Part shown: positions 1-14,431 of the stretch, piece after piece
Layout of the letters: each line of letters opens with the position of its first letter
How positions within the stretch are numbered: position 1 is the first letter of the stretch
Virus record (IMG/VR): IMGVR_UViG_2531839529_000011
Source: a virus
Taxonomy: Duplodnaviria; Heunggongvirae; Uroviricota; Caudoviricetes
Direction: 5' to 3' (one strand)
DNA length: 14,431 bases
Position numbers and translations under genes: made by a program
The notes under the pieces: generated by a model
What the model was told of the DNA's origin: nothing
The model's input: only the letters and a program-made list of their open reading frames with translations
Database searches by the model: none

Positions 1-933
1 ATGGACAACGACAAAATTGATCAACACAGCGACGAAATTGAAGTTGAGAGCGAAGAAAAAGAGCGCGGCAAAAAAATAGAAATAGATGAAGACCGACTCC
101 CCTCCCGGGCGATGGCAATTCATGAGCATATCCGCCAGGATGGTGAAAAAGAGCTGGAACGCGACGCAATGGCGCTACTGTGGTCAGCCATTGCGGCGGG
201 TCTGTCGATGGGCGCTTCGCTACTGGCAAAAGGGATATTTCATGTCGAACTGGAAGGAGTGCCAGGCAGCTTCTTACTGGAGAATCTCGGTTATACCTTT
301 GGTTTTATTATCGTCATTATGGCCCGCCAGCAATTATTTACCGAAAACACCGTGACTGCGGTACTACCCGTCATGCAAAAACCGACAATGAGCAACGTCG
401 GCTTACTTATGCGATTATGGGGCGTCGTGCTGCTGGGTAATATTCTCGGGACAGGTATTGCTGCATGGGCATTTGAATATATGCCTATCTTCAATGAAGA
501 AACTCGCGATGCATTTGTCAAAATCGGCATGGATGTGATGAAGAACACCCCCAGCGAGATGTTTGCCAACGCGATCATTTCCGGCTGGCTGATCGCCACT
601 ATGGTTTGGATGTTTCCTGCTGCGGGTGCGGCAAAGATTGTGGTGATTATATTGATGACCTGGCTTATTGCACTGGGTGACACCACCCACATCGTTGTCG
701 GTTCTGTTGAAATCCTCTATCTGGTGTTTAACGGCACGCTGCACTGGAGCGATTTCATCTGGCCCTTCGCACTACCTACTTTAGCGGGGAACATCTGCGG
801 CGGCACCTTTATCTTCGCGTTAATGAGTCATGCACAGATTCGTAACGACATGAGCAACAAGCGTAAAGCAGAAGCACGCCAAAAAGCAGAACGTGCGGAA
901 AACATTAAGAAAAATGATAAAAACCCAGCATAA
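1..933 (+). CDS. yfdC: Formate/nitrite transporter (FNT) family inner-membrane protein YfdC
   Basis: 310-aa ORF starting at base 1, stop TAA 931-933. Hydrophobic multi-pass protein with charged N- and C-terminal tails. Sequence and position directly upstream of argW recognised from memory as E. coli yfdC. Confidence 0.85.
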   Translation: MDNDKIDQHSDEIEVESEEKERGKKIEIDEDRLPSRAMAIHEHIRQDGEKELERDAMALLWSAIAAGLSMGASLLAKGIFHVELEGVPGSFLLENLGYTFGFIIVIMARQQLFTENTVTAVLPVMQKPTMSNVGLLMRLWGVVLLGNILGTGIAAWAFEYMPIFNEETRDAFVKIGMDVMKNTPSEMFANAIISGWLIATMVWMFPAAGAAKIVVIILMTWLIALGDTTHIVVGSVEILYLVFNGTLHWSDFIWPFALPTLAGNICGGTFIFALMSHAQIRNDMSNKRKAEARQKAERAENIKKNDKNPA

Positions 934-968
934 ATGGCGAGGGTTTAAGCAATCGAGCGGCAGCGTAC

Positions 969-997
969 TTACCCCGCAGTCCATTAGCGGGTATACT
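969..997 (+). promoter_or_regulatory. Putative sigma70 promoter of argW
   Basis: -10 TATACT at 992-997, weak -35 TTACCC at 969-974 (17-bp spacer), GC-rich discriminator catgccgc just before the tRNA 5' end at 1009. Confidence 0.35.
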
Positions 998-1008
998 CAT
1001 GCCGCATT

Positions 1009-1083
1009 GTCCTCTTAGTTAAATGGATATAACGAGCCCCTCCTAAGGGCTAATTGCAGGTTCGATTCCTGCAGGGGACACTT
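1009..1083 (+). tRNA. argW: tRNA-Arg (anticodon CCU)
   Basis: Cloverleaf readable by eye: acceptor GTCCTCT pairs with AGGGGAC, anticodon loop CT-CCT-AA, T-arm GGTTCGATTCC, discriminator A at 1080. Matches E. coli argW as I recall it. The 3' CCA is not encoded (gene reads ACACTTT), consistent with the island junction at the tRNA 3' end. Confidence 0.85.
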
Positions 1084-1256
1084 TAAAGACCTTTCTCTAC
1101 ATTTCACTTCATTACATAACCACTTAAAAAAAACAGTAAGTTATCACCGAATCGGCCTGATTTTCATTTCAGTTAATTTCATGACATTACAACCTCGTGA
1201 TGGTATAAGTGATGGTATTCCCCAGTTCGATATGCAGATACCATCAATTTACCAAA

Positions 1257-2543
1257 ATGAGTACAGATATGGCCATTAATGTGCTTTCCCCCAAACAGAT
1301 AGAAAACGCCAAGCCGAAGACCAATGATTACAAACTTACCGATGGAGGGAGTTTGTATCTACTGGTACGAAAGACTGGTGGAAAATACTGGCGTATGAAT
1401 TATCGTTTTGATGGAAAACAAGTGACATTGGCATTAGGGGTCTACCCAGATGTCTCACTTGCAACAGCGCGGAAACGGCGTGATGAAGCCAGGCAACTAC
1501 TAGCCGATGGCCGTGATCCTCGCGAAGCAAAGAAACCCAAAAAGGAAGACCCAATTTCCCCCACGTTCGAGAGTGTTGCCAGAGAGTGGCATAGTGGAAC
1601 GATGGGGCATCCTGAGTGGAAAGAGATCACCCGTAAAAAAATTCTCCGAGAAATGGAAAACCACCTCTTTCCTGCCATCGGTTCAAAGCCTATCGATACG
1701 CTCAAAACCCGTGACTTGATGCCGATGCTGGTTGAGATGACTGAGAAAGGAATTGGTGCCACAACGAGCCGGGTAAAAACCACTATGACGAGCATCTTCC
1801 GTTATGCCGTGCAACGTGGAATTGTCGATTACAACCCTGCCCACGATCTAAAAGGTGCAATTACGGCCCCCAAAGTACGACATCGCCCCGCACTACCTCT
1901 CGAACGTTTACCTGAACTGTTAGCGAAAACGAGAAGTTACACGGGAAGACCATTGACTCGCCTAGCAGTTCTCTTTTCCCTGCACACTTTTGTGCGATCC
2001 AGCGAACTACGACATGCCAGATGGGAGGAGATCGACATTGAAAATGGGCTATGGACGATACCAGGACAACGTGAAGAGATCGCAGGGGTTAAATTCTCAG
2101 ATCGGGGTGCAAAGATGGGGGCTGCTCATTATGTCCCGCTATCTAGTCAGGCTATCGGGGTACTGGAGGATATAAGGAAAATCAGTGGTGAATATCTGCT
2201 GGTTTTCCCCGGTGACAGCAACCCATATAAACCGATGAGCGAAAACACAGTTAATAAAGCACTGCGAACGATGGGTTACGACACTCAAACTGATGTATGC
2301 TTACATGGGTTCAGGGCGATGGCCTGCTCTGCACTGACCGAATCAGGACTCTGGTCACGCGATGCAGTTGAACGGCAGATGAGTCACCAAGAAAGAAACG
2401 AAGTGCGGGCAGCATATGTGCATCTTGCGCAGCACATGCAGGAACGCCGCAGAATGATGCAATGGTGGTCTAATTATCTGGAACTAAATAAGGACGAATT
2501 TCATGCTCCTTATGACTTATCAGGTATTAACATTATCAATTAA
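1257..2543 (+). CDS. int: P4-type tyrosine integrase (site-specific recombinase)
   Basis: ORF 1209-2543 with a GTG at 1209; the likely start is ATG 1257 (MSTDMAINVLSPKQIENAKP...) or ATG 1269. N-terminal P4-integrase arm-binding signature (AKPK..YKLTDGGSLYLLV, WRMNYRFDGK). C-terminal catalytic region has HGFRAMA...R...VRAAYVH, the R/H-x-x-R/Y tyrosine recombinase motifs. Confidence 0.9.
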   Translation: MSTDMAINVLSPKQIENAKPKTNDYKLTDGGSLYLLVRKTGGKYWRMNYRFDGKQVTLALGVYPDVSLATARKRRDEARQLLADGRDPREAKKPKKEDPISPTFESVAREWHSGTMGHPEWKEITRKKILREMENHLFPAIGSKPIDTLKTRDLMPMLVEMTEKGIGATTSRVKTTMTSIFRYAVQRGIVDYNPAHDLKGAITAPKVRHRPALPLERLPELLAKTRSYTGRPLTRLAVLFSLHTFVRSSELRHARWEEIDIENGLWTIPGQREEIAGVKFSDRGAKMGAAHYVPLSSQAIGVLEDIRKISGEYLLVFPGDSNPYKPMSENTVNKALRTMGYDTQTDVCLHGFRAMACSALTESGLWSRDAVERQMSHQERNEVRAAYVHLAQHMQERRRMMQWWSNYLELNKDEFHAPYDLSGINIIN

Positions 2544-2573
2544 ATACTCTTATAATTTAAAACAGAGGTCATA

Positions 2574-2867
2574 ATGCAGCATTCAACAGAGAATGAAACT
2601 ATATTCTTAGGAAATCTATGGATTGACAAAAAAATACCACCATTAGAATATTGTTCATTTGAACGCGCTTCAAGACTATTAGAATGCGAGATTGATGATT
2701 TATTACACCTATACGAAATAGGCGCTTTTAATATCGCATTCAAGGCGGATGGACTTGCAGTTAGATTTAATGTTAATTTCCTCAATAAAAATCAGAAAGT
2801 GGAAATTGACTTAATTCATCCCGTATTAACTAATCAATCACTAGAGATGGAATTTTCAACAATATAG
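2574..2867 (+). CDS. Hypothetical protein, N-terminal segment of an AT-rich cargo gene (ends at in-frame TAG)
   Basis: ATG 2574 preceded by SD agagg; about 33% GC. Terminates at TAG 2865-2867; the same frame stays open from 2868 into the next ORF. Confidence 0.5.
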   Translation: MQHSTENETIFLGNLWIDKKIPPLEYCSFERASRLLECEIDDLLHLYEIGAFNIAFKADGLAVRFNVNFLNKNQKVEIDLIHPVLTNQSLEMEFSTI

Positions 2868-2954
2868 TATGACCTTAAAGATGATTCCTTTGAACATTTT
2901 GAAAATGGGCTTCAAATTATAGGATTTGCCTGTGGTATTTGGTACGCCGATGAT

Positions 2955-3455
2955 ATGATAAGTGACATAAAAAATGGATTAGCTATAGATCCAGATTATG
3001 AATTCAGGCTTAAACCGGTAAAAATACGAGATAATGTTTTGATGGCAACGGCCTCATATGAAGGAAATAAGGTCATTGATATTCCATTTGAAGATCTTCT
3101 TATCATGCGAAGAGATTTAGAGTTAATATGGAAATCAGTAAAAACTGGAATTCCTATGCCAAGTTTACTTACGAAAAGAATTTCATCTGAACCTAAAATC
3201 CCCAAGCGATTAAATAACACTGCTGAGCATCATGCAAAAAATAGGGAGGGGTTATTAAATGCAGCCATATATATATTAGCAAAATACCCAAGCGAATGTC
3301 GTGGTGAAAGAAAAGAGATAAGTCCTGAAAAGTGGACTAACGCCATAATTAAACATTTAGGAGAGCTACCTCCAATATTTATCACTAATGAACAAGAAAT
3401 CTTAAGAAAATTACGATTAGCGGTTAATCATGCGGGATTAAAACAAAAGGGGTAG
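2955..3455 (+). CDS. Hypothetical protein, C-terminal segment of the same AT-rich cargo gene (positional analogue of the gene between int and alpA in CP4-57-type islands)
   Basis: 166-aa ORF in the same frame as 2574-2867 with no stop between 2868 and 2954. Low GC. No family recognised. Confidence 0.5.
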   Translation: MISDIKNGLAIDPDYEFRLKPVKIRDNVLMATASYEGNKVIDIPFEDLLIMRRDLELIWKSVKTGIPMPSLLTKRISSEPKIPKRLNNTAEHHAKNREGLLNAAIYILAKYPSECRGERKEISPEKWTNAIIKHLGELPPIFITNEQEILRKLRLAVNHAGLKQKG

Positions 3456-3521
3456 ACTGAAACAATCTACAGGTAGAGTTGATTACACTACCTTCACAGC
3501 ATTTTGATATCCCCATAGTAT

Positions 3522-3549
3522 CTGCCGTGTTCATTACATAACACGGCAG
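3522..3549 (+). promoter_or_regulatory. Perfect 10-bp inverted repeat (CTGCCGTGTT / AACACGGCAG) with 8-nt loop CATTACAT, just upstream of the alpA start
   Basis: Read directly. It overlaps the expected alpA promoter/RBS region and may also terminate the upstream cargo gene. Confidence 0.4.
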
Positions 3550-3557
3550 GTAATTTC

Positions 3558-3773
3558 ATGACATTAAAAACTTATCCTATCACTGGACATGCCCGCCCAC
3601 GAGCTACTGCTGACTTTTTGCAAATAAGTACGGTTACTCTCTGGCGCTGGGAAAAGAACAATCCTGAATTTCCCAAATCTATACGCATTTCAAAACGGGT
3701 ATCTGTTTACGATGCACAAGAAATTAGGCAGTGGGTTAAAGCTCAATCAGCAGGATTGGAGGAAGTAGTGTAA
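3558..3773 (+). CDS. alpA: AlpA-family phage regulatory protein (MerR-like HTH; excision/int regulator)
   Basis: 71-aa ORF with the motif LQISTVTLWRWEKNNPEFPKSIRISKRVSVYDAQEIRQWV, typical of AlpA prophage regulators, in the canonical position downstream of a P4-type int. Confidence 0.85.
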   Translation: MTLKTYPITGHARPRATADFLQISTVTLWRWEKNNPEFPKSIRISKRVSVYDAQEIRQWVKAQSAGLEEVV

Positions 3774-3791
3774 TGACAATATTAACAAAGC

Positions 3792-3813
3792 TGGGGAGAA
3801 AAAAGCCTCCCCA
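3792..3813 (-). terminator. Putative intrinsic terminator for the minus-strand RHH gene
   Basis: Stem TGGGGAG / CTCCCCA with an 8-nt loop; on the minus strand it is followed by a T-rich tract (TTTGTTAAT). Lies between the alpA stop and the RHH gene stop. Confidence 0.35.
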
Positions 3814-3822
3814 ACGTATTAA

Positions 3823-4017
3823 TCAATTCTTTGGTTCTAAACCTCGGCTTTGTAACTCTTTGCGTAGAATGCGCTTGATCCAAGCCGCTAGCGATTCATC
3901 GCCATCCTGCTGTTGTGCTTGTTCCATCAGTTCACGCAGTTCAGGGTCAAGTCGGAACTGGAATGGCGGATTCCCACGTCTTTCATTTTTGTGTGTTGAC
4001 ACGTCAATTACACCCAT
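3823..4017 (-). CDS. Small ribbon-helix-helix (Arc/CopG-like) DNA-binding protein, probable island repressor
   Basis: 64-aa ORF. PPFQFRLDPELRELMEQAQQ...ESLAAWIKRILRKEL fits a beta-strand / helix A / helix B RHH layout. Divergent from the replication operon with a palindromic operator over its own promoter. No strong SD. Confidence 0.55.
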   Translation of the reverse strand: MGVIDVSTHKNERRGNPPFQFRLDPELRELMEQAQQQDGDESLAAWIKRILRKELQSRGLEPKN

Positions 4018-4070
4018 TGTAATGTATTTATGTGTAATGACACATTACACACAGAAAAACAAAATAGCAA
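3996..4070. promoter_or_regulatory. Divergent, overlapping sigma70 promoters with a 9-bp perfect palindrome operator
   Basis: Plus strand: -35 TTGACA 3996-4001, -10 TAATGT 4020-4025 (18-bp spacer), reading toward icd/primase. Minus strand: -35 TTGCTA (rc of 4065-4070), 17-bp spacer, -10 TAATGT (rc of 4042-4047), reading into the RHH gene. Palindrome TGTGTAATG-aca-CATTACACA at 4031-4051 sits at both start sites; second dyad ATTACA...TGTAAT at 4007-4024. Confidence 0.5.
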
Positions 4071-4133
4071 CGCCCCGGAGTGTTTGCAGCAGCACCGAGG
4101 CGTCTGACCAGCACGTTATATGAGGTAACGAAG

Positions 4134-4310
4134 ATGGCTAAACAGAAGTGTACCTGGTTATTTGCGGCGATCAACCGCAGTCAACGTAATGCCCGTCCGG
4201 TGATGTTAAGGATCACCGCAGATAACGAACGATCAGCGCGGCGCAGACTTGCCCCGGACTATGTACTGAGCTTTGCCGGGCGCATTCCCTGCGGAGGTGA
4301 ACATGCGTAA
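4134..4310 (+). CDS. Icd-like host cell-division inhibitor (small P4-family early protein)
   Basis: ATG 4134 with SD tgaggt; 58 aa MAKQKCTWLFAAINRSQRNARPVMLRITADNERSARRRLAPDYVLSFAGRIPCGGEHA. The LRITADNERSARR.LAPDY.LSFAGRIP motif matches Icd-like proteins of P4-like prophages as I recall them. The ORF track extends to a GTG at 4080. Confidence 0.55.
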   Translation: MAKQKCTWLFAAINRSQRNARPVMLRITADNERSARRRLAPDYVLSFAGRIPCGGEHA

Positions 4311-4662
4311 TTATCCGCACCCCGGCGAACGCTGGCAGCATGAACGTGGCTGGACGGTCACGATTATCCGATTAATAGAAGCCTCGCCCTCTGTGGCGCT
4401 GGTTAATCCTGAATTCAGCTGTGAAGTGCTGATACGTCATGACAGCGACAACCAGCTATCTTCCTGCCCTCTGGCATGGTTTGAACAGCGGTATACGCGC
4501 CTGTTTGATGTACCGCTCTTTAAGCCTGCACCAGCTCCTGCAGGCGGTAGTGGTTCCGGCCCGCTGACACTGCATCCGTCTGTGCTATTTATCCGCTGGC
4601 GGGAGCGTAGCATATGGCGTTCTGCTGAGCCTGACGACGGTCACTATTCAAAGTTTCTCTGA
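4303..4662 (+). CDS. Hypothetical protein (primase-operon small ORF 1)
   Basis: ATG 4303 preceded by strong SD GGAGGTG (4293-4299); overlaps the icd-like stop by 8 nt. Backbone-type GC. Confidence 0.55.
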   Translation: MRNYPHPGERWQHERGWTVTIIRLIEASPSVALVNPEFSCEVLIRHDSDNQLSSCPLAWFEQRYTRLFDVPLFKPAPAPAGGSGSGPLTLHPSVLFIRWRERSIWRSAEPDDGHYSKFL

Positions 4663-4693
4663 CAAAATACCGCTGAAAACGGAGTAATCCACG

Positions 4694-4978
4694 ATGAATA
4701 TTTCAAACGGGCACAACGGTGCTCAGGGCCACACTTTGCCTGAAAAACACAATACCGGTGCTTTTGCCTATGGGTTGTCAGAGGACAGTTTCGGAAAGCT
4801 GACCCGCGCAAAAAATGCCTGCGACATGCTCCAGCTTCTCTTTTCTGAATACCCGTCTCAGGCCGGAGCACTGGACGCTGGCTGTGCGCATGGTGTCGCC
4901 GCGCTGATGGAGTACCTGCTGGCAGATTTGACGGATATTGCACACAGCTGCGCACTGATTGAAGGAGGTGCCAGATGA
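4694..4978 (+). CDS. Hypothetical protein (primase-operon small ORF 2)
   Basis: ATG 4694 with SD ggag; 94 aa; stop overlaps the next start (ATGA at 4975-4978). Confidence 0.55.
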   Translation: MNISNGHNGAQGHTLPEKHNTGAFAYGLSEDSFGKLTRAKNACDMLQLLFSEYPSQAGALDAGCAHGVAALMEYLLADLTDIAHSCALIEGGAR

Positions 4979-5358
4979 ACCAGCCGCAGGTTTCCATTTT
5001 CCCGGCAGAAATGACCACCGCGCTTTACCGGCGGGCTATTGCTTCAGCATGGCGGCAGAAAATGCTGAACGAAACTGGTAGTGATCAGTATGGTCCGCAC
5101 AGCCTGACGGTGGAGCGTATTGAAATGGCCATTGCGCTGCATATCGAGTGCGTACTGATTAACGAGTACGGCGAAGTGCAGGGCGCCGCTGCCGCGCTGG
5201 CACTGCTGACTGACATGCTGGAGCCATCACTGCTGACCGCGCCGCCGGTACTGACCGCGCGCGGCTGTGAAGTGATGGCGGAGATGTACCGCACGCTTCC
5301 GGCGGCCTTTGATGACTTCTGCAGTACCGGTGTGACGTTGTATGAGGGGGAAGTATGA
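4975..5358 (+). CDS. Hypothetical protein (primase-operon small ORF 3)
   Basis: ATG 4975 with SD GGAGGTG; 127 aa; stop TGA 5356-5358 overlaps ATG 5355 (ATGA coupling to the primase's original start). Confidence 0.55.
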   Translation: MNQPQVSIFPAEMTTALYRRAIASAWRQKMLNETGSDQYGPHSLTVERIEMAIALHIECVLINEYGEVQGAAAALALLTDMLEPSLLTAPPVLTARGCEVMAEMYRTLPAAFDDFCSTGVTLYEGEV

Positions 5359-5420
5359 CAATACAGACGGTTACGCAGATTTCAGCCGCCGCACGGGGGA
5401 AATAGCCCGTTATTCTGCAG

Positions 5421-8027
5421 ATGCTGCGTATTGATGTACCTGAAAACGGCAGGCACGGCCCCTGCCCGAAATGTGGGGGCAAGGATCGTTTTCGCCTTGA
5501 TGACCTTGACGGGCGCGGGACGTGGATCTGCAGCCAGTGTGGCAATGGTGACGGTCTGGATCTGGTTAAGCTCGTAACCGGTTACAGCGTCAGAAAGGCT
5601 GCGCAGGAGGTGGCGCAGGTGCTTAATGTGCCGGATGTGCAGGAACTGCCTGTTAAGCCTGCCAGACAAAAAGCCCCTAAACGCGACATGGGTCTTACCG
5701 TGGCGGCGCTGATGAAAGAGAGCCACACGGGAGAAAGCGCCTATCTGACAGGAAAAGGGTTCGCCGGATACCCGGCCTCTCTGACCGGAAGCGTGCAGCA
5801 TATCAGCGGTAAGGATTTTCCTGCCGGTTCCCTGCTGTTACCACTCACGACCAACACCGGAGCCGTGACCGGTGCACAGCTTATCGCCCCGACGGGTGAA
5901 AAAAGCATACTGCCCGGCAGCACGATGAAAGGCGCGTTTGTGTCGCTCAGCCCGTTACCGTCTGAACCACCGGTACAGGTGGTGATTACCGAAGGTTACG
6001 CTACGGCGCTGACGGTAAGCCAGCTCACTGCCGGATGCGTAGTGGCTGCCATATCTGCGGGCAACCTGCCCAATGTGGCGCAGTCGCTGCGGGCACGCTG
6101 GCCTGAGGTAAAAATTATCATCGCCGGTGATAACGATTTTCAGGACGGGGGGGAGAATCCCGGCAGAGCCTTTGCTGAACGGGCGGCAAAAGCTGTTGGC
6201 GGCTGGATGACGCTGCCACCAGGAGAGATTAAGGCTGACTGGAATGACTTTCATCGGGAGCACGGTATTACCCGTGCCCGTGAAGCCTTTCGCAACGGTC
6301 TGGTACTGTGCGGGGAAGGCCGCACGCAACTGCCGCACGGGTTCCGTCTTACCCAGGAATATCTCTGGTATGAAAAGCAGGTACAGCGCAACGGTGAGAC
6401 GGAGATCCAGAACGTCAAAATATGCAGCCCGCTGCGCGTGACGGCAATCACCTGCGATGCCGATGGCGGTAACTTCGGACGACTGCTGGAATGGGAAGAT
6501 ACGTGGGGTGAGTGTCGCCGCTGGGCGATGCCGATGGAAATGCTGAGCGGCAGTGGTGAGGAACTGCGCCGGGTACTGCTGGTTAACGGGCTGTCTTATA
6601 TCAGCACCACCGGTGAGGCACGCGCACGCCTGATGGAATATATCTCACTGTGTAAACCGGAACGCCGCGTGACCTGCGTCAGTCGTACTGGCTGGCATGG
6701 TCAGGTTTACGTCCTGCAGGATGAGGTCAGCGGTGAAGGTGCAGAGGGTGTCATTCTCCAGACCACTTCCGTGCAGGGGCGTGATTTCCGCGTGTCGGGC
6801 ACAACAGAGGAATGGCGGGAGCATGTATCCCGCTACTGTACCGGCAACTCCCGCGTGGCATTTGCTGTCAGCCTGGCCTTTGCTGCACCACTGTTACGGC
6901 TGGTTGGTATGGACGGCGGCGGCTACCACCTAAAAGGGGAATCGACAGACGGTAAGACCACCACCATGAAAGCGGCAACCTCCGTCTGCGGCGGGCCTGA
7001 CTACTGGCAGACATGGCGGGCCACCGGCAACGCGCTGGAGGGATGCGCCAGCCGCCGCAACGATGCCGCCATGATGCTTGATGAGATCCGGGAAGTTGAC
7101 GGACGCGAGGCAGGCAATATCGCCTACATGCTGGCAAACGGTCAGGGCAAGGGCCGTGCCGGTACGGACGGTGAGCTGCGTACCCGTAAGCAGTGGCGCC
7201 TGTTGTTCTTTTCAACTGGCGAGTTGTCTCTGACCGAACATGCGGCAAAGGCCGGTGAGCGTACTTTTGCCGGGATGGAAGTCAGGATGATCCAGATCCC
7301 AAGCGATTCCGGGAAGTTTGGCGTTTTTGAGGAGCTGCACGGCTTCGACAGCGGCAAGGCTCTGGCAGAGCATCTTGAATGGGCCACGTCCTGCTACTAC
7401 GGTTCGCCGTTCCGGGAGTGGCTGAAAGCACTGACCGCTGATCTTAACGGACTAACGGCACAGGCAAAATCGCTGATGAAGGAATATGCTGCCGCCCTGA
7501 CTCCTAAAGATGCAGGCAATCAGGTGGGCCGGGCTGTGAACCGCTTTGCACTGGTGGCGATGGCAGGTGAACTGGCAACCCGTCTGGGTATCACCGGCTG
7601 GCCTGAGGGTGAAGCACTGCGGGCAACCCGCGTCTGCCTGAACGCATGGCTGAAAGATCGCGGGCACACCGCCAATCAGGAAGATATCGCCGCACTGGAG
7701 CAGGTTCGCAGTTTCTTTACCGCGAATCAGTACAGCCGCTTTGCAGACTGGTATGACGAGCGCAACCGCCCCGGCAATATGGTGGGCTGGCGCAGGGTGG
7801 AGAAAGGCAGTACCGCGCAGGGCACGGAAGCTGTCACTACGTTCTATGTCATGCCGTCCGGCTGGAAAGAAATCTGCAGGGGATTTGACCCGCGTAAGGT
7901 GGCGCGTCTGTGCGCAGATCGTGGATACCTGCTGCCCTCCACTGATGGCAAACTCCAGACAACCATTCGCCCGCCAGAGATGAATCCCCGCAGGCTCTAT
8001 GTCTTCAACAGCGAGGTGCCGGGTTAA
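5421..8027 (+). CDS. P4 alpha-type primase-helicase (zinc-binding primase N-terminus, TOPRIM, D5-like helicase with Walker A, C-terminal iteron-binding region); original N-terminus interrupted by in-frame TAG
   Basis: 868-aa ORF. CPKCGGKDRF...WICSQCGNGDG zinc ribbon; TOPRIM residues VITEGYATAL and IIAGDNDFQDGG; Walker A GESTDGKTT. An ATG at 5355 with strong SD GAGGGGG, coupled to the upstream stop, opens the same frame (MTIQTVTQISAAARGK) but hits TAG at 5403-5405; translation presumably restarts at ATG 5421. Confidence 0.9.
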   Translation: MLRIDVPENGRHGPCPKCGGKDRFRLDDLDGRGTWICSQCGNGDGLDLVKLVTGYSVRKAAQEVAQVLNVPDVQELPVKPARQKAPKRDMGLTVAALMKESHTGESAYLTGKGFAGYPASLTGSVQHISGKDFPAGSLLLPLTTNTGAVTGAQLIAPTGEKSILPGSTMKGAFVSLSPLPSEPPVQVVITEGYATALTVSQLTAGCVVAAISAGNLPNVAQSLRARWPEVKIIIAGDNDFQDGGENPGRAFAERAAKAVGGWMTLPPGEIKADWNDFHREHGITRAREAFRNGLVLCGEGRTQLPHGFRLTQEYLWYEKQVQRNGETEIQNVKICSPLRVTAITCDADGGNFGRLLEWEDTWGECRRWAMPMEMLSGSGEELRRVLLVNGLSYISTTGEARARLMEYISLCKPERRVTCVSRTGWHGQVYVLQDEVSGEGAEGVILQTTSVQGRDFRVSGTTEEWREHVSRYCTGNSRVAFAVSLAFAAPLLRLVGMDGGGYHLKGESTDGKTTTMKAATSVCGGPDYWQTWRATGNALEGCASRRNDAAMMLDEIREVDGREAGNIAYMLANGQGKGRAGTDGELRTRKQWRLLFFSTGELSLTEHAAKAGERTFAGMEVRMIQIPSDSGKFGVFEELHGFDSGKALAEHLEWATSCYYGSPFREWLKALTADLNGLTAQAKSLMKEYAAALTPKDAGNQVGRAVNRFALVAMAGELATRLGITGWPEGEALRATRVCLNAWLKDRGHTANQEDIAALEQVRSFFTANQYSRFADWYDERNRPGNMVGWRRVEKGSTAQGTEAVTTFYVMPSGWKEICRGFDPRKVARLCADRGYLLPSTDGKLQTTIRPPEMNPRRLYVFNSEVPG

Positions 8028-8061
8028 GGCTTTGCGTGAGTCTTATTTATTAAGGGTAACA

Positions 8062-8249
8062 GGTGAAACAGGTGGAACAACCGTATTTTACAGGGCTGAA
8101 CCTGTTCCACCTTCTGAAATAGTGAGGTGGAACAGATGTAACGCCAGCCAATCCGCTGTTCCACCTTGTTACCCGCGATGTTCCACCGGTGCAGTGTATA
8201 TAAATGCTTTATAAAACAAAGCAGTAACACATGTTTCACCTGTTCCACC
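8062..8249. repeat. Iteron array (putative ori/crr-like replication origin): 8 copies of TGTT(C/T)CACC / GGTG(G/A)AACA
   Basis: Copies at 8062-8070, 8071-8079, 8103-8111, 8126-8134, 8157-8165, 8179-8187, 8232-8240 and 8241-8249, in mixed orientation, flanking an AT-rich tract (tgtatataaatgctttataaaacaaa, 8205-8220). Resembles the P4 type I iteron TGTTCACC bound by alpha. Confidence 0.6.
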
Positions 8250-8337
8250 GCATCAGGGACATAAAGCAGACTGAAACAGAGGGTATTTTTATCTGGCTGG
8301 CTTTCATAGCCACGTCTGAATAACCGCAAGCGTCCGT

Positions 8338-8393
8338 TGTGCCAGCCACCACACACTGAGCACCGATAGTGTGCTTGTGTCAGCCACGACACA
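8338..8393 (+). promoter_or_regulatory. Ogr/Delta-dependent late promoter (Psid-like) with two TGT-N12-ACA dyads
   Basis: TGT-N12-ACA at 8338-8355 and 8376-8393, centres 38 bp apart. If the start site is near 8401, they sit at about -55 and -17, as recalled for P4 late promoters. Directly upstream of the sid-like gene (ATG 8428, SD aggag). Confidence 0.5.
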
Positions 8394-8427
8394 ATTGACG
8401 TAACGAACCAACCCGACAGGAGAAGTC

Positions 8428-9171
8428 ATGAACAACACCGCAGTGAATAACAACCTTTCCACTTTTCCGGCTGTAACGCAGCGGGCACTGGAAACCATGA
8501 ACACAGCCAGAAACGCATGGCTTGAAGCACGTCGTCAGCAGAAAGCGGCAGCGGATAATATTGCGACAATCCGCCAGCGTCGCGCTGAAATGGAAGCCAC
8601 GACGAACACACTGAATGAGGAGTGGCGCACGCTGTTTCGTGAAAGTCAGGGCGTGGTCTCAAAGGAAATGAAAAAACTGCGCACGGAAATTGCGCTGGGA
8701 CGAGAAACGCTTGAGGATTTTGATGAGCTGCTGGCGGCTCAGGAAAGCGAAAATGCACTTTTGCCGCAGAAAGCTGCGGAATTAGCCGGAAAGTATATCC
8801 ACGCGCATAACATTCTTGTGGATATTCGCGCAAAACAAATCTGGGAAGATTTTATGCAGTCGCATGGAAAAGCGCTTATTCAGACGCTGAGCCTGCTTAA
8901 ATCCACAATGGGCCGGGAAGCCAGTGCCGTTGTGGGTGTGGTGAATTCAGTTAATGACCCGGACACAGTGCTGAAAGACTTTATTCATAAACATATCACC
9001 AGACCGGCTCTGGCTAACGATGCGATGCCTGAACAGGACCCGGTGTTTAAACTGGCGGGAGTTGCCCCGGATTATGCGGCGCGTCTGGATTTCAGTAATC
9101 AACTCTCTCCGGCAGCTATGCATAAAATAAAGGTTCGTCAGGAACTTGCTGAGAAGGAGAAAGCTGTATGA
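8428..9171 (+). CDS. sid: Sid/Psu-family late protein, most likely external scaffold / capsid-size determination protein Sid
   Basis: 247 aa (P4 Sid is about 244 aa), coiled-coil-rich, first gene behind the Delta-type late promoter. Shares the YI.(A/S)H ... DFMQ.HG.AL motif with Psu-family proteins. Stop overlaps the next start (ATGA 9168-9171). Confidence 0.55.
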   Translation: MNNTAVNNNLSTFPAVTQRALETMNTARNAWLEARRQQKAAADNIATIRQRRAEMEATTNTLNEEWRTLFRESQGVVSKEMKKLRTEIALGRETLEDFDELLAAQESENALLPQKAAELAGKYIHAHNILVDIRAKQIWEDFMQSHGKALIQTLSLLKSTMGREASAVVGVVNSVNDPDTVLKDFIHKHITRPALANDAMPEQDPVFKLAGVAPDYAARLDFSNQLSPAAMHKIKVRQELAEKEKAV

Positions 9172-9293
9172 CGGCCCGAGGCACACCTGACCAGGCACTT
9201 ACCAGTTTTCGGAATGCCCGTATTCTGTGGGCCGGACATAGTGAGACCCGAAAAGCCGTTGAACAACAGATAGCATCTCTCCTCGCTGCGTAA
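9168..9293 (+). pseudogene. psu: psu-like (polarity suppression protein) N-terminal fragment, truncated by the IS66-family insertion
   Basis: ATG 9168 with strong SD aaggag, translationally coupled to sid. Reading frame runs to the IS boundary at 9290 and stops at TAA 9291-9293 inside the IS terminal repeat. Confidence 0.55.
9282..9289. repeat. Left copy of the 8-bp target-site duplication CTCGCTGC flanking the IS66-family element
   Basis: Identical octamer immediately outside both IS ends. Confidence 0.8.
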
Positions 9294-9342
9294 CCGGCTC
9301 ATTTAAACCGTCTGGTCTGTTTCCTCCGGCTCTACAAAAATA

Positions 9343-10020
9343 ATGTCCATCATTTTTAATGGACACTATCGTATGAAACACCGGACCTGGATCACTGAAG
9401 CTTTACGTCTTCACTTTGAAGAACATTTACCCCGGGTTGTGGCCGGGCGTCGCCTGGGTGTACCAAAATCAACAGTTTGTAGTATGTTCGTGCGCTTTCG
9501 GAGAGCTGGCCTTTCGTGGCCTTTGCCCGCAGGCATGTCGGAGCAGGAACTTGATGCCTGCCTTTACGGACAATTTTCCACGGTACCAGTCGTACGTCCT
9601 GAAAGCACCGTTATATCCGAAGCCCCCGTGGTAAAAAAACGTCCCCGGCGGCCCAACTTCCCTTATGAGTTTAAAATCGCCTTAGTGGAGCAGTCACTGC
9701 AGCCCGGAGCCTGTGTGGCGCAGATCGCCCGGGAAAACGGAATCAACGATAACCTGCTCTTCAACTGGCGCCATCAATACCGGAAAGGTGGCCTGCTGCC
9801 TTCCGGAAAAAATATGCCGGCACTGCTTCCCGTGACGTTAACGCCGGAGCCGGATAATAAAATCCCGGCCCCCGCACAGGAACCAGAGCAGATAAATACA
9901 CCGTCCGACAGTCTGTGTTGTGAGCTGGTTCTGCCGGCCGGAACTCTCAGGCTTAAAGGTAAACTGACGCCGGCGTTATTACAGACACTTATCCGCGAAA
10001 TAAAAGGGAGCAGCCACTGA
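9343..10020 (+). CDS. tnpA: IS66-family accessory protein TnpA (orfA; HTH)
   Basis: 225-aa ORF; RRPNFPYEFKIALVEQSLQPGACVAQIARENGINDNLLFNWRHQYRKG is a transposase-type HTH. Start uncertain (ATG 9343 or 9373; neither has a strong SD). Stop TGA overlaps the tnpB start. Confidence 0.7.
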   Translation: MSIIFNGHYRMKHRTWITEALRLHFEEHLPRVVAGRRLGVPKSTVCSMFVRFRRAGLSWPLPAGMSEQELDACLYGQFSTVPVVRPESTVISEAPVVKKRPRRPNFPYEFKIALVEQSLQPGACVAQIARENGINDNLLFNWRHQYRKGGLLPSGKNMPALLPVTLTPEPDNKIPAPAQEPEQINTPSDSLCCELVLPAGTLRLKGKLTPALLQTLIREIKGSSH

Positions 10021-10367
10021 TGATATCTCTCCCTGCAGGTTCGCGTATCTGGCTGGTTGCAGGTATCACCGATATGCGAAATGGCTTTAACGGCCTGGCA
10101 TCAAAAGTTCAGAACGTCCTGAAGGATGACCCGTTCTCCGGACACCTGTTCATCTTCCGCGGACGCCGGGGTGACCAGATAAAAGTGTTGTGGGCTGACA
10201 GTGACGGACTGTGCCTCTTCACCAAACGCCTGGAGCGGGGCCGCTTCGTCTGGCCAGTCACCCGTGACGGCAAGGTGCACCTTACTCCGGCTCAGTTATC
10301 CATGCTTCTTGAAGGTATCAACTGGAAGCACCCGAAACGAACGGAACGCGCTGGAATCCGCATATAA
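10020..10367 (+). CDS. tnpB: IS66-family TnpB (orfB)
   Basis: 115 aa MISLPAGSRIWLVAGITDMRNGFNGLA... recognised as the conserved IS66 orfB product; start overlaps the orfA stop (TGATG). Confidence 0.85.
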   Translation: MISLPAGSRIWLVAGITDMRNGFNGLASKVQNVLKDDPFSGHLFIFRGRRGDQIKVLWADSDGLCLFTKRLERGRFVWPVTRDGKVHLTPAQLSMLLEGINWKHPKRTERAGIRI

Positions 10368-10386
10368 CCCGTTGTAAAGTGAGGAT

Positions 10387-11958
10387 ATGGACACCTCACT
10401 TGCTCATGAGAACGCCCGCCTGCGGGCACTGTTGCAGACGCAACAGGACACCATCCGCCAGATGGCTGAATACAACCGCCTGCTCTCACAGCGGGTGGCG
10501 GCTTATGCTTCCGAAATCAACCGGCTGAAGGCGCTGGTTGCGAAACTGCAACGTATGCAGTTCGGTAAAAGCTCAGAAAAACTTCGTGCAAAAACCGAAC
10601 GGCAGATACAGGAAGCACAGGAGCGAATCAGCGCACTTCAGGAAGAAATGGCGGAAACGCTGGGTGAGCAATATGACCCGGTACTGCCATCCGCCCTGCG
10701 CCAGTCTTCAGCCCGTAAACCGTTACCGGCCTCACTTCCCCGTGAAACCCGGGTTATCCGGCCGGAAGAGGAATGCTGTCCTGCCTGTGGTGGTGAACTC
10801 AGTTCTCTGGGATGTGATGTGTCAGAGCAACTGGAGCTTATCAGCAGCGCCTTTAAGGTTATCGAAACACAACGTCCGAAACAGGCCTGTTGCCGGTGCG
10901 ACCATATCGTGCAGGCACCAGTACCTTCAAAACCCATTGCACGCAGTTATGCCGGAGCGGGGCTTCTGGCCCATGTTGTCACCGGGAAATATGCAGACCA
11001 TCTGCCGTTATACCGCCAGTCAGAAATATACCGTCGTCAGGGAGTGGAGCTGAGCCGTGCCACACTGGGGCGCTGGACAGGTGCTGTTGCTGAACTGCTG
11101 GAGCCGCTGTATGACGTCCTGCGCCAGTATGTGCTGATGCCCGGTAAAGTCCATGCTGATGATATCCCCGTCCTGGTCCAGGAGCCGGGCAGCGGTAAAA
11201 CCCGGACAGCCCGGCTGTGGGTCTACGTCCGTGATGACCGTAACGCCGGTTCACAGATGCCCCCGGCGGTCTGGTTCGCGTACAGTCCGGACCGGAAAGG
11301 TATCCATCCACAAAATCACCTGGCCGGTTACAGCGGTGTGCTTCAGGCCGATGCTTACGGTGGTTACCGGGCGTTATACGAATCCGGCAGAATAACGGAA
11401 GCCGCGTGTATGGCTCATGCCCGGAGAAAAATCCACGATGTGCATGCAAGAGCGCCCACCTACATCACCACGGAAGCCCTGCAGCGTATCGGTGAACTGT
11501 ATGCCATCGAGGCAGAGGTCCGGGGCTGTTCAGCAGAACAGCGTCTGGCGGCAAGAAAAGCCAGAGCCGCGCCACTGATGCAGTCACTGTATGACTGGAT
11601 ACAGCAACAGATGAAAACACTGTCGCGTCACTCAGATACGGCAAAAGCGTTCGCATACCTGCTGAAACAGTGGGATGCACTGAACGTGTACTGCAGTAAT
11701 GGCTGGGTGGAAATCGACAACAACATCGCAGAGAACGCCTTACGGGGAGTGGCCGTAGGCCGGAAAAACTGGATGTTCGCGGGTTCCGACAGCGGTGGTG
11801 AACATGCGGCGGTGTTGTACTCGCTGATCGGCACATGCCGTCTGAACAATGTGGAGCCAGAAAAGTGGCTGCGTTACGTCATTGAACATATCCAGGATTG
11901 GCCGGCAAACCGGGTACGCGATCTGTTGCCCTGGAAAGTTGATCTGAGCTCTCAGTAA
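10387..11958 (+). CDS. tnpC: IS66-family transposase TnpC (orfC)
   Basis: 523 aa with N-terminal leucine-zipper-like coiled coil, CPACGG...CCRC zinc-finger region and the IS66 DDE core. Recognised IS66 transposase family. Confidence 0.9.
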
Positions 11959-11988
11959 ATATCAATACGGTTCTGACGAGTCGCTTAC

Positions 11989-11996
11989 CTCGCTGC
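11989..11996. repeat. Right copy of the 8-bp target-site duplication CTCGCTGC
   Basis: Identical to 9282-9289, immediately after the right IS end (...CGCTTAC at 11988). Confidence 0.8.
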
Positions 11997-12426
11997 CACA
12001 GAAAAACCAACAGATTATGCCCGACAGCTCGAATTACTGCGGGAACGTCTGGATGTGCTGAAATGGCAAATTAACTGTGCTGCTCGCGAATGCATTTACT
12101 CGCAGCATTTATTGATGGAGGCCTGCACTGAAGCTGCTCTCAGCAATTTTATGCAGGCGAATGGGGCAGCCCTGACATCTGCACTGGCTCCGTTCCTGAA
12201 GGGGCGCGGAGGGGTTGACGTTGCGTCCCGTATATTACGCAGTGCTCTGGTTCGCCAGCTGGCAATAACACCGCCTGAAATTGCCGGGGATTATCGTGAG
12301 ATCCTGGATGAATCCGGTTTGATGCCAGACCCCGGGATGATTCGTGATTGCCAGGGCTCTTACACCCCGGCACAACATCTGCGTTTTCAGCAACGCCTGA
12401 ATGACATTAACGATATACAGGAGTGA
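11997..12426 (+). pseudogene. psu: psu-like C-terminal fragment (in frame with 9168-9289 once the IS and one TSD copy are removed)
   Basis: Frame is open from 11998 to TGA 12424-12426; the ORF track finds it from GTG 12055. The joined product is about 183 aa (P4 Psu is about 190 aa) and carries VLKWQINCAAR...FMQANGAALTSALAPFL, matching the Psu signature as I recall it. Confidence 0.55.
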
Positions 12427-12431
12427 TATTA

Positions 12432-12704
12432 ATGGCACTTAAATGTCCGGAATGCGGTACAGTTGCACACGCCAGAACAGCAGCCTATGAAGCTCCGTCA
12501 GTTAAACGCTCGTGGTATCAGTGCCAGAATCTGGAATGTTCCTGCACATTTACGGCACTGGAGAGTGTGGATAAGATAATCATGAAACCCCGGCGCAATG
12601 AACAGGAACCAGACAAATCACAACCCCCGGTAAAACAACAGCAAACGCTCAATCGCTATGGCTCCGCGTCAAAACTGTCAAGCCGTCAGCAGATTCCTGT
12701 CTGA
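12432..12704 (+). CDS. Ogr/Delta-family zinc-finger late transcription activator
   Basis: MALKCPECGTVAHARTAAYEAPSVKRSWYQCQNLECSCTFTALESV has the Ogr/Delta C-x2-C...C-x4-C signature. ATG 12432 with SD caggag; the ORF track extends to a GTG at 12423. Confidence 0.8.
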   Translation: MALKCPECGTVAHARTAAYEAPSVKRSWYQCQNLECSCTFTALESVDKIIMKPRRNEQEPDKSQPPVKQQQTLNRYGSASKLSSRQQIPV

Positions 12705-12724
12705 TTAGAAAAAAATGCCCACGT

Positions 12725-12750
12725 AATCCCGGTCAAGTACCGGGATTTTT
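12725..12750 (+). terminator. Rho-independent terminator of the late operon
   Basis: Perfect 9-bp stem AATCCCGGT / ACCGGGATT with 5-nt loop, followed by TTTTT, 20 bp after the delta stop. Confidence 0.6.
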
Positions 12751-12967
12751 AACACCTTTTCCCTGGCTGGCCTGAGAGCGCATGAGTGCATGTCTATGGC
12801 GCATGAAAACGCATGAGCCTTATGCACCATTTTTGACGAGAAAGCCCTTGTGTGGTGGCTTCTGAGACGATTTATGAGGTGCATGAAAACCAGTCTGTTA
12901 AGCGAAGCGGGCAGGCGTGCGGGGCTGCCCGCGCAGAAGGAGAAAGTGGTGTATTCAAAGTATTTTT

Positions 12968-14431
12968 CTACCCATGACATTTTTTGAATTTTTTTCCTGA
13001 GCCACAATAGCAAGGCTCATTTCTTCCCATTTTTTTTTCATTATTAACTATAGGGAATGTAGACATATATGATGTCGGCTTAGGCAAGATGTCTGTAAGA
13101 ACGCTATACTCCTTCATGGATTTTTTCGCTAATAAGCGCTCATCCTTTGTAAGTGGCTCATCAAACTTACAATAAACAACATCTTCAGAACGGCCCTCAG
13201 AATCTTTGCTTTCCGTTGCAATAATTATCAACTTCTTAATTTGACTGTATTTATACTTCGCCACTAGTGCATACATTTGCACGCAAGAAAAACGCTCCAA
13301 TCTATATTTTTCATATGATAACCCTTCATCACGCGGAAAGAACAAAAAAATATAATATTTGCCTTTTTCGTCAATCGACTCAACAATCCTAGAACTTCTT
13401 CTATTAGTAGGAACCTGTTTGAACTTTTCTATAAATGCCTTAGAAAGATGATATCTTGACACTCTGCTTTCTGCTGCCAGTTGTCTAACTGTTTCCTCAT
13501 GACTATGAAAGTCATTTTCTATACCCAAACCTACAGTTGCAGTAAGAATTGATTCCGAAAGTCTCTGTATCATTTCATCCCAAAACACACTTCCTTTTTT
13601 CATTGCCTTGTAATAATCATACTGAGGAGATTTTTTTAACACTTCCCACTCATTTTCTGCTATTTGCACAAATGTATTTTCAGGTACCAATTTCTCATCT
13701 ACAATCACCCCATGCCCGCTCAAATATGCAGCCAAAGTATCATCTTCTCCTGGACTTAATCTCAGAAGGCCAGAACGGACAACACGTTCCTTCTCTTTCA
13801 AGTAACTAACAAAGTCAGTAATTGTATCTAACTCCGACAATAAGAGATTTAATGACAATTCATCTAACACATGAACAAATGTTTTATTTGGATAAATATC
13901 TCCAATGGAAAAAGGTTGCTCCATACTTTCCTTTATTCCAAATGAGAAAACATTCATGAGAGTACCAGAACTCCCTTCAGCTATACGTGAAAAAAAATTA
14001 GATGCAGGAACCGAACTATTATTGGTTACAGCGATAAGGAAAAACCTCATATCTCTATTTATTTTAACTGGAAAGGGAACTTTGCATTTTTTATCTAAGA
14101 ACAATCGTCCATGATGATCTTTTAAAAACTTCTCTGCCCCATGTAACTGAACAGCCGATTCAGTTATGGATCTTTTAAACCATCTTTTCCATGCTATAGA
14201 AACTTCAATCTCTTCGTTAAAGTTAATATCCTTATCTGAAAATAAAATCACATTATCTTCAAAAACAACTAATAAATCACACACCTCCTTCCCCGATTTG
14301 TTTTTAGAAAGCCCTTCATCACTATACACATTAGGATATGACCATAAACCAATAAACGCACTATTAGCCAGTTCTATTAATCTTTTTTCAGTTTGATTAA
14401 CTCCCTGCCCTTTGTTAATCACTTTTAACAT
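12968..14431 (-). CDS. 487-aa protein of unknown function with C-terminal SEC-C zinc-binding motif; low-GC cargo in the P4-type hotspot position (candidate defence protein)
   Basis: Complete ORF whose ATG is the last three bases of the window. C-terminus ...[17 protein letters not shown] is a canonical SEC-C motif (as at the SecA C-terminus and in YecA). About 30-33% GC against about 55-63% in the backbone. No family recognised for the body. Confidence 0.8.

Follow-up and report, generated by a model that had tools for sequence, protein, structure and literature searches.

The locus and its carrier element

The window, that is, the whole stretch of 14,431 nucleotides analysed here, is part of the E. 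coli chromosome. It starts with yfdC (positions 1-933), which is followed by a gene for tRNA-Arg(CCT) and then by a P4-like satellite prophage, and the nearest complete genomes are those of the human ETEC-type isolates 504838, ATCC 43896 and 025542-1. The gene under study, here called gene X, lies directly downstream of the integrase gene, from which it is separated by 30 nt. The features of the window are the following:

1009-1081, plus strand: tRNA-Arg(CCT) gene, argW, adjoining yfdC; integration site
1269-2543, plus strand: P4-type tyrosine integrase gene (Pfam Arm-DNA-bind_3, Phage_int_M and Phage_integrase; RefSeq annotation)
2574-3455, plus strand: gene X, 293 codons, low GC, a pseudogene here with one internal amber codon
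2574-2867, plus strand: ORF with ATG start for a 97-aa N-terminal product (WP_432704411.1), in which, by fold assignment, the winged-helix DNA-binding domain is retained
2637-2738, plus strand: region coding for a predicted winged helix-turn-helix of the Xis/AlpA/MerR type (about residues 22-55)
2865-2867, plus strand: TAG in place of TGG (Trp98) at codon 98 of gene X, by the transition G2866A
2955-3455, plus strand: downstream ORF of 166 codons with ATG start (WP_001760177.1), the C-terminal 57% of gene X
3216-3443, plus strand: region for a conserved, predicted helical C-terminal domain of about 80 aa, with the motifs E-H/R-H-A-x-N-R-E, Y-P-x-E-C-R-G and S-P-E-K-W
3558-3773, plus strand: AlpA-family regulator/excisionase gene (Pfam Phage_AlpA, E = 1.6e-7), 102 nt downstream of gene X
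Between alpA and the alpha primase gene: an icd-like gene and a DUF5375 gene
5355-8027 in relatives: alpha primase gene (TOPRIM/DUF927; Pfam Zn_Ribbon_Prim, Toprim and DUF927)
5403-5405, plus strand: second TGG-to-TAG change (G5404A), codon 17, alpha primase gene (W17amber); the ORF restarts at ATG 5421
8428-9171: sid-like gene of the Psu family
Downstream of the sid-like gene: psu and delta (Pfam/RefSeq: two Psu-family genes in the element, and Ogr_Delta)
9290-11989, plus strand: ISCro1 (IS66 family) inside psu, with an 8-bp target duplication; the third gene-disrupting lesion
12968-14431, minus strand: AT-rich gene of the SEC-C/YecA family

Judged by these assignments, the carrier is a P4-like phage satellite in which int, alpA, alpha primase, sid/psu and delta are co-localised, although its genes are co-directional, a gene order unlike that of P4.

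In the original prediction, the ORFs at 2574-2867 and 2955-3455 were said to share one reading frame, to be parted by the TAG at 2865-2867 alone, and to have no stop in the 29 codons that lie between them (2868-2954). The ORF list and the translation confirm all of this: read in one frame, 2574-3455 consists of 293 codons that are sense codons throughout except for a sole internal stop at codon 98, and it is closed by a terminal TAG. The GC content, which had been given as about 33%, is 33.6% for gene X, and the GC profile stays at 32-35% across 2550-3450 vs 50-62% in most of the element. A scan of this AT-rich stretch for sigma-70 promoters found 6 sites vs 6.5 expected. It was also right that an open stretch of 29 codons is improbable at this composition, but the chance of a few percent assigned to it was slightly too strong, since p = 0.086 is obtained with the base composition of gene X itself. 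A frame of 293 codons with at most one stop was found in none of 20,000 composition-matched shuffles. The decisive basis for considering gene X as one gene is, however, the comparison with continuous orthologues, rather than the shuffle statistics. As to translation signals, a Shine-Dalgarno sequence rated as good (AGAGG, 2563-2567) precedes ATG 2574, while none was found ahead of ATG 2955, which is located 88 nt beyond the TAG.

Origin and distribution of the amber allele

The first three E. coli relatives that were compared carry a continuous CDS of 882 nt across the interval (WP_001164862.1, WP_001164861.1 and WP_001164794.1). The first of these proteins, a 'hypothetical protein' in RefSeq, corresponds to the intact allele of gene X, and the closest of the three relatives differs from the window at a single base within the gene, G2866A, by which the TGG of Trp98 becomes TAG. 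Orthologues from Salmonella, Pantoea and metagenomes, 65-94% identical, extend uninterrupted over all 293 aa, and among seven close copies of the gene in IMG/VR contigs six are intact. At codon 98, the close relatives have TGG and the distant ones ATT or CTT. Between orthologues, pairwise dN/dS ranges over 0.08-0.25 in codons 1-97 and over 0.09-0.18 in codons 99-293, and such purifying selection on both halves indicates that both are part of one protein. No naturally split homologue was found among the homologues examined. On these sequence comparisons, the two ORFs are a single gene of 293 codons that has been cut by a Trp-to-stop mutation. The view of one gene of about 293 codons with one nonsense mutation is thus borne out by the alignment to homologues that had been proposed as a check of it.

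Among 5,426 complete E. coli genomes, a 41-mer centred on the TAG had no match, while its TGG version occurs in 66 of them. The TAG allele is present on at least 24 contigs in public collections, where the exact products of 97, 166 and 868 aa are found on 18-26 contigs (23 for the 97-aa and 18 for the 166-aa product). The 166-aa product has also been deposited as EMX93064.1, from E. coli 2720900, and three assemblies (GCA_000355175.1, GCA_049988505.1 and GCA_003980805.1) match the window exactly over 10-13 kb. The TAG is therefore real, derived, and fixed in a clone to which E. coli 2720900 belongs. These public copies also rule out a planted mutation. An artefact of nanopore sequencing at methylation motifs was considered and ruled out, as the two amber sites have no Dam or Dcm motif in common and the allele appears in short-read assemblies.

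An error of sequencing or assembly at the TAG, or an origin of the ORFs as two naturally separate genes, can for practical purposes be dismissed. RefSeq does have an entry of its own for each half, as a hypothetical protein (WP_432704411.1 and WP_001760177.1), but an error at 2865-2867 would have to be repeated in three independent assemblies identical to the window over more than 10 kb, and the homologues are all single ORFs (about 270-350 aa), with ATG 2955 of the window lacking a Shine-Dalgarno sequence. In annotation, these two entries ought to be joined into one pseudogene of WP_001164862.1.

The amber codon of gene X is accompanied by other lesions. A comparison of the window with 025542-1 and ATCC 43896 over ca. 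11.7 kb of non-IS sequence rendered two base differences, both of them TGG to TAG, the second being W17amber in the alpha primase gene. The latter allele was not detected among the complete E. coli genomes searched, but it is found in the same clone, where it gives the 868-aa product EMX93069.1. The insertion of ISCro1 in psu is also particular to this copy: ATCC 43896 and 504838 have a copy of this IS in delta and in the opposite orientation, while 025542-1 has none. Consequently, all the lineage-specific changes in this satellite copy, with respect to its nearest relatives, are gene-disrupting. Under random mutation, two nonsense changes out of two SNPs would have a chance of 6e-4 to 2.4e-3, a value that varies with the assumed mutation spectrum, in what is a post hoc test. 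Gene X has been broken independently elsewhere, by IS1 insertions in pig isolates and by a 2-bp frameshift in one IMG/VR contig.

Two Trp-to-amber changes in one element are an odd coincidence, which was counted against the pseudogene claim. It is conceivable that full-length gene X protein, and alpha primase as well, are made conditionally by suppression or readthrough of UAG, with a suppressor tRNA encoded by the host or by a helper phage. The fact that both point differences convert a Trp TGG to amber in otherwise conserved genes, with no further SNP, and the persistence of the allele across many isolates of the clone would fit such a functional amber. Codon 98 is, however, a sense codon in all relatives, so that no programmed stop is conserved here; RF1 of E. 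coli terminates efficiently at a UAG with U after it; the sole tRNA gene in the window is that of tRNA-Arg(CCT); and the IS in psu of the same element points to decay rather than to regulation. Readthrough, which the original prediction had offered as an alternative, is therefore unsupported by a TAG that is derived and clone-specific and by a window with no suppressor tRNA, and we consider it very improbable.

Translation from the ribosome-binding site at 2563-2567 would end at codon 98 and release a 97-aa fragment. It can also be thought that this fragment, and perhaps the 166-aa C-terminal one, act as a truncated or dominant-negative regulator, the amber having been selected for an altered function. 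The N-terminal fragment keeps both the ribosome-binding site and a complete predicted DNA-binding domain, selection is suggested by the surplus of nonsense changes, and proteins consisting of the C-terminal domain by itself do exist (e.g., P0069, 97 aa). On the other hand, trace re-initiation at most is expected for the 166-codon ORF, since ATG 2955 has no Shine-Dalgarno sequence and lies 88 nt past the stop; in other lineages the gene has been destroyed by IS1 insertion or by frameshift; and the accompanying lesions in the alpha primase gene and psu fit a general inactivation. Such useful products are improbable, if slightly less so than a functional amber.

The best explanation, which we hold to be very probably correct, is that gene X in the window is a young pseudogene, i.e., a single gene interrupted by a recent clonal G-to-A amber mutation that is one of three lesions in the satellite. 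The break in gene X is in itself an ordinary pseudogene and a matter of routine genome decay. Recurrent gene inactivation has been documented in P4-like satellites, with alpA as a frequently pseudogenised gene (Moura de Sousa and Rocha 2021, PMC8628076). The present element resembles those decaying satellites in carrying premature stops and an IS in a background of int, alpA, alpha primase, sid/psu and delta, but differs from them in that alpA is intact, whereas X, alpha and psu are disrupted. The two ambers, together with the IS in psu, imply that this satellite copy is being disabled, and selection for its inactivation, or at least a rapid fixation of it, is suggested as the simplest reading.

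The intact protein and its genomic context

The intact protein had been described as belonging to no recognised family, and this holds for curated libraries. It has no match in Pfam (even at E <= 10), NCBIfam or PADLOC, and a weak one in PHROGs (E = 0.11), and 60 relatives rendered no match in Pfam or in PADLOC (PADLOC-DB 2.0), although 21 of them match the uncharacterised phrog_7144. What does not hold is that there is no family, since an exhaustive HMM search identified a large unnamed one, of 566 clusters at 50% identity (E <= 1e-3), some of them matching phrog_7144. The best 150 of these clusters are nearly all of 260-380 aa, with few short fragments, and the named members are all 'hypothetical' proteins of Enterobacterales. 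A tblastn search against 50,697 phage records gave no match, from which it follows that P4 has no gene X. The PDB sequence search with family profiles returned noise only, 5 fragments were all that a word-index search recovered for the C-terminal domain by itself, and no literature was found on the accessions of gene X or on phrog_7144.

Three modules can be distinguished in the alignment: a conserved N-terminal motif (P-x-x-E-Y-C-x-L-x-R-A-A-x-L-L-x-C-x-x-x-D-L-x-H), a variable middle part, and a very conserved C-terminal domain. Structure prediction of the fused protein, which had been advised in the original prediction, rendered an N-terminal winged helix that can be superposed on structures of Xis or AlpA, the other domains having no informative neighbour. 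The thresholds of Pfam HTH_17 and Phage_AlpA are not reached by the protein. A candidate homology to the satellites' own AlpA proteins is given by hhalign, which places the helix-turn-helix in register over 42 columns (probability 72.5%, E = 3.2e-5). For the beta-rich middle no informative structural neighbour was found, and Foldseek against BFVD returned no match at E <= 0.001. The C-terminal domain, modelled separately, is helical (pLDDT 70.6), with no Pfam match, no informative fold match and no recognisable effector fold. An amber at codon 98 thus leaves the DNA-binding head and removes the rest; the 97-aa fragment would retain the winged helix and would lose the middle and C-terminal domains.

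A locus search with the narrow alignment gave 3 species-representative loci, and 11 distinct contexts were compared in all. The order int, gene X, alpA, on one strand, was observed in all 11, with a gap of 18-97 nt to a P4-type integrase gene upstream and with alpA about 100 nt downstream. The contexts at argW are from E. coli, Salmonella and two metagenomic or Pantoea-like relatives; those adjacent to yicC are from E. coli, Yersinia, Morganella, Photorhabdus, Intestinirhabdus and Pectobacterium; and one from Klebsiella is adjacent to der. The primases of the carrier elements are of the DUF927 or the D5 type. Sequence that the present satellite has in common with other P4-like ones of E. coli begins only at alpA or icd, which indicates that int and gene X travel together.

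The sequence of gene X is much less stable than its position. Among elements at the yicC site whose Int proteins are 77-90% identical, identity in the gene X protein is 17-62% at the N-terminus and 22-55% in the middle, while the C-terminal domain either keeps 66-88% identity or has been exchanged altogether; where Int is 90% identical, the N-terminus of X is 20% identical. Across 8 elements, no co-variation with Int or AlpA was shown for the identity of the N- or C-terminal domain of X. The middle part gave Spearman coefficients of 0.39 with Int (p = 0.04) and 0.57 with AlpA (p = 0.001), which are nominal values that shared ancestry could explain. A protein far more divergent than the Int that accompanies it fits a specificity, sensor or arms-race protein better than a recombination cofactor.

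Gene X had been taken for cargo distinct from the satellite backbone. Its low GC content and a sequence with much more mosaicism than the neighbouring genes have agree with this, but its stable linkage to int and alpA in 11 out of 11 contexts, in several genera and at three att sites, does not. As far as can be judged from these genomes, gene X is stably linked to int/alpA yet strikingly mosaic, and is not random cargo.

Possible roles of gene X in the satellite

The slot of gene X invites comparison with the PICMI satellites of Vibrio. In PICMI115, excision upon helper induction needs iolg, which lies between int and alpA, as well as these two genes, and the int-adjacent genes of these elements (iolg/icg) belong to 13 unrelated, uncharacterised families (PMC10803314). 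Gene X resembles iolg/icg in its place: it follows int directly, precedes alpA and shares their strand, in a satellite that encodes a primase, and it is also highly diverse between related elements. It is unlike the 'integrase-overlapping' iolg in lying 18-97 nt away from int, and the hosts are Enterobacterales rather than Vibrionaceae; the likeness drawn here is one of position. If gene X were an excision accessory, it would be the positional counterpart of PICMI iolg/icg.

Other comparisons are less close. Compared with the excisionases of the AlpA, Vis, Xis and TorI type and with the winged-helix proteins of the MerR superfamily, gene X protein is four times longer and has two extra domains, and its gene is adjoined by a separate, bona fide alpA. 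[quoted passage not shown] As to position the likeness stands, since yfjH of CP4-57 (E. coli K-12) is also an AT-rich gene in the int-alpA interval of an island with a P4-type integrase; it does not extend to orientation or sequence, as yfjH runs counter to intA and alpA, and homology to YfjH was rejected (BLASTP E = 1.6).

It may be, although we would place this somewhat below an even chance, that the intact protein is a DNA-binding accessory of an Int/AlpA switch that controls excision or induction of the satellite. The predicted winged-helix fold, the synteny in 11 out of 11 contexts, the lack of matches to defence models and the PICMI precedent are in favour of such a role. The N-terminal winged helix of the Xis/AlpA type would bind DNA, the variable middle would set the specificity, and the conserved C-terminal domain would be the contact to a partner that is itself conserved. 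A candidate binding site is the 13-mer TTCAT[T/G]ACAT[A/T]A[C/A] (TTCATKACATWAM boxes), with 4 copies in the window, all on the plus strand, where about 0.14 would be expected by chance for a pattern that was itself derived from those copies. Two boxes are located between the tRNA gene and int (1108 and 1178) and two just before and over the start of alpA (3530 and 3555), and they are kept in close relatives; they may serve AlpA, Int or X.

The same features could be read otherwise, the intact protein being a master repressor that senses the helper, with a logic like that of Stl, or else acting alone as an anti-phage or exclusion factor, encoded in a second variable slot of the element. Phage satellites are known to carry defence genes (PMC9122126; bioRxiv 10.64898/2026.02.27.708500), and the AT-richness of gene X, its extreme mosaicism between nearly identical integrases and the joining of a helix-turn-helix to a variable domain would all suit such roles. 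Neither part fits well, however, with a gene that occupies only the int-alpA slot in the 11 contexts. Defence is further disfavoured by the 0 out of 60 family members that match PADLOC and by a C-terminal domain of 80 aa with no recognisable effector fold, and a repressor by the orientation of the gene, which is co-directional with int and alpA, whereas stl is divergent. We consider these roles possible but rather unlikely, less so, in any case, than the split products discussed above; the rest of the probability falls to some other role.

Returning to the accessory role, a broader reading, which is offered as a doubtful one, is that gene X protein would be an unrecognised, modular third component of the Int/AlpA switch in enterobacterial satellites, made up of a winged helix, a swappable specificity domain and a conserved C-terminal domain that binds a partner; that its variable parts would determine by what signal or through what DNA excision is triggered; and that the two ambers and the IS would reflect host-level selection that disarms the satellite. 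Were this the case, gene X would be an active gene of relevance to fitness, rather than passive cargo. The clone, with two ambers, no further point change and one IS, constitutes a small natural experiment that suggests selection against an active satellite. The intact family is, moreover, a more useful result than the split: it is a sizeable family of Enterobacterales, with no curated domain and no published function, in a fixed slot between int and alpA in satellites that encode a primase, P4-like and others, and, if it has a role in excision, it would provide a tractable E. coli system for the coupling between helper sensing and excision in satellites.

Changes in the satellite outside the int-alpA interval

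Apart from insertion sequences, the satellite in the window departs from its nearest relatives, those of E. coli strains 025542-1 and ATCC 43896, at only two positions in the ca. 11.7 kb of non-IS sequence that were compared. These are the amber mutation of gene X (the 293-codon gene between int and alpA, TAG at codon 98) and G5404A, which creates a second amber codon in the alpha primase gene. An in-frame ATG is found at 5421, six codons past the latter, so that, judging from the sequence, an N-terminally shortened primase could be produced by starting there.

Features downstream of X and outside the int-alpA interval:
5403-5405, second amber codon in the alpha primase coding sequence (5355-8027), TGG to TAG, Trp17 to amber
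9290-11989, ISCro1 (IS66 family) within psu, with an 8-bp target duplication
12968-14431, minus strand, SEC-C/YecA-family gene, 487 aa, AT-rich (32-38% GC)

In ATCC 43896 and in strain 504838, a further close E. coli isolate, an ISCro1 copy is located in delta, in the opposite orientation and about 560 bp from the psu site of the window, and no ISCro1 was found in the satellite of strain 025542-1. The psu and delta copies are either separate insertions or the result of a local hop. The SEC-C/YecA-family gene lies past delta, in the variable hotspot that is canonical for P4, and its PADLOC matches are confined to the C-terminal SEC-C zinc motif, which is common to the E2 and PDC-S12 models.

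Candidate regulatory sequences around int and alpA

2527-2556, inside the int 3' end, near-consensus sigma-70-like site (TTAACA, 18 nt, TATAAT; 11/12 matches)
3519-3552, just 5' of alpA, hairpin with a 13-bp perfect stem and an 8-nt loop
1108-1120, 1178-1190, 3530-3542 and 3555-3567, plus strand, 13-mer box TTCAT[T/G]ACAT[A/T]A[C/A], from a pattern search of the window

The start codon of X lies 18 nt downstream of the sigma-70-like site, which may nonetheless be a chance match, because the sigma-70 scan gave no enrichment over shuffles across the AT-rich stretch. The 3' arm of the hairpin covers the likely Shine-Dalgarno sequence of alpA, and the region 3456-3575 is predicted to fold with -31.1 kcal/mol (z = -4.6). 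This hairpin, present in the Salmonella orthologue and not kept in distant elements, may exert translational or termination control of alpA. Two of the 13-mer boxes fall in the tRNA-int spacer and two at the beginning of alpA, whose start codon they directly precede or overlap, and there are none elsewhere in the window; the boxes are kept in close relatives. Chance would give ca. 0.14 copies against the four present, although the search pattern had itself been built from those four. AlpA, Int or X may bind at these candidate sites.

Losses and modular composition of gene X

X is broken by IS1 in the pig isolates E. coli E41 and ETEC1739, and in one record of a viral contig (IMG/VR locus L033, 6001-6881) by an insertion of 2 bp around codon 235; its loss in these other lineages is independent of that in the window. 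The C-terminal domain of X (ca. 80 aa) is also found as stand-alone proteins of 97-131 aa. In six related loci (L005, L008, L011, L015, L018 and L019) compared with 2574-3455 of the window, the N-terminal and middle parts are just 17-62% identical where the integrases are 77-90% identical, and the C-terminal domain is swapped out in some and strongly conserved in the rest. This pattern shows that the modules of X are shuffled within a fixed int-alpA frame.

Follow-up and report, generated by a model that had tools for sequence, protein, structure and literature searches.

Among satellites, phage P4 is the textbook case, and the whole group is usually modelled on its immunity by RNA, the CI/C4 RNA being processed from the PLE transcript and acting by RNA-directed premature termination. 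The helper of P4-type satellites is P2, and P4 promoters are targets of the helper proteins Cox, Ogr and Delta. Among the SaPIs, Stl is a satellite-encoded protein repressor with divergent stl/str promoters.

Here, a window of 14,431 nucleotides (the whole stretch of DNA that was analysed) was studied around a small RHH gene, and the candidate switch found there has parallels in several described systems. As with SaPI Stl, the predicted repressor is transcribed opposite to an excision/replication operon that is presumably held off. Unlike it, Stl proteins are large helix-turn-helix proteins relieved by helper-phage proteins, in contrast to the candidate switch of the window, for which neither an antirepressor nor an inducing signal was predicted. 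The predicted layout also recalls the C repressor of P2 (and 186) with its Pe and Pc promoters, in that the 'lytic' -35 overlaps the repressor start codon (Pe -35 and C start in the P2 annotation), repeated operators flank the -10 (O1/O2 in P2) and the repressor promoter faces the lytic one, as Pc does Pe, with overlapping transcript 5′ ends (P2 annotation). However, P2 C is not an RHH protein, and about 50 bp separate the two -10 hexamers of P2, against 16 bp for those predicted in the window. Moreover, Cox is the first Pe gene in P2, while the first gene of the window operon is icd-like; no Cox analogue was found, and no second regulator of the Cox/Apl type stands first on the lytic side of the window.

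Regarding the protein, the nearest parallels are found among small RHH regulators. In P22 immI, with its RHH repressors Arc and Mnt, the promoters Pant and Pmnt overlap in opposite orientation and Arc represses both (PMC2724298). The window shares with it a small Arc-like RHH protein, a putative operator placed where two overlapping opposite promoters meet, so that one bound protein affects both (PMC2724298), and a predicted competition of polymerases between the two promoters. In contrast to P22, which has two RHH genes and controls an antirepressor, the window has one RHH gene and an operon with icd-like and primase genes, its protein shows no detectable sequence-family membership, and its putative operator is duplicated 41 bp apart. 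CopG of plasmid pMV158 is likewise an RHH protein of about 45-60 aa, autoregulated through a pseudo-symmetric element of 4-bp inverted boxes over the promoter of the replication gene (PMC2724298), although copG shares one promoter and transcript with repB, whereas the predicted repressor of the window is divergent from its operon and the promoters face each other.

Results

Gene order of the satellite

The element in the window is a P4-like satellite lying beside a tRNA gene, with int, alpA/vis, primase, sid/psu and delta genes (Table 1), and over positions 3500-4700 the window matched the chromosome of E. coli strain 504838 with 100% identity. Besides the Pfam-level matches to int, AlpA, primase and Psu, the C-terminal part of psu and Ogr/Delta were found. 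The synteny alpA, RHH gene (minus strand), icd-like gene and primase was common to three related loci (L001-L003), the first of which is an intact relative carrying the complete P4-like gene set. Moreover, the order of the operon parallels that of P4 (icd-like ORF, epsilon, orf151, orf106, alpha), and the gene layout together with the family matches agreed with the sequence-only reading in placing a tight operon, running from the icd-like gene to the primase, downstream. No DNA-binding family was matched by the ORFs after the icd-like gene in the Pfam and NCBIfam searches. A plus-strand ORF of 116 aa (3773-4123), which runs antisense to the RHH gene, was rejected, as it spans an intergenic region with 1-nt indels in relatives and is also ruled out by selection acting in the RHH frame.

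Table 1. Genes and predicted regulatory elements of the window, in order of position
Feature	Position	Strand	Description
tRNA gene	1009-1080		Only match of the window Rfam search at gathering threshold
Integrase gene	1209-2543		Followed by a gene of unassigned function before alpA
alpA/vis-like regulator gene	3558-3773	+	Pfam Phage_AlpA, E 1.6e-07; convergent with the RHH gene
Terminator-like hairpin	3790-3815	-	Ends the predicted RHH transcript; 10-bp stem, then TTTGTT (scan match)
RHH gene	3823-4002	-	59 aa from GTG 4002 (preceded by GGGTG); listed ORF to ATG 4017, 64 aa
Left box O_L (putative operator)	3989-4004		TTGTGTGTTGACACGT, core TGTGTGTTGACAC at 3990-4002; overlaps the predicted plus -35 and the RHH start codon
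Predicted plus -35	3996-4001	+	TTGACA, toward the icd-like/primase operon; 1.7-2.0 bits per position in 40 loci
AATTACAC box	4006-4013		In the spacer of the predicted plus promoter; left arm of the second dyad; 1.2-1.8 bits per position
Predicted plus -10	4020-4025	+	TAATGT, 18 bp past TTGACA; predicted start about 4031-4033
Right box O_R (putative operator)	4030-4045		ATGTGTAATGACACAT, conserved dyad centred on 4037/4038; spans both predicted starts and part of the minus -10
Predicted minus -10	4042-4047	-	TAATGT, RHH promoter; invariant in 40 loci; predicted start about 4034-4036
Predicted minus -35	4065-4070	-	TTGCTA, RHH promoter, 17-bp spacer; CAA 4068-4070 invariant
Leader hairpin HP1	4070-4103	+	Followed by conserved UCU(A/G)ACCA
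Leader hairpin HP2	4114-4130	+	CGUUA/UAACG; Shine-Dalgarno GAGG (4122-4125) in the loop
icd-like gene	4134-4310	+	Operon gene 1; NCBIfam phage_ICD_like, 84 bits (cut-off 25)
Remaining operon	4303-8027	+	Two hypothetical genes, DUF5375 (equivalent to P4 orf106), TOPRIM/DUF927 primase
Genes beyond the primase	after 8027		sid/psu-like gene, psu split by an IS66 element, Ogr/Delta gene

The small RHH gene and its protein

Variable third codon positions were found in 50 of 53 codons of the small gene, versus 15 of 53 for second positions, a pattern that points to purifying selection on its frame and supports it as a real gene. The length of 64 aa assigned to its product in the sequence-only reading was not upheld: ATG 4017 is not conserved (L002 has ATA there), and most homologues begin with MSTHK and have 59 aa, so GTG 4002 is the likely start and the protein probably has 59 aa. 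A total of 102 database homologues (58-100% identity) shared the invariant core RRGNPPFQF...GDESL..W.KR, and the strand motif FQFRL resembles that of Arc, which we take to be FNLRW. The AlphaFold model had two confident helices following the PPFQFRL segment, that is, the N-terminal strand and two helices of the RHH (Arc/MetJ/CopG) fold, in line with the fold class proposed before.

Regarding known families, the small protein had no Pfam match and no Foldseek match in the PDB, and the best RHH match of a PDB profile search (HP0222, E 1.3) was not significant. The YlcI/YnfO family (NCBIfam NF041551) was matched with 20.7 bits (E 3.2e-4), which is under its curated cut-off of 30 bits. In RefSeq some near-identical copies are named YlcI/YnfO and others hypothetical, while several homologues are labelled 'HicB family' in the JGI annotation.

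The RHH gene stands alone between its predicted promoter and a terminator-like hairpin, with alpA convergent and with no adjacent toxin gene co-transcribed. Being monocistronic with its own terminator-like hairpin, it is therefore not part of a toxin-antitoxin pair. Since no T-run follows the stem on the plus strand, read-through from alpA would be possible.

Palindromes and conserved boxes

The two symmetric elements that had been reported in the intergenic region were recovered, namely a perfect 9-bp inverted repeat, TGTGTAATG (4031-4039) and CATTACACA (4043-4051), with a 3-nt spacer and its centre at 4041, and a perfect 6-bp dyad, ATTACA (4007-4012) and TGTAAT (4018-4023). Of perfect inverted repeats with 9 bp or more and loops of up to 10, three different ones were present in the window, and 39% of the windows simulated with a first-order Markov model held at least one perfect 9-bp repeat. 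Thus, the 9-bp palindrome by itself is not significant, and since such repeats are not rare the case depends on the comparison with relatives. A total of 44 genomic loci from Enterobacterales and Orbaceae were fetched from the homologue set, plus E. coli relatives, and 40 distinct intergenic regions were aligned, after removal of three loci with rearrangements and three in which the putative operators have diverged.

In this alignment the 9-bp palindrome was perfect in only 3 of the 40 regions and does not hold as the conserved operator unit, as its outer three pairs (arm bases 4049-4051) and the 4036/4046 pair (A4036) vary. The conserved symmetric core was ATGTGT (4030-4035) and ACACAT (4040-4045) together with A4037-T4038, kept in 36-40 of the 40 regions. 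Per-column information content revealed near-invariant blocks at TGTGT 3990-3994, TTGACA 3996-4001, TAnTGT 4020-4025, TGTGT 4031-4035, AT 4037-4038, ACACATTAC 4040-4048, AAA 4062-4064 and CAA 4068-4070 (the TGTGT at 4031 and ACACATTAC being invariant over 40 loci), and moderate conservation of AATTACAC, the bases between the blocks being free to vary.

From these patterns, the conserved putative operator unit is a 13-16-bp box present twice and not the 9-bp palindrome. Two copies of TGTGTnnT(G/T)ACAC were found 41 bp apart (3990-4002 and 4031-4043), and the 13-mer TGTGTnnTKACAC began in the window only at 3990 and 4031, against 0.37 matches expected at one mismatch, so that this 13-mer, unlike the palindrome, is significant. 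In the 44 related loci (about 350 kb), GTGTnnT[GT]ACA appeared almost only at two fixed places 39-41 bp apart, with the right-hand site in 42 loci, the left-hand site in 37 and a single stray match elsewhere. A T(G/T)ACAC repeat 11 bp apart was also present and, along with the 41-bp spacing of the two boxes, indirectly supports an RHH dimer that would read short repeats in consecutive major grooves. The box had no match in the helper phage P2; one palindromic copy, within int of P4, and a third one in the window, at position 3768, were discarded for lack of conservation.

The left box region is an 83% direct repeat of 4026-4043 and is symmetric only in GTGT/ACAC. It was near-invariant even at the third positions of RHH codons 1-4, and its bases were also invariant in loci with a start codon further downstream, where they form untranslated 5′UTR, so that the DNA itself seems to be constrained further than the hexamer requires. 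On the right, the box of locus L049, ATGTGTATATACACAT, is a perfect 16-bp palindrome on the centre 4037/4038 that breaks the 9-bp version. The second dyad, described as overlapping the plus-strand -10, is present and does so, but as a unit it largely dissolves into that hexamer (TAATGT) and the separate AATTACAC box, which is kept even in loci where it is not the Shine-Dalgarno region of the RHH gene. As the boxes overlap promoter elements, operator and promoter constraint are not cleanly separable.

Predicted face-to-face promoters

The simplest reading of the conserved hexamers is that of two sigma-70 promoters facing each other. In the predicted plus -10, T4020, A4021, G4024 and T4025 were invariant and the variants TAGTGT and TATGGT retained TAnnnT, while the spacer of the predicted RHH promoter kept its length across loci and varied in sequence. 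Both -10 hexamers of the window match the consensus at only 3 of 6 positions, for which reason the window promoter scan called neither promoter. In relatives with hexamers nearer to the consensus, the scan called both in L046, with TTGACA-17-TACAGT on the icd side and TTGTCA-17-TATGAT on the RHH side, as well as the homologous operon promoter in L053/Pmp8 (TTGACA-17-TATAGT). These calls and the conservation pattern fit the earlier proposal of two head-on promoters with nearly coincident predicted starts. Alternative promoters from the scan (GTGTCA-16-TACAAT on the minus strand and ATGACA-17-CAAAAT on the plus strand) were rejected because conservation is lacking at their -10 hexamers (4016-4018 and 4060-4061/4065).

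Comparison with P4 RNA immunity

In P4, the isrK/a1b1 targets and the C4/CI RNA lie between the early promoter and the icd-like ORF, the same position as that of the RHH gene and boxes, and C4 was detected there with 74.9 bits as the positive control. A covariance model was used, nhmmer being too insensitive for C4. Over the whole window, C4 (RF01695), a1b1 (RF03163) and isrK (RF01394) had no match at gathering threshold, and neither did a purpose-built C4 covariance model find one; at E<=10, an Rfam search of 3700-4700 gave only matches at chance level (traJ_5, 21 bits against a cut-off of 50) and no C4, CI or isrK. The possibility that the region instead encodes a CI/C4-like RNA, which would have spoken against a protein switch, thus found no support in the window: the P4-style RNA is absent from the position of the predicted switch and present in P4.

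Among about 50 loci with the RHH gene and boxes that were searched, C4 was found in only three (L042, L044 and L052), where it follows them. Having both, these loci show that the RHH unit is a separate layer and not a strict replacement for RNA immunity. The idea of a control logic different from that of P4 is thus sustained inasmuch as the unit usually occurs without C4 RNA, and falls short where the two were taken as strict alternatives. Both kinds of control are placed between vis/alpA and the operon of icd-like ORF, DUF5375 and primase and would presumably serve one purpose, the silencing of the replication operon in the prophage. In the window, however, control is predicted to be exerted at transcription initiation by a protein, unlike the termination mechanism of P4.

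Cassettes, alleles and distribution

BLAST matches broke at about 3826 and at about 4094-4146, enclosing the RHH gene and the boxes as one unit, and this unit (about 3826-4146) was found in otherwise unrelated elements, including P4-like and PICI-like ones and plasmids. Judged by these boundaries, the boxes travel with the RHH gene as one cassette. In particular, L049 is a PICI-like island with tandem cassettes, the plasmids of L048 have the cassette upstream of BrxR/BREX, and it was also found ahead of ash-family genes instead of icd. Furthermore, hundreds of E. coli genomes had the same operon from about 4094 on with a different cassette. Of 5426 complete E. coli genomes, 245 had the window-type cassette and 401 that of L003, while the P4-type C4 region was present in 2466.

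Different alleles had different repeats. In L046/L047, KKSAPFQLRLE was accompanied by CAwTATGATG twice, around a GTAC palindrome, and in the Pasteurella satellite Pmp8 (56% identity) KRSPQYQMRLA was accompanied by GGTAnnTACCAT twice. Unrelated RHH proteins had GTGCGATTCA three times at the equivalent position (L003 type), and TACTGGAATCCAGT twice plus TGGATTCCA (second module of L049). Protein and site changing together is the pattern expected of repressor/operator pairs, and constitutes circumstantial evidence for them.

Leader RNA

Two hairpins are predicted in the leader of the operon. HP1 showed compensatory changes at 10 of 11 pairs in 35 loci, with covariation above that of all 500 shuffles and all slid controls, and HP2 covaried as well (CAUUA/UAAUG and CGAUA/UAUCG). 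Both were kept downstream of unrelated cassettes and in Pasteurella, and neither matched an Rfam family. The 9-bp palindrome, taken as RNA, would fold into a 5′-terminal hairpin on the predicted icd transcript.

Discussion

The conserved boxes, their placement on the predicted promoters and their variation with the protein make it reasonably probable that an autoregulated RHH repressor works on a face-to-face promoter switch before the icd-like/primase operon. The 59-aa protein would probably bind two copies of a 13-16-bp box, (A/T)TGTGTnnT(G/T)ACAC, whose centres are separated by 41 bp, or about four turns of the helix; the AATTACAC box that lies between may be bound as well. The left box would lie over the -35 of TTGACA-18-TAATGT, the operon promoter with its start at about 4032, and the right box over both promoters' starts and part of the RHH -10 (TTGCTA-17-TAATGT on the minus strand, start about 4035). 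Because the boxes cover these promoter parts, the bound protein would shut off the operon at its -35 and start, and would limit its own synthesis by damping its promoter at the -10. With the two opposing promoters packed into 75 bp, RNA polymerase could occupy only one at a time, and by this exclusion the firing of the stronger operon promoter would suppress repressor synthesis in a switch-like manner. As a speculation on induction, transcription from alpA might pass the one-sided terminator, run antisense to the RHH gene and enter the operon.

Other explanations of the same blocks were weighed. The blocks may be only two promoters and a 5′-terminal RNA hairpin stabilising the icd transcript, with the RHH protein acting elsewhere, on helper-phage DNA or another protein; the invariant blocks indeed coincide with the predicted -35 and -10 hexamers, the palindrome folds at the 5′ end of the predicted transcript, and the inner five pairs are mostly kept, A or G at 4036 fitting an A-U or G-U pair. 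We consider it unlikely, since TGTGT 3990-3994 lies outside any hexamer and is still invariant, repeating the right-hand box, and true compensatory changes are missing from the hairpin, which C at 4036 or an ATAT centre disrupts. Moreover, different RHH strands go with different repeats at the same places, and P2 has no match to the box. That the repeats are chance features of an AT-rich intergenic region has next to no likelihood: the frequency of perfect 9-bp repeats in simulated windows would allow it, but it is already refuted by blocks that hardly vary among 40 loci of Enterobacterales and Orbaceae, in which adjacent spacer bases vary freely.

Two further explanations concern the partner of the boxes or of the protein. 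An adjoining alpA in each of L001-L003, and the annotation of P2 cox, according to which Cox activates a P4 promoter, would suit boxes that are operators for another protein (AlpA, Cox or Ogr of the helper phage, or a host factor), the RHH gene being merely linked. Nevertheless, alpA lies outside the cassette boundaries, within which the RHH gene and the boxes are found, the cassette occurs with varied alpA and primase types and on plasmids, and the box sequence shifts with the N-terminal arm and strand of the RHH protein, which makes such a partner improbable. It is still less probable that the small protein is an RHH antitoxin-like partner neutralising the Icd-like division inhibitor by contact, with DNA binding secondary. 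The JGI label of several homologues and the naming of Icd-like proteins as division inhibitors are in its favour, but the RHH gene is monocistronic and divergent from icd, with its own terminator, its protein has no C-terminal extension past the RHH core of the usual toxin-binding kind, and the cassette also precedes ash-family genes.

Beyond the window, it is quite possible, though we hold it only tentatively, that exchangeable RHH-repressor/operator cassettes, each with its own repeats, provide many P4-like and PICI-like satellites of Enterobacterales, Orbaceae and Pasteurellaceae with a system of immunity or specificity that is based on protein and placed where the replication operon starts, usually without C4 RNA and occasionally with it. 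The leader RNA joined to the cassette, with its two conserved hairpins, may further control icd at the level of translation. An RHH repressor on overlapping promoters is in itself a well-precedented mechanism; this kind of switch is well known, and its version as a widespread satellite cassette is undescribed, as full-text searches of the literature gave no functional description of an RHH regulator in P4-like or PICI satellites, nor of YlcI/YnfO. In papers on Gram-negative PICI and P4-like elements, Icd-like genes, C4/isrK RNAs and 'YlcI/YnfO, prophage-associated protein' are named only as annotations.

Accordingly worded, a large subgroup of P4-like and PICI-like elements has, at the position of the P4 RNA, a small predicted protein repressor cassette with allele-specific putative operators. 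If the proposed role is true, the cassette would provide a testable handle on how satellites stay silent and get induced, a set of compact and mutually orthogonal repressor/operator pairs, and a provisional role for a widespread protein family annotated just as 'hypothetical' or 'YlcI/YnfO'. It would also predict repressor-defined immunity groups among co-resident satellites, as in lambdoid phages.

The icd leader and the sites around alpA

To begin with, the icd leader (window 4070-4133, plus strand) was found to comprise two hairpins, HP1 and HP2, which showed strong covariation across 35 loci. This pair also appeared downstream of unrelated RHH cassettes and in the Pasteurella satellite, and no Rfam family was matched by either hairpin. 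The hairpin pair may be an element of translational or stability control.

Moreover, a perfect 10-bp inverted repeat, CTGCCGTGTT-N8-AACACGGCAG, was located at window 3522-3549, upstream of the alpA start (3558). Its 3′ arm extended into what is likely the Shine-Dalgarno sequence of alpA, and the repeat may serve alpA either as an operator or as a regulatory hairpin. A third copy of the operator-like box core, GTGTAATGACA, overlapped the alpA stop codon (3768-3778). This copy was shared with the intact relative L001 but absent, among the relatives compared, from locus L002 and from other genera, and is therefore probably due to chance or lineage-specific.

Features of the window around alpA, in the icd leader and in the psu region
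Feature	Position in window	Strand	Description
Promoter-like site	3493-3521		TTCACA-17-TAGTAT; upstream of the 3522-3549 inverted repeat
HP1	4070-4103	+	icd leader hairpin; invariant UCU(A/G)ACCA after it
HP2	4114-4130	+	icd leader hairpin; loop holds the Shine-Dalgarno sequence
psu N-terminal stub	9168-9293
IS66-family element	~9300-12050		HTH_Tnp_1 ORF, TnpB_IS66, DDE_Tnp_IS66
psu C-terminal part	12055-12426		corresponds to Psu positions 54-180
Ogr/Delta	12423-12704		after the psu C-terminal part

Integrity of the satellite copy

The psu gene of the satellite copy carried by the window was interrupted by an IS66-family element, and this copy is probably defective. The hypothetical gene between int and alpA (2574-3455), which was intact in L001 and encoded 293 aa, was split in the window into two in-frame ORFs (2574-2867 and 2955-3455), indicating a premature stop.

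Distribution of the RHH cassette and its combination with C4 RNA

The Pasteurella phage Pmp8 (L053, 15.3 kb) was a phage by deposition and a satellite by gene content, presenting an excisionase/regulator, an RHH cassette and a primase. Its switch and leader had the same architecture as those of the window, with different operator palindromes, and this locus extends the range of the RHH cassette to Pasteurellaceae.

RHH cassettes were also found on plasmids and in tandem. A total of 32 plasmid places in E. coli were matched by the RHH-cassette query (window 3823-4075). On E. coli plasmids (plasmid p30EVA2-2, L048 3973-4300), a window-type cassette and leader led into the start of an unannotated ORF, icd-like in appearance by eye. 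An IS3 element adjoined this stretch, and downstream of it lay a BREX system together with a WYL gene of BrxR-like type. A PICI-like island (L049 3999-5060) harboured two tandem cassettes, the first being of the window type with its first gene truncated, and the second differing in its RHH allele and bearing TACTGGAATCCAGT palindromes, upstream of an ash-type ORF (MRNHTTH...) that starts at 5050 without RefSeq annotation, the annotated icd-like gene coming next (5059). Two other related loci (L030 and L039) had an apparent second RHH copy directly behind the switch.

In phage P4 (L050), the ORF directly past the CI/C4 RNA (8180-8365, minus strand) was similar by eye to the Icd-like protein of the window, and E. 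coli matches to the adjoining C4 region (8400-8720) overlay a RefSeq-annotated 'Icd-like protein'. In three further loci (L052 3473-4330; L042 and L044, ~3556-3649), a window-type cassette and leader lay upstream of an ash-family ORF in which isrK/a1b1 targets and a complete C4 RNA were located; an icd-like gene came next. Since the RHH cassette precedes the C4 RNA in these loci, control by the putative RHH protein and by C4 RNA can, on this arrangement, be combined within one element.

Follow-up and report, generated by a model that had tools for sequence, protein, structure and literature searches.

A P4-like satellite island of Escherichia coli with a probable recent nonsense mutation in its replication primase-helicase gene

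In the window, that is, the whole 14,431-nt stretch of DNA that was analysed (IMG/VR record IMGVR_UViG_2531839529_000011), a P4-like satellite very probably carries a replication primase-helicase gene that was recently interrupted, in one lineage only, by a nonsense change (G5404A) of Trp17 to amber. The gene is by descent a member of the P4-alpha-type primase domain family and the allele is broken; as an event this is an ordinary gene knock-out.

Start region and reading frame

The elements of the gene and its start region are the following.

4975..5358, plus strand: upstream DUF5375 gene, whose stop TGA at 5356-5358 overlaps the primase ATG (ATGA)
5344..5350, plus strand: Shine-Dalgarno (SD) sequence GAGGGGG of the true start, anti-SD duplex energy -11.4 kcal/mol
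5355..8027, plus strand: ancestral primase-helicase gene, 890 codons (2673 nt), with zinc ribbon, Toprim and DUF927 domains, interrupted at codon 17
5355..5405, plus strand: leftover 16-codon frame, MTIQTVTQISAAARGK then stop, the same as codons 1-16 of the relatives
5403..5405, plus strand: amber codon TAG; base 5404 is A, where the relatives all have G (TGG, Trp17)
5421..8027, plus strand: leftover open frame of 868 aa, beginning at the first in-frame ATG 3' of the stop; SD-less, possible weak restart site

The sequence reads as the initial annotation had described it, with an ATG at 5355-5357 behind a strong SD, an ATGA overlap that gives translational coupling to the DUF5375 gene, and a frame that translates as MTIQTVTQISAAARGK*, meets TAG at 5403-5405 and continues with PVILQ to a Met at 5421. 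The anti-SD energy at 5355 beats that of all 51 internal ATGs, and the value at 5421 (+1.2 kcal/mol) is weaker than that of 96% of them and bears out the earlier statement that this codon is without an SD. The spacer between TAG and AUG 5421 is 15 nt. RNA folding around the stop and restart site was no more stable than in shuffled sequences (z = 0.20), and there is therefore no structural element to invoke there.

The closest relatives, the enterotoxigenic E. coli (ETEC) chromosomes ATCC 43896, E36, 504838 and 025542-1, all carry TGG at codon 17 and differ from the window there by the single base at 5404, as expected from the Trp-to-stop change that had been proposed. RefSeq annotates an 890-aa coding sequence from the equivalent of 5355 in the intact relatives examined, and homologue N-termini align to the same start, which establishes it as the true one. 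An independent micro-ORF at 5355-5405 is contradicted by these comparisons, since the relatives read straight through. Within 5200-5700 the stop is the sole difference from the nearest relative (99.8% identity) and is thus not one of the stops that non-coding DNA contains by chance, and the lack of any further substitution in 5421-8027 relative to ATCC 43896, E36 and 025542-1 indicates that the change is recent. Elsewhere, the primase-helicase gene has been broken separately in other strains, by IS3 or by a frameshift. The undamaged state of the downstream frame is an observation that would fit either a very recent event or continued use.

Conservation of the missing N-terminus

A homologue search with the 120-aa N-terminus alone gave short fragments and was rerun with the full protein. 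Trp17 was then found in all 111 full-length homologues (57-100% identity), within a conserved N-terminal pattern of V6, A12, G15, R16, W17, I20 and L21, and the Trp was also invariant in homologue fragments down to 39% identity. Methionine occurs at the equivalent of Met23 in only 8 of 112 homologues. One apparent natural homologue starting at that position, P0096, was rejected as a gene-caller start mis-call after its upstream DNA was found to encode an intact N-terminus, leaving the possibility that homologues consistently begin at the equivalent of 5421 without an example. In the AF2 model, helices at residues 6-13 and 17-23 lie directly before the zinc ribbon (pLDDT 70-89). This conserved segment with its Trp is present in all relatives and absent from the product encoded in the window, where the Trp codon is TAG. 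A literature search on the function of the extreme N-terminus of P4 alpha yielded nothing usable.

Domain composition and known relatives

Pfam annotation of the intact protein identified Zn_Ribbon_Prim at residues 32-68, Toprim_3 at 209-304 and DUF927 at 330-612. The zinc ribbon (PF08273; E 1e-16) scores above the gathering score and occupies residues 10-46 of the 868-aa product; Toprim_3 (E 1e-13) contains the EGYATA motif, with ITEGYATALTV aligning to IAEGYATALTV of P4 alpha; and DUF927 (PF06048; E 2e-90) is matched across the full model, with the P-loop KGESTDGKTTT invariant in 62 homologues. The 22 lost residues fall outside every Pfam model and the 868-aa product keeps all three domains at unchanged scores, so a truncated protein, if made, could keep some activity.

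The analogy to the N-terminus of P4 alpha on which the initial annotation had drawn is supported, with the likeness confined to the primase half. Both proteins are replicases of P2-type satellites and share an N-terminal G-x-W-P-x-I-L-x-x-L-G-I segment followed by the zinc ribbon and a Toprim domain with EGYATA, at 38% identity over residues 5-316, with Trp16 of P4, in ALGHWPRILPALGI, aligned to Trp17. Homology does not extend beyond the primase half, tblastn against P4 having aligned residues 6-316 only, with the helicase/origin-binding half here being DUF927 rather than the P4 alpha C-terminal region; the C-terminal homology that full-length orthology to P4 alpha entails was not found. The DUF927 part instead resembles two replication initiator helicases of other mobile islands, SaPIbov1 Rep (PDB 8tch; E 4.5e-15 in sequence and 1e-10 in a Foldseek comparison of folds) and SCCmec Cch (PDB 5dgk; E 2.9e-13 and 2e-9, respectively), but these matches span only residues ~415-643 and leave the primase half (1-320) unmatched.

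The satellite island and its other lesions

In an E. coli lineage of enterotoxigenic type, the island sits beside yfdC at a tRNA-Arg(CCT) gene (argW satellite). Its attachment site and two further lesions are as follows.

1009..1081, plus strand: tRNA-Arg (CCT), whose 3' end at 1061-1076, TTCGATTCCTGCAGGG, is the attL core of the island
2865..2867, plus strand: second amber (2866 G>A, TGG>TAG, Trp98), splitting the 293-aa gene at 2574-3455 into 97 + 166 aa
9290..11988, plus strand: ISCro1 (IS66 family) in psu, with an 8-bp target duplication, CTCGCTGC, at 9282-9289 and 11989-11996

The 16-nt att direct repeat recurs 13.9 kb downstream in L008, ~510 nt past the end of the window. Clustered beside the tRNA-Arg gene is a P4-like satellite gene set with Pfam matches to Phage_integrase, Phage_AlpA, Psu (twice) and Ogr_Delta, in an order (int, alpA ... 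primase, sid-like, psu, delta; one strand) that differs from that of P4. With respect to an epsilon/Ash homologue, a Phage_ASH match was found on none of the called genes of the island and was present in a related metagenomic island. The small genes at 4303-4662 and 4694-4978 had only PHROG matches of unknown function, and neither a sigma-70-like promoter nor an intrinsic terminator was found in the spacer at 8027-8428.

Across the whole 11-kb island, comparison with an IS-free relative revealed only three events, the primase amber, the 2866 amber and ISCro1 in psu, all of them inactivating. An apparent inversion of the IS66 element relative to ATCC 43896 proved to be an independent insertion at another site, and Dcm-site deamination was rejected as the cause of both G>A changes, neither site, as read from the sequence, lying in CCWGG. 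A tentative explanation for this pattern, less likely than not, is that both ambers and the IS insertion reflect no neutral decay but were each favoured because the activity of the satellite, or that of the primase and the 293-aa gene, burdened the host lineage. That all three differences are inactivating speaks for selection, as do the chance of ~0.0007-0.0026 that two of two random substitutions would be nonsense (~0.03-0.05 for the second given the first) and the finding that no intermediate with a single amber was seen among the contigs examined. However, two substitutions are a tiny sample, drawn from a window that was noticed for a stop codon and hence subject to ascertainment bias; the 293-aa gene has no Pfam, PHROG or PADLOC match to suggest a function; and psu is dispensable in P4. 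Selection of this kind concerns why the mutation was fixed, not what the mutation is, and is compatible with a recent nonsense mutation in the replicase gene.

In P4-like satellites, core genes are often found as pseudogenes (PMC8628076). The present case resembles the pseudogenised core genes described there (alpA pseudogenes and alpha-less and psu-less variants; Moura de Sousa and Rocha 2021, PMC8628076) in that an early stop kills a core gene while the rest of the element is kept. It differs in that an alpha-type gene has been hit by a point nonsense mutation, that this is restricted to a single young lineage and that another amber and an IS insertion go with it, whereas the reported alpA pseudogenes are frameshifts conserved across clades.

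Predicted consequences for expression

Under the recent nonsense mutation, ribosomes would load at the strong SD of 5355, also through coupling to the DUF5375 gene, and would stop at UAG after a peptide of 16 residues. Most would presumably be released there, giving little or no primase-helicase, and Rho-dependent termination and decay may in addition act on the 2.6 kb of message left untranslated. A minority of ribosomes may restart at AUG 5421 across the SD-less 15-nt spacer, in which case the product would be without residues 1-22, which make up predicted helix 1 and the greater part of predicted helix 2, the one that starts with the invariant Trp. The net effect is most likely a null or severe hypomorph of the satellite replicase, and the island is therefore probably no longer able to replicate after induction, alpha being essential for P4 replication (PMC8628076). 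Such an island would be on its way to becoming an immobile remnant.

It is unlikely that restart at AUG 5421 is efficient and the protein minus residues 1-22 an adequate replicase, so that the mutation merely lowers expression. AUG 5421 is the first start codon past the stop, in frame and at a distance within the range (<25 nt) optimal for coupling or restart (PMC7538156) and inside the scanning radius of >40 nt that PMC5972666 cites from Adhin and van Duin; nothing interrupts the downstream ORF, and every Pfam domain is kept; and restart after premature stops is documented for E. coli in the accounts given by PMC7538156 (citing Karamyshev 2004) and PMC5972666. The resemblance to those cases, i.e. 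the phoA premature stops of Karamyshev 2004 and the scanning model of Adhin and van Duin as these accounts present them, extends to an early in-frame stop, an in-frame AUG within 15 nt and a strongly translated upstream frame. However, the scanning work, as described in PMC5972666, saw restart at starts with an SD-like sequence, which the codon here does not have, restart at 5421 being only a possibility, and genome-wide data speak against restart as a major route in E. coli (PMC7538156). Further, the lost segment is conserved, its Trp is invariant in every homologue and no natural homologue begins at the 5421 equivalent. Still less credence is given to a wider scheme in which the lesions represent a selected stepwise shut-down of a costly satellite, or in which the leader and SD-less restart set a deliberately low level of a shortened working replicase.

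Decoding of UAG at a useful rate, by a lineage suppressor tRNA or a near-cognate tRNA, would yield a full-length protein substituted at position 17. The two stops newly formed in the island are each amber, not opal or ochre, and the base after the primase UAG is C, which reportedly, according to Poole, Brown and Tate in 1995, makes a comparatively weak termination context in E. coli. Nevertheless, G>A can turn TGG into TAG or TGA only, so that two ambers are a 1-in-4 outcome; the second amber is followed by T; the window has no tRNA besides a normal tRNA-Arg CCT; and decoding as anything but Trp would change an invariant residue. Read-through of this kind is accordingly judged very improbable.

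Distribution of the amber allele

The amber allele is genuine and has been inherited. No difference separates the window from GCA_000355175.1, and the exact 868-aa product was found on 26 contigs (NCBI, ENA, Logan), being deposited as EMX93069.1 and others. The primase amber was always accompanied by the 2866 amber and by the ISCro1 insertion in psu, and both ambers were present in 24 of the 24 contigs read. Among complete E. coli genomes, TAG occurred in 0 of the 308 carrying the segment and the second amber at 2866 in 0 of 66. When GTDB species representatives and JGI metagenome contigs were scanned for an exact 36-nt match, the TAG allele was not recovered; these scans were uninformative, as the allele was later found via an exact-protein index. 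A sequencing or assembly error with a true codon of TGG, suggested by the single-base difference from all complete genomes, is effectively refuted by the same base in four independently assembled NCBI genomes with 0 differences from the window over 9-14 kb and by the repeated recovery of the product with its two companion lesions. The window-type allele thereby has the features of a recent nonsense pseudogene, namely a sense codon in close relatives, an otherwise intact frame and reproducibility across independent assemblies.

Significance

The importance of the mutation beyond annotation is small. The 868-aa protein in the databases represents a broken gene called in truncated form and not a natural short isoform, and the argW satellite of this lineage is very probably replication-defective and is not to be counted as an active P4-like satellite. 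The allele could serve as a natural knock-out with which to probe the N-terminal Trp helix in the primase family, and the three inactivating differences out of three provide a small, concrete example of the quick disabling of a satellite within a host lineage.

Origin of the amber codon

The start region of the primase-helicase gene comprises the following features:

4975-5358, + strand: DUF5375 gene, upstream of the primase-helicase gene
5344-5350, + strand: Shine-Dalgarno sequence GAGGGGG, preceding ATG 5355
5355, + strand: primase-helicase start ATG, in an ATGA overlap with the TGA of the DUF5375 gene

From ATG 5355 the frame reads MTIQTVTQISAAARGK, reaches TAG at 5403-5405 and continues through PVILQ to a methionine at 5421, from which an 868-codon frame extends to 8027, exactly the arrangement described in the initial annotation. 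The strong ribosome-binding site at 5355 and lack of one at 5421 that it had noted were borne out quantitatively: pairing with the 16S 3' end upstream of 5355 amounts to -11.4 kcal/mol, a more favourable value than all 51 internal ATGs give, vs +1.2 kcal/mol, effectively none, upstream of 5421. Its assignment of 5355 as the true start agrees with the RefSeq coding sequence of the intact relatives examined (2673 nt, 'TOPRIM and DUF927 domain-containing protein'), which begins at the equivalent position. The segment 5200-5700 was found in 331 complete E. coli genomes, the best match differing by one base. DNA alignment placed this difference at position 5404, A in the window and G in relatives, converting TGG (Trp17) to TAG as had been proposed and leaving the downstream frame otherwise unchanged; it was confirmed base by base against the enterotoxigenic E. 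coli (ETEC) strain ATCC 43896. Both the observation and its interpretation are thus supported overall.

The TAG allele was present in none of 308 complete genomes carrying the segment (57-nt probe centred on the codon). Four NCBI assemblies carry it and are identical to the window across all shared bases, GCA_000355175.1 over all 14431 bases; many public assemblies have an index entry for precisely this 868-aa product, whose exact sequence, deposited under several accession numbers (e.g. EMX93069.1), is present on 26 contigs. Because it is identical in several assemblies and recurs on these 26 contigs, the allele is inherited within a young clone, and there is next to no chance that it is a sequencing error.

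Conservation of the lost N-terminal segment

None of the Pfam domains (zinc ribbon, residues 32-68; Toprim, 209-304; DUF927, 330-612), for which the 868-aa product scores unchanged, includes the 22 lost residues. Despite this, the segment is conserved: Trp17 is present in 111/111 full-length homologues covering the position (57-100% identity), V6, A12, G15, R16, I20 and L21 are strongly conserved among full-length homologues, and the Trp is invariant also among N-terminal fragments, down to 39% identity. Methionine occupies position 23 in only 8 of 112 homologues. In phage P4 alpha, the residue aligned to Trp17 is Trp16, within ALGHWPRILPALGI, in keeping with the analogy to P4-alpha-like N-termini drawn in the initial annotation. 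An AlphaFold model (62 homologues) predicts short helices at residues 6-13 and 17-23 directly before the zinc ribbon (pLDDT 70-89).

The sole homologue apparently starting at the Met23 (5421) equivalent, P0096, was rejected as a start mis-call (L014 1435-1503; JGI metagenome contig Ga0122802_10025), its upstream in-frame DNA encoding MRLHTVTEVSTAARGRWPHILSMLGIDIP, an intact conserved N-terminus with the Trp and the same ATGA overlap. The related island on this contig also has Phage_ASH and a P2-type capsid gene.

Expected effect on translation

Translation would begin at 5355 and end after a peptide of 16 residues, and most ribosomes would probably not go on. A fraction of them may start again at AUG 5421, 15 nt downstream, and any product of such restart would lack the Trp helix. 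This distance falls within coupling range, for which an optimum of <25 nt (PMC7538156) and, in the part of PMC5972666 citing Adhin and van Duin, a scanning radius of >40 nt are given. However, there is no Shine-Dalgarno sequence at 5421 and efficient restart is tied to an SD-like sequence (PMC7538156, PMC5972666), so that a functional short form appears unlikely; the ribosome-profiling study also argues against restart as a major route in E. coli (PMC7538156). Given the early amber, the missing Shine-Dalgarno sequence, these sources and the loss of the Trp helix, the allele is most probably a null or severe hypomorph. Useful read-through of the amber is highly improbable.

The island and its replicase

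The element lies between tRNA-Arg(CCT) and its 3'-end repeat 13.9 kb downstream, with the following features:

L008 (locus) 3641-3656 and 17521-17536; window 1061-1076 and ~510 nt beyond the window end: attL/attR, 16-nt perfect direct repeat TTCGATTCCTGCAGGG, the tRNA-Arg 3' end
1108-1120 and 3530-3542: common short sequence TTCATTACATAAC
1170-1189 and 3547-3566: common short sequence CAG(T/G)TAATTTCATGACATTA, spanning alpA ATG 3558
12968-14431, - strand: YecA/SEC-C cargo gene, 487 aa, between delta and attR

The gene order is integrase, a 293-aa gene without a family match, AlpA, Icd-like, small genes of unknown function, DUF5375, primase-helicase, Sid-like Psu-family protein, Psu, Ogr/Delta and the SEC-C cargo gene, and with this content the island is a P4-like satellite as PMC8628076 uses the term. 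The order differs from that of P4, and no Ash/epsilon homologue was detected among the island genes. The cargo gene occupies the position of variable genes in such islands; no defence system was identified, the only PADLOC matches (E ~1e-6) covering the gene's C-terminal 25-residue SEC-C motif. The two short sequences, each occurring once between attL and the integrase gene and once around the alpA start, are candidate binding sites for a regulator or a recombination-directionality factor; alternatively, they may stem from duplication of the alpA 5' end.

The first 316 residues of the primase-helicase are P4-alpha-like (38% identity, zinc ribbon and EGYATA Toprim motif) and resemble DnaG and T7 gp4 primase structures, whereas the remainder is DUF927, with both sequence and fold matches to the helicases SaPIbov1 Rep and SCCmec Cch. 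On this basis the protein is the island's replicase but does not count as a full-length orthologue of P4 alpha.

Further lesions in the island

Relative to strain 025542-1, which lacks ISCro1, the whole island has only three differences, G5404A and the following two:

2865-2867, + strand: second amber, G2866A, TGG to TAG at Trp98 of the 293-aa gene (2574-3455)
9290-11988: ISCro1 (IS66 family), 2.7 kb, in psu after ~codon 41, with 8-bp target duplication CTCGCTGC at 9282-9289 and 11989-11996

The second amber divides the integrase-neighbouring gene, which has no Pfam, PHROG or PADLOC match, into 97 + 166 aa, and was found in 0/66 complete E. coli genomes having the site. Both ambers and ISCro1 occur together in all contigs examined; tnpA, tnpB and the transposase are intact in the window. 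The ETEC sisters ATCC 43896, E36 and 504838 have this IS at a different site, in delta, and in opposite orientation; sister lineages have thus acquired independent insertions in a single island. The island is intact at its ends and in the integrase gene, despite three disrupted internal genes.

Under a uniform model, the probability that both of two substitutions are nonsense is ~0.001; given that the first drew attention to the window, the chance of the second being nonsense is ~0.03-0.05. With a sample of two events, this is suggestive of selection for silencing. Decay of the primase-helicase gene is recurrent, since other E. coli strains carry independent disruptions of it, OW1E2 and CREC-629 through IS3 insertion close to the 3' end and A1.S1.160 through a frameshift.

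G5404A is a recent nonsense mutation of an ordinary kind, affecting a known gene family in a known type of mobile element. Its general interest is low, its main use being correct annotation of the gene as a pseudogene rather than a short isoform, and it provides a small example of satellite inactivation by multiple hits.

Follow-up and report, generated by a model that had tools for sequence, protein, structure and literature searches.

P4-like satellites are widespread, being carried by a large share of Enterobacterales genomes. In P4 itself, the 11 exact copies of the repeat TGTTCACC are confined to two clusters, crr and ori, situated 4.5 kb apart. In the SaPIs, the origins consist of 6-12 iterons directly 3' of rep, with an AT-rich region and at least two iterons per side in opposite orientation; the C-terminal winged helix of the SaPI Rep protein reads the iterons, binding and melting are ATP-independent, and the helicase loads itself (PMC9371898). 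For the E. coli PICI EcCICFT073, rep and ori were both required in plasmid-maintenance assays (PMC6092414). The kind of origin considered here is already known from the SaPIs and PICIs, and the added value of the present data is a natural series of specificity switches. No description of origins of the DUF927 sub-family was found in the searchable literature, and neither 'crr' nor 'origin of replication' occurs in the text of the 2021 survey of P4-like elements (PMC8628076). The sequences of the array described here and of its relatives make it most likely that a P4-like satellite starts its vegetative replication at this array, an origin of the iteron type to which the primase-helicase of the adjoining upstream gene would bind.

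The window, i.e. the whole stretch of 14,431 nucleotides analysed, is a P4-like satellite integrated at argW in an E. coli chromosome. Its chromosomal neighbours are yfdC and a tRNA-Arg(CCT), and a tRNA was the sole match in an Rfam scan of the window. The element is organised in the order int, alpA, DUF5375, primase-helicase, array, Psid-like promoter, sid, psu (interrupted by an IS66-family element) and delta, with the following features outside the array:

1209-2543: integrase gene
3558-3773: AlpA-type regulator gene
4975-5358: gene of a DUF5375 protein, homologue of P4 orf106
5355-8027, plus strand: primase-helicase gene, with Zn-ribbon, Toprim, DUF927 helicase and C-terminal winged helix (Pfam PF08273, PF13362, PF06048)
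7749-8024, plus strand: region coding for the putative iteron reader, the C-terminal winged-helix domain (aa 777-868, numbered from the ATG at 5421)
8338-8393, plus strand: Psid-like late promoter region with two TGT-N12-ACA boxes (8338-8355 and 8376-8393), which delimits the array
8428-9171, plus strand: sid-like gene, the first late gene past the array (Pfam Psu family; 24% identity to P4 Sid over 226 aa, E 1e-12)
9343-10020: IS66-family ORF
10020-10367: IS66-family ORF
10387-11958: IS66-family ORF
11988-12426: 3' fragment of psu, downstream of the IS66 insertion

In the core P4-like set used by SatelliteFinder (int, alpA, alpha, sid, psu, delta, epsilon), int, alpA, an alpha-like gene, a sid-like gene, the interrupted psu and Ogr/Delta are present, and epsilon was not identified among the satellite's genes. 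An intact relative, L002, is annotated as a P4-like satellite with a matching gene set, and the RefSeq annotation of its identical gene agrees with the primase-helicase identity. Just three differences separate the window from L002: two point changes and the insertion in psu of the IS66-family element, which is 2,698 bp long (9290-11987), splits the gene with an apparent 9-bp target duplication and is absent from L002. The primase-helicase is 890 aa long in the relatives, and the longest open frame in the window (5421-8027) encodes 868 aa; an amber codon at 5403-5405 (TGG to TAG, Trp17) interrupts the gene at codon 17 and the frame restarts at the ATG at 5421, so that 22 N-terminal residues are missing. 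This amber codon is absent from all four relatives compared (L002, L032, L003 and L006); WP_000155333 is an example of an intact allele. With the amber codon in its primase gene and IS66 in psu, this copy looks decayed, and the origin may be idle in it since the initiator gene is stopped at codon 17 and psu is split; the origin sequence is intact here, but the element is probably not autonomous. The segment 7800-8500 was found in 341 of 5,426 complete E. coli genomes; the places outnumber the records by eight, which indicates that a few of these genomes carry two copies.

The array begins 35 nt past the primase-helicase stop codon and consists, between 8062 and 8249, of six exact copies of TGTTCCACC and two of TGTTTCACC, three on the minus strand and five on the plus strand. 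Three degenerate copies lie at canonical positions of the family:

8054-8061, minus strand: degenerate copy GGGTAACA, where the first site of the family lies, forming an inverted pair with 8167-8174
8062-8070, minus strand: iteron 1, variant TGTTTCACC, opening the left tandem pair
8071-8079, minus strand: iteron 2, TGTTCCACC, at a 9-bp pitch with iteron 1
8103-8111, plus strand: iteron 3, TGTTCCACC
8126-8134, minus strand: iteron 4, TGTTCCACC
8135-8143, minus strand: degenerate copy GATGTAACG, a full iteron at that position in L003 and L006
8157-8165, plus strand: iteron 5, TGTTCCACC
8167-8174, plus strand: degenerate copy TGTTACCC, conserved in L006
8179-8187, plus strand: iteron 6, TGTTCCACC
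8188-8231: AT-rich gap, proposed DNA-unwinding element, the largest inter-iteron gap (GC 0.33)
8232-8240, plus strand: iteron 7, variant TGTTTCACC, opening the right tandem pair
8241-8249, plus strand: iteron 8, TGTTCCACC, forming with iteron 7 an arm inverted relative to iterons 1-2

The 18-nt terminal arms (8062-8079 and 8232-8249) are thus inverted and 152 nt apart, and the flanking bases lengthen the iteron unit to about 11 nt (cTGTTCCACCt). Our scan reproduced all that the preliminary description had reported of the iterons, i.e. their coordinates, the count of eight, the two variants and the mixed orientation. The AT-rich tract around which that description had placed the copies is real, with a GC content of 27.5% at 8200-8239 relative to approximately 55% in the flanks, but it is off-centre, in the gap of about 45 nt between copies 6 and 7, preceded by six sites and followed by two. 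The inverted pair GGGTAACA / TGTTACCC (8054-8061 and 8167-8174) stays constant from class A to class B (defined below) while the canonical iterons switch. In sequence it is close to the class-C word, and it may be a relic or be used by another factor.

To quantify the clustering, the window was scanned for TGTTCCACC with up to one mismatch, with 200 dinucleotide shuffles as the control. Ten matches were found, relative to 3.24 +/- 1.91 in the shuffles, none of which (0/200) reached 10. Outside the array only two matches were found, at 1377 and 3920, both isolated and each with one mismatch, and no exact copy of TGTTCCACC exists outside the array in the whole window. Over approximately 0.56 Mb of fetched loci, exact TGTTCCACC is clustered only in class-A arrays (61 copies), with about 10 scattered singletons elsewhere. 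The equal frequency elsewhere that had been named beforehand as an argument against an origin was not observed. The array was also correctly described as unlike CRISPR: a CRISPR array has regular direct repeats of 24-48 nt and unique spacers, whereas the units here are of 9 nt, on both strands and irregularly spaced by 9-53 nt. A plasmid origin of the RepA type, with direct iterons of 17-22 bp and a Rep_3/RepA initiator, was likewise rejected, the units here being of 9-11 nt in mixed orientation; no Rep_3/RepA-type protein was found among the window ORFs scanned.

Downstream, the array ends 89 bp upstream of the first TGT-N12-ACA box. The two boxes, accompanied by a 19-nt direct repeat, have a spacing of 38 bp, and the second one stops 35 bp short of the ATG of the sid-like gene. 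P4 Psid has the identical geometry, its boxes being located at 9493 and 9531 and the ATG of sid at 9583. From what is known of P4 and P2, we take these boxes to be Ogr/Delta activator sites, and they look like a conserved Ogr/Delta-activated late promoter of the sid-like gene. Since the boxes form a separate part of the intergenic region, the array is distinct from the late promoter. No sigma-70 promoter or intrinsic terminator was found in a scan of 7900-8500.

The primase-helicase has more than 800 homologues, and its family is widespread in Enterobacterales; 50 related Enterobacterales loci with enough downstream DNA were retained as the comparison set. An array of 6-13 copies, starting 30-95 nt past the stop codon, was present in 46 of the 50 loci. 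In three others (L039, L047 and L056), the array is located about 1.1 kb downstream, behind an inserted integrase gene; these loci were considered as array-less exceptions and rejected as such, the array being merely displaced. In the same three loci, the second tyrosine-recombinase gene (6595-7602 in L039) overlaps the primase stop codon, and AT-rich cargo, not sid, lies beyond the array. In the remaining locus, L054, which encodes a truncated protein, the array was not found. The 51 arrays tabulated span 181-226 bp and hold 8-13 sites, with <<<><<>><>>> as the modal layout. Facing tandem pairs (<< ... >>) are found at both ends in 39 of them, and the largest gap has a GC content below 0.35 in 36, the low-GC gap being usually near the right end. 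Position and architecture are conserved in all 51 arrays across Enterobacterales. No second array was found in approximately 8-10 kb around the gene in the relatives, where 0-7 scattered one-mismatch matches were seen.

The iteron words themselves are lineage-specific and fall into at least nine classes with the common frame TGT...(A/C)C, namely TGTTCCACC (class A, that of the window's element), TGTTACACC (class B, for example in L006), TGTTACCCC, TGTTACCAG, TGTTACCAC, TGTATCCAC, TGTACTACA, TGTTCCCAC and the type of L017. In-register alignment of the arrays is maintained between loci with initiators 91-98% identical and different words, and each site is substituted alike. Between the window and L006, six of the eight sites share a C-to-A change at position 5, which converts TGTTCCACC into TGTTACACC; between L024 and L028, GGTGTAACA is changed into GGGTAACA at each site, and L023 and L025 differ in the same way. 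In these three pairs, the flanks of the switched iterons are still approximately 95-100% identical. Such an in-register concerted change is what is expected if all the copies must match one reader.

In the protein encoded upstream, the N-terminal 300 aa or so are homologous to the Zn-ribbon/Toprim primase of P4 alpha (38% identity over 302 aa, E 2e-44), and for its DUF927 helicase the closest solved relatives by sequence are SaPIbov1 Rep (8TCH) and SCCmec Cch (5DGK). The C-terminal region has a fold like those of SaPIbov1 Rep, Cch and TcpK, a winged helix bound to oriT, with a sequence identity to 8TCH of only 11-14%. Homology of this C-terminal domain to the origin-binding domain of P4 alpha was rejected, the results of BLASTP and hhalign (probability 0.09%) being negative. 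The kinship with the alpha-iteron pair of P4 implied in the preliminary description does not hold at the protein level, the primase alone being P4-like, with a helicase of the DUF927 type and a dissimilar C-terminus.

To determine whether protein and iterons change together, protein pairs at least 88% identical were compared, same-iteron pairs on the one hand and different-iteron pairs on the other. The divergence of aa 777-868 was 0.082 per site when the iterons differed versus 0.026 when they were the same. In the closest switch pairs, aa 777-868 diverge 6-28 fold faster than aa 301-776 (0.056 versus 0.002 for L024/L028 and 0.165 versus 0.009 for L019/L030), the ratio being about 1 in same-iteron pairs; these close-pair comparisons are phylogenetically non-independent, with about six independent switches underlying them. 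The most switch-associated patch, aa ~819-851 (nt ~7878-7973), is a beta-hairpin wing, DGKxQTxIR; relative to the window, the wing residues typical of class B are L838M, P839A, T841V, T848S and P856V. As far as the alignments indicate, the C-terminal winged-helix domain is the only protein region that co-varies with the iterons, a signal which is isolated only by the ratio test on close pairs: the divergence between the window and L006 is not concentrated in the C-terminus and falls mostly in the N-terminal linker, variable in all pairs. No alignment column separating class A from class B across all lineages was found. Position 848 was considered as a single specificity residue and rejected, as it differs in four of five switch pairs but in a same-iteron pair too. 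The protein at the DUF5375 position, a rival binder encoded upstream, was also rejected because it does not track the iteron class: it is 99% identical in L017 and L030, which have different iterons, and 57% identical in L013 and L014, which have the same.

Since the 3' end of the gene is physically linked to the array, recombination may have transferred the two together and so have produced some of the co-variation. In nucleotide scans of three independent pairs, however, two patches of divergence were observed, the array and a patch of the gene at -146..-82 nt from its end that encodes the wing, and better-conserved DNA separates the two in all three pairs. A pure hitch-hiking explanation is weakened by this conserved DNA. 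Taken together, these comparisons support an iteron specificity that would fit pairing with a cognate initiator.

Compared with the SaPIs and PICIs, the array appears on sequence grounds to have every testable defining feature of an initiator-adjacent origin. The window has eight strong and three degenerate short iterons, for an expected 6-12; the array adjoins the initiator ORF, in the window as in 46 of the 50 relatives; the AT region is flanked by at least two opposed iterons per side, the terminal pairs being 8062-8079 (minus) and 8232-8249 (plus); and the primase-helicase is a Rep-type helicase with a C-terminal winged helix. As in SaPI1, SaPIbov1 and SaPI5, the array comes right after the initiator ORF, whose product combines a DUF927/MCM-like AAA+ core with a winged helix at the C-terminus, and as in PriRep5, primase and Rep are fused in one chain. 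Unlike the SaPIs, the element has a Gram-negative host, a late module of the P4 type and a P4-alpha Zn-ribbon/Toprim primase, and its AT tract is off-centre rather than roughly central. Its units are of 9-11 nt versus 5-6 nt in the SaPIs (PMC9371898). The likeness to SCCmec Cch (5DGK), compared at the protein level, lies in the DUF927 AAA+ core and the C-terminal winged-helix region; Cch has no fused primase. EcCICFT073, a Gram-negative PICI of pri-rep-ori organisation, also resides in E. coli; its initiator gene is directly followed on the 3' side by one array only, made of units of the TGTCTACC type and bounded at each end by a tandem pair, the two pairs being inverted (arms of 18 nt with a separation of 190 nt, versus 152 nt here). 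In contrast, its initiator is of the D5_N + DUF5906 + Pox_D5 type, has no Toprim primase and is unrelated to the window protein by BLASTP, and its downstream module is made of capsid/PerC genes instead of sid-psu-delta. A BLASTP match of WKEICRGFDPRKVARLCA to residues 280-297 of the EcCICFT073 protein (18 aa, E 0.005) was set aside as too short to interpret.

With P4, the element has in common int, alpA/vis, the orf106/DUF5375 homologue, sid, psu, delta and the Psid geometry, together with a homologous primase domain (Zn ribbon and Toprim, 38% identity). The array is made of short TGTT..ACC-type units in mixed orientation with AT-rich tracts, as in P4, and its single location is both 3' of the alpha-like gene, the crr position, and 5' of Psid-sid, the ori position. 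The P4 type 1 repeat had been given earlier as TGTTCACC, in agreement with P4's own annotation; the array word is TGTTCCACC, and exact TGTTCACC occurs in the window only at 4296 and 11797, neither of which is in the array. Furthermore, the helicase is DUF927, in contrast to the D5-type SF3 helicase (D5_N/DUF5906) of P4 alpha, the C-terminal domain is not Pox_D5/1KA8-like, one cluster replaces the two of P4, and alpha and sid are collinear, in a PICI-like order, whereas the P4 alpha and sid operons diverge from ori. The array thus lacks three defining features of P4 ori/crr, i.e. the word, the alpha C-terminal domain with its helicase type, and the bipartite layout. The comparison with P4 ori/crr suggested in the preliminary description therefore holds for both positions, but not for the number of clusters, the word or the C-terminal domain, which is dissimilar. 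The task shared out between ori and crr in P4 appears to fall here to a single array. It is unlikely that the P4 split arose from a single array by inversion of the alpA-alpha block: such an inversion with a breakpoint in the array would produce two separate clusters, but there is no simple correspondence between it and the orientation patterns of the iterons. The relatives of P4 alpha are uninformative on this point since all those retrieved are 84-99% identical and all are split.

The proposal that the array is a candidate origin read by the C-terminal part of the 5421-8027 product is strengthened by the conserved architecture, the concerted change, the co-variation, the winged-helix fold and the SaPI/PICI design. 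From these data we infer binding, the melting site, self-loading and origin activity, and the following mechanism can be proposed: (i) the C-terminal winged helix of the adjacent primase-helicase would bind the sites of ~9-11 bp (cTGTTCCACCt); (ii) the tandem pairs at the ends of the array facing each other, hexamers would assemble in opposite orientation; (iii) the AT-rich 8188-8231 segment would melt; (iv) the DUF927 ring, of the SaPI Rep/Cch type, would load itself with no separate loader; and (v) the P4-alpha-like N-terminal Zn-ribbon/Toprim primase would prime synthesis by the host polymerase.

Several other functions could be considered for the array. It could be a crr-like auxiliary cis element, acting in copy-number control or through initiator looping and handcuffing, with initiation at a separate origin. 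This is quite improbable. The array does lie directly 3' of the alpha-like gene, where crr lies in P4, and the relatives of P4 alpha (84-99% identity) all keep two clusters, but it also holds the P4 ori position upstream of Psid, and there is no second cluster in the 14.4-kb window, with its two isolated one-mismatch matches, nor any second array in the ~8-10 kb around the gene in the relatives. Moreover, SaPIs and PICIs with the same initiator architecture use a single gene-adjacent array as the origin (PMC9371898, PMC6092414). The lack of a second cluster makes a crr-only role unlikely.

A purely regulatory function, in which the repeats would be operators for autoregulation or termination of the alpha operon or for gating of the sid promoter, controlled by the primase-helicase or by another regulator of the satellite and with no role in replication, is less probable again. 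There are indeed transcription units on both sides of the array, the first Ogr/Delta box being 89 bp downstream of it, and initiator-bound iterons often double as autoregulatory sites in plasmids. However, the late promoter elements are separate and have the geometry of P4, the array of L039, L047 and L056 is followed by AT-rich cargo instead of sid, and the upstream protein at the DUF5375 position does not track the word, whereas 8-13 sites with an AT-rich gap and inverted terminal pairs are an origin design (PMC9371898). A regulatory side-role alongside replication is possible. That the repeats are arm-type or accessory recombinase sites, att-like or part of a resolution site, is highly improbable: a tyrosine-recombinase gene is immediately upstream of the array in L039, L047 and L056 and P4 attP has short arm repeats, but in the window, as in 46 other loci, approximately 5.5 kb separate the array from int and the tRNA attachment site, integrases have been swapped independently in this satellite family, and the word co-varies with the C-terminus of the primase-helicase. 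As for a chance or non-functional cluster, which the short unit length and nothing more would favor, its probability is practically negligible, as none of the 200 shuffles reached the observed count and the comparative data, with an array conserved in about 50 species-level loci and all its copies changing in concert, refute it.

The interpretation as an origin has several consequences. The origin and the gene (gene plus ~250 bp) would make a minimal replicon for P4-type cosmid or delivery vectors, and the search for an array of 8-13 sites within the first 250 bp past the gene would provide an annotation rule for hundreds of elements. P4-type satellites could run on a SaPI-type initiator, which would blur the divide between P4 and PICIs at the replication module. 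The natural switches, down to a one-base iteron change with a few protein changes, make winged-helix recognition and satellite incompatibility directly testable; in L024 and L028, the class is switched with proteins differing by only 2% overall. We tentatively suggest, as a proposal falling a little short of an even chance, that at least nine mutually orthogonal initiator-origin pairs exist and interconvert by concerted in-register substitution of the iterons together with a few changes in the wing (aa ~819-851). If true, several satellites could replicate independently in one cell, and the series would show in natural variants how a winged helix is re-targeted on DNA.

Three genomes with two elements were noted, in Pantoea stewartii NZ_CP046558 (L003 and L046, classes A and B), P. 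leporis (L012 and L052, classes B and D) and Enterobacter intestinihominis (L013 and L041, classes D and A). The classes differ each time, which fits incompatibility avoidance but is not statistically significant (chance ~0.5). The assembly in which one typical enterobacterial member of the family (L018, 66% identity) was found carries a Firmicute label (record title Vagococcus sp. WN89Y), probably as the result of contamination or mislabelling. Finally, the homologues of L049 (Brenneria corticis) and L050 (Serratia sp. Ag1) match only from residue ~302, having the helicase and winged helix but no Zn-ribbon/Toprim part. Their mutual identity is 79%, and each is accompanied by a 12-site array, of class B in L049 and class A in L050.

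Follow-up and report, generated by a model that had tools for sequence, protein, structure and literature searches.

A large fraction of Enterobacterales genomes contain P4-like satellites, which bring anti-phage defence with them as cargo. It is at the late promoter that such a satellite senses its helper phage. In P4 itself, the late promoter of the sid operon, Psid, is strongly activated by delta although delta occupies both of its sites there, and Julien and Calendar reportedly footprinted delta, in 1995, on a second site near -18 in the P4 late promoters. The P4 sequence (NC_001609) contains two TGT-N12-ACA dyads upstream of sid, at 9493-9510 and 9531-9548. The second late promoter of P4, PLL, lies on the leftward strand and has a TGT-N12-ACA dyad at P4 9133-9150 upstream of a CACAAA-type -10; its proximal site is degenerate by simple pattern.

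Trans-activation of P4 by the P2 activator Ogr results in expression of delta, psu and sid (PMC7552001). The binding sites of Ogr are inverted repeats at about -55, and its contact with the alpha subunit of RNA polymerase is required (PMC3152322); this position agrees with the Ogr/Delta dyad near -55 to which an earlier note on the DNA studied here referred. The consensus of the Ogr site is TGT-N12-ACA and the zinc motif of the protein is CX2CX22CX4C (PMC3931495). Positions were calibrated on P2, for which the RefSeq record (NC_001895) annotates activator binding sites together with mapped starts. The dyad centres calculated from these starts lie at -55.5 (PO), -56.5 (PV) and -57.5 (PF), again in line with the position in the note, and the P2 dyads show one mismatch each to TGT-N12-ACA, two in PV by mismatch scan.

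The window analysed here, i.e., the whole stretch of 14,431 nucleotides, is part of an E. coli/Shigella chromosome that carries a P4-like satellite prophage at a tRNA-Arg gene. The region at 8338-8402 is very probably the Ogr/delta-activated late promoter Psid of this prophage, homologous to Psid of P4. The reading put forward in the earlier note is thus supported, as a known mechanism correctly recognized and not as a discovery. In the window, the distance between the two dyad centres is 38 bp, and the centres are 81.5 and 43.5 nt away from the sid ATG at 8428; all three distances are the same in P4, which bears out the claim that the dyads are correctly spaced before the sid start. In the window as in P4, CACAATT overlaps the proximal dyad and is followed by TAAC at the predicted start, replication iterons are found just upstream of the promoter, and psu and delta are further genes of the sid-led operon. 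When 8000-9200 was searched at the nucleotide level against 50,697 phage records in “distant” mode, no record matched, P4 included, and the Sid proteins of the window and P4 are only 24% identical (E=1e-12). Consequently, the homology to P4 is established via protein similarity and promoter geometry, by which the dyad pair of the window appears as the positional homologue of the P4 Psid pair. The two elements differ in their dyad interiors, in the operon order (sid-psu-delta in the window, sid-delta-psu in P4), in delta (a single-domain protein of 90 aa in the window, duplicated and 166 aa long in P4) and in alpha (co-directional and of the Toprim/DUF927 type in the window, divergent in P4). 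In addition, the late operon of the window, unlike that of P4, is interrupted by an insertion sequence (IS). A second, PLL-like promoter with two dyads was not found in the window when one mismatch per dyad and a spacing of 37-39 bp were allowed.

The comparison with P2 sets the satellite promoters apart. The activator sites of P2 PO, PP, PV and PF are imperfect (TGT-N12-CCA or CAA) and single, unlike the pair in the window, although the left half-site TGTGYCAG is common to P2 PO, the distal site of P4 and both sites of the window. The P2 late promoters share with the window the lack of a good -35, but they do not have its CACAAT -10. A proximal dyad is absent from the P2 late promoters, where the corresponding positions show 2-4 mismatches among the six specified bases, which makes the second site a feature of the satellites. 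The start-proximal site that the earlier note ascribes to P4 late promoters is present in the P4 sequence.

An analogy of mechanism only is offered by Class I CRP-dependent promoters, which resemble the window in having an upstream site of dimeric type, a weak promoter and contact with the alpha subunit of RNA polymerase. A CRP site reads TGTGA-N6-TCACA and spans 16 bp, i.e., TGT-N10-ACA and not N12. The Class I promoters further differ in that CRP/FNR is not a zinc finger and that they have no counterpart of a site in the spacer region. As a candidate identity for the two sites of the window, a CRP/FNR site was rejected, since both span 18 bp (TGT-N12-ACA) and their inner bases are not GA/TC.

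Dyad pair and probable core promoter upstream of sid

Both dyads were found at exactly the coordinates that had been claimed for them. The distal dyad (TGTGCCAGCCACCACACA) at 8338-8355 is a perfect match to the TGT-N12-ACA inverted repeat of the late promoters and is predicted to be the main Ogr/delta activator site. The proximal dyad (TGTGTCAGCCACGACACA) at 8376-8393 forms a perfect palindrome with 6-bp arms (TGTGTC-N6-GACACA), is located within the promoter spacer and overlaps the -10 element. Neither dyad is assigned to a strand. The two are identical at 16 of 18 positions and were also recovered by a repeat search, as direct repeats of 19 nt spaced 38 nt.

The bare TGT-N12-ACA motif is not enriched across the window, with seven matches observed against 3.75 expected and seven or more in 16 of 200 shuffles. 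Five further matches are scattered within int, alpha, the IS element and delta, with one at the end of the window, so that the statement of exactly two such dyads holds locally upstream of sid and not window-wide. A lone dyad would thus carry little meaning. The pair, however, is not a product of chance: two dyads at exactly 38 nt, anywhere in the window, appeared in 5 of 3000 dinucleotide-preserving shuffles, and the arrangement is kept in all of the 156 related loci described below, which removes the earlier worry that the dyads are short enough to occur by chance.

The elements of a core promoter surround the proximal dyad. A weak -35-like hexamer, TAGTGT, is located at 8367-8372 on the + strand, and only T8367 and G8369 in it are conserved. 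This T.G lies 9-7 nt upstream of the proximal dyad, is seen across 50 distinct sequences and would correspond to two key bases of a -35 hexamer. A spacer of exactly 17 bp separates the hexamer from CACAAT, which is part of the -10 element CACAAT(T) at 8390-8396 (+ strand). The right half-site of the proximal dyad supplies the first four bases of this element, and the hexamer at 8390-8395 keeps A-11 and T-7. From the positions of the -10 and the T.G, and from the dyad-to-start distances annotated in P2, we infer a transcription start at or near 8402, the A of GTAAC on the + strand. Relative to this start, the dyads would be centred at -55.5 and -17.5, close to the positions of about -55 and -17 proposed earlier, and the distal centre would fall within the annotated P2 range of -55.5 to -57.5. 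The predicted leader comprises 26 nt and contains an AGGAG Shine-Dalgarno motif at 8418-8422. The core promoter is weak and lacks a consensus -35. A generic sigma-70 scan called no promoter at 8338-8402, as expected for an activator-dependent promoter.

These elements suggest the following course of events. The bare core promoter (TAGTGT, 17-bp spacer, CACAAT) would be nearly silent on its own. Ogr of a P2-like helper, or the 90-aa delta of the satellite, would recognize the TGT/ACA half-sites of the distal dyad near -55.5, and the bound activator would recruit RNA polymerase via its alpha subunit. Transcription would then begin near 8402 and, after sid, psu and delta, would end at a hairpin (about 12725-12750). 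A second activator molecule would most likely occupy the dyad at -17.5 and adjust the response.

It is very improbable that the dyads instead bind another protein, such as a CRP-like factor, alpha (with the dyads as part of the origin) or a regulator of the Cox/Vis type. Such a role would fit their location about 90 nt downstream of an iteron cluster at 8058-8250, the fact that the “origin of DNA replication” feature of the P4 record (9086-9809) spans P4 Psid, and the superficially CRP-like appearance of TGTG...CACA. However, the iterons have a different sequence, GTT(C/T)CACC, a CRP site is 2 bp shorter, and the dyad agrees with the annotated P2 activator sites in its half-sites and in its predicted location near -55. 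In addition, an Ogr/delta protein is encoded immediately downstream in every locus compared.

Conservation of the two-site arrangement among related loci

The set of related loci was assembled from one-genome-per-species contigs (16 loci) and viral contigs (61 loci) by Sid alignment, and was extended by 79 viral loci found with P4 Sid as query. Almost all of the latter are 96-100% identical to P4 and add number but little divergence. The resulting count of 156 refers to loci that contain the sid 5' end, which collapse to 63 distinct promoter sequences and derive from Escherichia, Shigella, Enterobacter, Citrobacter, Pantoea, Mixta, Scandinavium and viral contigs.

The dyad pair is present upstream of sid in every one of these loci, with a spacing of 38 bp in 148 and 39 bp in eight. 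The loci with 39 bp (L012, L129-L131 and L133-L136) represent the sole spacing variant seen, which is confined to some Pantoea-like or metagenomic lineages. Beginning at dyad position 15 of the proximal dyad, the sequence CACAATT is identical throughout (156/156, P4 included). Across about 50 distinct sequences, the columns without variation are those of TGT and ACA in each dyad, of the C before each ACA and of CACAATT, and TGT and (C)ACA of the distal dyad are unchanged in 48 distinct sequences. As the C ahead of each ACA does not vary, the conserved unit is TGT-N11-CACA. The interiors and flanks of the dyads vary freely (interior examples are TGTCTGGTTCGTGGCACA and TGTATGCATGACAGCACA), and in 625 kb of related loci the frequency of the motif apart from the pair is one per 2,936 nt. 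The distance from the start of the proximal dyad to the sid ATG ranges from 48 to 54 nt across all loci and is mostly 52 nt, the value also found in the window and in P4.

The promoter pair accompanies sid both in loci with a co-directional alpha, like the window, and in those with a divergent alpha, like P4. It is likewise kept with the operon orders sid-psu-delta, sid-delta and sid-delta-psu-like. Several loci (L004-L009, L011, L012 and L017) have no psu between sid and delta, and others (L005, L007, L013 and L014) carry an additional sid/psu-like gene after delta, which is the P4-like order; the promoter is unchanged in both cases. The two-site architecture of Psid has thus been kept without exception though Sid diverged to 24% identity. 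Its universality in the family, together with that of the 38-bp spacing, is a modest addition to a known promoter type, as are the conserved unit TGT-N11-CACA and a further conserved, T-rich CTGGCTnGCC motif upstream. The signature of TGT-N11-CACA, a 20-nt gap and TGT-N11-CACAATT is usable to annotate satellite late operons.

The pattern of variation also bears on the nature of the sites. The outer 3 bp of the dyads are invariant, while the inner arm positions are complementary in 27% of the distinct distal sites, which corresponds to the level expected by chance, and no compensatory substitutions in the dyad arms were found among the compared sequences. Fixed TGT and CACA combined with chance-level inner complementarity point to base-specific protein contacts and not to a hairpin. 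Next to no probability is therefore left for the view that the dyads are chance matches, or RNA or DNA hairpins in read-through transcripts of alpha, with no role as protein sites. Only six bases are specified, the window contains the five other matches mentioned above and the proximal dyad could form a 6-bp stem, but neither the fixed spacing of both dyads in all loci nor the rarity of the 38-nt pair in shuffled sequence would be expected on this view. Its RNA-structure version was rejected because compensatory variation is absent and the inner distal arms pair at chance level.

For the proximal site of the putative Ogr/delta-activated promoter, two further readings have to be weighed. The conservation of its CACA could stem in part from the overlapping -10 and not from activator binding. 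This overlap does not, however, explain the invariant TGT at -26 to -24. It is unlikely, though the main alternative, that the distal dyad alone activates while the proximal dyad acts mainly as an operator. At high levels, activator bound there would compete with RNA polymerase and so cap or delay expression of the sid operon, or the site would make the promoter favour delta over helper Ogr. Repressors typically bind where the proximal dyad is situated, between the -35 and the -10 and overlapping the latter, and the dyad is universal in the satellites and absent from the P2 late promoters. On the other hand, the rigid 38-bp spacing (148 of 156 loci) suggests that the two dyads act together, and the strong activation of P4 Psid by delta with both sites occupied, as mentioned above, speaks against an operator. 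All relatives compared encode a delta of about 90 aa with a single domain, and the two-site promoter is consequently not tied to the duplicated delta of P4. A proximal dyad that is universal, rigidly spaced and kept with a single-domain delta may be something other than a plain second site of activation. More speculatively, it could be a satellite-specific device, for example a sink for helper Ogr or a sensor of dose, that times capsid hijacking relative to helper late expression, with a CTGGCTnGCC motif as a third control site; this idea is considered decidedly doubtful.

The satellite prophage and its interrupted late operon

The window begins with a gene for a yfdC-type formate/nitrite transporter (1-933), downstream of which the integration site, tRNA-Arg(CCT), is located at 1009-1081. 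The integrase gene (int) follows at 1209-2543, and small early genes lie between it and the gene for an alpha-like primase of the Toprim/DUF927 type (5421-8027). The late operon starts with the sid-like gene at 8428-9171 on the + strand, which encodes 247 aa, for which 126 homologues were found; besides its similarity to P4 Sid, the protein shows a weak match to the Pfam Psu family. The co-location of int, alpha, sid, a disrupted psu and delta at a tRNA gene corresponds to the layout of a P4-like satellite, which is intact in a relative (L002) whose sid, psu and delta are adjacent or overlapping. Neither epsilon nor the cI immunity RNA was identified in the window, where an Rfam scan matched only the tRNA-Arg. 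Matches to the region 8000-9200 were found in 644 complete E. coli records, and the identity is at least 99% in 196 of these.

Two arrangements of alpha were observed when 5421-8027 of the window was compared with L012, L013, L015-L018 and P4. In the first, to which the window belongs, a Toprim/DUF927 alpha is co-directional and ends about 400 nt upstream of sid; in the second, alpha is of the P4 type and lies about 2 kb upstream on the other strand. Between these types, identity is only about 37-41%, in the N-terminal 200-300 residues. The close relative L002, with its intact operon, carries the same late module; its integrase differs and it sits at a tRNA-Leu gene.

In the window, psu is split. 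Its 5' fragment of about 40 codons (9168-9289, + strand) was delimited by tblastn and by alignment to the intact gene of L002, and its start overlaps the sid stop. The 3' fragment (11989-12426, + strand) matches Pfam Psu (E=2.5e-33) and is 97% identical to residues 36-183 of intact Psu. Between them, an IS66-family element of 2,699 bp (9290-11988, + strand) has inserted in the same orientation as the operon. It contains tnpA, tnpB and a DDE transposase gene, as seen from Pfam and alignments, and is flanked by an 8-bp target duplication, CTCGCTGC, at 9282-9289 and 11989-11996. The boundaries of the element were derived from alignments and direct reading, and it is referred to as ISCro1-like by analogy with the annotation of E. 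coli strain 504838 (L020). Psu is accordingly lost in this copy. The psu::IS junction of the window was absent from the complete E. coli genomes searched. In strain 504838 (L020 11226-14205), which carries an otherwise identical element at the same tRNA-Arg site, an ISCro1 copy is instead located in delta. The different positions of the IS suggest that the late operon was struck independently in different lineages, and the insertions in psu and in delta look like independent inactivations of the same operon.

The delta gene of the window, at 12432-12704 on the + strand, is intact and encodes a single-domain zinc-finger activator of 90 aa. As claimed earlier for this interval, its product is Delta-like: it matches Pfam Ogr_Delta (PF04606, E=7.5e-16), retains the zinc motif CX2C-X22-CX4C and shares 47% identity with P2 Ogr over the finger domain and 45% with the N-terminal half of P4 delta. 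Downstream of delta, a hairpin with a 9-bp stem followed by a T run (12725-12750, + strand; -13.2 kcal/mol, z=-2.96) is the probable terminator of the sid operon; a scan for consensus terminators did not call it.

The consequences of the insertion would differ between sid and delta. As the IS lies between the promoter and delta, the positive feedback by delta is probably impaired, being either weakened or abolished, whereas sid, which precedes the insertion, could still be induced by helper Ogr. In this copy, helper Ogr could thus switch on sid, and delta feedback would probably be blocked by polarity or reduced. The earlier proposal that the late module is wired for helper cross-activation despite the disruption of psu consequently stands for sid and probably falls for the delta feedback. 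These considerations support the prediction that IS-damaged copies such as the window still respond to helper Ogr. No helper prophage or helper Ogr is visible within the window.

Sequence features flanking the promoter and the late operon

Within the iteron cluster at 8058-8250, GTT(C/T)CACC occurs eight times, in either orientation, and several of the copies form inverted pairs. These copies resemble the “ori type 1” iterons of P4 (TGTTCACC), which are likewise situated just upstream of P4 Psid. Located between the end of alpha and Psid, the iterons of the window probably mark the satellite replication origin or a crr-like region.

In most loci of the Sid family, a T-rich motif followed by CTGGCTnGCC(A/G)G, often a 12-bp palindrome (CTGGCTAGCCAG), is found about 20-28 nt upstream of the distal dyad. 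Copies of the CTGGCTnGCC motif upstream of Psid were seen in different clades, in that of the window in split form. In the window, the motif occurs at 8287-8312 and again at 12755-12772, just after the delta terminator. In P4 (L001), copies are located at 9463-9473 (+ strand) and 8724-8734 (- strand), and the P4 occurrences include one near the early-promoter region.

An intact copy of the P2/P4 cos was not found in the window. A diverged cos-like stretch, GAAGCGGGCAGGCGTGCGGGGCTGCC, is present at about 12890-12935, compared to GAAGCGGGCG|GGCGAGGCGGGGAAAGCAC in P2 and P4. This divergence suggests either a helper with a non-P2 cos or a decayed packaging site.

Just beyond delta and the cos-like stretch, the - strand encodes a protein of at least 487 aa with a SEC-C motif, which belongs to the YecA family (12968-14431). 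In the relative L002, a retron St85 system is found at the corresponding position, and the SEC-C/YecA gene may be cargo of a variable hotspot of P4-like satellites.

Follow-up and report, generated by a model that had tools for sequence, protein, structure and literature searches.

The window, by which we mean the whole stretch of 14,431 nucleotides analysed here, shows no difference from NCBI assembly GCA_000355175.1. It carries a P4-like satellite, 11.2 kb long without its insertion, lying at the argW tRNA-Arg(CCT) gene of an Escherichia coli chromosome. Outside the insertion, its features are these:

1009..1081, + strand: tRNA-Arg(CCT) gene, argW (ARAGORN, Rfam)
1061-1081: attL core, the 3' end of the tRNA, TTCGATTCCTGCAGGGGACAC
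1197..1218, + strand: two tandem GTGATGGTAT repeats adjoining attL, likely integrase arm-type sites
1269..2543, + strand: tyrosine integrase (Pfam; 52% identity to P4 Int by blastp; RefSeq annotation, identical gene in L001)
2574..3455, + strand: 293-codon gene interrupted by an amber stop at 2865-2867 (base 2866, TGG to TAG, codon 98)
3558..3773, + strand: AlpA-family regulator (Pfam PF05930)
5355..8027, + strand: alpha-type primase gene with Zn ribbon, Toprim and DUF927 domains, broken at codon 17 by an amber
8338..8393, + strand: two TGT-N12-ACA dyads upstream of sid (8338-8355 and 8376-8393), resembling Ogr/Delta-activated late promoters
8428..9171, + strand: intact sid homologue, 247 aa (phrog_6165, 311 bits)
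12432..12704, + strand: intact delta, Ogr/Delta zinc-finger activator, 90 aa (Pfam PF04606)
12725..12750, + strand: hairpin AATCCCGG-N7-CCGGGATT followed by a T run, read by eye and unlisted by the terminator scan
12968..14431, - strand: cargo gene with a SEC-C motif ('YecA family'), 487 aa, in the variable region after delta (Pfam; phrog_18195)

The right-hand attachment site, attR, is a near-identical 20-nt copy past the end of the window, at window-equivalent coordinate 14941, adjoined by GATGGTAT pairs similar to the repeats on the attL side. From attL to attR the uninterrupted element spans 11,173 bp, which gives it both the tRNA/att arrangement and the ~10-12 kb size of a P4-like satellite, and with the insertion it spans 13,880 bp. 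Of the P4-like core set, the genes found are int, alpA, alpha, sid, delta and the split psu, along with a homologue of P4 orf106/DUF5375 and an Icd-like gene. No epsilon homologue was detected by sequence in the satellite, and a search for the P2/P4 19-nt cos at up to three mismatches found none, a negative that weighs little because the helper, and hence its cos, may be different. Homology to relatives stops ~220 bp past delta.

Between sid and delta, psu occupies the middle of the late operon, with the Delta/Ogr-type dyads upstream of sid. The dyads are suggestive by position alone, since TGT-N12-ACA is no more frequent in the window than expected by chance. The 247-aa product belongs to the PHROG that contains P4 Sid (387 bits for P4 Sid itself), and its C-terminal half exceeds the Pfam threshold for Psu, in line with the suggestion of the initial annotation that this gene is Sid, a paralogue of Psu; paralogy of the two proteins has been published (PMC8628076, PMC11718236). 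Aligned as a pair, the window Sid and P4 Sid are only weakly similar (24% identity), as tblastn of the former against the whole phage collection gave no matches. The delta product is 45% identical to the N-terminal half of P4 Delta, a protein considered essential in P4-like satellites (PMC8628076), and delta retains its own AGGAG ribosome-binding site. Transcription of the sid-psu-delta operon probably terminates at the hairpin downstream of delta. In the uninterrupted operon sid and delta are 0.55 kb apart; here the distance is 3.1 kb, filled by the following features:

9168..9293, + strand: psu 5' fragment, native codons 1-41 followed by a TAA from the IS terminus GTAA
9282..9289, no strand: left copy of the target-site duplication, CTCGCTGC, an octamer present singly at the empty site
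9290..11988, + strand: ISCro1 (IS66 family), 2,699 bp (Pfam; RefSeq names of near-identical copies)
9290-9315: ISCro1 left inverted repeat (IRL)
9343-10020: ISCro1 tnpA
10020-10367: ISCro1 tnpB
10387-11958: ISCro1 tnpC
11963-11988: ISCro1 right inverted repeat (IRR)
11989..11996, no strand: right copy of the target-site duplication, CTCGCTGC (direct sequence comparison)
11997..12426, + strand: psu 3' fragment, codons 42-183

The insertion point is psu codon 39-41, and the exact boundaries are established. The octamer stands at both ends of the 2,699 bp segment, which begins GTAACC and ends GCTTAC, and has no third occurrence on either strand of the window; an arbitrary segment would have identical 8 bp on both sides with a chance of ~1.5e-5, and the perfect duplication that had been read from the sequence is borne out. 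The left junction is also present in GCA_049988505.1, GCA_003980805.1 and GCA_003980945.1, and the right junction in GCA_003981655.1, GCA_049982625.1 and a metagenome scaffold. The inserted element is, as initially described, an intact three-gene member of the IS66 family: tnpA, tnpB and tnpC have open frames of 225, 115 and 523 aa, and all three products carry IS66 domains (PF01527 in TnpA, PF05717 in TnpB, and PF03050 at 341.7 bits with PF13005, PF13007 and PF13817 in TnpC; Pfam). Its terminal inverted repeats are imperfect, matching at 18 of 26 terminal positions, with GTAA at both ends. The name rests on RefSeq: the element is 99.7-99.96% identical to copies named ISCro1 there, and 99.96% identical to the copy encoding WP_000381395.1 ('IS66-like element ISCro1 family transposase'). 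ISCro1 was first named in Citrobacter rodentium. The copy in the window has one private tnpC substitution, at base 11174 (P263L), unique to this assembly; IS66 transposases vary at this position, with P, Q or K.

The psu start codon at 9168 overlaps the sid stop as ATGA, and its frame runs as far as codon 41 before meeting the TAA supplied by the IS; psu is therefore a pseudogene and not a functional member of its family. Gene callers report the 5' fragment as a 41-aa product in other assemblies, while the 3' fragment has no start codon of its own except an internal GTG at 12055. Removal of the IS and one repeat joins 9168-9289 to 11997-12426 and, as predicted, restores a stop-free gene of 552 nt (183 codons plus stop). 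Judged by its sequence, the rebuilt gene is a full-length Psu family member: its product matches Pfam PF07455 at 151.5 bits (cut-off 27.4) over profile positions 2-180 of 182, falls in the PHROG of P4 Psu (phrog_6366, 236 bits), matches the P4 Psu structures PDB 3rx6/4dvd at E 8e-14 (residues 8-174 against 7-180) and is 29.5% identical to P4 Psu over 176 aa (blastp). The motifs by which the initial annotation had recognised Psu align to KWQVNQAA and FMQQHGTALAAALAPEL of the P4 protein.

A natural empty site of the kind it had proposed to seek exists in E. coli 025542-1, which carries a single copy of the octamer and is 100% identical to the rebuilt sid-psu-delta segment over 1,570 bp. Over the full 11,724 bp that remain after removal of the IS and one repeat copy, the window differs from 025542-1 at two bases, and both differences are TGG-to-TAG stops. 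One interrupts the 293-codon gene, for which no match was found in Pfam, PHROG or PADLOC. The other lies in alpha (5403-5405, base 5404), where the lost tryptophan aligns to W16 of P4 alpha; gene callers give an 868-aa product from Met23, 15 nt past the amber, and alpha is perhaps not fully null because reinitiation there is possible. With two premature stops besides the psu insertion the satellite is multiply damaged. The same assembly has one more TGG-to-TAG change, its third, in an unrelated gene, cscB.

Because the same insertion is found in at least 24 other contigs, psu::ISCro1 marks a lineage, and in all 24 contigs read it occurs together with both amber stops. The event had been called recent and in principle reversible; it is recent only in relative terms, since the lineage in which it is fixed is represented by at least 24 sequenced contigs, and reversal would require a rare precise excision that would still leave the satellite unrestored, because alpha and the 293-codon gene carry amber stops as well. 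Human diarrhoeal stool was the source of several strains in this near-clonal group. In E. coli ATCC 43896, 504838 and LR882997 the same satellite at the argW site carries an inverted ISCro1 in codon 39-41 of delta, with an 8-bp duplication, ATTTACGG. These strains share the IS variant, the two amber sites are the only other differences between their satellite and that of the window, and they have psu, alpha and 293-codon genes that are intact. Their delta::ISCro1 is an event independent of psu::ISCro1. Sister-strain genomes hold 6-10 places that match ISCro1. Among the 60 closest complete genomes the operon is intact in 55, and insertions of IS1, IS2, IS100 and ISCro1 are dispersed through related satellites.

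Ordinary transposition of ISCro1 into psu of an argW P4-like satellite, leaving an immobile chromosomal remnant, is very probably the explanation. On this account ISCro1 entered the middle gene of the late operon with its usual 8-bp target duplication, and the TAA in its terminus truncates psu after residue 41. By analogy with P4, such a stub should be unable to form the Psu dimer, and the satellite would thereby be deprived of Rho inhibition and of capsid decoration. To reach delta, transcription starting at the sid promoter would have to run through the 2.7 kb IS and ~470 nt of psu remnant that is no longer translated, so delta expression is probably lowered by polarity; an ISCro1 insertion in the afa locus reduced downstream transcription (PMC8764528). 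Read-through from ISCro1 into delta may occur, the IS genes being co-oriented with delta and its ribosome-binding site kept, and a scan found no + strand terminator-like site inside the IS. At 13,880 bp the element would also exceed the ~12 kb limit of a P4-size head (PMC9122126), a limit that belongs to P4/P2 and may differ for the helper here. Given the alpha stop, polarity and size, the satellite is most likely immobile in this lineage, where it would persist as a chromosomal remnant with integrase, sid, delta and cargo gene intact.

Why the damage accumulated is a separate matter, and here we lean slightly towards neutral decay, in which the insertion and the stops reflect drift in a dispensable element during an expansion of ISCro1. 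The assortment of IS kinds in related satellites is consistent with this, as are the many P4-like satellites without psu (PMC8628076), and satellites that lack a helper escape purifying selection. Set against it, two nonsense changes out of two substitutions, and two ISCro1 insertions less than ~700 bp apart in the same operon of sister lineages, are unlikely under uniform neutrality. Such observations speak for positive selection at the level of the host, which would inactivate costly late and replication functions while the cargo gene is kept; the costs could lie in Rho inhibition by Psu, helper lysis genes driven by Delta, and replication driven by alpha. The chance expectation for both substitutions in 11.7 kb being nonsense is 0.0006-0.0024, the inverted ISCro1 in delta arose independently, both ISCro1 events plausibly lower Delta, and the SEC-C cargo gene and integrase remain intact. 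The test is, however, post hoc, with four events as its basis; ISCro1 is plentiful and active in the sister strains, IS elements build up in mobile DNA generally (PMC3072379), most of the closest complete genomes keep the operon intact, and the cscB stop may betray some peculiarity of mutation or quality and not selection specific to the satellite. That four independent inactivating events (ISCro1 in psu, ISCro1 in delta and the ambers in alpha and the 293-codon gene) and no silent change in 11.7 kb record a domestication of the satellite under way by host-level selection is possible, if rather doubtful. On that reading the psu insertion would be one of several convergent knockouts, with both IS events tending towards loss of late activation by Delta and the hotspot cargo gene spared.

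A far less probable reading is that ISCro1 transcribes into delta and renders Delta constitutive instead of reduced. The co-orientation of the IS genes with delta, its separate ribosome-binding site and the lack of any + strand terminator-like site between tnpC and delta would permit it, but no promoter-like site was found facing outward from the right IS end, the sole consensus match in the vicinity stops 2 nt short of the delta ATG and the number of matches is below the shuffle expectation, ISCro1 lowered downstream transcription in the one case tested (PMC8764528), and a sister lineage destroys delta outright. Misplacement of a repeated IS into psu by the assembler, conceivable in that the window comes from a draft assembly with a tnpC base found nowhere else, is effectively refuted by the perfect target duplication, by flanks that match the empty site exactly and by the presence of both junctions in several independent assemblies.

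Taken as a pseudogene, the locus is routine: an IS has knocked out a gene in a decaying satellite, an ordinary event of an already-annotated kind. Both the IS and the gene family are named in public annotation, and P4-like satellites deficient in psu have been documented. What modest value the locus has lies in a clean natural series of one satellite, intact in 025542-1, with delta::ISCro1 in ATCC 43896 and relatives, and with psu::ISCro1 and two ambers here. The series could bear on the contribution of Psu and Delta to satellite mobilisation, on whether an IS in psu exerts polarity upon delta when the satellite no longer makes an anti-Rho factor of its own, and on whether a host gains by grounding a satellite yet keeping its cargo gene.

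Set beside known systems, the inserted element resembles ISCro1 in its co-oriented tnpA/tnpB/tnpC, IS66 domain set, GTAA termini and 8-bp target duplication. The satellite resembles P4 in having psu with sid and delta in a late operon of a tRNA-integrated element of ~11 kb, and its rebuilt protein resembles P4 Psu in a full-length match within the same Pfam family and PHROG and in the conserved KWQ(I/V)N..AA and FMQ..G.AL..ALAP motifs. The two proteins differ in length (183 aa here, 190 aa in P4) and share only ~30% identity, and to our knowledge Psu activity has been demonstrated for the P4 protein alone. Psu is dispensable for P4 growth. Unlike P4 psu, that of the window is split by an IS and codes for residues 1-41 only. 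Gene order differs too, sid-psu-delta here against sid-delta-psu in P4, a swap of psu and delta seen in ~20% of P4-like elements (PMC8628076). The closest parallels are the psu-less 'Type B#06' P4-like satellites and psu pseudogenes surveyed by Moura de Sousa and Rocha (2021, PMC8628076), in which functional psu is absent and other core genes are kept, as here. Many P4-like satellites lack psu, and a recognisable pseudogene was found in only 8% of the psu-less variants surveyed (PMC8628076); in comparison with these, the pseudogene of the window is recent and can be rebuilt exactly.

The psu gene of the satellite (9168-9289 and 11997-12426) is split by an insertion whose limits can be fixed to the base. 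The octamer CTCGCTGC lies at 9282-9289 and again at 11989-11996, its sole two occurrences on both strands of the window, and encloses a segment of 2,699 bp that begins with GTAACC, ends with GCTTAC, pairs as a terminal inverted repeat at 18 of its 26 outermost positions and contains three open frames that point the same way (225, 115 and 523 codons). Splicing 9168-9289 to 11997-12426 yields 552 nt, a frame of 183 codons without stops, whose ATG overlaps the TGA of the 247-codon gene upstream as ATGA. Across its 1,570 bp the rebuilt sid-psu-delta stretch matches the E. coli 025542-1 chromosome at 100% identity; the psu gene at this empty site is unbroken and carries the RefSeq annotation 'phage polarity suppression protein' (183 aa). 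Once the IS and one copy of the octamer are taken out, the remaining 11,724 bp of the window align with this strain without gaps and show two mismatches only, and the insertion is thus exactly a 2,699-bp IS plus an 8-bp duplication. The initial annotation had proposed a perfect duplication and a gene that could be rebuilt exactly; this natural empty site confirms both, and all the coordinates given in that annotation are right.

That the rebuilt 183-aa product is Psu, as had been suggested, is borne out by Pfam Psu (151.5 bits over profile positions 2-180 of 182), by phrog_6366 (236 bits), which also holds P4 Psu, and by the solved P4 Psu chains 3rx6/4dvd (E 8e-14, residues 8-174). Identity with P4 Psu is 29.5%, and the motifs named in the initial annotation align with KWQVNQAA and FMQQHGTALAAALAPEL of that protein; at the level of sequence, support for the assignment is decisive. 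The upstream 247-aa protein, proposed as the Sid paralogue of Psu, matches phrog_6165, the PHROG holding P4 Sid (311 bits), and its C-terminal half exceeds the Pfam Psu threshold (37.8 bits), in keeping with published accounts of Sid and Psu as distant paralogues (PMC8628076, PMC11718236). At E 1e-3, tblastn with this Sid-like protein matched none of 50,697 phage records, P4 among them, so the assignment rests on these profile matches and on a blastp against P4 whose small database makes its E-values flattering. The downstream 90-aa gene encodes an Ogr/Delta zinc-finger protein (Pfam, blastp).

The products of the insertion carry HTH_Tnp_1 (TnpA), TnpB_IS66 (TnpB) and, in TnpC, LZ_Tnp_IS66, zf-IS66, DDE_Tnp_IS66 (341.7 bits) and the IS66 C-terminal element (all Pfam), while copies 99.7-99.9% identical occur in thousands of E. 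coli replicons under the RefSeq label 'IS66-like element ISCro1 family'. By this domain set and these labels 9290-11988 is ISCro1 (IS66 family), and its earlier description as an intact three-gene IS66-family element holds, with three open frames and the IS66 domain set. It is one base apart from the copy in E. coli ATCC 43896: the difference, at 11174, replaces Pro263 of TnpC by Leu, and Leu263 is exclusive to the window's source assembly, the remaining lineage members having the common base and Pro. A crippling effect of P263L on TnpC was considered and rejected, as the site varies among P, Q and K in the named IS66 elements ISEc8, ISEc22, ISEc23, ISKpn24 and ISKox1 and is Pro elsewhere in the lineage; the change is probably harmless, and the copy is best regarded as intact.

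Contig AQFF01000019.1 in NCBI assembly GCA_000355175.1 matches the window at 100% identity, and the left, right or both junctions recur in six more NCBI assemblies and one metagenome scaffold. Within the sequence collection, 38 index blocks list the 41-aa truncated Psu product, and the psu::ISCro1 junction was absent from all 5,426 complete E. coli genomes searched. An assembly artefact is rejected, since both junctions are seen in independent assemblies. The insertion is genuine and serves as the marker of a lineage; it is therefore not brand new, and the proposal that it was recent holds in a relative sense only.

By gene content and position the host element is a P4-like satellite at argW, flanked by yfdC and csc/dsdA genes. 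Upstream of the late operon lie tRNA-Arg(CCT), an integrase with 52% identity to P4 Int, an AlpA-family regulator gene, a DUF5375 gene homologous to P4 orf106, and a primase that shares 38% identity with P4 alpha over its N-terminal 316 residues; in the element without the IS, the tRNA 3' end recurs 11,173 bp downstream. An Rfam scan of the window returned the tRNA only, with the P4-type immunity RNA family not detected, and a search for P2/P4 cos sequences gave short chance matches only.

Features of the satellite and of its sister in ATCC 43896 (window positions unless stated)
1197-1218: tandem GTGATGGTAT repeats adjoining attL
3823-4017, minus strand: candidate Arc-like repressor, 64 aa
4129-4305, plus strand: Icd-like protein, 58 aa, 54% identity with the C-terminus of the annotated P4 cI frame
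8338-8355 and 8376-8393: pair of TGT-N12-ACA dyads preceding sid by 35-90 nt
12968-14431, minus strand: 487-aa protein with a C-terminal SEC-C motif ('YecA family'), phrog_18195
15350-18048 of the ATCC 43896 locus: ISCro1 in delta, inverted, duplication ATTTACGG (also in 504838 and LR882997)

Pairs resembling GTGATGGTAT also adjoin attR in the RefSeq-annotated genomic locus (about 13720-13745); the repeats are likely integrase arm sites, which would point to intact attachment sites. The dyads at 8338-8393 resemble the sites bound by Ogr and Delta in the late promoters of P2 and P4, although over the whole window TGT-N12-ACA occurs 7 times against 3.75 expected, a count reached in 16 of 200 shuffles and not significant. 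Beyond delta, a hairpin with a T run is followed by the SEC-C gene, which sits where homology with related satellites stops, in the variable cargo region described for these satellites (PMC9122126). In its product PADLOC recognised the 25-residue SEC-C motif alone, which names no defence system, and the gene is a candidate anti-phage gene.

Damage to the satellite extends beyond psu. Both mismatches to 025542-1 are G-to-A changes turning TGG into TAG, one at base 2866 within a 293-codon gene (2574-3455), the other at codon 17 of alpha (base 5404), removing a Trp whose counterpart in P4 alpha is W16; an in-frame ATG lies 15 nt past the latter stop, and reinitiation from it could occur. Both ambers are present in all 24 contigs read with truncated psu, and the chance that two substitutions placed at random in 11.7 kb would both be nonsense is 0.0006-0.0024. 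The same satellite in three complete genomes (ATCC 43896, 504838 and LR882997) is unlike the window at the two amber sites only, and there delta codons 39-41 hold an independent inverted ISCro1. The initial annotation was right about the disruption of psu, and overlooked both the ambers and this delta::ISCro1. In a related satellite of O26:H11 and about 100 other genomes ISCro1 lies about 280 bp downstream of delta (about 7550-10250 of the O26:H11 11368 locus), which makes three ISCro1 hits in this short stretch of the satellite family and may reflect target preference or tolerance; an IS falls between alpha and delta in 5 of the 60 closest complete-genome relatives. Downstream, the window's own assembly has two private changes, in cscB and cscA (14509 and 17123 of its own locus): a third TGG-to-TAG, in the sucrose permease gene cscB just outside the window, and an Ala-to-Glu change in cscA. 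The assembly's four transitions (2866, 5404, 11174 and cscB) are all C-to-T at the second C of CC, or the complement, a number too small to interpret.

The psu frame ends after native residue 41, at a TAA supplied by the GTAA terminus of the IS, and codons 42-183 retain an internal GTG as their sole start codon. Psu works as a dimer, capping the hexamers of the capsid and clamping Rho (PMC11718236); a 41-residue stub could not form this dimer, so both activities would be lost, in line with the earlier reading that capsid decoration and anti-Rho activity would disappear. Delta now stands behind a 2.7 kb IS and about 470 nt of untranslated psu remnant, and transcription reaching it from the sid promoter is probably lowered; in the sole tested case ISCro1 reduced downstream transcription (PMC8764528). 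Against this, read-through from ISCro1 might spare delta, for the IS genes are co-directional with it, a scan found no plus-strand terminator-like site and delta retains its AGGAG site; consensus scans for promoters and terminators did no better than shuffle expectation and are uninformative on delta transcription. With the IS the satellite measures 13,880 bp, over-size for the small P4 head, whose capacity is quoted as roughly 12 kb (PMC9122126), and, alpha being interrupted too, it is most likely immobile. The supposed reversibility thus survives for the gene alone: precise excision would bring psu back and leave the element broken.

Neutral decay is somewhat more likely to account for these lesions than selected silencing, in which the host population would gain by disabling costly satellite functions. 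Four inactivating events and zero silent changes in one 11-kb element across sister lineages do look like such host-level selection, and Psu, Delta and alpha could each impose a cost. The case is nevertheless small and post hoc: ISCro1 is plentiful in these genomes, IS elements collect in mobile DNA (PMC3072379), most relatives keep an intact operon, and the private amber in cscB affects an unrelated gene of the same assembly.

Overall, the original finding was accurate and its interpretation holds. In kind it is already known and ordinary, a named IS in a named gene family of a well-studied satellite class, and what its natural series of alleles offers is a useful resource for experiments and not a discovery. 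The late genes run sid-psu-delta here, whereas P4 has sid-delta-psu, a swap found in ~20% of P4-like elements (PMC8628076).
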